Assembly (NCBI RefSeq): GCF_000143415.4 | Contig: NW_003314265.1 | Span: 1,198,446 to 1,262,445 of the forward strand | DNA: 64,000 nucleotides | Reading direction: 5' to 3' | Origin: Selaginella moellendorffii | Lineage: Eukaryota > Plantae > Lycopodiophyta | Shown: piece after piece, positions 1-64,000 of the stretch | Layout of the letters: each line of letters begins with the position of its first letter | How positions within the stretch are numbered: position 1 is the stretch's first letter | Notes under the pieces: generated by a model | Told to the model about the DNA's origin: nothing | The model's database searches: none | Seen by the model: the letters and a program-made list of their open reading frames with translations, nothing else | Program-made: the position numbers and the translations under genes

Positions 1-379
1 TGTCCAAACTCATTTATTAATGTTCAAATCACCTTTGGGACAAATGCACAATCCAACATCACTTTCTTTACCTCTTTACTATGCCCACTCCTTGACAAAA
101 ACTTATTTTTTGGTAAGCCAGATAAATTTGGACTATTATTATTGAAGCTGATTAGTAAAGACCATTTTGAAGCTTCCCTTTGCTTTTCCCCAAATTATTG
201 CCCAAAAGAACCCTAAAATCTACCAAGAATTTTCCTATGCATGCACTAAAGTATTTGCACCACTTAACTTGGTTGTTTACTTCTGAATGATAGTCATTTT
301 TGCAATTGATTTTGTACCACATGTTAAAGGGTGTTACATGTCATTTCTTTGTTAAAGGGTGTTACATGTCATCGAATGT

Positions 380-620
380 TGCTAGTTTATTGGACAATCT
401 TGAGCTAGTGGTTGCTATCATATTTAAAGCATTTGTGGTTTCATCAGTCACCACCACCTTAGTCAGCTAACCTCCTTTTGAAAGATGTGAGTTGATGATT
501 TACTTTCGTGAATTAACTCTTCAATTTCTATTTCAATATTGCTACAAGATTCTTGATGTCTATCCATACATCATTTTCTACCTAGTTTTTCAATGCTCTA
601 TTCTTTTCCTTAGAAGATTC
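380..620 (-). mobile_element. Highly degenerate hAT-like transposase remnant
   Basis: Minus-strand translation gives DVWIDIKN and VVVTDETTNALNM, resembling hAT DGWTD and VVTDNAxNM motifs. Many stops, CpG-depleted context, boundaries approximate. Confidence 0.3.
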
Positions 621-2749
621 ACAATAAGAAATTTAGGGCAGCCGATACTTCATTTGCTCCCAAAGAATTCTTCTTGAGGCCCTAACAAAAATACTCGCAT
701 AATTAAAATCTAAATTGCATTGCGAGTTGACTCAAGGTATTTGCATATGTCTGAACATCCTTCTTCTATTTTTGCTTCCTAGCTCACAAGTCATTTAACA
801 GTTGGCAACTATTTAGACTCAAGAATCTTTTGCCAAACTTCACCTCAAACCAATTCAAGCTTATTATGAATCCCTTTGGATTTCCTCTTTATTAGAGTTC
901 CATAAAACCTTAGTAAGCCTTTGTGCTATAGTAGTTTTAAGGATACCTATCTAATATAGTCTTCTTTTTGCTTGACTATAGCATTAATTCCTCCATCATT
1001 GCCTTTCTTCCATTAGCTCTTGCAACACTTCCCACAACTCCAAAATCACCACATGTCCTTGGATAGTAGCCACTTCACTCTCCCTCACTTCTTGAACTTC
1101 TTGGATCACTTTATGGTGGGGATTACGAGGATTCTCAACCAAACATGGGAATCCACTGACACTTGCAAATTTCGCATGAGAGGGATCATTCCATCAAGAT
1201 TCAGTGGTGCAATTGAAAGAAACCTTAGGCATGTTGAAAGTGCCATGCTGACCTCAAGCTCTTTCAGAGAATAGTGAGAATCTTCCCCATCCATATTGAT
1301 GCCACAAGATGGGAAGATGGGAAGAGGAATATGGATGGGGCCATTTTTTTGCATTCAACTTCTCAAAAAGATGCCACAACAATATTAGGTTAAAGTTCAA
1401 CAAAAGAAACTCACACCTTAGAAGCTAGTGCTCTCCCCACATGCAAGAATTGTCACACAAATCCTTTAATACCAAGAACAATACAATGAATAAACTTGTC
1501 ATTCAAGCCACTTGACACAAAATTTTTAACTCGTCAGCCTAGTGATGCCTCCTTGATCTCTTTTTGGTTGCTCTCTACTTACTAGTAGCGGCCTCATAAC
1601 ACAAAACAAGTGTGCGTATGTAACCTAGCCTGCAAATGCCCACACAAGATTTTTGAACACCCTCACTTTGAGGTATTTAGGATATCAATAGAAACACATT
1701 TGTTATTCAAACAAGAAAACCCAAATCTACAAAATGAATATAAACATACTTTAATCCAAGCCACACTCAAAATGCTTGTAAGCAATAAAACATAAAGCAC
1801 ACTCTAAAAAATGTTGTTGAACATAGAATCCTTAAAGCGTGCAAGCTTGGCCTAACCTTCACTCCCCATTGCTTCCCACTCTTATTCTCCAGCTCTGAGA
1901 TTCTTGAGATCTCAAAATCCTCTACATATGCTTGTATAAATCTTTTAGTCAAATCTATATATAAAACTCATAATCAAAGAGGTAATTAGGGCAATGATAT
2001 GGCTTAAGTATTGTAATTCATATATAAAGAAGAATTAGGAAATAATTAAACAACTTGCTTTTCTTTATAATATTTAAGTGGATTACAAATGCCATAGAAA
2101 GTTCTATAGAGTGGATTTGTTAGTGTTTTCTACTATGTTCATTTCTTTTTTTTTCTTGCTCTATGTTTTGGAAATAATATGAGAATTTTAATCAATAATG
2201 ACAATGGTATCCACATTCTTGGATGGGTAAGAAAGACTAAGAGTATAATATAAAGATTATGGTAGTGAAAAAAAATTAATATTCTTATATTTCCTTATGT
2301 TATAACTACTCCTAATTTTTTATAAACCCTAAAGAATAAATGAATGAATGTGTGTTTTGAATTATTTATATATTTCTAGCCTGATGTGTAGTGGTCTATT
2401 ATTGAAATGTGAAAATGTTGAAATGTATAATAGTATTTTTTAGGTTCATGAAAAACTTCAATATTCCCATTTTTATTTAGGCCCAAAAATGCTCTGACAT
2501 TGTGTATGTAAAAAATAATTATATGGGTTTGGACAAACTTTTAATTCTAAAAACTACTCAATTAGTATTTTATTGTATCACTCGCATTAGAAATTAGAAG
2601 TTTTCTCTATAATAGTATCAAAAAATATAAATTTCTCAACAATTAAATTCATGGATTCAAATTCACCAAGGAATAATATTTTTCTAACATAAATTTTCTT
2701 TATAAGACTTGTAGTTAACTATGTTGAGTTAAACTCAACTCAATTTTGG

Positions 2750-3850
2750 ACTATTCCCATGTACAGTTGCTAGAGGGCCAAAATTTTGTGTCACTAGCTT
2801 TAATAAGCCATTGCTCACGTTTTACATTTATGACTCAACACAAGGCAAGTGATCCATATACCAATTTTTCCCAATCTTCATGATCAATGAGATTGGTTTC
2901 TATGATGTTGGATCATGGTGTGGTAGTGATACTTTGCATGAAAACGTGGAGACTCTTAAGATGCAATATGTGGGATGGTTTCTAGCACATAAGTCTTGAC
3001 TAGTTGGCACTGGGAATTAACTAGTGTTTCCTTCAGGATCAACATTTTGTAAAGACTGATCGTGAGAGATTGTTTTTTATGGCAAAGAGTGTAGTGATAT
3101 GCTGTTTTCATAAGATTTTGGTTGATATGTTATTTTTGCATGCGCTAATGGGAGCAACAGACTTTAGAGTCAATTCCAAGTGGTCAGTGGTGGAGAGGAA
3201 TGCTGGAGTTTGCATGGTTCTCCTGTTAAATAAGTTCTCTCTCTTTCTTTACTAGAGCTTTTGGTGTTCTCTCCATCCAAGAGCTAAAACAAGGCAATCA
3301 ACCACACTAGAAGAGAATCCTTGACAATCTAGACCATTTAATGGAGATTTTCTTGTTTTGTTATGCTCTTTTCATAAGGTATGCTCTTTTTCATGCAATG
3401 AAACATCCTATTCACGACACTTCACTATTTCCTCTCAAAGCTCCACCGCAAGCAATTTACGGGATGACCCTTTGGATTATGTATATGATCTCCAATTTGT
3501 GGGAGGGGCTCTGGGATTCAATGCTTGGAAACTAAACTTCTTAGCTCAATGGCCAAATCTCTTTCAAAAAATGAATAAAGTATTGACCTTTTCTCTTGGA
3601 AAGCTTGAATCTAGAGTTTCACATCTAGTCTATTGAGATTACTTGAATAAAATTGCATGGATTCATCCAGATTCATACTGGAGACCTTCAATGTGTTAGA
3701 TTGATGTGATAACCAACACATTTATAAATATGGATGGATGAATCAAGTGCAGTAATATTGGCTGGTTGACTCAACAAGGAGTATGGGAAAAGATCCCCCT
3801 TGGTCCATCCCGCCCTAGGTGGCCTGCACAAATGATGAAACAACGTAGGG
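2750..3850 (+). mobile_element. Degenerate non-LTR (LINE-like) retrotransposon remnant
   Basis: Fragments resemble LINE motifs: a DH motif near 2912, a W.IN..FLQDQ segment near 3011, and GGALGF...NFLAQW (GGLG...N.ALL.KW-like) near 3500-3552. Multiple stops, boundaries approximate. Confidence 0.35.
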
Positions 3851-4642
3851 TTTGATGAGTTTGATTATGGTTTGTGCTCAAACGAGTCAAACAAAGGTGA
3901 GCTAACACTCGGTTTGACAAGTGTTAATAGTCAATAATAAATATTGATTTTGTTTTTAATCATCTTCATTCTGATATGAAGAAATAGACCTGCTAGGTAC
4001 CATGTTATAGCAAATGCTCAAGCACAAGAAGTAGAGCTTGAAGAAAAGCAAAACAAACTTCACACGATTGTCCATAATGTTAAAGTTGTACATAGGGCCT
4101 AAGGGCACCACTGTAGGACTTGAAAGTGCTTTTGAGGAAGAGCTGCCATGCCATCATCAAATGCAAGCACAATTAAACACAAGCTTGGTCAAGATCTTGT
4201 TTTAGTTGTGGGGAATTAGAATTTCTCGTTGGTCTTGATATTGTGAAATAATCTACAAGAAAAAATGGCATAAGGCAAGAGAAAGAAACCCGACTCCCTG
4301 TTCCAGCCTATTGACTGGAACAATGGCAATTCCCTAGTGGCTGTGAACTTAGAGTTTGGATGGACACAGGAGAAGTGTTTTGTCTCTGTGGTGTTCTTTA
4401 AAAACCAGTAGTTCAACCAGTCCTCAGAAGCTGAGAACTCCTTGAGAACCTAGAACAATTTAAGAAACTCCACAATATGAGAGTTGCGACGGCCAGGGCT
4501 ATCCAAAAAGAAAAAGGGGCTTCCATGACCATCCAAGCATCTATCTCGACTGAGAGAATCAACATGGGTATCATGTCCAAACCATTGTCTAAGTAGGCTG
4601 TGAGTTTGGAGTTGGTCCTTTGAAGTAGGAAAGAAACAAAGT

Positions 4643-4713
4643 GTGGCTGCTAGGATTCAAACCCAAGTCCCTATGGCCACGACGTAGAATTCTTATCAGT
4701 GAACTACAGCCAC
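4643..4713 (-). pseudogene. tRNA-His(GTG) pseudogene
   Basis: Reverse complement GTGGCTGTAGTTCACTGATAAGAATTCTACGTCGTGGCCATAGGGACTTGGGTTTGAATCCTAGCAGCCAC is collinear with plant cytosolic tRNA-His. D-loop GG is lost, the T-loop reads TTTGAAT, U33 is C and the anticodon stem has a mismatch. Confidence 0.85.
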
Positions 4714-6286
4714 ATTACTTTATACTTAATTGCTCTTCCTAATACACTAAAAGTCTCCCAAATGTATAATGTTGAGCCAAAAAATCATTAGTGAAAAAAA
4801 TTGTGATTTTGAGCTTAAATTTTGGCTGCTTTGCCATCTCAGAGTTTGGACTTTGGTGGTATGTTGATTTTGCGAGTCCAAGGAAATGGGAAATTATTTT
4901 GATTACATGTAATCAATTTTATTTTTCTCATACCATTCATTCTTCAAGGTTAAACTTAAACAACTCTGGGTCATGGAGGATCTTTGACCTTTTCAACATT
5001 CTAGAAGAAGGTTCCCACTTTTGACAAGTACAATGATACGGTGGTTTGGAAACACAGAGAATTTGAAATAAAGTAAACACATGGGTCTAGTGAAATGCTT
5101 ATCTTTACATCCCAAGTAGATAAAGACTTTTAGAAGTACAAAGAGAAACAACAGGCAAGAAGAGATGAGTGGATGCTCCAGGGGTGCATTGAGGATGGTA
5201 GAAACTTGGACAGCCATGTCCTAGGTGAATCTTGTGAACCCTCTCACAAACTTACCTCAGAAGAGTCAACACTCTCACTTCGAGATCTTTCCGGTAAACC
5301 ATAGCTACTGCTGTGTTGTGAGTTTTTTTCTAAATCATGAATCTCATGATCCTACCATGCAAGAGTTGGGACTTGATGAAGAACAAGGGAAACAAGGAAA
5401 GAGAGAGATCTCCAAGAAAAACTGTGCAGCCAAGAAGACGAACAGCTCTAGATCTTGGGTCTGCTCCAGCTTAAAAAGGTAGTTTTCCTCTCTTGCTCTC
5501 CACTAGGCTGTGCTTGGAACGCTCGGGCCGAGCTTCGAGGGCAGCGAGCATATGCCATCTCAAAAGGAAGACAATTCCTAGCTGGGAAGGATTAGATGCC
5601 TTTAGAAGAGTGCGAGAGTCTGGTGTGAAGTTGAAAATTGCAGAGAGCAATACCGAAAAATTGACTGAGGACAATCTAGTCGTTTAAAACCAAACACGAG
5701 AAATGACTGCATCAATTAGAGTGCACCTTAAGATTGTTCTCTTTTTTATACTATGAGGGGATTTTTGCATCCCTCATAGATAGCTCCTTTGTTTGAGTTT
5801 AATTTTCTGCTCGTGGAGCATAATTTTCTGCTGCTTTTGAAGCATTGTCACCATCGTTGTTGAAGCTCGAGCTGTCCAACAAAATCAATGACACTCCAAC
5901 AGATAGAGAAGCATTTGAGGAAAAATTGCCAGAGGACTCAACTTCATGGCAACAAGTGGAGCATCAAAAGATTAGCATATGATCACTCCAGATATGTAGT
6001 AAAAGTGGCAACTCCACACAGTGGGAAGTAAGAAACACTTTTTACAGCTCCTCATGTTTCTTGGTCACATGCATTATGCGGAAGGGGAGTCTGTTAAACA
6101 AGTATCTTAGAATAATATCTGGATATTTTAAATATATTCCTCCTACATAATTAGAAAAAAATTATGTAGTGTCACTTGAAGAAAATTTTTTGGTGGAAAC
6201 TCAAAATAATCACTCTATAAAAACCCAGTCATTTACATCAATAATAAGCTTTTACACTCTCTCATTATCAAAAACCACCATGTCAC

Positions 6287-7435
6287 TGTAAGGAACCAAC
6301 TCGCCGAGGTGTCGTAGGCTAAGGGAACCCCGAAAGCATGACCAAAATGACAAAGAGTTCATCGGATGGGACCAAGTCAAAGATCGAGTCCAAGACCGAC
6401 TCTAGGACCGAGTTCGAGATAGAGTCCGGAATCGAGTCCAAGACCGACTCGGGGACCGAGTTCGAGTCCGAGTTCGAGACCGAGTTCGAGACGGAGTCCG
6501 AGATCCGAAATCGGGTCCGAGACCGAGTCCGAAGTCGAGTCCGAGGTCGGGCCCGAGATCGGGTCCGAGATCGAGTCCGCGATCGAGTCCGAGACCGAAT
6601 CCGAAATCGGATCCGAAATCGGATCCGAGATCGAGCCAGAGACTAAGTCCAAATACTAATACGGGTCAAGGGGTGAAAGCCCAAAGCGTGCGTCCCCCAG
6701 GGGGGGGGGGGCTGCAGGGGGTTCCAAAAGTATAGTAGGGATAGTGAGGTCCAGGAACCAGTTTTGAAGGGACTCTCCAGTTGGGCTTCCAAACCGACTT
6801 GAGGTTGGGACTGGGACTAAGGGGCCTTGGGTGGGAGTGAGCATGGACTTGGCTGGTGCCGGAGGGGCCATCCAAGGAAGTGCTCAAGAGCAGCTCCCAC
6901 TCCCGAAAGGGAAACCGATTGCGGTGCTCTCGGCTCATGTGGAGTGGTGCCCCACTTGAGTACCATGCGGCTCATTGGTCCTCGCCCTGCCTAGGGGCTT
7001 GGGCCTTCCTTAGGGATGGAAGTGGGGGGCGAGAGGTACCCATACCGGGCCGTTAGGCCACGGTGTTTCGCCCCGGCGTCCCGAAGCAAGTGTTGCACTC
7101 AAGACTTGGGATTTAGAGGGTCCCATGATCAAGTCTTGTGGTACCAAGAGATGTTAGGAACCTGGAAGCTTGGTGTGCTTGACTGCTTGTGCTTGCGGGG
7201 AGTGTAGCCGAACCTTAAGTCCAATCTAACCCGGGGAGGGGGATTGAGAGTGATTTGGGAATCCGTGGAAGGATGGCTAACACTCCGTTGCTCGTGCAGT
7301 GAGTAGCTGAAACCAAGTAGGAGCTGGTACCATAGGCGAGAACCTTGGCGAGGGAACTTAGCAAAAGCCAAGGCAAGGTTGGACGGATAGACGAGGTAAG
7401 CTGGCAAATTGGAAAGGAAAAATTTGTGGCTTACA
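6287..7435. mobile_element. Solo LTR (1149 bp) with 5-bp target-site duplication
   Basis: Starts TGTAAG and ends CTTACA (terminal inverted 6-mer). Flanked on both sides by GTCAC (6282-6286 and 7436-7440). Much richer in GC and CpG than its flanks, with no gag/pol coding. Confidence 0.85.
6375..6645. repeat. Degenerate hexamer tandem array (CCGAGA/TCGAGT/CCGAAA-type) inside the solo LTR
   Basis: Clear 6-bp periodicity, which produces the repetitive pseudo-ORFs 6338-6646 and 6377-6652. Confidence 0.9.
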
Positions 7436-9880
7436 GTCACCTCCTACAACTTGTCTACAGCATCTCCACAAAGGAAATGCCAAACCTTATTGTTGATACC
7501 AATACTATGGAGACTGCCTCCACTGCTTCCAGCTCCTCTGCAGCTTTGTTTCCTGATGCCTGCACAAACTTCAATGTTGATAGTATCATTGGCATGTTCT
7601 TGTAGTCCTTGAATTTCAGAATCCACTCCAATGCCTCATACTTCAATGCCTTTGTCAGGACTGTGAGAAGAATGTAGCCTGTAGACAACTGGTTCCACTA
7701 GAGCGGCACAAGAGCTTGGCAGCCAACTCTTCTTGCAAAGGAGCCTTAAAAGGGTCTAGGTCCACTTTGTAAGTAGAGACACAACCTAGCGTTTGGATGA
7801 CCTAAACTTGGCATGGAAGCAGCACCACCGGCTTCGAGGGTTTCATCTTGTCATCATAGATGTAAGATGGAATGCTGGCCAGTGGAGGCCATTTGCATGT
7901 TTGAGACTTGTGATTCATCATCATCTCATGGCCAAATTCGTTCAATATAGCACTACTAGAGCTGAACTCCCCCATGTAGCAGGCATCACAAAGCAAGGTG
8001 GTGTCACTATTGTAAATCAGCTTGAGCCAATCTGCACCTGTGGCAAGTCTATGGGACCCACCCTTGCAATCGTTGCTATAGAAAAACAAGGAGAACATCT
8101 AAACCATGATGAATCGCCATTGTAGAGAAACAAAGAGAAAATGTCAATGGTTGCTTTGCTCAACTTTCACTCACTGTATTGTTAAGGAAAAGCCTAAGCC
8201 TTGGGCATAAAATGAATGGCAGCTGCAGAAAAACAAGAAAAAGCTCTACTCAACTCACTCTTTAATCACTAAATGGATGGCCGAGTCATTCAGAAACCCA
8301 AACCCTATACACCATCTATTTAGATACAAAGAAGTGTGGCCCTTTCAAGGCATCACACCATATAGACTGCATTCCTTCAGATTACATATTTTATTAAGTA
8401 ATGCCATACCACCATAAGTGCTTTCTAGCCATGATATCTTTAGAATTCTTATACCCTTTTGCAATCCTTAACCTAGCATTTGCTCCCATTAAGTTCTTCC
8501 ACTGCACAGCAAATGCCACGACTGGGCACTTGTTATACCAGTTTGTTTCATAGTGTGAGAATGATATGGAGGCCTTTATATCAAACCAAGAAAGACAAAA
8601 CTCTAACAGAGACCCAAATCAGGAAAAAAAATAGTACAAACTCACACTGATTAGCTGTGCATTTAGGCATTTTACTGCATAGTGACACTTGACTTGCATA
8701 ACAGCTTCATTTGGGTGAGTGTGGCATACAGAAGGCTCTTGCTTGTCGTCAACATGCAACACTCACACAGTGCATAGACCATACTCCATGAGGGATTTCT
8801 TGATCTCCCAGGATGGCTCAAGGAAGTAACCACCCTTGCTCCTTGATAGTGTGTCCTGTGTACTTCTCAACATCATCTGATCTAAAAAAGAGCTGTACAT
8901 CTGTGTTTTAGGTAAGGAATTCTATGGAAATGTGAAACAACAACATTTAAAAATTCAACTGCAAAATAACATTCCTTTCAAGAGTACAAAGAAATTCAGG
9001 GCATCACAAGACTGCAATCCTTCTATTACATGTTTGATTATGTAACACCAAGTGCTTTCTAACCGAATTCTTATACCATCTCAAGGCACAAACAGCAATA
9101 CTATTTATGGGAGCATAAGTTCTTTCACCAATGTATAGCTAATGTTGAGACTGCTATTCTGTTTTATAATGCAAGAATGAGCATAAAACCTCATGTCCTA
9201 TATACATTATATGCCAACTATTGAGAATATTAGATAAATTCCTTTTCAAAATTCTTTAAACCACAAAATTTATAGTTTTTGATTGAGAGAAACTAAAGAA
9301 TAATTCTCCTTTTTTTGTTATCTTAAATATTAATACAATAAAAATATTATTTAATAATTATATTTATGTTCTAATAATAAGTTTTTAATAAAGACATATA
9401 TAATAGCCTAAATATAAATTAATTTCATTGAAACTATAAATTTTTATTTTAATTAAATAAAAATTATGAAATTTAAATATAAAGAAATGTTTTATAATAT
9501 AATTTCATTGAAAGAATAGTATTTAATAAATTAATTTTTTTTATATAGAAGATGATAGAGCACTCTTTGGGTATTAAAAAAGCTTTTTACTCTTTTGAAA
9601 AATTTAAATTTAACATTAATAACTAGAAATTTAAAATAATAAAAAAATGAAATTTGTCATAGTTGGAGCTCCATCCTAGTTATAAGTCACAATCACATAA
9701 AGCCTAATTTTTAACATTTATCACATGTTTCCCATTCTTTCGAAATCAGCTTCACACTACCCAATTCCTTCATAAAAAAATAGTTACCTTTTAGGTTAGT
9801 TACTTTTGGAAAAATATTTAATAAAAATTCTTTAATATATAGTGTAAAATAAATAAAATGTATTATTAACCCTTACAATA

Positions 9881-12290
9881 GTTGGTACAAAGAAATTAAA
9901 AAAATATCAATTACATTTTTAGCCTACTTTGCTTGACTTTCACTCATTATTTAGTCTCATATCTTAGAAAAATGTAAACTAAAATAAATCGCTATTGCAA
10001 AGAAATAAGGAGGAAATATCAACAGCTAGTATGTTTAAATGCTTGATTTTTCATTTACCACTTAGCTGGAAAAAACTCAAGCTAAAATGGATCATTATTA
10101 TAAAGAAATAAAGAGAAAAAATCAACTATTTCTTTGGTTTGATTTTCACTCACTACTTTATAAAAAATGTAATGTTCTTAAGTATTAATTGATGGTTTAG
10201 CACTTGTGCCAATTCTATATAGCTAAAATTTTAAAATTATAAAAATTATTAAAAAAATAAAAAATATATCAACTATAATTATGAAACATATCTATATATA
10301 TATATCCATATTGGTGTTAGGTAAAGTGGGAAGATTGTCACCATCCTATTGCTAGTAATTTAGCATTAGGTATTATATTGAATGAAAAAAGTTAAAGCAT
10401 TTTAAACACTTCAATGCAATTTTAAAAATTTGAAAATTAAAATAAAAAAGAATAAAAATTTATAATTATTTTAATGACTAAATAAAAATTCAGATCACCT
10501 GACAGTTTTTAAGATAAATCCTCCTTGAATTATACTATAGTTTTTGAAAAAAAACTTAAAATAAATAAATTAGTAAAAGATAAATGTCTTTACCTATCAC
10601 AATTGTAAGTTGAGAAAGTGTTATAAAATTCTTATATTTTATTGGTATGATAATTAGCTTTTTAGCAAAATTATAATCACATATCTAAACACGATATTGT
10701 GAGAATGGGATAAATGTAAAGTGGTTTAATAACTTCATAAAAGAATGCCTAATCAATTAAATAATTTAGATTGCAAAGATGAATTTACTTTGCTTTTTCC
10801 GTAACATAGTTGTTGTTAACAATTTAAAAAAAATTAAAAATTAGTTACTGAAGGTAAATTATAATAAACTAAAAGTATATCATATTAATTGTGAATGAAG
10901 AAGCAAAATTAATTAAATCCCTTTAAAACTTCCTGAATTGATCAACCTATAAAAACCCAATCAAATAATAATACTAGTTGTCAACTTGCATATTGTAACC
11001 TTTTTGGTAATTTTGTCTTTAATGCCTAAGTGCGTTCTATTGATCATTGTTAAATATCTTGAACTTTTTAATGAAATTTTAATTTTTAAAAAATAATTAG
11101 TAAATATAAATCCATAAAACTTTATAATTACTATAATGGCTAAGTAAAATTCTGATTAATTGACATGTTTATAATGTAAGGGGATAAAAGCCCTTTTTGA
11201 ACTATACTGTACTCTTTGAATAAATAAATAAATGACTAAATTAGAAAAATAGCTTTTTTTAACTTAAATTGAAAAATGTTGCAACAATTGGCTTTCAGGT
11301 ATAACTATAAGATTAATTTACTAGATTGCAAATCAAAACATAATATAGTGAGAATGAAATGTTATATGATATTAGCCCTAAGTTATGAGAGCGCCCACTC
11401 AATCAAATACAGTAAATTGAAAACATGAGTTTAGCATTGAAAACATAAGTTTACCTCATTATTATTAATATTAAAAATAAAAATTAGTAATGGGATGGAA
11501 GTCAAATAAGAACATTAGTGCATATTGCATTTTCTTTAGTAACTTTATATTTAATGCCAAACACATCCACCTGATTATTATCAAATACCTCACTCTATTC
11601 TCCAAAAGAAGCACTCACAACCCAAAATTGAACTCTTGCAACTTGTCCTTATCATCTCTAGAAAGAAATAGCCTAGCCTTACTATTGACATTGATACCAA
11701 TACTATAGAGGTCTACAATAACACACTTTTTGATCCCGATTGCCTCCAATAGTTCTAACTCTTTTGTAGTTAGCAACACCCACATACAACTCTTTTTACA
11801 TGAACTTGGAGGCTTGAGAGTGTTATTGGCATGTTCCTATAGTTGAGCCATTCCACAATTGTGGTGAGTCCATAAACAAGATTAACCTGCCTTTGCAATG
11901 GTTGGTGCAAAGAAATAAAAAAAATATCAACCTATTTTTGGCATATTTTACTTGATTTTCACTCATTATTTAATCCCATATCTTGGAAAAACATAAACTA
12001 AAATAAATCATCATTGAAAAAAACAAGGAGAAAACATTGACAACTAATTTATTTGAATGTTTGACTTTTCACTTACTACTCAATAGAAAAAAACCCAAGC
12101 CAAAATGGAATACCACTGCAAAAAAACAAAGAAAAAAAGTTAACTATTACTTTAGCTCAACTTTCACTCACCACTTTATTAAAAAAGTTTGAAGAAAAAC
12201 CTAAAATGGATGGCAACTACAGCCTAAAGCAAAGAAACAAAGAGAAAATGTGAGCCATTGCTCTAGCTCAACTTTCACAACCCTCCTGAA
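9881..12290 (+). repeat. Diverged ~290-bp direct repeat (9881-10170 and 11901-12190) built from ~100-bp subunits, with related copies near 8090-8280 and 12190-12290
   Basis: Both copies begin GTTGGT(A/G)CAAAGAAAT and share the TTGA(C/T)TTTCACTCATTATTTA...AAACTAAAATAAATC...AAAATGGA blocks. Confidence 0.75.
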
Positions 12291-12820
12291 GCCACCATCT
12301 ATTTAGCTCAATTCTAAATGAGTTCACTAGAACCAACATATTCCCCTGCTCGGCTAGTTCAATCCTGCTATGCCAAATTGGACATTACTGATGCAAAATT
12401 TGGCTGATTCACAGCATAGTTACATGTCCTCACAATGCCAAATCAACCCGGTGATAAAACTAAGAAAGCTTGCCATATTTACCTTGCTAAGAGGCTCTAC
12501 AGCTTCTTCAAAATCAAGGTCAATCGAAGCCTACCTTGCATAGAGTACATTGGGCGATTTAGAAGTACATGGTGAGCTAGAATACCAGACATGGTGTGTG
12601 ATTTCTGTTCAGTGTTCCATCCGGGAATACTATAAAGAATTAACTTAAAACAAAACGGCAATTGCATTTCATATAACAGGATCTTATAATCAACATTAGT
12701 AATTAATCAAGTGACTGAACTAAACTAAGATCAAAAGATTTATATACAAGGAAAGATTCGTCAAATTCCTTTCTCTCAGGCTCAATACGAAAAAAAAGCT
12801 ATAGAGAAGGATGAGAGCCC

Positions 12821-14301
12821 TCAGCTGGATCCATTTAGAATCCCGTCAATGTCTGGCGTGACTACGAGCCTCTGTCCTACATCGCCCAGGAACGCGCACT
12901 TCTTGTTGTTCGAGTCGATCGCGACCAGTTCTTGCGAGAAGACACAGCGAGTTCCCGGGTAGACCTGTTGTTTCAAAGTGGAAAGCTTGTAAGGGAAATG
13001 CTCTTGGCTTCAACGTAAAACTTACGTTCATCACGGAATCACCAAGGTGAAGCTTGACTGCTCCGCTTTTGTAGATGCGGAGCTTGCCCATCATGCCTTG
13101 CGGTAACTTGTCGAGACTCGTGGTGGCACTAGTGGATGGTAGCAAGGAAGGCAACTGGAGGAACAGGAGCCTGTCCTCGACATTTTCTGTCTGTGTAAAT
13201 GGGATGAAAAATCAAAAGCTGGAAAAGGAAGTTTCACTCACCTCCAGACCAAGCTCCTTTGCTGGCGGAACCAGATCCTCCTCAAAAACTCTGTCGTCGT
13301 CGTCTTCGTCGTCCGAGAACTCTGGTTTGTTCATTCGAGATTAGAGTCGATTGAAAGACGTGCGAACGGAGCTCCAACCTGTTCCAACGCCGGGAGGCCG
13401 GCGCAGAGGAAGAGATATCGGCTTGTTCGAGTCGTCCTATACGATCAAGCTGGATGAGAGGAGCCGAGAGAAGGAGAAACGTCTTCTTGCTTACCACAGT
13501 TTCAAATATTCCAATCCGGGGCTTGGCAACGTTCTCTTCTCCTGAAGCACAACGCTAGATTCTTAGAAGCAAGAACTCGAAAGCCTGATACCTGTTTGCG
13601 TTTTGATAGCCGGCGGACCTCGCCATCCTCCGCCACCGCCACCACCGCCGCCGCCACCCCCACCCCCACCTCCACTGCCAGATCCACCTCCACTGCTGCT
13701 TCGTTTCGCAAATCCAGCAGGAACTTTGGCAACAGCGGCCCCGGAGCCAGATCCAAACGCGACTCGGGTAGTGGCAACTGCTTTCCAGAAGAAAATCACG
13801 ACAAAGAAAGGAAAGCAATCTTAAGTTGATATACCTCTGTTCTCGTTCGATCGAAATCCTCGTCCTTTAGAAGCAAAAGCGTCCTAGAAGACAAACAGAG
13901 AAACTTTGTGAGCAAGAGCTGGATTGTCTTGATTCATACCTGGATTAATTTCTGTGCATCAGCGTCATTCACCTCTCCAGTCTCGCTGGCAAATTCACAC
14001 ATAGAACTTCAGTAAGATCCTAGCAAGGAGAAACGAAAAAAAAAAGAAAATGCCTTTTAACTTCGGTTTTCTTCGGTCTCCGGGGAGCAACCTTGGGCTC
14101 AAATTTCTACACACAAAAAACTTCCCTCTTCATTCTCATCATTTGATCCACAGCGACATTTCATACCTTCGTCGCCGGCGATGGCGCCGCTGGAGCTGGC
14201 ACTGGCGCATCCAATCCACTGGCGCCATCGTCCAGCTCCTTCTTGACGATCGGGGCGGCGCGTCCGCGGCCACGGCCCCGGCCCCGGCCCCTAGAAGCCA
14301 T
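12821..14301 (-). CDS. RPC4: RNA polymerase III subunit RPC4 (RPC53), multi-exon
   Basis: N-terminus MASRGRGRGRG...KFEPKVAPRR. C-terminal RPC4 domain LFLQLPSLLP...MGKLRIYKSGAVKLHLGD...QRLVVTPDID. Short introns. Confidence 0.85.
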
Positions 14302-14361
14302 TCATCCTGGCGTTTTGGGTTTAGGGCTTCCTTTATTTGCGACCGATCCCGCTCGATCGCC

Positions 14362-15196
14362 ATGGCGAAGCGCTTCTCTTCCGGATTGCAAGCAATGAAG
14401 GTGAGCGCGATCTCCATCCTCTCGTGATTCTAACGAGCGCAAGCGCGATCGCTTGCCCCAGTTCATGCAACGCGGCCGCGATGCCGCCAAGAAGGGAGAG
14501 GAGGACAAAGGGGATGACGATCACTGGGTATCATCCACAGCGCCGTCCAGCCGCAGATGGTACAAACAAAAGCTTCCATGCATTTCTTCTTCTCATTCCC
14601 ATGAATACTTCCAACACAGAGGTATTCATCGAGGAGGTTTCTCCATCCCCATTTCTAACCTTCTCTTCGTTGTTCTTCCATCTCTTCTAGCGTCGTGATC
14701 ATGGAAGGGGATCCAAAGCCCGCTGCTTCGCTCGGGCGCATGTCTTTCCAGAACTACAACCCAAGCATCGATGTAAGCAAACGTGTTTGTTTCTTCGCCG
14801 ATCAAGCTATGTAACTCTGGAGCTTTGTGTAGAAAATCCATGAAGATATCCAGGCGAGAAGGTTTCCAAAGGCCGCAAGTTCTAGTGACGAGCAACAAGC
14901 TGACAACGAAACGTACGTGTTTGAGTGAGATGATCCAAAAACCTGTGTCTAAAACTATGTGAATCCACAGCAAGGACAGTGACGAGAGAACCAAAGCCGA
15001 GAGCTCAACCAGCGCTGGAAACACGAAAGAAGAGAACCAACAGCAGCCTGCAAGCAAGAAACGCAAAGCCGAGAACCACCACAAACCTCCAGAGAAACCC
15101 ACTCCAAAAAATCCAATCAACAGGCAAACTCCAGCGTCCCAGAACAGATTCGACGCCATACGAGCTCAAGGATTCAGGAAACCTCCAAAGTTCTAA
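14362..15196 (+). CDS. MPP6: M-phase phosphoprotein 6 (MPP6)-like nuclear exosome cofactor, multi-exon
   Basis: Spliced reading MAKRFSSGLQAMK|FMQR...GRMSFQNYNPSID...GFRKPPKF* matches the MPP6 MKFMQR and GRMSF..FNP motifs. Confidence 0.75.
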
Positions 15197-15232
15197 TTGG
15201 TAACATAGAGTTTGCAAAAGTACCTCTCACGG

Positions 15233-16511
15233 TCACGAGCTTTGACGATTTTCCCCCAGCGCTTGCCATCTTAGCTCCTCCACGGCCGCTTGAATCTGCT
15301 GCGTGATGTGCGAGTAGAGCCAGCCCAGAGAATTGTCGTCGAGAGCCACCAGGTGCTGGGGCCCGGGCCTCCTCGCGGCCAGATCCATCTTGAAAGCGTT
15401 GCAGCTCAGCGGGAATGGCGATGGGCTGCTAGCACTGAACTTCATCGCCGTGTCTCGCAAGCTGGCCATGTCGAACTCCATCGGCTCGCCGACGACAATG
15501 GTGATCTTCTTCCCGGCCAGAGGGAGCAGCGGTCTCCTCCCAAACATGTACTTCTCGGGCATTACCTGTGCGCTCTCGTCAGGCTCAACGAGAACGCGAA
15601 GAACACACGACTTGCCTGGTCGAATCCAGTGTGACCGATCGGCAGCACGATTGGAGGAACAGCAGCGCGAGCGACGAGAGATCCGACCCCCCACTTAAAT
15701 CGTCTCAGTGGTCCGTGCTCTTGGCAGACTTTGCCTTCTGGAAACGTATGCATCTGGAAAAGAAATGTAAGTTTCTATGCGAAGAACTTTCGATTCTATG
15801 AGAAAACTCTCGAGTGTAGCGAAGAACTTCTTACCCATTCTCCCTCGTTGATTCTGTCCAGTGCCTCGTCCATGAAGGGCTGATAGATTCCAGCTCCTCG
15901 CCTGATTGGAATGCACTTCCCTGGAAGAAGCGAAAGGGAAAGAATTTAGTACGAAGCACGCGAAAGCTCGATCGATCGATCGGAGCACATACCTACCGAC
16001 GCGAAAGAAATAGGAAAAGAGTGGATTCGTGAAGCAAATGTCCTCGGCGGCGAGAATCCATCGCGAGAGGCGAGCGTTGGTGACGGGAAATCCCTTGAAC
16101 GCCCACATTAGCGGATCGTCCAAGCTGGGAAAAGAAACAAGAGGTCACTCGATCGATCCATTTCTTCCGCAGGAAGCAAGAATGTCGGCAAGAAATTTCC
16201 AAACCCTAGCGAGAGATCGAGAGATCTTACGTCGATGTGTGATTGCTGACGGTGATGAGCGGCGTGCCGGGCGGCCTGGCGGTGACGAGATGGAGCAGAG
16301 TGTCCGCGTTGTGGACGTGAGACGAATTGAGCAGCGTCACGGCGATCCTGGCCAGGCTGCCGATGGTGAAGATCGCAATGCGCCGCGGAGCTCCGCTCAG
16401 GTGGGAGGGATGCGCCGCCCAGAGCATGGAGGAATCGCCACCGCTGCCGCCGGACATTGGCGGAGGAGCCGCCCCTCCGCCAAATAGCCGCCTCCACAGC
16501 GACAAATCCAT
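15233..16511 (-). CDS. Tafazzin-like lysophospholipid acyltransferase (PlsC family), multi-exon
   Basis: VSNHTST|LDDPLMW (NHxxxxD motif), RWILAAEDICFTN, HTFPEGKV, PIGHTGFDQ, KITIVVGEP. Confidence 0.9.
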
Positions 16512-16595
16512 TCTCTTCGTTCTCTAATTAATCCGTCGTTAAGCGGTAAGCCTACGCCAAAGAAAAATCAGTAACCCTAAAGCATATTCTTAGCC

Positions 16596-18275
16596 TCAGT
16601 AGTATCTCCACGTCAGCTTCGCCTGGCGGAGGTCTTTGATCTTCCTTGTTGCGTGCGCGCGCATCGCCGAGTCGCCGAATTTCTTGGCGCCGCGGAGGAT
16701 GATCTCCCACGCCCGGTGCGTCGGGCAGTAGGGCATGCAATCCACCAGCGCCTCGGCGTTGTGGAGCTGCCGTTTGACGACCAGGAGCTCGATCATGGCG
16801 TGGTAGTGCTCCACCAGCGGCGCGACGAAGAAATCGCCCACCATCGCCAGGAACCCCAGCCACGCCTCGCGCAGGAGCTTCGATTCGAGGCAGCCGTCAA
16901 GGTAGCACACGAAGCTCACATCATTCGGCGCCTCCCCGGCGAGATTCATCTCTTGGAAGAACGCCACGAATTCGTCCCCCATCCCCTGCCCGCCATAGCC
17001 CCCGAGCATCGCATTCCATGACACGAGGCTCCTCTCCGGAATCGAATCGAATATCTTGCGCGCGGCGGCCGCGCCCTCGCAGATGAAGCACGCCGCTAGC
17101 ATCGAATGCCAAGAATGCGCATCCTTCCTGGGCATTGTCTCGAAGATCACCCTTGCCGGGGCGATATGCCCGGACCGGGCATACCCCTGGATCATGATAT
17201 TCGCATATACCAGGCACTCACGCGGGAGTTTTTCAAACATTGCCCTAGCGTGGTCCATATGCCCATTGTGGGCATATGCCTGGAGCATTGCGGCCCAGGA
17301 GTTAACGTCCCGGTATGGCATCCGCGAGAACCAGTCCCGAGCGGCCATGGCCATGCCGGCTTCCGTATACGCTATGAGCACGCCGATCCACGACACGTCA
17401 TTGGGCTGGGGCATGAGCTGGAAGATCTCCACCGCCCGGTGCGGACGGCCAGCGTGCGCGTACGTGGCGATCATCGAGTTCCACGATACCACATTTTGCT
17501 GTGGCATCCGGTCGAATATGCTCCGCGCCTCGTCCAGCTGGCCGGACTTGCCGTAGGCGACGATCATGGCCGTCCACGTCAGCAGGCTCCTCAACGGCAT
17601 GATATCGAACATGTGGCGCGTCTCACGGAGGTAGCCGTGCTCCGCGAACGCGCGGCACATGACCGTCCACGTCACCGCATCGCGGCGTGGCGCCTCCTTG
17701 AACGTGGATTTGGCGTCATCCAGCCGTCCGTGCTGGAAGTAGGCGTTCACCATGGCCGTCCAGGAGACCACATCGCGCTCGGGCATCTTGTGGAATGTGC
17801 GCTGGGATCCCTCCAGATCCCCGTTCTGGGCATATGCGCGAATCATGGTTGTCCACGTCACAAGGTCCCGGTTGGGTATCGAGTCGAAGATCCGCCGCGC
17901 GTCGTCGAGATTCCCGTCCCTGGCATAGCCGGCGAGGATGATGTTCCATGAGTAGATGTTAGGGTTTGCGATGGCGGCGAAGACCTCCCGAGCTTCTTGG
18001 ACGCCCCCACACTTGCGGTACATCACTACCAGGAGATTGAGGAGGTAGCGATTGGATCGGTGCTCGCTATCGTCCAGCCGCTTGTGGGCGTGCTTGAGAT
18101 TGGCTAAATCCTTGGGCTCCCCGCACGATTTGAGGAGGCGATCGAAGAAGTAGACGTCCTCGGTCTCTTGCTCGCGCAGCTGCTGCTCTAGCATCGCTGT
18201 GATGATCTCGGTGCTGTCCCTGGAGGATGAAACATTGGCGATCGCTGCGGTACTGAACGATCTGGTCGGACGCAT
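16596..18275 (-). CDS. PLS-class pentatricopeptide repeat protein with E-like C-terminus, single exon
   Basis: Repeated A..F..MP.R..VSW..M..AYA..G motifs and a C-terminal P.VEHY..MIELL...AEALV..MPY.P...W segment. No DYW domain. First ATG at 18275. Confidence 0.9.
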   Translation of the reverse strand: MRPTRSFSTAAIANVSSSRDSTEIITAMLEQQLREQETEDVYFFDRLLKSCGEPKDLANLKHAHKRLDDSEHRSNRYLLNLLVVMYRKCGGVQEAREVFAAIANPNIYSWNIILAGYARDGNLDDARRIFDSIPNRDLVTWTTMIRAYAQNGDLEGSQRTFHKMPERDVVSWTAMVNAYFQHGRLDDAKSTFKEAPRRDAVTWTVMCRAFAEHGYLRETRHMFDIMPLRSLLTWTAMIVAYGKSGQLDEARSIFDRMPQQNVVSWNSMIATYAHAGRPHRAVEIFQLMPQPNDVSWIGVLIAYTEAGMAMAARDWFSRMPYRDVNSWAAMLQAYAHNGHMDHARAMFEKLPRECLVYANIMIQGYARSGHIAPARVIFETMPRKDAHSWHSMLAACFICEGAAAARKIFDSIPERSLVSWNAMLGGYGGQGMGDEFVAFFQEMNLAGEAPNDVSFVCYLDGCLESKLLREAWLGFLAMVGDFFVAPLVEHYHAMIELLVVKRQLHNAEALVDCMPYCPTHRAWEIILRGAKKFGDSAMRAHATRKIKDLRQAKLTWRYY

Positions 18276-18332
18276 CGCGAGAGCGATCTTCAACTCATTC
18301 GGTAGAGAATAGCGCGAAAATTCAAATTTAAA

Positions 18333-19796
18333 TTATACCCAGCGAAGAACCCTAAACATGTCTCCATGAATACGCGACCAATCCAGCAGCGATGTCCATT
18401 CGATCTCGCTCGCACGAAAGGGCATTTTCTCGATCAGTTCCTGGGCGTCTCCCTGCCGATTGGCGCGACCCATGAGATGGATCATACACGCGTAGTGATC
18501 TTCGCAGGGTGAGATCCCGTGATCCGCGATCATTGAGATGAAGCAGTCGCGGCCAGTGTCAATCTTCCCGAAATAGCAGTAGCCCACAAGGATCCCAATG
18601 TAGGTCCGCTCGTTGGGCATGGATCCCTCCAAGATCATCGATTGGAGCAACGAGAGCGCGCACTGGAGCCGACCGGCTTGGGCGTGCGCCTGGATGAGAG
18701 CATTCATCGCGGAAATGCAGGGCTCGGGTATGGATTCGTGGATTTCTCGCGCTCGATCTAGACATCCCGACCTAGCGTGTGCCGTGAGGTGCGCGCTCAT
18801 TGAAATCTGGTCATGTTGCGGCATCTTCGCGTAGATAGCCGCCGCATGATCGAGAAGCCCGGCGATCGAGCAGCCGTCAAGTAGAGCCGTCCACGCCGCG
18901 ATGTTTTTGGAAGGCATAGCGTCGAAGAGCGACCTGGATCGATCCAGCTGCTTGCGCTGCGCGTGGGCCGCGATCAAGATCGTCCAGGAGGCCGCTGTTG
19001 GCTCGGGCATTTGATCGAAAAGCGTGACTGCGTCCTCCAGCCGGCCGCATTGGCCGTGGATCTTAATCATCGTGTTCCAAGAAAAAGAGCTTCTTTGAGG
19101 AACTCTAGCGAACATCAGGGTCACAAAATCCAGATCTCCGGCGAGAGATAGCGCGTGGATCATGCTCGCCCAGGCGATCTCGTCGCGCTGCGGCATAGAA
19201 TCGAAGCAGCGCTTCGCTCGATCGAACTGACCGCTTTCGGCGAGGAGCGTGATCAAGGCGGTGGCTGCCCGGGCGCTGTGCCAAGGCGCGAGCTGGAAGA
19301 AGACCAAAGAGATGCCCAAATCTCTAAGCGAAGAGCACATTGTGTTCCAGGAGATCTCGTCCCTCTGGGGCATCGCCAAGAAGAAATCCCTTGCACTATC
19401 GCCCGGAAGAACCTCCAGCAGCGTGTTCCAGGACACCACATCGTGCGCAGGGAAGATCGCAAAGATCGCCCTGGCCGCGGCAATATGCCCATTCCGGGCA
19501 TACGCCGCGAGCAAAGCGTTCCAGGAGAAGACATTGCGGCACGCCATCGCATCGAAGATCTCGCGCGCGCCGGCTACGCTGCCTGATCGCCCATACCTTG
19601 TCAACAGGAGATTGGCGAGGTAGCGATCGCGGTGCCAGCGATCGCTCTCGAGCAGCTGCTGGTGGAATGCCTGGGATGACCTGCATTGCTCGATCCTACT
19701 CTCCAGCTGATGGATCGCTGGGATCCTCACGCGACCTATTGATGGATCGATCGGGTAAGAGCGCAAAGAAGAAAATTTCTCTGGGAAACAATCCAA
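18333..19796 (-). CDS. PLS-class PPR protein with E-like C-terminus, start codon uncertain
   Basis: Tandem short PPR motifs and a C-terminal HGISPCEDHYACMIHLMGRA...MPF...W.SLL segment. The ORF opens at TTG and the first in-frame ATG lies about 83 codons in. Confidence 0.8.
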   Translation of the reverse strand: MDCFPEKFSSLRSYPIDPSIGRVRIPAIHQLESRIEQCRSSQAFHQQLLESDRWHRDRYLANLLLTRYGRSGSVAGAREIFDAMACRNVFSWNALLAAYARNGHIAAARAIFAIFPAHDVVSWNTLLEVLPGDSARDFFLAMPQRDEISWNTMCSSLRDLGISLVFFQLAPWHSARAATALITLLAESGQFDRAKRCFDSMPQRDEIAWASMIHALSLAGDLDFVTLMFARVPQRSSFSWNTMIKIHGQCGRLEDAVTLFDQMPEPTAASWTILIAAHAQRKQLDRSRSLFDAMPSKNIAAWTALLDGCSIAGLLDHAAAIYAKMPQHDQISMSAHLTAHARSGCLDRAREIHESIPEPCISAMNALIQAHAQAGRLQCALSLLQSMILEGSMPNERTYIGILVGYCYFGKIDTGRDCFISMIADHGISPCEDHYACMIHLMGRANRQGDAQELIEKMPFRASEIEWTSLLDWSRIHGDMFRVLRWV

Positions 19797-19840
19797 TTCA
19801 CAAGGAGATGCTCAAAAGAGGGATCCAAAAAAAAAACCTT

Positions 19841-20143
19841 CTACTTTTTTAGTTGTGGAGGCAGCGGCCACTTTGGAATCCCGTTCATCATGTAAGAACA
19901 ATCCGTGTAGGCGGATCCGGCGCCCAATCCCAGCGAGAAAGCCATGGCCGACCATCTGGAGCTGGGAGATCTAAACAAGACGAGCGACGCGAGGAGGCCG
20001 CCGAAGCCTGAGTAGACAATGCGCTTGAGCGTGATCTCGCAGCAAGCCTCGCATTTGCGATCCAGGGACAGCTCCTTGGGCAGCGGCTTCTCCGGCGATT
20101 GATTTTGCTGCTTGGCGATGTCCTTCTTTGGTGGATTCCCCAT
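19841..20143 (-). CDS. MIC10: MICOS subunit Mic10 (DUF543)
   Basis: LDRKCEAC...LKRIVYSGFGGLLASLVLFRS...RW...GLGAGSAYTDC gives two hydrophobic segments with the GxGxG motif. A short 3' exon is possible. Confidence 0.85.
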   Translation of the reverse strand: MGNPPKKDIAKQQNQSPEKPLPKELSLDRKCEACCEITLKRIVYSGFGGLLASLVLFRSPSSRWSAMAFSLGLGAGSAYTDCSYMMNGIPKWPLPPQLKK

Positions 20144-20281
20144 CTCTTTAGGGTTCTTTCATTGCCGTTTGGGATCTCCACCTAGGGTTTCTTCTTGGCA
20201 AACGGACGGGCGAGATCTCTTTTGCTCAACGGACGGGGGAGCTGTTCAACGGCTGGGATCTCATCTCCCGCGCATTTGCAT

Positions 20282-23200
20282 TTAAAATGTGGCTCTTCGG
20301 CAAGCCAGTTTCTCGAGCTCGTTTTGCAAAGCTTGGACTTCTTTGTCTCGCTTGTTGTCTCGAAGAGGAGAAACGCTGCTACAATCCTGCTGTGGCGGCG
20401 GTGGCGGTGGTGGCGATGGGGGAATTGCTACTGGAGCGTCTTCCAGGTAGAAATTCCCCTTGAAATCGCCACCAGCGTTTTGAATTTCGTGGGAGGGATT
20501 GGACCTCGTCATCAGGTTCTGTATCGCCTTTGGAGGAGTGTATTCGTCCAAAAGCTTCGCGAGGCTGTCTTCGTATTGTTGGATCTATAGGGATTTAGAG
20601 ATAAGTTGCTGCGTAGTATAGGAAAATCCATACCTGGAGCTGATGCCGAGGATCAAACTTGACAAGGCCTGCCTGCTGGAGAAACCAAAAATCAAGTTCT
20701 TCAAAGAAAAACGAGAACGAAGCACCATACCTTTTTCACGTTTTGCAACCACTGGCTGAGCGCCATGACCAAGCTCACAACACAGCCCTGGTCGATCTGC
20801 GACGCTTCAGCTTGCTGCAAAGCGGCCTCCACTTGATAAACATGGGCCCTGGCTTCCTTCTCTTTGAGCTGGCTATCAACGAGTTCCTCTTCCTTCTTCA
20901 CGAGCTCCCTGTCATGGACACACAGATGTATGTTGAGGAGAAACAATTACGACCGCAATGAAGATATGGTCACCTTTGAAGAGAGTTCACTTTCTGCAAT
21001 GAATCCTCCAAGTTCTTCCGTAACAAATCCAGTTGCCTGCAAAATGTATGTTCTCAGTCGATAGCTAAGTGACGATCGAAGTTCCAAACCTTTCCTTTTT
21101 TCTGAGCTCCACCATGTCCCTGGACATGATTTCCTTCTCCCGCTGCAGCTTAAGATTTTGCTTCCGGTAGTTTTCTAGCCTTTTCGTAGTCCATTCCTGT
21201 CCAGAGATCTTTTCAATCCTTGTCAGTGCTTCGTGTGCGTAAGCCAACTGGAATACCTTCTCCGACTTTCCTGTCGACTGCGGTAACTCTTGTTCCAGGC
21301 CCTGGCACTTGGACTTCATTTGCAGCATTTTCATTTCCATTTCAACCATCTGTGGCCTCACAATCAGCACAAAGATATGGTAAAAAAAATCATACCTTTA
21401 CTTCGTACTCTGCAGCACACTCTAGCAAAGCGATTTGAAGCTCCTCGACTTTGCTCTTGTACGCTTCTTTCGATTCGTCAAAATCCTGCGAGTGAGATAT
21501 TATTGCGAAACACAAGGTCGTCAGGAAGAATAGAAGATACCAGCTCAATCGGTGCCGGGACGTTAACAAATGTGGGGAATTGTCTGGTCGGCACAGGCTC
21601 AAAACAATCCTCGGCTGTTGTAAAACACAAGAGTTTGTTAGCGGAACCGAAAAAAAAGAGAGCTTCGACTTCTTACCGATGAAAATGGTTTCACTTATAG
21701 CGGGGTGGCCATTGTCCATCAAGAACGGGAAATCGGCAGATTCATGCATCTCAAACTCGGACTCGTAGCCTGCGGCATTTCGCACCACCTCCAAAGTCTC
21801 CTTTTTTCTTTTCAAAGGTCTCTCAGCTGTGAAGTTGCCCTTTTCGTACAACGCCTCGTTCACATATGAGCACTCTTGCGACCTTGGCTGCTGTTTCTCG
21901 CTGGTTTCATCTCTTTGTCCCACCTCGGCGTTCAGAGCCTCGGGCTCAACACGCCAGTAACTCGAGGAGGTGATGAAAGTATCGTCGGCTTGTTCTTCCT
22001 TCTTGCAATGCTGTGGTTGCTCCGGCTCGGCATCCTGCTTTGTAGGACTGCTTCTTGCCGAATACTTTCCACTGAAATCCCCTTGGAACTCAGGAACGTC
22101 TTCAATCGTAAATCTCTCGGACTCGTTCAAGTTGATGGTGTTCCTACTGCTCCTCTCCTCGGGGACGCTCTGCCGTGTCGAGAGAAGTGTCGACGAGTTT
22201 TGAAGTTCCAGAGACTCCCGGACAGATGATATTTCCGCTGCGCTTTCGGGACCGTTTCTCTCGAGAGTGGCAGCTGCTCTAGCAAAATCTTTCTGGATGC
22301 CCACGAGCAAGGTGTCATTTTGTGATGGTAGCTCTCTTGAAAAGCTCCTGTTGAGTGAGCTGACGTACTCTTTGGAGGACCTGACTTCCATCGGATGCTC
22401 TCCCGGATCTTGCAACCAGATACTCGTTTCATTCTTCTGCGCTGGACTAGATGTTACCTTGCTACAATCTTGGAAAAGCTTCGTCGTTGTCGCAGAATTG
22501 TCACCAGCATTCGCGTCCCTGGCACTACATTCTTTTTGAGAGAAAGCTCTCTCCAAGTTTGTAGCCACATCGATGTACACCTTTTGCATCTCCACCGCGT
22601 CACTGTAAGTCTCGAAACCATTGCTCGGTTGGACGAAGCTCCTCTCGGGGCTGAGACTGACGAAGCTCTTCGGAGTAGTGTCTACGTTCTGGTGCTGCTG
22701 CGCATAGCTCGCGAAACTGGATTCCAGAGGGACTCTTTTTGGAGGACTTGGTTCTCTACCGTGAACTTGGCACGACAAGTTCCTCCTCGGGCTCACTTCC
22801 CTGTGAAGTTGGCACGGGAAGTTCCTCCTCGGGCTTATAACTTCAGACCTGTTTGGAGAAATACTCCCAGTGCTCACTTCCCTGTGAAGCGGGCTCGGGA
22901 AGTCCCTCACTTCACACCGGCTTGGAGAACTCCTTGCAGTGCTTGCTTCCCTGTGAAGTTGGCTCGCGAAGTTCCTCCTCGGGCTCACTTCAGACCGGTT
23001 TGGAGAACTGCTTGCAGTGCTTACTTCCCTGTGAAGTTGGCTCGGGAAGTTCCTCCTCGGGCTCATTTCAACCCTGTTAGGAGAATTGCTCGCATCCCTG
23101 TGAAGCTGGCACTGGAAGTTCCTCCTCGGGCCAGCTTCAGGCCTGGTCGGAGAACTGGCTGTAGAAGTTGCCACCTCGGGAGAGCTCTTCCTCGGAGTAT

Positions 23201-23879
23201 ATCGACCATTTTCCTGTTCCACCACCTTTTGCTTGTTCACGCCGCGAATGGAGCTTAGAAAGTCTGGTCTAGCGCTGCTATTCTCCTTCTCGAATGGCGA
23301 GGCAGGCTTTTGGAAGCCGCCAGAGATCCTGTTCGTGATCCCAGCTCCAAACCTCTGTCCTGGAGAAGGCGCGGCCTTTGGTGGCTGTGGCGAAACCTTC
23401 CTGTCAGATAGAGGAACAAAGTCGGATTTTTCCTTCTCCCAGCTGGAAGCTTTCGCCGTGGAAGAAGAAAGCTTCTTCTCGGCCGGAGAAATCCTCGAGA
23501 AATTCTTGGAAGATGGCTTGATCGTCGCGGTAGTAGCACTGGCGGACATTGGCGGCGGGGCGACCTCCACATACTCGTCTATGTTCTTGAGCGAGTTTAA
23601 GTCGAGAGCTTCCGGGATTTTCTTCGTGGAGGAGTCATCGTCTTCCAGCGAAACCGAGACCCGGACATACTCCTGTGCGCGCTCCTCCTGGGCAGTGCTC
23701 CAGGACTGGACCATCTTCTCCAGCCCATTGGCGATTTGCTCGATCGCATTGTAGTCGAAGATGTGGGAGAAATTTAGCTCGTCCAGCGTCCCAGCGTTGC
23801 TGCCACTGTTCTTCCCCCTCAAGGATCGCTCCTCTTCCCGGCTGTCCAGGGAATCCACACACGTCATAGCGTGAGACAT
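20282..23879 (-). CDS. Large uncharacterised protein: Ser/Pro/Arg-rich disordered region with tandem repeats plus multi-exon coiled-coil C-terminus
   Basis: First exon of about 2.2 kb followed by several short GT-AG-separated exons encoding E/K/Q/L-rich helices. The last exon ends ...KLACRRATF*. Confidence 0.7.
22770..23135 (-). repeat. Coding tandem repeat, about six copies of (S/G)PRRNF.xQLHRE
   Basis: Recurrent plus-strand core CCCTGTGAAGTTGGCTCGGGAAGTTCCTCCTCGGGC, with units up to about 75 bp. Confidence 0.9.
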
Positions 23880-24157
23880 CTACTGCCCTGGATCGATCTT
23901 CTTCCAATCTAATCTAGAGCCCGATCGAGAATGTAGCTGCGAGGAGCGATTTTCCTGGGGGATCGGCATCTAGGGAGAGTAGTGAATGTGATTGATCGCC
24001 TACCTCGCGAGTGCCAGAGCCAAGCCCTATTGCGCATCATAACGGTCAAATCACGTCCGTCGATTTGTTTCATCCGACGGTGCGTTTATATGATCACTTT
24101 CTTCAAGGGATTCGAACTCTGTTCCTTCTACAATTAAATCTCTAGGGTTTTTGGAGA

Positions 24158-25817
24158 ATGGCCGATGCCGCAGCGATGGCGCCAGTGATCGGGGAGGAAG
24201 ATCAATCGCCTGGCGGTGCTGGGACGAGCGGCATTCCAACCTGGGGGTAAGTGGAGAGATGTTGGCTTGCTTTCTCGGCTCAAATATTTGCTTTCCCAGG
24301 AGCTCCAGGAGCAAATTTGGAGCTCTGCCTTGGACAGATTACTTCGACGAGGAACTAGATGTTGAAATCGGTCAAGATGTGAGCCGCATTTTCTATTCTT
24401 TTTCTTCCTGTTTTTGACCTCGCATTTGCTACAGAGTTTTCACGTCTACTTGGCGGGCACACAAGGACCGGTTCTTTTTTGTTTGCACGGAGGCGGATCC
24501 TCCGGGTAACTTTAGCATCGATGAATTCTCTAGATTTCTCTTGTGATTTTCTTCCTACAGGCTATCTTTTGCGCTATCCGCAAGAATGTTAAAAGAGAAA
24601 GTCAAGGTTGCTGCGATGGATATGCGAGGTCATGGCTCGACACGCACAAGTGATGACTTAGATTTATCTGCCGAGGTAGGGTCTTCATGACAATATTATT
24701 TCTAAAAGTTCCTCCACAGACTTTATGCCAAGATGTTCTCGACGTTATCAGGACCATGTACAAAAACGATCCACCATCTATTGTGTTAATCGGACACAGG
24801 TTTGCTGCTAGTGCTACGGAGATATCTATTAACTTGGTTTTTTTTTCCAGCATGGGGGGTGCGATTGCTACTCGGGTTGCTGCAAAAAGAGTTCTTCGAA
24901 CGCTGGCCGGGCTTATTGTCGTCGATGTCGTAGAGGTAAGAAGAGATAAAACTTGTATACCAGCTTCATAATTTCCTTTGTCCAGGGTACAGCTATAGCT
25001 TCTTTGATACATATGCAAAAGCTATTGTCCAACCGTCCGCCAGCATTTCCCAGTGTTGAAAAAGCTGTAAGCTAAAAGGCCAGTGTAAAATCATACCTTA
25101 CTTGCTTGTTCAGATAGAATGGAATGTGAAAGGAGGTTCGCTTAGGAACATCGACTCAGCTCGAGTCTCGATCCCCCCAACATTGAAATACAATGAAGAA
25201 AGAAAATGGTCGGTTTCATTTCTTTATTTATTTTTTTGCTTTTTCTTTTTGCTTCAGTTCAATCTATTCTGCCTGCAGTTACGTGTGGCTTACACCGTTG
25301 GAAAAGAGTGAACGACATTGGAGAGGCTGGTATTTGCATTTTTGCACAAACACTGTTTTCATTTTTGAGGAGATTATTTTACTTTGCAGGTATGAAGGTT
25401 TGTCGGATATTTTTCTGTCGGCACCAGTTGCAAAAGTTCTCTTGCTGGCTGGAACAGACCGTTTGGATAAGTATGCATGTTTGAAGTTGCTTTCGATGTC
25501 ACTCAAACGTATAATTGCTTCAGATCCCTTACCATTGGACAAATGCAAGGCAAGTTTCAAATGATTGTAGTCCGTCACACTGGTCACGCGATACAGGTAA
25601 AAACATTCTTTTGTTTTCTGCTCTATAGTTTGTTGATTGGAACATCCTTGAACAGGAAGACGTGCCCGAAGAATTTTCGTCTCTTGTACTTACATTTGTT
25701 GCTCGAAACCGCATCGGTGCGCACGGTATTGATGTAAGCCTTTTTCCGATGAAAACCATTTATCTAACCGGAGCTTGGCAGATCCCTGGTCTCATTAGAC
25801 AGAGGCGAAGCGCATAA
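24158..25817 (+). CDS. PME1: Protein phosphatase methylesterase 1 (PME-1, alpha/beta hydrolase), multi-exon
   Basis: LPWTDYFD, LHGGGSSG, AMDMRGHG, LIGH|SMGGAIA nucleophile elbow, VVDVVE|GTA, LLLAGTDRLD, GQMQGKFQ, GHAIQ|ED. Confidence 0.92.
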
Positions 25818-25961
25818 GAAAATAGAGAAAAGCATAGAAACTGACACGGGTATGTGTAGCAAAAAAAGAGAGAACTCCATTTCACGGTATGGAAAAACCT
25901 CAAAGACAAGCTTTTGTTAAATACACACACTCCTGTTTTGCGTTTTTTCAGAATTCTCATT

Positions 25962-27379
25962 CTACTGACCACTCGGATAAGTTTCAGGAAGCACGTGAAG
26001 GTCAGGCGTCGCGCCAAGGGGCCTCAACGCCTTGGTCTCGTGAATATAGATGAAAGCATCGTACCTCTTTGCCAACATTGTTGGTACGTAATTTCCCCAC
26101 TTTTCTTTCTTTGGATCATATACCACGCCTATGGCCCTCTGGCCTCTCCATTCTGATAGACAGTGCTGGATTTTTCTTGCCTCAGAATCGTCAAGCAGGA
26201 GGTAGAAAGCGTCGCCGGGAATTTTCTCCTGCTGAGCCGCCTCGTGGATTATCATCTCGTAGCTGCCATCTCGGCCCTCCGGAACACGAAGTTGCAGGAT
26301 GGGACCAGCCCACTTGGACGAAGCAATGACCGAGCCTTTAAAGGTACCGAATCCTACGAGTGCTACCTGACTTTCACCGTATTTCTCACGAACCAGGCCG
26401 CCGATGTTCACCTGGAAGTCGGAAGCTGAAAGGTGACGAGAAGAAAAAAGAACTCGAGTACCTGGCCCATCTTACGCATGTTTGTGGCGCGGTAGTCTCC
26501 GATGTGGGTGTTGTGAGCCCAGACAATGAGTTTGTTGTGAGGCCTCGTCTTCAGCAGCAGGTCCAGTGTCTCCATCATGTGGCTCTCGCGGACGTTCCAC
26601 GAGTCCTCGTTTCCATACACCATTGCTCGATAGTAACTCTCGGCGTTCCGGACGATCCTGGCGTTTTGTTGCGCATCAAACACGACATCGCCATCCGCTG
26701 CTGCCGTCTCTTCGTCGATCCTCTTCTTCAGAAGATCCTTGAGAACTCTGAGAGCTTCGGCCTGGCATCCCTCCGGGAACTCCACCAAGGACTCCAGGTA
26801 CTCTTCCTCGTTTGCCTGGAAGGGATCGAAACATGCGTAGTGATGCTTAGCTTTCTCAGCTAGATCGGGGTCAATCTTGGCCACTTCGTCCAGAACAATC
26901 GCGATGGAGTCGAACAACGAGTAGACATCCAGACCGAAGAGACGAACCTGAGACTCACGGTCCAGTCGGGTGCTGTTGAACTCCTTCATCCACTCCACCA
27001 TCGCCCGGAACTCGTCGTTGGCCCACATCCAAGTCGGCCATCGCCTGAATGACTTTGCAAGGAGCTCCTCGGCACTAGAGGCGGAAGAACTCCCCTTTTT
27101 GGTGATGAAGCGGTTGACTTCTTGGCACGGTGGCCAGTCGCCTTCGATGCTGAGGGTGGTGAAGCCGTGGTGGGCAATGAGGATCTCGGAGATGATGCGA
27201 CGCCACTCGTAGAACTCGTGTGTCCCGTGCGTGGCCTCGCCGAGCATCACCACCTTGGCCTTGGCGATGCGTTCGATGAGAGGCGCAAGATCACGAGCTG
27301 GATTGTGGAGGGAGATGGGGACGGCTCTGCGAGAAATCTCCTTGAACACGGCATTGGAAACCGCTGGTGAGGATCCCAT
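25962..27379 (-). CDS. Erythromycin esterase (Ere) family protein, bacterial-type, two exons (intron 26412-26461)
   Basis: LGEATHGTHEFY, EGDWP, RWPTWMWAN, GLDVYSL, SWNVRESHM, VWAHNTHIGD, RAIGVVY, RYDAFIY, PETYPSG. A 50-bp GT-AG intron joins GQ|VNIG in frame. Confidence 0.9.
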
Positions 27380-27741
27380 CTTTATTTCTTTCTTGCAATG
27401 CTAAAACTTGTTCTCTCAGGCGATTTGAGCAAGTATAATGTAGTTGTGCTCTTGACAAGTGGCGCGGACACGTGGTTGCGCTCAGGCTGCTAGAAGGTGT
27501 AAAGAACTAAAACTTTTGTTTGTCTCACCGAGGGAGCTACCAAGAACAACGATCATCCCAGTCGACGGACTACAACCTCCATTCCGTTGGCCTGCTTGAG
27601 AGAAACCGATCCGAGGAACAAAGCTTGAATGAGCAATGCAGCACAGGAGGAGGTGAGCTATTCTTTTTTGCAAGTTTCTTTCATCAAAACCAACCTTTTG
27701 TTAACAGAGCTTACGTTGCCAAAACAGCACCACCGCCTTGA

Positions 27742-28935
27742 TCAGTCCTCGTCGAACCTCTCGGCCTTGCCCATCCCAAACGCCGGTCCCCGGTCCAACT
27801 TTGTCAACCGATACGACCCCGGCCCGGGGCTCTCGTCCCCGGCGCTCCTCAGGTACCTCATCCCCATTGAGAAAGCTGGCGGCTTCTTGCTCACATTGTA
27901 CAGGCAATCGTTGGGCTGGTAGTGAGCCGGACCGGGGGTGTGGCTCGTCAGCCCGTCCTGCCTCCTCCTCGCCATGGAAAACGCGGGCGGGCTGTACATA
28001 TCTCGCGGCGTGTAAGCTCCCGGCCCGGGGTTGCTATCCCCGAGCCCCTTGGGCCTCTTCCCGGCGATGGTGAAGGCCGGGCTGTGGAGCCTCTCGTCGG
28101 CATTGTAAGATCCAGGCCCGGGCGTGGGGTGTAAGTTCTTCACCTCCCTCCTCCCGGCGATGCTGTAGGCCGGCGGCGCGTCCAGCGCGATCCTCGTCCT
28201 CGGCGTGTAAGTCCCGGGACCCGGCCCCGACTCCGAAATCCGCGAGTCCCTCTTGCTAGCGATGGAGAAGGCCGGCATCCTCTTGGTGGTGGCCTTGATC
28301 CCGGTCTCAAACTCGTACTGGCCGGGCCCCGGGCCCTGGTCACCGGGCTTCCAGTCCCGCCGGAACGGCATGGTGAAGGCCGGTCCCCTGGACACCGGGC
28401 CGGGGGTATATGCCCCCGGCCCGGGTGTCTGCTCCCCGCCGACACGCGACGCCTTCCCCGCGATGGTGTAGGCCGGGCTGCGCGGGCGGGTGTCGCCGGC
28501 GGTGTATGCCCCCGGGCCGGGGGACCGCTCCCCCGCCCGCGGGGAGCGCTTGCCGGCGATGCTGAAGGCAGGGCCGTGTTCCCCGCGCGGGACGTTGTAC
28601 TGTCCGGGGCCGGGGCTCATGTCGCGGTGGCTGCCCAGGTTGCGGGAGGAGATGGTGTAGGCCGGCTCGCGCTTGTAGAGGAAGTTGGAGTCGGTGTGGT
28701 AGGATCCGGGACCAGGGTTCTCGTTGTCGGAGGGGCCGGAGTAGCGGCCGGGGATGGTGAATGCCGGGGCGCCGTATTGTCGGCCGGGTGTGTATGTCCC
28801 CGGGCCGGGGCTGTCGTTGTAGAGGGAGCCAGTGCGCTTGCCGGCGATGGTGAATGCCGGCGAGGAGGGCGTGATGGGGCGGTGGTCTTGGTTGTAGGCG
28901 CCCGGGCCGGGCGTGCGTTCTCGTCGGCGAGGCAT
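27742..28935 (-). CDS. ODF3/SHIPPO-repeat (PGPGxY) flagellar microtubule-associated protein, single exon
   Basis: The 397-aa ORF consists almost entirely of (S/T)PGPGxY...PA(F/Y)(T/S)(I/M) repeats. Confidence 0.88.
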   Translation of the reverse strand: MPRRRERTPGPGAYNQDHRPITPSSPAFTIAGKRTGSLYNDSPGPGTYTPGRQYGAPAFTIPGRYSGPSDNENPGPGSYHTDSNFLYKREPAYTISSRNLGSHRDMSPGPGQYNVPRGEHGPAFSIAGKRSPRAGERSPGPGAYTAGDTRPRSPAYTIAGKASRVGGEQTPGPGAYTPGPVSRGPAFTMPFRRDWKPGDQGPGPGQYEFETGIKATTKRMPAFSIASKRDSRISESGPGPGTYTPRTRIALDAPPAYSIAGRREVKNLHPTPGPGSYNADERLHSPAFTIAGKRPKGLGDSNPGPGAYTPRDMYSPPAFSMARRRQDGLTSHTPGPAHYQPNDCLYNVSKKPPAFSMGMRYLRSAGDESPGPGSYRLTKLDRGPAFGMGKAERFDED

Positions 28936-29283
28936 TGCTGGATGGAGCTAGGTCTTCCTTGTTTCTTTGATCCGGTTGATTAGACTGGTGTGCTCGCTCT
29001 TCTGGGCTCTTTCCTTGGTGCGTGATCTCGATTCCTCTCCTCTTTGATCCTAATCGCGTCACAGCCTCAGCTCCCAATTTGTTTGCAACTGATCGGTGGG
29101 AGTGATCCGTGAATCCATGGCTTCTTCTTCCTCTCGGCCCCCACCACAGGGGTTTTGGAGTGCTAAAAGTCGCGCCCCTCAAGCCCTCGCTTTTTTGAAT
29201 TGGCGGGGGCATATGCGATTGGTATATTTAATGTGAGCCGTCCGTCACAAGGCCGGGTGCCACCCGTCGGATCGGCGAGCGTT

Positions 29284-29993
29284 TTAGTCAGCGCTGGTCG
29301 TCGTTTCCAGGAAGATCTGGCGAGGGCTGCGCAGCTGCTGCAACCTGTGGTTTTTGATCTTCTCGTTGAGCAGCATCACCATGTCCTCGGCTCTCTCGCA
29401 GAAGCTCGTGTACTTTTGGATGAAAAACTCGAGATCTTGGATCTTGGAGACGAAGCGAAATCGTTAGGAGTGCTACCAGAAAAGAAAAATCTACACACAA
29501 CACACCTCTTGCAAGAGTTCTTCGTATGGTTCGTAGTGAGGCTCCCCGAGCATGATGGCCGGAGAGTCCGTCACCGCCGAAGGAAGAGATGGAGGAAGTG
29601 TGGCGGCGTTTATCTCTTCTTGTCTCGAGAGGAGTTCGTCCCAGAGCCTGAGCTCTGTAGCGTACCTGTGCGAGAAAATCTGTAAGTTCTCAGGAAACGC
29701 GAGAAAAAAGAAAACTTACATTTCTTTCTTCTTGAGTAGAAGTTCTCGCCGTTGTGCCAGCAGTTCCTGTGGACTCACAACGTCTAGTTCGTCTTCGTCT
29801 TCTTCTTCTTCCTCTTCTTCAATTTCTCGAACTTTCTCTATGGCCGCCGCCTCCTCCCGTCTTGCTCGCTTGTACACAAACCCATCGTCGTCCACAATCT
29901 GCCAGTCTGCGAAAAACTCGTTTGTAAGCTCAACAATGCCGAGCCCTGGAAGCAAGAAACAGACCCACCTTGCTCGGAAGCCAAAACCTTCAT
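29284..29993 (-). CDS. Probable kinetochore MIS12-complex subunit DSN1-like protein, multi-exon
   Basis: Spliced MKVLASEQ|DWQIVDDDGFVYKR...Y..EL..WD.L...LRSPRQIF. The DDGFVYKR motif and layout resemble plant DSN1 as I recall it, not verified by search. Confidence 0.55.
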
Positions 29994-30125
29994 CCCAGCC
30001 ACCAAAGATCGCACAAGCTACTCCCAAAATCCAAGAGGGCGACTCCAAAATCCCACCTTGGCCCCAACCTAGCCGAAAGTTTTCCTCCTTTTGGAGGGAA
30101 ATAGTAGTTTGCTTCTTTTTCCTCC

Positions 30126-33100
30126 TCAAGCGTCCAGACCGTCGGGCTTCCCTGGCCGCCGAGGACCCATTCGAGCGAGCTTGGAGATGCTAATCAGCTC
30201 GTCCTCATCGTCCTCCACTGGAGTGATCTCCCCACACGCGGCACCCCAGCTCGACGGATCATTCCCAGCCAGGAAACTAGCACTCTCGCGAGCGGCGGCT
30301 TCTTCGGCGTAGATACTCGAGAGAATCAAATAAGACGATGCTCTGCCCGGTTCCCGCTGCGAGGCCGCCGCCGCTGCTCGAGCGCCTCTCTCGGAGTCTC
30401 CAAAGTTTCTACACGAACTTAAGAGGCTCGTCCACGCACCAGTGCCACCCTCGATATTTTTTTCGTCGCTCGCCATTCCAGCCATCTTCTCGGCTTCATC
30501 GAGCCAGCCTGCTCGTCCCAAAACGTCCACCATTATCCGTTGGTGCTCCACTCCCGGTTTTAATCCATGGTCGTGCTCCAGCGAGTAAAAACACTGGCAA
30601 GCTTCGTCCACCAGTCCTCCATAGCTGCAACCGGAGAGCAAGCTGATGAAAGTAACTCCGTCCGGGTCCAGCCCGAGCTGGATCATGCTTCCAAGCAGCT
30701 CCAGCGCCTCGTCGGGAAGGCCTCTTCGCGCATAGGCCGAGATCATGGAGCTCCACGATACTTGTGTCTTGACTTTCATCTTGTCGAAGAAGGTCCGGAT
30801 ATCTTCCAGGCTACCGCCGGAAATCGAGTGTAAGTTGACAAGAGCCGTGTCGACGATGACGTTGGGAGCGAAACCACTGCGTCTAAACCGGCGATAGAGC
30901 TTGTCACCGCGTTGTCTGTCCGTGACCAAGCTACAGGCTTCGAGCAAGGCGACGAAAGTGGTCTCGCTCGGCCTTACACCTTCTAAGTCCATTCTCAGCG
31001 AGAGCTCGAGAGCTTCGTAGCCGTGGCCCTGACTGATAAAAGCTGCCAGCATGCTGTTCCACAAGACCACACTGTCAAGATCGTCGCCCTGCTGCTCAAA
31101 CACCTTTCTGGCCTCCTCCAAGCATCCACACCTTGCGTACATATTGACAAGGGAGATGCTTAAAAGAGCGTTTTTGTGAAGCCACCTCTCGTTGATCCGT
31201 GCATGGATCTTTTCTCCATCGCCCAGAGCGAACGGACCTGTGAATGCATCGAGAAGAACCGCATACGCGATGCTACTCGGCTTGACCCCTTCCAAATCCA
31301 TTTCCTGGAGTAACCTCAAGGTTCCTACCGCGTTTCCAACTGAAGCCGCCATCATAGCAGTCCATGGAATGTCGTCCCCTCCCCGAATGCTGGAAAAGAC
31401 CTCTTTTGCAGCCTCCACATTTCCACACTTCCCATACATGTCCACCAGAGCCGTCTTGAGCTTGCGGCTCTTCTCCGAATCATTCAAGAGTCCAGCAGCG
31501 TAAATCCTCCCGTGAACTTCTGTCCCTTCACGTACAGCACGTAAACTTCCACACGCCCCGACCACAGCAATGAAAGTGATGCTGTCCGCTTTGACACCTT
31601 CCAGATCCATTTCCCTGAGCAGCTCCAAAACCTCGTCATGTAGCTGGTGTCTCGCAGCGGCCGAGGCAAGTGCGTTCCAGGAGACGATGTCTTTCTCTTC
31701 TATCTTCTCAAACACTTGCCGAGCTTTCTCCACACTGGAACACCTCCCATACATGTTGACCAGCGCATTACGAATCATCCTGTCTTTCGAAAGTCCCTTC
31801 TCCAAAACATGCCTGTGAGCTTTCTTTCCTTCGACCAAGTCCTCCAGCATCGCACAGCCGTCAAGAACTCCGATGAAACTAATCCTGTCAGCCTTTTCCC
31901 CGTCAAGTTGCAATTGCCTGTAAGCATCGAGAACCTCTTCGAACTTTTGGTGCTGCACCAGCGCGAAGATCATCGCGTTCCAGGACACAAGGTTCCTCTT
32001 GCCAATGCTCTTAAAGGCATCTCTAGCGTCGTCAATGCTGCCTAGCCTTCCAAACCGACTTAGCAGCGCATTCTTCACCGAAGTATCCGACTGAAACGGA
32101 GCTCTTTCCATGCGTGTCCGGATTTCCCTGCACCTGTGAGCACTGTCGCACGCATCCACAATCCCGAGCAAAGTTATCTTGTTTGGTACCCTTCCCTCGA
32201 GCTGCATTTTTCGGTAGTACTCGAAGGCCCTGTCACTAAACCCATTCTGTGCAAAGCTCGTCACCATCGCTGTCCAAGCCACTACGTCCTTCCACGGTAT
32301 CCCCTCAAAGACTACCTCCGCATCCTCGACCTGACCACACCTCCCGTACATCTTCACCAGCGCCGTGTAGCCAACCAGGTCGAGCCCGAGATCAAACATC
32401 CTCTTGTGGACCTGCCTGGCCGACACAAAAGCATCCCGAAAGCTCGGCACGGCCAGCGAGATCCCCATGAAGCTGATCTTGTTCGGCCTCACGCCGTCAA
32501 CCTCCATAGCCGGGAGAAGCCACTCGATCTCCCTGTAGAGACCGTTCTGCGCGTAGGCCGCGATGAGAGCGTTCCATGTCACGACGTTCCTCTCCTGCAT
32601 GGAATCAAAAACGTTCTTAGCGTCGGGAATGGATCCACACTTTCCATACATACTTATCAGCGCGTTCCCGGCCGTGATCCGGGACGAGAAGCTCATCTCC
32701 CTCGCGATCCCGTGCACCACCCTTCCCTGCTCCAGCATCCTCAGAGCACCGAGGCAAGTGAGCGCGCAGCTGAAAGTATACTCGTTGGCAGGCTCGCCGC
32801 GAGCCAGCATTTCCCGGAAGAGCGCCACCGAGCGCTCGAACTCGCCAAAGTCGGCGTACCCCTTCATCAAAACAGTCCACGTAAAGACGTTCTTCCAGAC
32901 GATGTCGTCGAAGATCTTCTGGGCCTCGTGGACGTAGCCGCACCGGTTGTACATTATCATGAGGCAATTGCCGAGGTACCTGTTGGAGCGATGCCCGTGA
33001 GAGAGCGCGTGAGCGTGCCCCCATTTTCCTCGAACTATATCGCGGTCCTCCCCGGCCTGGAGGAAAAGATAGGCGTAGTCCTTGAAAGCCATCTTCACTC

Positions 33101-33593
33101 CCATGGATTTCTCCGGGACGATCCCACACTCGGCACACTCCCTGTAGTAGTCCACAAGCTCGTCCATGAGCTTCTCATCCTTCCGCCTCCTCTCTTCTTC
33201 GCACTCTCCATCCTCTTCTTCTTTGTCTTCCATCTTCTTCTCTTGTTCTTCCGCTATTTCTTCGTCTTCCTCTTTCCTGGCTGCCAATCCTCTTTTTTTC
33301 TTGAGGGCGTGGACCCTGGGGAGCGTCACGGCAATGTGGGAGGAGCCCCGGATCCGGGGCTGGGGCGGGACGACGTCCGGGCGCGTGGCTTCGATCCGAT
33401 CCATCTCCGCCTGCTTCACCTGTTCGTGCCACTCGACAATCTCGGGCGGGAGCTTGGGCGGCCCCAAGAACCACTTCTTGCGCGAGTACTCGAGCGGCCA
33501 TTTGGTACCTTTGCCGTGGCGGACCTGGATCAGGCGGCAGACGATGGCGTCGCCGCTGTGGAGGCGGCGAATGCGGCTCCCGGCGCCACGCAT
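30126..33593 (-). CDS. Long PLS-class PPR protein (1155 aa) with E-like C-terminus and a non-PPR N-terminal extension, single exon
   Basis: Many P-L-S triplets (NALISMYGKCG, VVTWNALIAAYAQNG) and an E-like HGLKPGVEHQRIMVDVLGRAG...SYLILSSIY segment. No DYW domain. Confidence 0.92.
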   Translation of the reverse strand: MRGAGSRIRRLHSGDAIVCRLIQVRHGKGTKWPLEYSRKKWFLGPPKLPPEIVEWHEQVKQAEMDRIEATRPDVVPPQPRIRGSSHIAVTLPRVHALKKKRGLAARKEEDEEIAEEQEKKMEDKEEEDGECEEERRRKDEKLMDELVDYYRECAECGIVPEKSMGVKMAFKDYAYLFLQAGEDRDIVRGKWGHAHALSHGHRSNRYLGNCLMIMYNRCGYVHEAQKIFDDIVWKNVFTWTVLMKGYADFGEFERSVALFREMLARGEPANEYTFSCALTCLGALRMLEQGRVVHGIAREMSFSSRITAGNALISMYGKCGSIPDAKNVFDSMQERNVVTWNALIAAYAQNGLYREIEWLLPAMEVDGVRPNKISFMGISLAVPSFRDAFVSARQVHKRMFDLGLDLVGYTALVKMYGRCGQVEDAEVVFEGIPWKDVVAWTAMVTSFAQNGFSDRAFEYYRKMQLEGRVPNKITLLGIVDACDSAHRCREIRTRMERAPFQSDTSVKNALLSRFGRLGSIDDARDAFKSIGKRNLVSWNAMIFALVQHQKFEEVLDAYRQLQLDGEKADRISFIGVLDGCAMLEDLVEGKKAHRHVLEKGLSKDRMIRNALVNMYGRCSSVEKARQVFEKIEEKDIVSWNALASAAARHQLHDEVLELLREMDLEGVKADSITFIAVVGACGSLRAVREGTEVHGRIYAAGLLNDSEKSRKLKTALVDMYGKCGNVEAAKEVFSSIRGGDDIPWTAMMAASVGNAVGTLRLLQEMDLEGVKPSSIAYAVLLDAFTGPFALGDGEKIHARINERWLHKNALLSISLVNMYARCGCLEEARKVFEQQGDDLDSVVLWNSMLAAFISQGHGYEALELSLRMDLEGVRPSETTFVALLEACSLVTDRQRGDKLYRRFRRSGFAPNVIVDTALVNLHSISGGSLEDIRTFFDKMKVKTQVSWSSMISAYARRGLPDEALELLGSMIQLGLDPDGVTFISLLSGCSYGGLVDEACQCFYSLEHDHGLKPGVEHQRIMVDVLGRAGWLDEAEKMAGMASDEKNIEGGTGAWTSLLSSCRNFGDSERGARAAAAASQREPGRASSYLILSSIYAEEAAARESASFLAGNDPSSWGAACGEITPVEDDEDELISISKLARMGPRRPGKPDGLDA

Positions 33594-33628
33594 GGATCCC
33601 TCCTCGTCCTCGTCCCGCTCGCACCCAT

Positions 33629-33637
33629 AAACCCTAA
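33629..33637. promoter_or_regulatory. Telo-box (AAACCCTA). Similar boxes at 20183-20190, 24143-24150 and 60495-60502
   Basis: Exact AAACCCTA/TAGGGTTT motifs within about 50 bp upstream of the PPR, Mic10, PME-1 and CD2BP2-like start codons. This is a known plant cis-element. Confidence 0.55.
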
Positions 33638-33690
33638 AATCCCGCTAAAACCCCCAAAAAGAATATGCGCATATGGAAAATAAAATGAAG

Positions 33691-33715
33691 TGCGGTGAGC
33701 GTGGATCGAACACGC

Positions 33716-33758
<43 letters not shown>

Positions 33759-33763
33759 CCCGC
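33691..33763 (-). tRNA. tRNA-Phe(GAA)
   Basis: GCGGGGATAGCTCAGTTGGGAGAGCGTCAGACTGAAGATCTGAAGGTCGCGTGTTCGATCCACGCTCACCGCA is the canonical 73-nt plant cytosolic tRNA-Phe. Confidence 0.97.
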
Positions 33764-34358
33764 CTTCCACGTTCTACTGCCCAAAAACCAACCCCCTTAT
33801 ACGTTTCCATCCCCCAAACGACAGAAAATCCTTTCGGTTTCGCATTTGTATTGTTTTGTCAACAGGTGGGTCTGCTGTTGCTGCTGTGGCGAGTCAGAAA
33901 CGCAAGAGTAAGAAACACCTCCCCATCTGCATGACCACATTTATTTTCTCGTCCTTTTTCTTCAAATAACAATAGAAACATTCTAAAAGAAAAGAGAAAT
34001 TTTCCTCATAATTTGTGGACAGTGAGGGATTGCAAGCAGTTGGTAGTTTTATCTCTTCACAATTCACGAGAAAGGCTCGTGTGGACGGTTGGATCGTTTG
34101 GGAGTTGGTCTGCTTGGACTATATATGAAATTAAACGGAATGAACTGCGACAACGAGAGAAAGAACCTTACGTGGGCTCTATAATTGTCCTGATCGTATC
34201 TCTCTATCACACACTCGCATTGGTGTAACTTTCACATTCTTCACCATATACATATATCTTTTGTCTTGAGGCTGCCCAGCTCAAGGTTTGATTCAAGCAG
34301 ACAACCATTTGATCAAGGGACGTGTCTCACAGACAGAGACACACAAACACAAACACAC

Positions 34359-34359
<1 letters not shown>

Positions 34360-34410
<51 letters not shown>

Positions 34411-34411
34411 A
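34360..34411. repeat. (GA)n microsatellite preceded by CA-rich repeats, upstream of SPS
   Basis: About 25 GA units, directly visible. Confidence 0.95.
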
Positions 34412-34850
34412 TCGATATCTTCTGAATCAGCCCGTGAGCTTTTGCGTGATTGAGGTGCCCGAATCTCTCTACTTTGGAAAAATAATTTCCCAAAGAATCA
34501 TACGACACTGCAAAAATTCACGAGACCATGAACTTTTGCAATCGAATCGAGACCAAAGGAGGAAAAAAAAAAAAACAGAACCCACAATTATAAGAATGCG
34601 CGGATGTTCTTGCATTATTGAAAATATCTCCATCATTACACTTTGATATATTAGCTCCTCTCTCTCTTTTAATTTTGGAGCTAAGAAAACCCGAATATTC
34701 CCATATGTTAACCTAAAATTAATTAGAGGTGGCAGGGGGTTTTAAAATGGGAAAGGGAGGAGGAGAAAAAAAACCTCCACCTGGGGAATAAGGAGGGAAG
34801 CCCATTTCTTTGAAAATCAGGGGTGGAGGTGCCGCGCTCCAGCTCCTCCA

Positions 34851-37800
34851 ATGGAAGGGAACGAATGGATCGATGGCTACCTCAATGCATTCCTAGAGAT
34901 TGGCAGCGATGTCCACAGGAATTGCGCTCCATCGTCTCGATCGTCGCCCAAGAACAGGGTTGGGGCGGAGGAGACGCGCCAGGTGTGGAGGGTGTCTCGC
35001 TACTTCGTGGAGGAGGTCGTGAGCAAATTCGAGGAGCGCGACATCCATCAATCTTGGGCCAAGGTGATCTTTCTTTGATCGTCCTTTTTTTGTTTTGCTC
35101 TTGTTTCTTGATGATCGCGGTGTTGGGTCGCCGAATCCCTGGCGATCGTCGTCTGGGGTCGCGATCATTCGATTCGCGAGCGAGTTGGGTCGCGGATTCT
35201 GCCGCAATTGGGCGATTGGTTTTCCATGCTGCTGAGCTGATCGTTTGTTTCTTTGCTTTTTTCTTGTTTTTTTTTTCTTTTGTTCTTTGTTGTTCTTGAT
35301 TGCTAGGCGACGGTCAGGAGGAATGATAAGATCCAGAGCGTCCGGCTGGAGAATCTGTGCTGGCGGATCTGGTTCGAGCGGAGGAAGTGGAAGAGGATCG
35401 AGAGCGAGCGGGCGCAGGGGCGAGCGGCGCGAGAAAGAGGGCAACGCGATGCCGAGGAGGAGCTGCTCGAGGATCTCTCCGACAGCGAGAAGCTCGAGCT
35501 TGCCGAGGCAAACTCGTCGTCCTCGTCCGGCAGTGGAACCAAGAAGAAATGCATGCTTAGAAACCTCTCGGTGCTCCACAGCTGGAGCGATCAAGAGCGA
35601 GGAAGAAACATGTACATCGTCTTGATCAGGTATATCTTTTGTTCTCCATCTTTGTTCTTCCTCCTAGTTCTTCGTGAAGTTTCTTGTGCTTTTTCGATCG
35701 CCCTTAGAAAAATTCACGAAGAGCTCTCCTCTCGTTTTAGTTTCATTCTTGGATTGCGCAAAAGCTCTCTAAACTTTCTCCCGTTGCAGCTTGCATGGCC
35801 TCGTTCGTGGCGAGAATATGGAGCTGGGACGAGACTCCGATACCGGTGGACAGGTAACAAGAAACTTCTTTGTTCTTTTGTTCTTCGTTCTTCCTGGAGC
35901 TCTTCTTTGTTTGCTTTCGTCTTTGATGATCTTTGATGATCCCCGTGAGAGCTTTAAACTGCCTTTGCACGCTTGGATTGATCGCTTCGCAAATCCTTGA
36001 TTGCTTGCTCGCTAAACAACAAAGAGCCGTTCAATGTGTCTGTGGCCAAAGCACAGAAGTAATACAAGCTTTGTCTGGCATGAGCTCGCCTTTGTCTCTG
36101 TCCCTGGTTTCTTGGCGAGCATGAATGAATGAGAGATCGTTTGCTTCCTTCCGAGCTTGCTCTTCCACTCCTTTCTCCTTAAAAGTTCTTTGGCTTTCTC
36201 ACGCTACCGTGCTCGCCACGCTTTGTTTCTCGCAGGTCAAGTACGTAGTGGAGCTCGCAAAATCGCTGGCTGCGATGCCGGGGGTGTACCGCGTGGACCT
36301 CTTGACACGCCAGATATGCGCCACGGACGAGGTGGACTGGAGCTACTGTGAGCCGACTGAGATGCTGTGCTGCACGGGTGGCGAGAGCAGCGGTGCGTAT
36401 ATCGTCCGGATTCCCTGTGGTCCGAGGGAGCAGTACCTCCGCAAGGAGCTCCTCTGGCCTCACATCGAGGAGTTCGTCGATGGAGCGCTCGCTCACATCA
36501 AAGACATGGCCAAAGTTCTCGCAGACCAGCTTCACCACCATCTTTACCATGGTAACACCAATGGTACCACTCCGCCGGCAGCGTCCAGGGAGCTGGTCTG
36601 GCCTCAGGTAGTTCACGGACACTATGCCGACGCTGGCTACGCCGCTGCTTTGATATCCGGGGCTCTAAACGTTCCGATGGTCATGACGGGACACTCGTTG
36701 GGACGAAACAAGCTCGAGCAGCTCCTCGTCCAGGGGAGGCAGTCGAGGGAGGACGTGAACTCGACTTACAAGATCTTCCGGCGCATCGAGGCCGAGGAGA
36801 CGTGTTTGGACGTAGCTGAGCTTGTTATCACGAGCACCAAGCAGGAAGTTGTGGAGCAGTGGGGGGATTACTACTTTGGCTACGACGTGAAGGTGGACAG
36901 AGTTCTCAAGATCAGAGCGAAGAAGGGACTGAATTGCCATGGCCGGTTCATGCCTCGCATGGTGGTAAGTTCTATCGTGTGTTCTTCGTTCTTTGTTCTT
37001 GAACTAAGCTTGAACTTACAGGTTATTCCTCCAGGAATGGATTTTAGCAATGTAGTTCTTGATTCTGAGACTGCTGCTATAGCGAATGAGATTCATGGCA
37101 ACACTGTCTCGTTGCCAACGTCGCCAAAGATGGATCCTCCAATCTGGGGAGATGTGAGGGATTTATGTTTTCTTTCTCTTCGGTTGGAGGAACTTCACGT
37201 CAACTTTTTTTGTACTGTACAGATCATGCGCTTCCTGCACAATCCTCACAAGCCAATGATCCTGGCGCTCGCTCGTCCGGATCCAAAGAAAAATATCACC
37301 ACTCTCCTAAAAGCTTATGGAGAGTGCATGTTGTTGAGAGATCTCGCGAACTTGGTAATACTATCTTTCTACTTTGTTTATCCTATTGTATCTTTGTTTT
37401 TCCAGACGCTGATCATGGGGAACAGGGATGATATCGATGACATGTCTGCGGCCAATGCAAGTGTTTTGACCACTGTTTTGAAGCTCATTGACAAGTACGA
37501 TCTTCATGGCCAAGTCTCGTATCCCAAACATCACAAACAGTATGAAGTTCCCGCAATATATCAGCTTGCAGCAAAGACGAAGGTGATCTCTCTCTTCCTG
37601 TTCTAGCATAAATAATACTATTGTGGTCCAGGGAGTGTTTATCAATCCAGCTCTGGTCGAGCCTTTTGGCTTAACTTTGATCGAGGTAACAGTTTCTTCT
37701 CACTTTTTGTTTCGTAAGTTCTAGTTTTCTTTTTCTTTATCTATACAGGCAGCTGCTCATGGATTGCCAATGGTGGCCACTTCAAATGGTGGCCCAGTTG

Positions 37801-39317
37801 ATATACAACAGGTAAACTCCACATTTTTAACTCCTCTAGCGAAGTTTTTTATCCGTTCTTCCAGGCATTGCACAATGGTCTCTTGGTTGATCCGCACGAC
37901 GACAAGGCCATCGCGGAGGCACTCCTCAAGCTGCTAGCAGACAGGGGCCTGTGGCTGGAATGCCAGAGAAACGGCCTCAAGAACATCAACGTCTACTCGT
38001 GGCCGGAGCACTGCCGAACTTATCTCTCCCGGATAATCTCATGCCGGACGAGGCACCCGGAGTGGAGCACTGAGGACAGTTACTCCAACGAGGTGGAGCT
38101 CGACTCGTCCCTCCACGACTCCCAGGAAATTTCCCTCCGCCTCTCCGTCGATGGCGAGAGGTTCCAGAGCTACGGGAGCGTCACCAATGGCAAGAGCAGC
38201 ATCACCGTGGAAGACATCAAGAGATTCGTGGAGAAGTACGCGCAGTCTCACAAGAAGAACGCTAGCGACGTCCCGGAGGAAGCCAAGAGCAGCGAGCTTG
38301 GCACGATTACTACTACTGCTGCTGCTGCTGCTACAAGGTGGCCTTTGCTGAGAAGAAGGAAAAATCTCCTGGTCCTCGCGGTGGACAACCTCCGGAGCCA
38401 CGAGCTCGTCCGGGACGTGGTGATTGCGGGGAGGAGCTATGGTGGCAAGAGCGAGACCGGGCTAGTGATATCCACGTCGCTCACGGCGTCCGAGGTCCAG
38501 CTCGGGCTCAAGGCGGTCGGAGTCTCGGTGCTCGAGTTTGATGCTTTGGTCTGTAGCAGCGGGGCCGAGCTCTACTATCCGGTAGCGAGCGGTAGCAGCA
38601 GCGAGAGAGACGAGCAAAAGGGGGATCCATCGTCGCTGCCACTGCTCTCCAAAGATCTTGACTACGAGAAGCACGTAGAGTTTCGTTGGAACATCGAGGG
38701 GATGGAGAAGACGCTGGCGAGGCTGTTTGAGCTCCAGAATGGCCGCGCCAGTGGCATCGTCAAGGAGGCCAAGAGGAGTAACTCCCGCTGCCTGGCGTAT
38801 CAAACGGCGTCGCGCAATAGTTACCACGTAAGTTCTTGCCAACTTTTCTTCTTGGGACCATTGGTCTTTCTTTTCTGATGGTTTTTTGCTCGTGACTTGC
38901 AGGGAATGAAGATCGAGGAGCTTCACGAGAAGCTGAGGATGCGAGGCCTTCGCTGCCATATCGTGAGCTGCCAGAATGGGACGAGGCTTCATGTGCTTCC
39001 GCTGTTTGCTTCGCGATGGTCAGCTCTAAGGTAATGAATGTTAATTACGAGATCTTGGATCAAGATCATGGAGTTTCTTCCCTCTCGTGTGATTTTTCAG
39101 GTACCTTTACATTCGATGGGGTGTGGAGATTCCCAATATGTTTGTGTGCGTTGGCAAGAGCGGCGACTCAGACCACGAGATGCTCTCCCGTGGCTCGCAC
39201 AAGACAATAGTGTGGAGGAGCAAGAGAAGCCAAGAGGAGGATTTGTCATCGGGCGTTGATGCTGCATCCAATTCCGAAGAGCTGCTGGCGGCGATGGCTC
39301 TTTTTGTACATAGATAA
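34851..39317 (+). CDS. SPS: Sucrose-phosphate synthase, multi-exon
   Basis: [39 protein letters not shown]|[42 protein letters not shown] and an SPP-like C-terminal domain. Confidence 0.95.
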
Positions 39318-39501
39318 AATGCGAGCACTTGAGTTCTGAGAGCACGAAACATAAGTTCAGTGCCTAGTATAACTAGAAAAAATCAAAATAAAAAACCGAA
39401 ATAAAGTGATTATGATAAGAAAAAATGTGTACGCAAATTTGTTGCTATATTATATGTTTGTAGCTGCTCTAAAAGTGTTTCTAGTTGCTTTGACATTAAA
39501 A

Positions 39502-40799
39502 ATGTTTATTAGAATTGGAGAAATTATAATTTGATATTTATTAGTAGATGTTTGTTGAGTTTGATTCTTGCTCCATGCATTCTTTGTGACACTGAAAAAC
39601 ACCAGTCAGTAACAAATGCTGACAGCCATCCAGTTTATATATCTGTTAATCCCAAATTTGATGTAGCTAATGATGTTGCTCCAAAGGGTAGTATTATTGT
39701 TTCAAATATCACAACTGCAATTGATTGGATTCCTTATAATGCATCAAATCGATATGTGATTTTAGTTCAACCTGGTGTTTATTGGTATGTACTTGTTTTT
39801 TCTTTTCTTTTTTTTTGTAATTTAGTTTTGAAAATGCAGTGAGAAGATCAACATACCAATGTTTAAAGATTATATCACACTACATGGCTTATCTGGATAT
39901 GATTGTTCATAATGCAAACCATGCTTCAGCTAATGGTACTGGGAAAAGGGCAACTTTTGAAGTACTTTCTAAATATTTTGTTGCTGAATACATTACGTTT
40001 CAAGTAAGAATTCTTATGATTTTATCTTTTAAAAAACTTTGGGTTGTCTTTTGTTTTGATAGAACGATGCACCATTTGCAAATCCAGGAGCTCATGATAT
40101 GCAAGCCGTAGCTTTGAAATTAAGTGGCGATTTTGCAAAGATTTCTGATTGTTTCATCCTCTCAAGCCAGGACACTCTCTTGGATGACCGTGGGAGGCAT
40201 TACTTCAAAAATACATATATCGAGGGGAACATAGATTTCATCTTTGGCTTTGGGAGGTCACTCTATGAGGTAAGGAGAACTGTCTTTTAACTTTTCAAAC
40301 GAAATGCTCACAAAAACTCTCTCTTTCTCAGAAATGTAATCTCATATCGAATTCCAATGCTACAACCACTGGATCCTTGACGGCACAAGGAAAATCTGCC
40401 CTCACTGATTTGGATACTCGTTCCACAATTGCTACATTGGAGGGACTGGAAAGCTCACGCTGGGCCGACCTTGGAGGAGCAACGCATTTGTGGTTTTCAG
40501 CAATTGCTACATGGAGAGTGTGGTAGATCCCGTTGGTTGGACTCACTGGAACGATGTTTACGGCCTATCCAACAGGTAAATTATCACGAGTAACATCAAG
40601 AGCCGCTTACGTACTTTTTATCTCTCTCTTTTGCAGCACTGCCTTCTTTGGGGAGTATCAAAACTACGGCCCAGGAGCTTATTCGTTGCAACGCGCGAGC
40701 TGGACCAAAACGATTCGGAAAGAAGATGCTAAGTTTTACACAAGCAAGGACTTCATAGTGGCTGTGATGGTTAACGTGATCATGTTTACATTAACTTAA
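39502..40799 (+). pseudogene. Pectin methylesterase (pectinesterase), frameshifted
   Basis: QPGVY, QAVALK, QDTL, IEGNIDFIFG, LGRPW, GW..W and FGEYQNYGPGA are present. The frame breaks near 39895-39905 (exon 2) and near 40405-40415 (before GYSFHNC). Start codon uncertain. Confidence 0.8.
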
Positions 40800-41117
40800 A
40801 ACACTACTAATTATTTTGATTAATCAACCTTTTGTTGTTGCACGAGTCAATAGAAGACGCGGCCCCCGTTTAAATAAGGACGCGGGAAATAAGGAGCGTG
40901 ATCGAGTAATCATTGGGACCGGACGCAGTATATCATGGGAATCATCTTTTTGGGTGATACCGCGGAAAATTTTCGCTGTAGGCATTTGGGCGCCTCCTCT
41001 GTGACTCCGTACGTGCCAGAAGCTACACACGAAGCCTCTTCCCTCTTCCCCGGGGATATAAGTTCCGGAAGAACTGGGCAATTCCCCTCTTACAGAAGCG
41101 CGGCGGACACTCTTTAG

Positions 41118-41819
41118 ATGGAGAATTCCGCCGCAGCAGTCGATGACATTGATCATCGCGAGCTCGTCGAGCATTATCAGGATCATGGCGATGTCACGAG
41201 AGAAGGAAAGGAGGAGGCCGCAGAGCAGCTGCCGGAGCTGCAACGCCTGGAATCGTGCGAGCAGTGGTACTTCGACAAGGAATTCGAGTGCTCGTCATTC
41301 TCGGCGCCATCCCCTGTTCACGAGCTTCTTGGATTGGACGACGCGCCAACAGGTGAATTCAAACTTCCTCTCCCATGCTTTCCGCTCAATGATCCTCCCT
41401 CCGCAGAGGCGGTCGAGAGCGAGCCGCCCAAACGCCGGCGATCCTTCAGCGATTACAGCCATGGCAGCTCGCGAGCGCGACAGGGCATGGATCGGGAGCC
41501 CAGGCGCTACCGCGGCGTGAGAAAGAGGGGCGAGAGGTGGGCGGCGGAGATACGCAACCCCCATGCCCGCGCGAGAGTGTGGCTTGGAACGTATGACAAC
41601 GCCGAGGAAGCCGCAAGGGCATACGATCGAGCGGCGGTGGGATTCAAGGGAATTCGCGCGCATCTAAACTTCCCCGATGACCCCAGGGAGGAATTTGAGA
41701 TGTTCCCGCAGCCCCGAGATCGAGCAAGCGAGGAGATGAATATGCCGCCGTTGCAGGGGATATCTCCCACCACAATGGCACAGTTCCAGACGTGGAGTCC
41801 CTCGGAATATCTGGTCTAG
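41118..41819 (+). CDS. AP2/ERF transcription factor, single exon
   Basis: [19 protein letters not shown]...[21 protein letters not shown]...G..A.LNFP. Confidence 0.92.
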
Positions 41820-42450
41820 GCAGAGCATTTCTGTCTCTTTGATGTTTTTGTTTGGCTAATACGTTTTCCCACCTGTGTGTTGAGTGTTGACTATGGTTTT
41901 CTTTTTCTGTGTGTTGACAAAACATTTGATTTTCTTCGTCTGGATGTCAGGAGACCAAAAAAATTTGCTTGTCTTTGTCTGGATGTCAGGAGACAAAAAG
42001 AATTTCTAGCAAACATTTGAATAGTGTTGCACATGTGTTTTTTTTTAAAGCCTGACCTCACATCATTTATACAATGTGACATCACTAGTTTATGCAAGTC
42101 TAATTCCAAAATTGGTTTTAGACATGATGATTTGTGATCTTTCATGATTTTCTGATTATTCCTATTTGTGATCTTCTCTTTCCACTCTAATTTATAATTT
42201 CTTGATTATTCAAATTTGTGATCTTCTTTTTCATCATTATTCTGATTTGTGAAGCTCCTTAATTAAATAAATACCTTTAAGCTTCCCCATTTGAACCCAA
42301 ATGTACTATCTCATTTAATCTATTATACTTAGCAAATTAGACCACTAAATGTCAATTTTAATATATGATATGATTCCTTAAATTTAAATATGATGATATC
42401 ATATAATTTTATGTATCCCAAGACTTTTAATCAATTGAAAAAAATGGTGG

Positions 42451-45400
42451 TGTAAGTGCCTGGAATATGGAAAGGGAATACAGAAATGTGCATATCAATT
42501 AGCCCAAAAACCCTAGCTTATATACAGGAGCAAGTGGTCCGGATTGAAATCAATCCGACAGCTACCAAAATCCCACTACGCTAATATTAGTATACGGCAT
42601 CGTAGCCGTACACTTGGCCCTCACATCATCCCCTCCTCTCGGAATAATGGAAGGCTATCAGGGTTCTCTTGTAGATGGGCCGAGATCTGGAGGAATGTCA
42701 GGAGGAGGCATCGGTGGATCTATAGACGGCATGAACTACTCATGATCCCTTTGTATGAAGTGTTTCAACCGTTGCACATGCACAATCTCCGGAGGATCGG
42801 CCTGCTGGACATCATGCCGAACCTCATAAACTTGCGGTCCAACTTGCCGCAACACTCGATATGGTCCTTTCCACTGTGCAAGGAGCCCCTTAGATAAACC
42901 ACGTACCGTAAGATGGGGAAAACAAACTAACACCAAATCATCCACTTTGTACTCTGCAGGTGGATGATGATGGGAGTTGTAGCGCCGTTGTTGTCCCACT
43001 TGTACGCGGCCTAAGTGTTCGGCAGATTATGCTCGGACAAATGGAAGAATGCTCGTCAAATATTGATCCCATGACCTACTATCAGGAGCTCATGGCAATC
43101 GCAAAGGTAAACCCAGCTCCGTTGGTAATATTGGATCATGACCATATAGAAGTTTATATGGTGAAGCACCAACAGAACTCTGCACCCCTGTGACATATGC
43201 ATACCGAAGAGACGGCAAATAACCATCCCAATCCGAATGCTGAAAGTTCACATACTTTGCAATCATCCCTTTGAATGTCCGAACGAGCCGTTCCACCAGA
43301 CTGTCTAATTGTGGATGATAAACACTCGTAAAAGTGTGGCGTATCCCCAATCGAGACGTCAAAACATGAAATACCTCAGCCATAAATGCAAAACCATTAT
43401 CCGAAAGAATTCCGCTCTGGACAAAAATGTTGGAACACCACTCGATTGAGGAGAAAGTATCCAACAACAGTTGCAGAGGCGCTAGCAAGAGCACCAACTT
43501 CCACCCAACGAGTCAAGTAGTCAGAAGCAATAATAACATACTCATTGCCCAGTCGACCGTGGAAAAGGTCCCATAAGATCAAATGCCACCAACTCAAACA
43601 GATGGGAAACTGCAATTGATTCCAACCGTCCTTCCGCACCACAAGGGAGAGTATTACGAGCTTGGCACCAAACGCAGCTATGCACATACTGGATAACATC
43701 ATGTCGCATCTCTGGCCAATAGAAAGACCTACGCAGCTTCTTAGTCACACGATGATGTCCCATATGCCCACCTAGAACAGGAGAATCATGGTAGGCATGG
43801 AGAAACTGTGGAATAAAGATAGAAGGCACCACTAGTCGTAAATGATCATTAGGATCCGTCCCCACAAAATAAAGAAGGCCATTTTCAAGGCAATATTGAG
43901 AATGTAAATGCCGGAAAGGCAAGTCATCCGCAAGTGATGCAAGATCGTCAAACACATCTCGAAGCCTTCGAATCCATGGCTCAATCTTTTGAGCCTTGCG
44001 AACCTCATCAAGAGAAGGTAGATCTTGCTTTGCGTCTTGTAGACACTAAACATCAAGTACAGCAACCGCCGACGGCACTGAATCCTCATCTAGAAAATCC
44101 ACAGATGCTGGAACAACAGGCTCATCAGAAACATGAGAAGAAAGTGGAGAAGGAAGAGGAGCTCGAGAAAGGGCATCAGCATCAGCCATAGAACTCCCTG
44201 GGCGATGAACAACATCGAAATCATATATCTGAAGCTTCAAAGCCCATCGAGCCGTACGACCAACCAAGTTCTTCCGCTTCAATAATGAAATAATGGCAGC
44301 ATGGTCACCTTCAAGTAATATCCGAGAACCATGTAGATATGCATGAAGTTTCTTGAAACCCTAAACTGTCGCTAAACACTCCTTCTTTGTCGTGGAGTAA
44401 TTCACCTTTGCTGGTTGTAACGTATGGCTTATATATGCAATGGGATGACGCTGACCAGGCACACTCGGGCTCTCTTGCATTAACACACCTCCAAGACCAA
44501 TATCAGAAGCATCAACCCGCAAAATAAAAGGTCGAGTGTAGTCAAGATATGCCAAAACCGGAGGAGTCATCAACAGCTCTTTGAGATCCACAAACGCCCA
44601 CTCACAATCTGAAGATCAGATGAAAGATGACGTTGATGACTTCAGCAACGTTTGCAACGGTGCAGTGTGATCAGAAAGATGATCCACAAAACGATCGAGA
44701 TACTGCACCTTGCCCAGGAAGCGCTGCACATTATTCACACATTTCGGAGTAGGGAACTTTAGAACGGCTATGAGTTTATTAGGATCAACTTGCAAACCCT
44801 CACGAGAAATACGGTACCCAAGATAAGTTGTGTCCTTGGACCCAAACACGCACTTCGACCGCTTCAGCTTTAAACCAACATCCCGTAGCCGATCCAACAC
44901 TTTACACACATCATGAACGTGCTCTGCCCACGTCCCCTCTGAGTGAATCAAGACATCATCAATGAAGTCAGCAGTCACCTCTGGCATATCACAAAGAACC
45001 TCGTCCATCATCTGCTGGAAAGTTGCTAGAGCATTGTTCAAACCAAACGGCATCACCAAGAACTCGTACAAACCAAACAGTGTACGAAAAGCAGTCTCAG
45101 GAATATCTTTGTCGGCCATCGATACTTGCCAGTACCTAGAAGCAAGATCTAGCTTCATGAACCAATGACTTCACCCCAGACGATCCAAGAGATCAGCAGT
45201 GTGAGGAAGAGGGTACACATCTGGGATCGTCACTTCATTTAATGGACGATAGTCGATGCAAAAACGAATACTCCCATCAGGCTTTGTCACAAGATGAGGT
45301 TCACATGCGCAAGGACTCCGCGACTTCTGAATAACACCCTTCTCCAACATCTCCTTGATGTTTGCACATAAAATCTTGATCTCCTTGGGTGACCGACGAC

Positions 45401-47540
45401 GAACAGGAACCTTGATTGGACGAGCATCCCCGGTTGGAATGGGATGACGTGTGGCAATCTTGGCCCCAGACAATAGGTCAAATTCAAAGAGATCAAAATA
45501 CTCCTTCATGAGCTGGTCAACAATTGCAACACAAAGATCATCAGAGGGATCGGAAAAGGGAAGAGCAAAACAAGATGGAAACACAAGAGGAAATAGTGGG
45601 GGAACAAAAGTAATGGAAGCAGAGGTAGAAGTAAAAGGACAAAGAAGTACGGAAGTGAGAGGAATGGATGAAACATAAGGAAGTATGAGACAAGGGGGAG
45701 AAGCCTCAAAGTCACACTTGGCATGATTGCGCTGCAATCAATCCATACCAAGAATGAGGTCAAAAGCTTGACTTGGCACCACCCGCAACGACTGCAACTC
45801 AAGCTCGAGATCGCCCACACGCACAACCAAGTCCGCCTCATCTCATGCACATGCATGTGTATGGCCGTTGCCATAAAGAATGAAAACTGGATCCGCCACA
45901 CGATGCAAGTGTAAACGACAACGTGTGGCAACAGATCGAGCAATAGAAGATAAATTCGAACCTGTATCAACCAACACGGAGAGAAGAATAGGAGACCTCT
46001 TGTTATAAAAATGAGCTTGGAAAGTAAACACTGGATGAACCGGTGCCGAGTGAACCCCTTGATGATACTCCCGAAAGAAAGATGGAGGGGTCACTAACTT
46101 ATTCGCGCAAGGTCCCTCCATTACTCGCGCGACTCCTCGTTTCCTGGATGCACCTTGGTATCCAAACCTTCCACCATAGCAGCACCAACAGGACGTTGCT
46201 GACGCCAAGGTCTCCACCCAGGAAATGGAGGTCGCCAATCCGGAAAGCGCCGACAACGCCGATAAGTATGACCAATTTCATCACACGCCCAGCAACGAAC
46301 ATCACAGCCACGACCACGTCCGCGCCCTTGTCCGTGGACTCGAGTAGCAGTAGCATCAACCTCCATTGGAATAGGACTATCACTCATAAGAAGTGGAGCT
46401 GAAGGACGTGCAGCAAGAAGTGGAAGAGGCAACGTCTCATAACGTTGTACCAAGCGAAGAGCATCGTCAAGGGTGGCAGGAGCAAGGGCATGCACAAGGC
46501 CGACAAAATCTTGACAAAGTGTTGGCCACAACATTCCTAGTTTGATCCGCTCCGACATATTAGGCTCCGCACGAAGCAAAAGACTTCAGAAACGAACGCC
46601 AAATTGCATCACCGACTTAGAGGGCCCTTGGCGAAGACGATGCAATTGTTGGAAGGCATCGTCACAATCGTCAGCATGTCTGAAGGCGCATTTGAAGACG
46701 TCCGGAAGAACACTCCAATCCCTACGAGTGGCCGCACTCAATCCATTGTACCACTTCAACACCGTCCCTTGGAGACACGTGGGAAACTCACGCAAACATC
46801 GAGCATCATCCCAAGAATTATATGTGGCAATCACCGTGAAGTGATCAAACCAATGGTACATATCATCCCCAAGATTCCCACGAAAGAACTCCGGCCGAAC
46901 GCGAGGATTGACACCAAAAGTAGGAAGAGTTGGACCACGTGCCATGAATGCCGCCATCAATTGAGGTTGGTTGTTCAATTGCAAACGCATAGCATCAAGC
47001 AATTGAACCAACTGCTGCTCTTAAGTCAAAGAAAGAGATTGCGGGTCGGCCATGAAGATAAACGAAAAAAGAAAGAGCAAAAGAAGAGAAATGACAAAAA
47101 GCTGGAAAGAAATGGTAGATTTAGACAATGCAAAAAGCTAAATCTAAACTAAAATCCTGAAAAGAAAGAACAAAAGAAAGGAAATGGAAAAAGTTAGATC
47201 TAGACGATGCAAAAGCTAGATCTAAACCAAAATCTTAAAAGGAAAGAACAAGAAAAAGGAAATGGAAAAAGTTAGATCTAGATGATGCAAAAGCTAGATC
47301 TAAACCGAAATCCCAAATCCAAGCACTCCCCAGAGACAATTAAAGGTGCCCCTCACCTCCACCAATGTGAGTGCATGGAATATGGAAAAAGAATACAGAA
47401 ATGTGCATATCAATTAGCCCAAAAACCCTAACTTATATATAGGAGCGAGTGGTCCGGATTGAAACCAATCCGACGGCTACTAAAATCCCACTACGCTAAT
47501 ATTAGTATACAACATTGTAGTCGTACACTTGGCCCTTAGA
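42451..47540 (-). mobile_element. Full-length but degenerate Ty3/Gypsy LTR retrotransposon
   Basis: 175-bp LTRs at 42451-42625 and 47366-47540, PBS at 47349-47364 and PPT at 42626-42640. Domain order is gag, CCHC knuckle (CWACDEIGHTYRRC), protease (LVDTGS), RT (FCIDYR, MPFGL, FIDD), RNase H (DASDIGLG), then integrase (HHCC, SDNG, WKGPY). Multiple stops and frameshifts. Confidence 0.95.
47100..47312. repeat. ~78-bp tandem repeat (about three copies) in the retrotransposon 5' UTR
   Basis: GGAAATGGAAAAAGTTAGATCTAGA.GATGCAAAAGCTAGATCTAAACC recurs near 47180 and 47258, with a diverged copy near 47110. Confidence 0.85.
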
Positions 47541-50500
47541 GTGGTTTATTTTTTTCTCCTCTTAAGAACAGTCTTATTTTTCACAAAAGAGCACTCCCCT
47601 ATTTTCTTTTTTTTTTTTTGCCCTACTGATGTTATTGTGTAAGATAGAAATTAACTTATACTTCCAAATATATAGAAATTATATAAAAAAACACTAATTC
47701 AATCACAAAAAATCCTTCTTTCTTTATAATGAATTAATATTAAATCATCTAACCTTTCAATATTTAAAGAGGATCTTGAAGTAGTTTTCAATTAATTTTG
47801 ACAAAAAAAATCCATGTTTTAGCACAAATGGTACTCACATGTATCAAGAAGATAATTTTCCATAGTTCTATAAATTAAGACATGTATCTATTATAGAAAT
47901 ATCATCTCTACAAATTTGTGAAGTCAATAGTTCAAATTTTTATTGGCAAATTACTTTGCATAACAATTATAAAATTTATGAGCTTTCCTTTATATTTTAC
48001 CCATCCAAACTAAAAGACCATAATAATCTAGTAAAATATCTAGCCATTTGTAAGAGTTATTATCTAACTTTTCCATATCATTTGAGTAATTTATTAAGTT
48101 GAATAATTTTGTAACATTGAAAATACAAATATCCTTCCCCATTTTGGTTATACCTTACTTAAATCTAAGAAAAAGCTCAAGTTATATCCTTTTTGCTCTT
48201 TAGAATAGGAGTATAATTCAAGACATGCTCCCTTCAAGCTTTACAAACCATCTATAGTAACCTCTACAAAATTACTTAAATATTTAATACTAGGAGTCCC
48301 TTGTAGAAATTTTCTTCTTATACTTTTCATAATACCATCTAAATACCCAGCAATGCTAGCAATATCCATAATTTCAGGTTGAAAGATTTTGTTCAAGTTG
48401 TTCAATTCCAAACATATTTAAACTAGTATGTAATTTGTCAAAAACTTATATATCTTCACACTAGAGAATTGAAATTTTTTCAAGAAGCTAGCATTATTCT
48501 CTCCATAAGATAACTAGTGTATATTGTGAATTACAACATACCTAATATAAGTATATTCATGGCATCTTCTTTTTCTTAAAAGCATGCAACTATTTGTAGA
48601 TATGATTGCATTGCTTTTCAAAAGCTACAAACTTAGAAAAAACATACATAGCTCCAATAGTCATTAAATTTTATTTATGAGTTAAATAATGCACTCTAAG
48701 TAAGTATGGAATGCTGTTTCATTCTTGTCATTAGACCAGGATGTTCTTCAATTATAAAAAGTCTCCATCAATTACATTAGTAATATATTTTCCCTTTTCA
48801 ATGTTTATCTTTTCTAAAACCTTCTTAAAAGTTTTATATTTACTATAGCAAAAATATATTCAATTACTATCAATTATAGAAAGTAAATCTTATTTAGATT
48901 TTTTCTTCTTCTTACATAGATGTATATGATAAGCTAACTTTCTAAACTTTTATTAATACTATCATCCACTATGATAGAAAAGTAAAAACTAGCTTGAATA
49001 TCTTGAAAAATGTTTTTTTATAGCACATCTTTTATATATTTTATAAACTCTTTCCCACTCATAGCATTCACATAAGTTTGATATTTTATAGTATTTCTAT
49101 AAACCTACTAAATTCATAAATATTTATAGATTTTTAAAGGCAATTTCTTCTTCACAATCCCTTTTCTTCTTTACTTTCCAAATAGTTATATCTAATTGAT
49201 GTTGTTTGGAATTGTTATTCTTTTTCAAAGTTAGTTTTTGGAGAGTAAAATAACCATCTTTACCAAAAGGATTATCCTTTCTAGTATATATAGATGTTGT
49301 ACATTTCATCCTCTGCTTGTCTTTAGTATCCACCATATAATATACTTAAGTAAAATTGAGATTCGAATGTTTTACTCTTTTGACTATTTGAAATATTAAC
49401 TTCTTCTTCTGCTATTTAAAGACATTCATCCTTTAATCTAATTTTGGGTCTTTCATCAAAAAGTGAATTATGATTGCCATATTTTGTTGATATATCTTTC
49501 TTTTCTCCATCTTAATAGCAATAGTAACAAATGTTTTAATCCCATGTTGTTGTTGCTATCACTGCTTACCTATCTATGCTAGACCTAATCCGTGGTTAAA
49601 CATTAGGATACTCTTAAGATATTTCTAATACTATTTGGTAAAATATTATTCATACTACAATATACAATTTTTTTTTTGCCTTATAAGTCATAGGGCTAAA
49701 ATATTTTTGTACTTTGGTGCAAGGTGAATTTAAACTTATCATTCAAGTAGTAGGGTAAATTAGAATCTCCAACCTAAAATTTTGTCTCATTGATTGTTTG
49801 ACATAACAAGAAAAGAAAGGTTTTACCCCTTACCATAATGGAATATATTATACTTTACTGTTCCTATGATATTTTTTACCTCTACCAATCTACAAGTAAT
49901 AAAAGTAAAATATTCTTTGAAGTGTAAGCTTAACAATGTTATATATTGACATTGGTCTATGAAAGTTCTAAAATTTCTAACTGTATCTTTGATCCTTTGT
50001 GAATGGACTTGTCATAATTCTGCAAGAAATTTTTTTTAGTTTAGCAATAACAAGAAAGAAAGTAATGTTACCTTTTGATGAGAAAGTTTTATTAGAAGTA
50101 ATTTGTTATTACTAAAACCATTATCAATGTAATTAATGTGATTTTACCTATTTCTTGCCTATTAATTAAAACTGGAACATCTAACATATTTTATGCCATA
50201 TTTCTACTAATTGTCTTTTGTTTTGCTCTCCATTAGCACAGTGATACCTTCATTTGCTGCAAATTAAAATTTCTATTGAGAAACTTGCATAACTTCTATA
50301 TCGAGAAAGAAAACTAAAAATTACTTTGTTTTGATATAAATCAACAAGAAGAGTAATATTAGTAGCTACAACTAGATTTCCATATAGAAGATATAAGTAA
50401 AAAAAAATAAAAATTTACATTTTTGTATTAAGATAGATACTTTATTTGACATACCACAATAGCTTTCCAGTTTTTGTCATAAAACCACTTGAATACTCTC

Positions 50501-51249
50501 GTATGTTTAGCCAAATTTTAAATGATTCCATGGCCACCTAGCTTTCACATCAATTCCAACAGACATCTTACAACCCATTATATATTTTCTACAACTATTA
50601 AATATATAAACTTCTCACATGTTCAAAGAGCTAGAAATTAGCCAAACCAATACTCTCTTATTATTTTGTTTTACTGCACTCATAATGATTGCCACTTGAG
50701 TGATCACTTGTAAGCCATATAGCTTGAAGTGGAAAAATTCGTGAGTTGTAGGCATATAAAATGAATTAGTTCAAACATGCTCTATATTAATTCAAGGTAG
50801 AACTTATAAATCACATATAAGGCTTTCTAATATAGTCTCAGGGATAAATTTCTCCAATTGAAATATAATATTGTTAAATCAAAACCTTTAAATAAATAGT
50901 GTTTACTCTTTGGGACACCACTTCTTTTTAGGGCATGGCATGGGTTCTATTATTGACATATTTTACTGTATAATATAATTATTTTGCCATCCACCCTAGA
51001 TACACCTCTCAATTCCGGAAGCACACCTGCCCCTTTAGATCTATTGTGTAAAGCTTGCAATTAAGTTTTGATTACCATACCCACCAAGAGTGGATTTGTT
51101 TATTTTCAAGAAATACATATTAAATGTCATATTAATACCAAAATCAAGCTCAAGAATTTAAATTTAAAACTCAAAGTTCCTTTTATCCAAATACTAAGTT
51201 TAGATTCCACTTAAGAATTACAAGAAGGGTGAGGGCGGCGGCGGCGGCT

Positions 51250-51749
51250 ATGGCGCTGTCGAGCGTCACCACAGAGGAGTACACTTCGCTGTTTCTGCAG
51301 TCGCAGCTTCCGGAGGAGGAGATGTTCACAAAGGGGATTCTCACCAAGAGCCTGGAAGAGGTAATTTGGATGGATCCACTCGATTGGATGGGTTTTTCTT
51401 CAATCTTTGATCCCAAATTGGATCGTCGATCAGGTGCTCAGGATGCATGGTGTACGCAGCGCTACCGTCTTCCGGACCAAGGTAGTGGGGCGTGGTGCTA
51501 CATTTCTTTTCCAACAATCGTGCTTGCTTTGATTTGGTTTTTGATCGATCTTTATTTCTTCCTTGGTAGGTCCAGATGCTCGAAGCCCTGAAGAACACGA
51601 AGATGATAAGTCTCTTCCGCTCCACACTCGATTCTTCCGAGATCAAGGGCGCCGCCGTCGATCCGGCGGCTGATCTCAAGGCGCTGCATTGGAGCGACGG
51701 GGAGATCCTCGAGGTGGTGACGCTGGAGCCAATCATTCGAGAAGAATGA
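51250..51749 (+). CDS. Small three-exon protein of unknown function
   Basis: GT-AG splicing gives MALSSVTTEEY...SLEE|VLRMHG...TK|VQMLEAL...RSTL...DLKALHW...EE* in one continuous frame. It resembles a plant family with MHG...RSTL...DL..L.W motifs (recollection). Confidence 0.65.
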
Positions 51750-52064
51750 TCGAGCAAACAATGCGAAAACGTTCCACTTCGATAAAAGGAAATGGTACAA
51801 TCGAGTTTCTAAGGTTTAAACTACCGTACCGGAAAGAATCATTCCCCAGAATATTCTATGTGCGGAACGAAGATTACCACGTCATGGTGGGAAGGGCGGC
51901 AGCTTCGATTCATCCAATCCAGGATCCAATTTTTTCTCTCAAAGGTAGCGTAGTAGCAGAGGGCGGCCAGTGAAGAGAAAGAGGAGGGTATCAGGAATTA
52001 AAGTGGTCCCTCCCGCTTTTCTCGATCGATTTTCGGGGATCGAATCCGTGGATGGTGCTACATC

Positions 52065-54623
52065 ATGGGTCTGGTGATTGGATTCGTTTTGGGGCTTCTT
52101 CTCGGCCTAGCGCTGACGATCGCCTTCGTTCTCTGCGAGAACCAGCGATCCCAAGCTCGCAGGAAACTGGTGAGTGCTCCTCTTCTTTGGTTTTCTCTGC
52201 ATTCTAGAGCCTTCTCCAATCTCCCAAATTTTGCTTCCTCGCGGCAGGCGGTCTCCACCGCGGCATTCTCACAACTAAACGTGGAGGATGTGAGGAAGCT
52301 CTTTAGCAAGCAGTCTTTACCGCAGTGGGTCCTCTTCACCGAGTATGACAAGGTTCAGTTAAAGCCTCTAGTGTTTCTTCCTCGCTAACAATTCTTCTCT
52401 GTTAAGTAACACCGGTTGGTTTTCTTCTCTATTAAGTAACACCGCCTTCTTTTCTATCTTTTTCTATCTTTTTCTATAGGTGTCCTGGCTAAACTACGAG
52501 CTCCGGAAGATGTGGCCATCCATAGATCAGGTTCGTCGGAAAAAAAATTATTTTTTTAGAAAAACAAGTCTCAAGTTCTCGTGATTTTGTTTAACAGGCA
52601 ACCTCGGAGCTCACTAGAGTTATCGTGGAACCCATACTGGAGCAATACAAACCCCCGGTTATTTCTTCTCTCAAGTTCCAAAAGTTCACGCTCGGCACTG
52701 TCGCGCCACAGTTTGTAGGTCCAAGAACTTGGCACAAACTTTTGAAAGTGGAGTGACTTTGTGGAGCCTTTTTCTTGTTTTCTTTTGTGCAGGCATACAA
52801 AAGGTGGAAACAACCGACGATGAGATCGTGTTGGAGATGGAGCTGCAGTGGGATGGGAATCCCAGCATTATACTTGGCGTGAAAACCATGCTTGGAGTGT
52901 CACTCCCACCAGTACAGGTACTGCGCGTTGAAAATCTTACGCATTTTTCCACTCATGTGTGTCAAACTTCTATGGAAACACAAAAAAAGGTGAAGGACAT
53001 TGGAGTAACTGGTGTGTTTCGCGTTGTTTTCAAGCCTCTAGTCGATACTTTCCCGTGCTTTGGAGCCATCATGTACTCGCTGCGTGAACAGGTTAGCAGT
53101 GATTTTTCTCCCATCTTTTTGCTGAGAGTGCTGTTCATTGTTGCCAGAAAAAACTTGATTTCAAGCTCAAGTTTATCGGCGGAGACATCAAAGCATTTCC
53201 AGTGCTTGCAGGAGCAATCGATGTAAGCGTTGTGTTTGCTCTCTACTCCTGTTTGTTTCTCCCATGAACGTATAATTTCTAGGGAATGATAAGAACAGCA
53301 GTGACGGACTCGTTCCTCTGGCCAATGCGGCAAGTTGTGCCAATTCTCGCGGGTGACTACAGGTAAGTCACGCATCTTTCATGGACTTCACTCGACACAG
53401 ATTTCTTGGTGCCGTATAACAGTGATCTCCTACTCCGTACGTGTGGAAGACTAGTTGTCAAGGTGGTACAAGCGAAAGACTTGCTCAACATGGACTTGTT
53501 TGGAAAATCCGATCCTTTCGCGCAGCTCTTCATCCGTCCCATACCGGCCCGGAGAAAAAGAACCAAAACAATCGTAAGGAAGTCTTACGAATTTTTTTTC
53601 TTCATGAATCTTTGAAAACTTTGCAGGATAACGACCTGAACCCGGTATGGAACGAAGTTTTTGAGTTTGAAATAGAAGATCCGGCAACGCAGAAGCTGTT
53701 TGTTCACATTTTCGACGAAGACAGCGTCCAGGCCTCGGAGCTAATCGGATCGACTCAAGTGCCGGTGAGAGAGCTACAGCCGGGGAGCTTAACCGAGTAC
53801 TGGCTTCCACTCGTCAAGGATCTCGGCAACAAGAAGGAAAACAAGTATAGAGGCCAGGTAAACTTCATGCAAGCTCTTCTTTCTTTCCATTTAGCATTCC
53901 AATCACAACAGGTCCAGCTCGAGCTTCTTTACATGCCGCTAGACGTGGATTCACGGCCGGAAGGTGGTACAAAGTCACAAACACCAAGAACAACGCTCGT
54001 AAATGGCGTCCAGCACCACAGGCGAGCTTCCTCTTTGGCATCAAAGCTTTCATCCAAGAGCTTCATCAAGCCGGCTGCCGTGCACTATCGAGTCTTGTCC
54101 TCGGGCGACGATCAGCTAGCTGCTAGTGGAACGCTGGGCGTGACGGTGATTCGAGGGGAGAACTTGGTGGCCAAGGATTTCAATGGCAAGTCGGATCCAT
54201 ATGTGGTAATTTACATGAAAGGAAGCAAAGCGAAGATGCAAAAGACCAGTGTAAGTGGTGCTAGAGCTTGTCCTTGAGGTGTTCTTTCGTTGTGTTCTAA
54301 AGTTTTAGAGAATTTTCTTCCAGGTGATGCGCAAGACGCTCAATCCGGAGTGGAACCAAAGGTTTCAATTCCCCGTGGAGGACGCGAGGAACGATATGGT
54401 TGTGGTGGAAGTTTGGGACCGCGATGTGTTTGGAAAGGTGGATCTTCCAGAGAAAAACTTAGAGCTCCATGGATCTAACAAGTTTTCTTTCCAGGATTTT
54501 ATGGGAAGTTGTGCGCTTACACTCTCCAAAGTTCTCACCGAGAGATCATACTACGAGGTAGTGACGCTTTCTCCTCGAGCGGCTGGAAAGCTTCACTTGC
54601 ATTTAGAATGGACGAATGCTTAA
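52065..54623 (+). CDS. Plant synaptotagmin (SYT4/5-like): N-terminal TM, SMP domain and two C2 domains, multi-exon
   Basis: GLVIGFVLGL TM segment, KFTLGTVAPQF, WDGNPSIIL, DLFGKSDPF, DLNPVWNE, DFNGKSDPY, TLNPEWNQ. Confidence 0.92.
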
Positions 54624-54928
54624 GAATGAATTAGTGAGGAATTTTATTAGTACAAAGTAATCAAACTTATGAATGATATACTCCAATCAAAGCTGTCGCT
54701 TAGATCGATCGCCATGATTAAAACCAATCGACTAGCCTAGAAAGCTAAATGTGCTACTCACGATCCAACAGTACGCCCTATAGCCGTCAGCACTTACCAT
54801 CTTCTTAACTGTTGACATTCCAGCCGTTGGATCTCCCTCCTTCCATCCCAGCCGTCCAATCCCAGCCTTCCCATTTTTCCAATTGGCGAGGGGTTTCTTT
54901 CGTTGTGTGTGGAGAGAAGGCGAGAGCT

Positions 54929-57900
54929 ATGGCGGAGGGAGCTCCGACGACGATGATCCTCGCGCGCCGGCCGGGCTATGGCACCGCGGGGACGGGGACG
55001 ACGGTGCTGGCCAATAATTTTTGGGTGCGCTTCGACAAGACGAGGAATGTTTTCCACTACGATGTAGGTTCTTGCTCGATCGATCCTTCTCTCCTTGCTT
55101 ATTTCGCGTCCTTGCCGCTGGTTCTTGTGATTCCAGGTGGTTGTGACCCCCGATGTTCCCGCGGGATTCAAGCGAGCCATCATCCAGGCCATGATCGAGC
55201 AGTACAAGAATGAGAAGATCCAGTGCTTGCCGGTCTACGATGGAGAGAAGAGCCTCTACACGGCGAAATCGATCGGCGATAGCCTAGAGCTGGACGTGAA
55301 GCTCGGGGATGTCGACGATAGTGGAAGAAGGAGGCAAGATTTCGAGGCTTTTTCTCTCGTTTGTGCTGATTTCGAGCAATGTATGTTGCCAGGAGAGACA
55401 CAGACTTTCGTGTCACACTGCGGCTCGCCTCGCGGCCGAATTTGGGCTCGCTCGCGGATTTTCTAGGCGGGAGAACCACTGTTTGCCCACACGACACGAT
55501 CCAAGTCATGGATCTCGTCTTGAGGGAGTGTGCTACGAACTCGAAGAAGTAAGAACGCTCGCTCTTGTTCTTCCTTCTTTCTTTGTCTAAAAGGGTAGAA
55601 CTCAATGCAGCCTTGTTCCTGGTGGTCGGTCTTTCTTCTCCCCTAACCTGGGAAACAAGGATCTTGGAGGCGGCCTCGTCGCGTGGCAAGGCTTCTATAT
55701 GTCCATCCGTCCAGCACAGGACAATTTGCTCGTCCTTAACATTGGTACGAGTTTCCAGAGTTTCCAGGTTGCGTTCTTTTATTCTTTATTTTCTCTTCTC
55801 GCAGACATGACCGGGAATGCGTTTATCAAGGAGGGGCAGACTCTGGTGGAGTTTGTGAGCAGGTCTTTTGGTGCCGATCCTCGCGATCTGGATCGTAACA
55901 TGCGTCGGCAGGATGCACAGGGCGACACTTACCGCGTCAAGGTTGAGATTTCTCTTTTCTTTTTTTTTTCTTCATCTTAGAATGTGCTTTTCCTAAGAAA
56001 AGCGATCTTTTGTGTAGATGAAGAAGCTGGTGAAAGGCCTCAAGGTGGAAACAAGTCACTGCAAGACCAAACGAAAGCTCAAGATTGTGAGCTTGACGCG
56101 ACAGCCACTGGAAACTTTGAAGTAAGTGCCCCCTGCTTTCAAGTTCGTGTTCTTCGCTAACGTCGTTTTTGTAAAGCTTTAATATGAATGGTATGCAAGT
56201 TTCCGTAGTCGATTATTTTCGGCAAACTTATGGTTTAAACCTGGCATTTGGGGGGTTTCCTGCTGTGGAGCAAGGATCCGGTGATCGGAAAAAGTATATC
56301 CCGCTCGAGGTTTGCATAGTCCTTCTGCTGTTTGACGAGTAATCCATTGTTGTTGGACAGCTCTGCCGACTCGTTAAGGGCCAGAATTTTACCAGAAGGG
56401 TGAATGACGACCAGAGAAAGGGGCTCTCTGCAATGACATGCTGCCTACCTGAGCAACGCGTGAACGCCACACAACAGGTTTGTTTGGGCACTTCATTTCT
56501 ACCTCGACAAACGTTTTTGTTCAGGCCTGCTTAAATCTGAAAAAACAAAGCGAAGATCACGCCAAAGAGTTCGGAGTGGAAATCAATCCTAACTGGACTA
56601 GAGTTCCAGCTCGAGTTCTTAATCCTCCAAAGGTTGGGTTTACTAGCAGACCTCGTGAAGTAGACAAATAAAAATTCGTAAGTGCAGGTGAAGTATGGAA
56701 ATGGTGAAATTTGTCCCCGCGATGGGACGTGGAACATGATAAACAAGGTGCGAACAATTGTGAAGATTGTGCTATTCATGACGCAGATGAATGCGTGCAG
56801 AAAATGGTCGAAGGGCGGGAGATCAAACATTGGGGCATTATTAGCTGCTCTAACCGTGTGAGAGAAAATGACCTTCAAAGGATAGCACAGCAGCTCTCGT
56901 CAGCATGTCTTTCTTATGGAGTGGTACGTCTGCAGAATTCTTCTTTTACTAGCTTTTCTTAATGCTTCTTTTACAGGGCTTGGACGTGAATGTCGTAATG
57001 CCTCCGCTGGTGGTGACTGTTCCACAGAGGGTGGACGAAACGATACGGTCTTCCGTGAAAAAACTTGCGGAGCGGAATATCGAGCTCCAGCTGCTCGTGT
57101 GCATTCTACCAGATCGTGAACACAAGCCATTTTATGGTAAGATTTGCGGTGACTGGGATTCAGTGAACACTTCTTCCTTCTTCACAGTGACCATCAAGCG
57201 CTTATGCGAGCTTGAACTTGGTGTCATAACTCAATGCGCGCAGGAGGGTAAAATTAGGAAGTGTGATCCTCGCTACCTCGCAAACCTTATTTTAAAAATC
57301 AATGCCAAGGTATTGTGCGAAATGTTTTCTTTCGTTGGCTATTGACGAGGTTTCGACAGTTCGGAGGGAAAAACGCAGTTATATGTGCGCAAGATCTGAA
57401 GAAATGCAAGCCGGTAGCAGACTCGCCAACTCTGATAATCGGTGCGGATGTTTCTCATCCTCGTGCTGGGGAGGAAACAGGGTGCTCAATGGCAGCGGTA
57501 CGTAGCGATATAAAGATGGATGCTCTCACTGACATAAAGAACATCCAGGTTGTGGCGAGTATGGATTGGCCCGGGTTTGCGCAGTATGCGACGGTCGTGA
57601 GAAGTCAGCCTTCGCGACAGGAGATGTTGGACGACCTGTTCTGGGAGAACGTTGACGAGCAGGGCCGTAGTGTCAGTGGTGGCATTTTCAAGTAAGTGTG
57701 TTCTTACGGTGTGGTGCATTAACATTGTTTTTCTGTTTTTCTTTGCAACAGGGAGATGTTGATGGCATTCCATCACCGGACGAACTTTATCCCTGAGCGT
57801 ATAATTTATTACAGGTAACAAAAGGAAATGGTCGGGATTTAGAAGCTTACATTAACATTCCAGAGACGGAGTAAGCGAAGGACAGTTCGAGGCTGTGCTT

Positions 57901-58709
57901 CGTAGCGAATACGAGTCGCTTCAGCGAGTAAGTTTGTAAACATTTTGACTTCGATCGGGTGTCTAAAATCTTAGCACGCAGGCTTGTTCTGCTCTCGGCT
58001 GGAGCGGTGGGCCTCCGGAGCAGGCCGAGAAGCGGTCCAAGCAACCATCAAAGGGTCCCAAGATCACGTTCATAGTGGTGCAAAAGAGGCACCATACCTG
58101 TTTTTTCCCGGCCACGAAGCCGACTGGGAAAAACCAGAACATCAGCCCGGGGACAATCGTCGATAAAGTCGTGTGCCATCCGACAAACTTCGACTTCTAC
58201 CTTTGCAGCCACCAGGGAATCAAGGTACTCCCAAGAAATCCCCACAGTGATTTCTCATTCTTAAACTTGTCTGCGGCACTGTGCAGGGGACTAGCCGGCC
58301 CGTGCACTACCACGTCCTCAAAGACGAGAACGGGTTTACTGCTAACGAGATCCAGCAGTTCACGCACGACCTCTGCTACCTCTACTCTCGCTGCACCCGA
58401 GCTGTTTCGTATGGTAGGTCTCAAGCTTGTCTCTTTCGATGCAAAAACAATAACTTTTCTCTTGCAGTTCCACCGTGCTATTACGCTCACTTGGCAGCAC
58501 AGCGAGCGCAGGCTTGGGTGGATCCCGAGGGCTCCACGCCTCCAACGACGGCGAGTGGAGGAGGGTCGGACGCCGGTGCTGCTGGTCCTGCTGGTGCTAC
58601 TGGTGGTTCTCGTGGAGGGAGGCGTGCTGCTCGGCGAGTTCCCTCTGGACCAGTGCGGCCGCTTCCGCCGATGCACGAGAAGATCCGGAACACCATGTTT
58701 TACATCTAA
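54929..58709 (+). CDS. AGO: Argonaute protein (N-PAZ-MID-PIWI), intron-rich and divergent
   Basis: RPGYGTAG...[22 protein letters not shown]...[69 protein letters not shown]. Confidence 0.96.
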
Positions 58710-58902
58710 GAAGGTTTGCAAGGTTTGAGAAACGAGCATACAATTTTGCGAGGTTTACACTAGTATGTGATCGTATGGCATTATAGTGAAAGTTCTAAAG
58801 TTTTGGACGACCGAGCTTAACTTCTATAGTGAAAGTTTTGTTCCACAGTTTTGAGATTCGAAACCATTCTTGTATTTCTTATGGTTCTTTTTTACAAGCT
58901 GA

Positions 58903-60487
58903 TCAAACCGCTTCTACATACGCATTCGTTGCTTCATCGAACTTAAACCTGGAAGAGACTCGATTCAAGTTCCAGTCCAGAGAGAAAAATGGAGCTTACC
59001 ACTGGCCGGATGCCGCGCTACAAAACAGGCCCGAGCTCGGGTCGTAGTAGTATCCCGTCTCGGCGTTGTAGTAGTATCTGCGTTGTCAAAGCCGCGGCTT
59101 AGAACGATATGAATGCTTGCTCTTGTCGAGAGGTCTCATACCCGGAGGATCCATCGTAGACATATCCATTGGCATCCGCCTCGCCAGGCTCGGACGCTTG
59201 AGGTTCATCCGAGAAGATGTCTACTTCCTCTTGTAGCACAGCATCTGCAAGCGAAGAAGTTCGTAAACACGCAGAGAGCAAGCTCTGGAGGATTGATTCA
59301 CCTGCTTCTCGTCGAAACTTCTCTTGCACCTTGTCGTAGACGTCTGGAAGAAATTTGAGCAAAGATTAGAGGAGTTGGAGACGAGGCTTTTTGAGGCGAC
59401 AAACCTGATTCACCGATGTCCATCAGCTTCATTGCATCTTCTGTAAGCTGGTCGAAGGCGATCTTCGCGGGCCCGGTTAGCTTGCCTCGTCGATTCCCTT
59501 CTTTCGTGGACCCTCTAAGTCGTCTCAGTGCCTCCAGGACCTGTAAGGAGAGCCTTCATAAATGAGATTCACCGAGATGACTACACTAGGGACAAGCATA
59601 TATGCAGACATCCAGTTGAAAGGAAAAAAAAACTGCTAGCGTGAGTGACATACCCAAGACAATAGAATGCCACCACCAAGCATGAAAATGCCGAACAAGA
59701 AAAAACAAGCACCGTTTCTCCAGGCTCCAGCGCGTCCGCAATCCGCTTCTTCATGAGCCCGATATCTCGAGGAGAAATGTCGTGCTCGGCAGCCTCTTTA
59801 TCTTTTCTCGCGAGGTGTTTGGCCGCGAACCGAGTGTCTACCTCCGCACTGTCCAGCCAAGCGTCCTGGAAGAGAGGAGTCAAAAAGGAAATCACACTCA
59901 AAGACGAAGCCAGGAGAAGAGATTTCTCACATACCCGAGCCTCGAACTTGGTCGCGTACTCCACATAATGGCCATCATCGTCAAAGAAGCCATCCCTTCT
60001 CTCCGCATTTAAGTTGAATGGCTCCAACTTGACAGCATCATCGTCATTCTGGAGCTCAAAGAGTTGGAAGAAGATCGAAAAAAAGAAAGGAAAAACGCTC
60101 TTTTGGGACGCGTACCTCGAAGCTCTCCTCGGCTTGGCTGAAATCATGGAGATTGGAAGTATCCTCCGCGGTTCTGAGCTGCTCCGCCATGACGCTCCGC
60201 CGCATCGCCCGCTCGGTCGCGGCAATGCGTGCACTGCGCGAGCGTGGATCGCCATCGTCCTCCTCCTCATCGACGCCGCCACGCTCGAACACATCGCTCT
60301 TCTTTCCTTTAGGAAATTTCAGCTTCCTGGGCCTGAGAAAGAAGGGATTGAGAGGGAGGAGAACAATCACTCGAATGAGCGCTGGGACTTACTGATCGTC
60401 CTCATCGTCGTCGTCTGGATCCGGCTCCTCGTACGTGAAGCGAGCGCGCTTGCTGCCCGCCCGCGACGCCTTGGCTGCTCCCTCCAT
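58903..60487 (-). CDS. CD2BP2/Lin1 (U5-52K)-like spliceosomal protein with C-terminal OCRE-like aromatic repeat, multi-exon
   Basis: FPKGKK, LEPFNL..ER..GFFD..G.YVE, DAWLDS, LEPGET|VLEALRRL, FDQLTEDAMKL, GYVYD..SG|YYY...GYYYDP.SGL. Confidence 0.8.
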
Positions 60488-62842
60488 GAGCCCAAAACCC
60501 TAGCCCTAGCTGACGTGGCCGGCTAGGGCTTTGCGAACTTATCCCACATGCCCAAGCGCAAGGAAATGCCACCATATAAATAGGCAGTGTAGGTCATATC
60601 TTACGTGTTCGTAGAATGGAGAGATGTTTGGCATCTCCCTCGACAAGGACGGGAATAACCTTCGGGTTTGAACACACAGATGTGGTTAAGGCATCCCACC
60701 CTCGGGTGGATCTTACCCCCAGTTTTTGTTTTTTTTTAAATTTTTTTTCTGGTATGCGTTTTCTGCGATTACAGCCATGCTCATGAAAAGAAAGCGAGAA
60801 CATCATATATTTGGCTCAAGCTGATCTGGAAGGCAAGTGATTCCAACTTCCAAGCTGATGCATGAAGGCTTCAACAGCTTTCCCAACTACTGCTGTCGGA
60901 AATCGATTCCTCCCAGGGAAACATCACTTCGTTTCCAACAATAAACAGCGAGAAAGCTCCTCGAGATGTGAGATCTTTCGTCTCCATAAGAAACAAGAGA
61001 ACCTTCACACTCCCGATGCAGTCGGCCAGGGAACGCAGATCTTCATGCTGGACAGATTTTGCAGAGAATTCAAGCTTGTCAAGCCTGAGATTAAAGTTCC
61101 CAATGGAGGTACATTTAATGGTCTTGTCCTTGTTTCTTGGAGAAAAGCTTGCTAACTTTGAAGTATTTCTTACGAAATTGATTTGCCTGGAGGACTCTTT
61201 GATGCTACATTGCTACATTGCTACATTGATGATATAAAAAGGGGCAAAATCTAAAGAAGTACTAGGTAAAGTATATACTTGATGGTACTAATAGATGTAA
61301 AACAATTTTCTATGGTGATATTACTATGTTGAGATTAGATTAGAAGTTTTTTTTTTTTAAGAAGTTGGCAGTAGAGCTTGTGACAAAAAGGAGAAAAGTT
61401 TTGGACATCTGTCTAATTGCTAGATGTGCTAGAGCTAGAAAGCTATAAAAATGTATAAAATATGAAGATTTAGAAATATATTTGTATATTCATTCCAAAA
61501 TAAATTATGCATTAAAATCATTCATTTAAATTTTATTTTTTTTTAGAAATCACTTAAATCATATGTTTAATAAAAAACTTAACAAAGAGTAATACTAATT
61601 AGTTAATGCTCACTAAAAATATCTCCTCACACAAGATAAAACATGGGATAATTCAAGATTGTAATTATGATTTTCATCAAAAATTTGCGATTTCAATCCA
61701 GCACTATATTATTAAATGCATTAATTTAATAAATTCCATTTAATTTTATTTTCAGCACTACCATTTAACAAATATTATTTAAATCAGTAAAACTTATTTA
61801 TAAAAAATCAACAATAATAAATAAATAAATAATTTAAATTAGATTAAACATAATTATATAAATTGTTATGAATATTCACCATAAGTTTATAAAACATCTT
61901 CATAATAAATTGAACATTTTTCAAAATTATTCTCAAGTTTGTGAAAGTTTAAACAATATAATTGTATAATTATACATATTATTAAATTATAAATGCATAC
62001 TCTTTTTCAATTATATAGTACAATGTAAGTGATATAGTTGTAAATTTAATATATTTTTTTTGGAAAAAGTTACATTAACAATATATATTAACAAATAAAG
62101 TAAAATTTTGAATTAAATGAGAGAACATCCATTAATATTTTTATTAATGAACTTTTATTTTATAAATTTTTTTATTAATATTTTACTTCCAAATGCTATA
62201 TAATTTGGGTATTAAGGATTATTATAGTTGGACTAATTACTATCAAATGCATTTTATAAACTATTTTCTATTTTAAATTTTTAAAGTTATTTCACAAAAA
62301 ACTAAACAATTCATTCTTGAGTATTAATAATAGAGAGTACCTAAAGTGTATTATCGAGGTTGTTTACAAAAATGAGGATATAAAAATACTCAAAGTAGAG
62401 GTCAGGGGATGAAAATAAGCTGGGTGCAATTTGATGGTTGGAATTAAAATCAAGTCGAATAAAAATGTTAAAAATTGAAAATATTTACCATTATGTTTTG
62501 TCGAAAAATTCCAAACCTAATAAAATAGAAATTAAGTTCTAAGATTAAAATAAAATTAATATTAAAATAATTAAAATTATTAATTATTTAACATCAGTAT
62601 GATCAATACTATCTGAACAAGCAACATAAGCATTATCCCCAAAGTCATGTTAAAGCTTGAATTAAAGAATTTGCTTAGTGAGAAGGCACAAACAAACTCA
62701 ATGACATGGCAAACACCACAAGAAAATCATTGAAAAAACTACCAATTTCCCTTTGCTATGTGTAAAACAACTAGCTCTTATACTAGAATCTATTTGTAAT
62801 TTGTAACTATTTTCCAACATGAAATTTAAACCTACATTTTTA

Positions 62843-64000
62843 TCACTTTGGGTTCCAGCGTTGCGGCCAGGAGTATAGGTTCTTGTGACGGCCGTAGCTC
62901 CAGTTTTGGTGGTGATGATCGCTTCGTCGCGGCCAGCTTTGGCTCTGACCGCCGTAGTACTCGCTCGGCCAACGCTGATGATCATAGCCATACTCTGGAG
63001 CTTGCGAGGTCGAGGGATCGTAAGGATTGTGGTATTGATGATCGTAGCTCGTGGATTGATCGTAGCTAGCAGCATTGTAATAGTCCTCCGGCTGCTGCTG
63101 CTGCTGGTAGTAGTTCTGTGGATCGGAGTGGTATTGGTTGTAGTAGTCGTAAGAAGGTGGAGATGATTGGGCCGAGGAATCGTAGTACTGTTGGCTCCAG
63201 GATTGCTGGGGCTGCTGGGAGTGCTGGCTCCACGAAGAGGTTTGATGGGGAGCTTGATCCCACCAAGATTGCTGCTGTTGTTGTTGGTCGTAAGGTTGCG
63301 AGGAATTGGATTGCTGCTCTGGCCAGGATGTTTGATTGTTCCAATTGGAATTGCTGGGCCACGATGGCTGTTGCTTCCAAGCCCAAGATGGATTTGTATA
63401 GTTCCAGGGAGAGTAAGCTTGTGCCTCGAATGGCGACGACGAAGAAGAGAAGAAAGCCTGCGGGGAGACCATGTTGTAAGATTGCTGCTGAGGAAATTGT
63501 TGTGAGAAGCCTGGCATTCCGCGCGGCTGCTGTTGCAATCCCATTCCCATCATGGTGGCTCCTCCGCGACTGAATTGCTGCTGGAATGGATTCATCATCA
63601 CCGGAGGCGAGCGGCTCATCATCGTCATTCCCGGGAATCTCATCGCCATCATCATCCCAGGCTGCTGCTGCGGCATCATCATTCCCTGCTGCATCGCTCC
63701 CAGCCTTGGGGGGACCATCATCATCGGCACTTGCGGCCTGATGCCTCGAATTCCACTCAGTCCTCCCATGAGGCCGGATTGGGGAGGCACTGCGAGAGCG
63801 CCGCCGGGAGCTGAAGATCCTGGCTTCGTTCCAGCTGCTGGCTCGTCGCCTGCGCTGCCTTGATCGGATACACGCTCCTCCGTTGCAGTGCTCGTCTCCT
63901 CCTCGCTGCTCTCCACCGCTTTCTTCAGTTTGGTCTTCGTCTTGCTCGCGGAGGTAGCGGCCTTTTTGCTCTTCTGCGTGGCCGCCGCATTTTTCGACGA
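62843..64000 (-). CDS. 3' part of a gene (5' end outside the window) ending in a Met/Gln/Pro-rich then Gln/Ser/Tyr/Trp-rich low-complexity region
   Basis: The frame appears open from the window edge to the stop at 62843. GC-rich coding-like composition starts abruptly after the AT-rich desert. Confidence 0.7.
   Translation of the reverse strand, partial: SSKNAAATQKSKKAATSASKTKTKLKKAVESSEEETSTATEERVSDQGSAGDEPAAGTKPGSSAPGGALAVPPQSGLMGGLSGIRGIRPQVPMMMVPPRLGAMQQGMMMPQQQPGMMMAMRFPGMTMMSRSPPVMMNPFQQQFSRGGATMMGMGLQQQPRGMPGFSQQFPQQQSYNMVSPQAFFSSSSSPFEAQAYSPWNYTNPSWAWKQQPSWPSNSNWNNQTSWPEQQSNSSQPYDQQQQQQSWWDQAPHQTSSWSQHSQQPQQSWSQQYYDSSAQSSPPSYDYYNQYHSDPQNYYQQQQQPEDYYNAASYDQSTSYDHQYHNPYDPSTSQAPEYGYDHQRWPSEYYGGQSQSWPRRSDHHHQNWSYGRHKNLYSWPQRWNPK

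What the first reader, a model, noticed from the sequence alone, without database searches (positions are those of the whole stretch)
25962..27379. Bacterial-type erythromycin-esterase-family gene domesticated in a plant genome
Seen: a complete Ere-family ORF with intact GExxHG, ExDW and WAHNxH motifs, one 50-bp spliceosomal intron matching the host's short-intron style, and plant genes on both sides, which argues against contamination. Established: the family is mainly prokaryotic (also in some fungi), includes the macrolide-hydrolysing EreA/EreB, and is not a standard angiosperm gene as far as I know. Inference: horizontal acquisition followed by intron gain, perhaps giving a hydrolase against microbial macrolactones or endogenous esters. 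The substrate is unknown, and many homologs do not act on erythromycin.
Basis: partly seen in the sequence, partly recalled or inferred. Interest (0 to 1): 0.8.

Follow-up and report, generated by a model that had tools for sequence, protein, structure and literature searches.

The report
Bacterial-origin esterase gene in spikemoss
The spikemoss Selaginella moellendorffii carries an expressed, correctly spliced gene of a mostly bacterial hydrolase family (erythromycin-esterase type), whose closest plant relatives are fern genes, so it looks like an old bacterium-to-plant gene transfer rather than contamination or a recent event.

Summary
Observation confirmed. Window 25962-27379 (minus strand) holds a two-exon PF05139 (erythromycin-esterase family) gene with one 50-bp GT..AG intron. 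Its spliced product is exactly the annotated Selaginella moellendorffii protein XP_002964427 / SELMODRAFT_81736 (455 aa). Transcript contigs from four studies remove the intron. All five catalytic residues defined for EreC are kept. The locus is collinear at 98% with the second haplotype, so contamination and chimeric assembly are excluded.

The listed relatives are almost all bacterial or unnamed, and the best labelled ones are Bdellovibrionota (47-59% identity). No seed plant, moss or alga appeared in the lists. The gene is not Selaginella-only. Two intronless copies in the fern Adiantum nelumboides and an unidentified transcript (P0008) form a well-supported clade with it (100/97). A chytrid-like eukaryote also has a relative. 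The best reading is an old bacterial transfer predating the lycophyte-fern split, later losses, and an intron gained in Selaginella. The donor is unresolved. The product is probably a cytosolic ester/lactone hydrolase; macrolide activity is unlikely, since EreC is only a distant match.

The scan noted this gene twice before on other DNA of this genome (the allele and a 2.9-kb duplicate). No paper describing it was found.

The parts
26462..27379 (-). Exon 1 of the Ere-family gene (codons 1-306; ATG at 27379-27377). It carries catalytic E48 (27236-27238), H51 (27227-27229), E79 (27143-27145), R264 (26588-26590) and H289 (26513-26515).
26412..26461 (-). 50-bp spliceosomal intron (GT..AG on the minus strand, phase 0), removed in transcript contigs of four runs. 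Unspliced contigs are also present at lower depth.
25962..26411 (-). Exon 2 (codons 307-455 plus the TAG stop at 25962-25964).
27380..27394 (-). Minimal 5' UTR seen in a transcript contig (X7 contig 21 reaches 27394). A TATA-like ACATTATAC lies about 60 nt upstream of the ATG; its role as promoter is an inference.
24300..26083 (+). Convergent neighbour: a many-intron alpha/beta-hydrolase gene (introns of 44-70 bp). Its last exon (25951 to at least 26083) overlaps the 3' end of the Ere coding sequence. The gene runs on beyond 24300, the edge of the stretch examined.
27742..28935 (-). Upstream neighbour on the same strand: a SHIPPO (sperm-tail PG-rich) repeat gene, with a 397-aa ORF.
27367..27707 (+). 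Two canonical plus-strand introns (27367-27419 and 27653-27707, both with GTGAG donors) of a spliced RNA antisense to the Ere 5' end and the SHIPPO 3' end.

Best explanation
This is a functional nuclear gene of Selaginella moellendorffii. It encodes a 455-aa stand-alone member of the erythromycin-esterase (PF05139) family. The family is mainly bacterial. The plant gene most likely descends from a bacterial gene acquired horizontally, from a lineage related to the Bdellovibrionota-type clade, directly or through another eukaryote. The acquisition probably predates the lycophyte-fern split, because Adiantum fern genes and one unidentified transcript form a clade with it. The gene was then lost in, or never reached, seed plants and the other plants sampled. 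In the Selaginella line it gained one short intron at a CAG|GT site, it lies between ordinary plant genes, and it was later copied once as a 2.9-kb fragment. The protein has no N-terminal extension over its bacterial relatives, so it is probably cytosolic. It keeps the Glu-His / Glu / Arg / His set that activates a water molecule in EreC, so it most likely works as a metal-independent hydrolase of an ester or lactone bond. Shown here: gene structure, expression, splicing, residue conservation and tree position. Inferred: the direction and age of the transfer, the cellular location and the chemistry. Unknown: the substrate.
For: Identity and structure of the gene. Expression and splicing in four studies. 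Residence in the genome: the locus is collinear at 98% over 13.4 kb with the second haplotype, and a cDNA contig links the neighbour's spliced exons to the Ere 3' end. Bacterial relatives: the best non-Selaginella hits are 47-59% identical; the three contigs examined are gene-dense bacterial contigs, and the labelled genomes are Bdellovibrionota, then Actinomycetota. There are 9593 representative clusters at E<=0.001. Plant clade: (Selaginella,(P0008,Adiantum x2)) has support 100/97 in the 55-row LG+C20 tree and 96/48 in the 97-row tree. The fern genes lie in real fern DNA: a Ty3 retrotransposon is next door, no other gene lies within 21 kb, and there are two copies 89% alike. Catalytic residues E48, H51, E79, R264 and H289 align to EreC E47, H50, E78, R261 and H289 (residue roles from PMC7979712). 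They are conserved in the fern and the other eukaryote-type homologues. The ESM Atlas model has pTM 0.91 and TM 0.92 to a bacterial Ere cluster. dN/dS between the two alleles is 0.28. The intron is lineage-specific: the fern gene and the aligned part of the chytrid-like gene are uninterrupted, and the junction aligns without a gap to bacterial GQVNIGG.
Against: By raw identity Selaginella is closer to bacteria (58% to P0003) than to the fern (50%). In the 97-row data set an AU test did not reject placing Selaginella with the Bdellovibrionota clade, apart from the other eukaryote-type rows (delta lnL 18.9, p 0.073), so long-branch attraction among fast-evolving eukaryotic copies is not excluded. 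The organism of P0008 is unknown. The deep branching among the plant clade, the transcript-only group and the bacterial subclades is unresolved. Other lycophytes, ferns, bryophytes and algae could not be searched systematically; Logan supplied no Selaginella protein to the collection, so absence from the lists is weak evidence. No enzymatic data exist. dN/dS rests on only 18 differences.
Confidence: 0.6

Rival explanations
1. A recent, Selaginella-specific transfer directly from a Bdellovibrionota-like bacterium. The fern genes would be a separate acquisition, and the plant clade would be a long-branch artefact.
For: The highest identity is to bacterial proteins (58% against 50% to the fern). 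The AU test does not reject Selaginella grouped with the bacterial clade (p 0.073). SH-aLRT for the plant clade is only 48 in the 97-row tree.
Against: The plant clade has support 100/97 once the 2.0-length P0158 branch is left out and a second fern copy is added. The Selaginella stem is long (0.54-0.64 changes per site). The gene has an intron and lies at a settled, syntenic two-haplotype locus.
Confidence: 0.13
2. The gene reached plants from another eukaryote, for example a zoosporic fungus that had itself taken it from bacteria, or plants were the source for those eukaryotes.
For: P0158 lies on contigs with Snf7, RPL15e, Vps35 and a ProRS closest to chytrids. In the 97-row tree all twelve eukaryote-type rows form one clade with support 94/85. 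A group of eight sequences is found only on 1.4-1.6 kb single-gene, transcript-like contigs.
Against: The position of P0158 next to the plant clade has support 64/9 on a very long branch. Without it the link between the plant clade and the transcript-only group is unresolved. The organisms of the transcript-only group are unknown.
Confidence: 0.15
3. Vertical inheritance of an ancient eukaryotic or plastid-derived gene, with loss in nearly all plants.
For: The gene is shared by a lycophyte and a fern in species-tree order.
Against: No alga, bryophyte or seed plant appears among the best 120 hits of either search in a collection that holds NCBI nr, UniRef and EukProt. The plant clade sits among bacterial subclades, with Bdellovibrionota and Actinomycetota on different sides. 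No cyanobacterial affinity is seen.
Confidence: 0.07
4. Bacterial contamination or a chimeric assembly.
For: None beyond the bacterial look of the protein.
Against: The intron is spliced in cDNA from four studies. A cDNA contig joins the neighbour's spliced exons to the Ere 3' end. The same arrangement is present on both haplotype scaffolds, and the scaffold is 4.1 Mb long.
Confidence: 0.01

Closest known systems
Stand-alone Ere-family proteins of Bdellovibrionota (for example Bdellovibrio bacteriovorus WP_063242402 and Pseudobdellovibrio)
   Same: Same length (about 430-445 aa) and the same single-domain architecture. They are 47-59% identical over the full length and share all catalytic residues.
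   Different: The bacterial genes have no intron and lie in dense bacterial gene arrays. Their function is also unknown.
Adiantum nelumboides L7F22_058319 and L7F22_018081 (fern, unnamed hypothetical proteins)
   Same: They fall in the same well-supported clade and keep the same catalytic residues and length.
   Different: They are only about 50% identical to the Selaginella protein. They are intronless and sit in retrotransposon-rich, gene-poor DNA. Their expression was not examined.
EreA/EreB/EreC/EreD macrolide esterases (EreC structures 6XCQ and 6XCS)
   Same: Same Pfam family and fold. E47, H50, E78, R261 and H289 are all conserved.
   Different: The match is very distant (E 1.4e-4, 24 bits). 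Conservation of the macrolide-binding pocket was not tested. The Selaginella gene is not a mobile resistance gene.
Bacillus cereus Bcr135/Bcr136 (2QGM, 2RAD/3B55, deposited as 'succinoglycan biosynthesis protein')
   Same: These are the nearest solved structures (E 8e-23 and 2e-18) and share the active-site motifs.
   Different: They align over residues 4-334 only. From memory of Morar et al. 2012, not checked here, these proteins do not confer macrolide resistance.
Bacterial PRTase - dienelactone hydrolase - Ere fusion proteins
   Same: Their Ere domain is 41-51% identical to the Selaginella protein.
   Different: The plant protein lacks the phosphoribosyltransferase and alpha/beta-hydrolase domains.

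Membership tests
Erythromycin esterase family (Pfam PF05139) | Significant full-length match to the family profile | tested here: met
   Exon 1 scores 253.6 bits and exon 2 scores 110 bits against a cut-off of 26.4, on profile positions 1-238 and 244-358.
Erythromycin esterase family (Pfam PF05139) | Catalytic set E47, H50, E78, R261, H289 (EreC numbering, PMC7979712) | tested here: met
   E48, H51, E79, R264 and H289 align to these residues. The 2.9-kb duplicate copy has R264C.
Erythromycin esterase family (Pfam PF05139) | Ere fold | tested here: met
   The ESM Atlas model of this exact sequence has pTM 0.91 and TM 0.92 to a bacterial Ere cluster over 434 residues. Both sides of the comparison are predicted models.
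Macrolide-inactivating Ere enzymes (EreA-D) | Close sequence relationship to EreA-D | tested here: not met
   EreC matches at E 1.4e-4 and 24 bits only. The gene sits in a different, Bdellovibrionota-related subfamily.
Macrolide-inactivating Ere enzymes (EreA-D) | Hydrolysis of the macrolactone ring of erythromycin | not testable with these tools
   This needs an enzyme assay.
Plant gene acquired by horizontal transfer from bacteria | True residence in the host genome | tested here: met
   The intron is spliced, there are plant neighbours, a cDNA contig links the gene to its neighbour, and both haplotypes are collinear.
Plant gene acquired by horizontal transfer from bacteria | Plant sequences nested among bacterial ones | tested here: inconclusive
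   The plant clade lies in an unresolved fork with Bdellovibrionota and Actinomycetota subclades. The tree is unrooted and other eukaryote-type sequences are close by.
Plant gene acquired by horizontal transfer from bacteria | Patchy distribution in plants | tested here: inconclusive
   Only S. moellendorffii and Adiantum nelumboides are named among the best hits. Unannotated plant genomes and transcriptomes could not be searched.

The most novel reading that the evidence does not exclude
A 'plant-type' Ere clade was acquired from bacteria before lycophytes and ferns diverged. It has been kept for more than 400 million years only in seed-free vascular plants, as an active lactone/ester hydrolase that detoxifies microbial macrolactones or similar esters. 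That would be a plant counterpart of a bacterial antibiotic-resistance enzyme family.
Probability: 0.12. Interest if true: 0.65.

Novelty: new member of a known kind. Interest (0 to 1): 0.45.

Why it matters
Bacterial genes retained in seed-free plants are a recognised source of new plant metabolism and defence. This would add a family known mainly for antibiotic inactivation, and it gives a defined, expressed and apparently active enzyme to test. The clade shared by a lycophyte and a fern also provides a dated marker for asking when such transfers happened and why seed plants lack the gene. The gene is already annotated in public databases. The searches made here in the held open-access library found no paper that treats it as a transfer.

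Tried and rejected
Literature searches: 'erythromycin esterase' with Selaginella, land plants or fern; the protein and locus accessions; PF05139/IPR007815; and the run and sample ids. None found a description of this gene. The 'fern' search matched only author names.

The organism of P0008 and of the transcript-only group could not be identified. Their loci come from the look-up of encoding contigs, which the run finder refuses, and I did not try another route. The metagenome scan with P0399 gave only two more single-gene contigs.

I first read the joints 27365>27419 and 27650>27706 as extra 5' exons of the Ere mRNA. I rejected this because both skipped pieces are GT..AG on the plus strand only.

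GC and GC3 of the gene against its neighbours were not informative. The bacterial gene neighbourhood (succinate dehydrogenase, COX15, cupredoxin) gave no functional lead.

No AlphaFold job was run, because the ESM Atlas already holds a confident model of this exact sequence.

Full report
**What is there**

On the minus strand the window carries two ORFs in different frames, 27379..26408 and 26411..25962. They are joined by removing a 50-bp piece, 26461..26412, that reads GTACTC...TTCCAG. Exon 1 (306 aa) and exon 2 (149 aa) both hit Pfam PF05139 'Erythromycin esterase'. The scores are 253.6 and 110 bits against a cut-off of 26.4, on adjoining profile positions 1-238 and 244-358. The spliced translation is letter for letter P0122. 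That is SELMODRAFT_81736 / XP_002964427.1 / UniProt D8QZA1 of Selaginella moellendorffii, on a 4.14-Mb scaffold. So the gene and its intron are already in the public annotation.

**Expression and splicing**

I laid contigs of four runs from four studies on 24300-29200. All four remove about twelve consecutive 44-70 bp GT..AG introns of the plus-strand neighbour, so they are cDNA.
- X5 contig 14 passes from 26409 directly to 26460.
- Contigs in X1, X7 and X14 end at 26415 and continue with the letters of 26466-26482. This is the same junction, given the shared ACCTGG.
- Shorter contigs that keep the intron exist at about a third of the depth (X14 contig 9, X7 contig 20).
- X7 contig 21 reaches 27394, 15 nt above the ATG.
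- The neighbour's last exon (25951 to at least 26083) overlaps the 3' end of the Ere coding sequence. One cDNA contig (X1 contig 1) therefore links spliced plant exons to the Ere gene.

Two further joints, 27367-27419 and 27653-27707, are GT..AG on the plus strand only. They belong to an antisense spliced RNA, not to the Ere mRNA.

**Copies in the genome**

L048 (SELMODRAFT_103262) is collinear with the window over 13.4 kb at about 98% and shares the same neighbours, so it is the other haplotype. L001 (SELMODRAFT_120707) shares only 2.9 kb (window 25011-27872) at 97%. That piece includes fragments of both neighbour genes and lies among transposon ORFs, so it is a dispersed duplicate.

dN/dS is 0.28 between the two alleles and 0.72 between the duplicate and its nearest allele. 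The duplicate has R264C at a catalytic position. These three copies match the two earlier notes of the scan.

**The enzyme**

EreC work assigns roles to five residues. H50 is the base, E47 orients it, E78 and H289 hold the water molecule, and R261 stabilises the transition state. The mechanism is metal-independent (PMC7979712). In the HMMER alignment these residues match E48, H51, E79, R264 and H289 of the Selaginella protein. They are conserved in the fern and the other eukaryote-type homologues.

The ESM Atlas holds a confident model of this exact sequence (pTM 0.91), and it superposes on a bacterial Ere cluster at TM 0.92. The protein starts where its bacterial relatives start. I therefore infer no targeting peptide and a cytosolic location.

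The relationship to the macrolide esterases is remote (EreC E 1.4e-4). The nearest solved proteins are Bacillus cereus 2QGM and 2RAD/3B55. I commit to 'active ester/lactone hydrolase' at about 0.75 and to 'acts on erythromycin-type macrolides' at about 0.1.

**Relatives**

- The word-index search with exon 1 gave the Selaginella cluster at 96%, then nothing above 59%. The named hits were Bdellovibrionota, plus one MAG labelled Methylotenera.
- Three of the best unnamed hits sit on dense bacterial contigs.
- In one genome per GTDB species, the best matches are Bdellovibrio, Pseudobdellovibrio, Bacteriovoracaceae and Oligoflexia at 47-53%, then Actinoplanes and other Actinomycetota at 40-45%.
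- The exhaustive search of 1.84 billion representatives found 9593 clusters at E<=0.001. Many are fused to phosphoribosyltransferase and dienelactone-hydrolase domains.

**Eukaryotic relatives**

A first tree put three unnamed sequences next to Selaginella.
- P0158 lies on marine-biofilm contigs with Snf7, RPL15e, Vps35, PPR and a ProRS whose best named hits are chytrid fungi at 63-67%.
- P0008 occurs only as 1.4-1.55 kb single-gene contigs with AT-rich 3' ends, in at least three runs. It looks like a eukaryotic mRNA of unknown organism.

A profile of these sequences (A1) then found Adiantum nelumboides L7F22_058319. A second fern copy exists, 89% alike at the DNA level. The fern genes are intronless. 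They lie alone within 21 kb, next to a Ty3-type retrotransposon. The profile also found a group known only from about 1.4-1.6 kb contigs (P0130, P0399-P0401, P0410, P0429, L051, L052).

**Trees**

97 rows, IQ-TREE with LG+C20 (supports are ultrafast bootstrap / SH-aLRT):
- Selaginella is sister to (P0008, Adiantum), support 96/48.
- P0158 joins next, on a branch of length 2.0, support 64/9.
- All twelve eukaryote-type rows form one clade, support 94/85.
- That clade is sister to a 52-row clade holding 13 of the 15 labelled Bdellovibrionota, support 46/87. The two divergent Bacteriovorax-type rows (L033, L034) branch deeper, and Actinomycetota are more distant.

An AU test that holds Selaginella with the bacterial clade costs 18.9 lnL units and gives p 0.073, so it is not rejected.

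55 rows, without P0158 and with the second fern copy:
- The clade (Selaginella,(P0008,(Adiantum x2))) has support 100/97.
- The inner fork has support 98/92.
- The links among this clade, the transcript-only group and the bacterial subclades collapse into an unresolved fork.

Raw identities are star-like: Selaginella to bacterial P0003 58%, to the fern 50% and to P0008 51%.

**Reading**

Contamination and chimerism are excluded. A bacterial origin by horizontal transfer is the best explanation for a gene that sits among bacterial lineages and has no named relative in seed plants, bryophytes or algae in the lists obtained. I put this at about 0.85.

The transfer was probably not into Selaginella alone. 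The fern clade argues for an old event with later losses. Independent transfers, or transfer through or between eukaryotes, remain open. The intron is specific to the Selaginella line.

**Limits**

- The protein collection has no Logan-derived proteins for Selaginella itself, so unannotated plants may be invisible to it.
- The organism of P0008 is unknown.
- The tree has no root.
- There are no strand-specific reads.
- There is no biochemistry.

Noticed in passing
window 27367-27419 and 27653-27707 (+ strand): Two canonical plus-strand introns (GTGAG donors) are removed in contigs of X1, X5 and X14. This points to a spliced RNA antisense to the Ere 5' end and to the 3' end of the SHIPPO gene. 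In those three runs no contig covers 27366-27418, the stretch that holds the Ere start codon.
   Followed up: partly
window 25951-26083: The last exon of the plus-strand alpha/beta-hydrolase gene (joint 25885>25951) overlaps the last 40 or so codons of the convergent Ere gene.
   Followed up: partly
window 26341-26395: A further 53-nt GT..AG (plus-strand) joint inside Ere exon 2, seen in X1 only with a 27-nt side. It may belong to the antisense RNA.
   Followed up: no
L001 9511-12362 (GL377628.1): A 2.9-kb duplicate of window 25011-27872 sits among gag- and transposase-like ORFs. It carries fragments of both neighbour genes. Its Ere copy has R264C and dN/dS of 0.72, and the RefSeq protein from that scaffold is only 234 aa. 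It is probably decaying.
   Followed up: partly
window 27742-28935 (- strand): A 397-aa SHIPPO (sperm-tail PG-rich repeat) ORF with GC3 of 0.87. This is a flagellar-type gene, as expected in a plant with swimming sperm.
   Followed up: no
L044/L045 5001-6149: A gene-dense, 40% GC eukaryotic contig from marine biofilm metagenomes carries an Ere homologue among Snf7, RPL15e, ProRS and Vps35 genes. The ProRS is nearest to chytrid fungi.
   Followed up: partly
L046 and L050 (Adiantum nelumboides): Two intronless Ere genes, about 89% alike at the DNA level, lie in gene-poor DNA. In L046 a Ty3-type retrotransposon is next door. Gene GC is 51% against 41% in the flanks.
   Followed up: partly
P0129, P0139, P0165 (bacterial representatives): There is a recurrent three-domain bacterial architecture: phosphoribosyltransferase, dienelactone/alpha-beta hydrolase, then Ere. 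P0205 instead has a DUF4340-Ere fusion.
   Followed up: no
window 27078 (3 nt left out) in runs X5, X7, X14: The transcript contigs of three runs carry the 454-aa allele (the haplotype of L048), while X1 matches the window allele. Both alleles are therefore expressed. X14 is filed under a different organism label.
   Followed up: no
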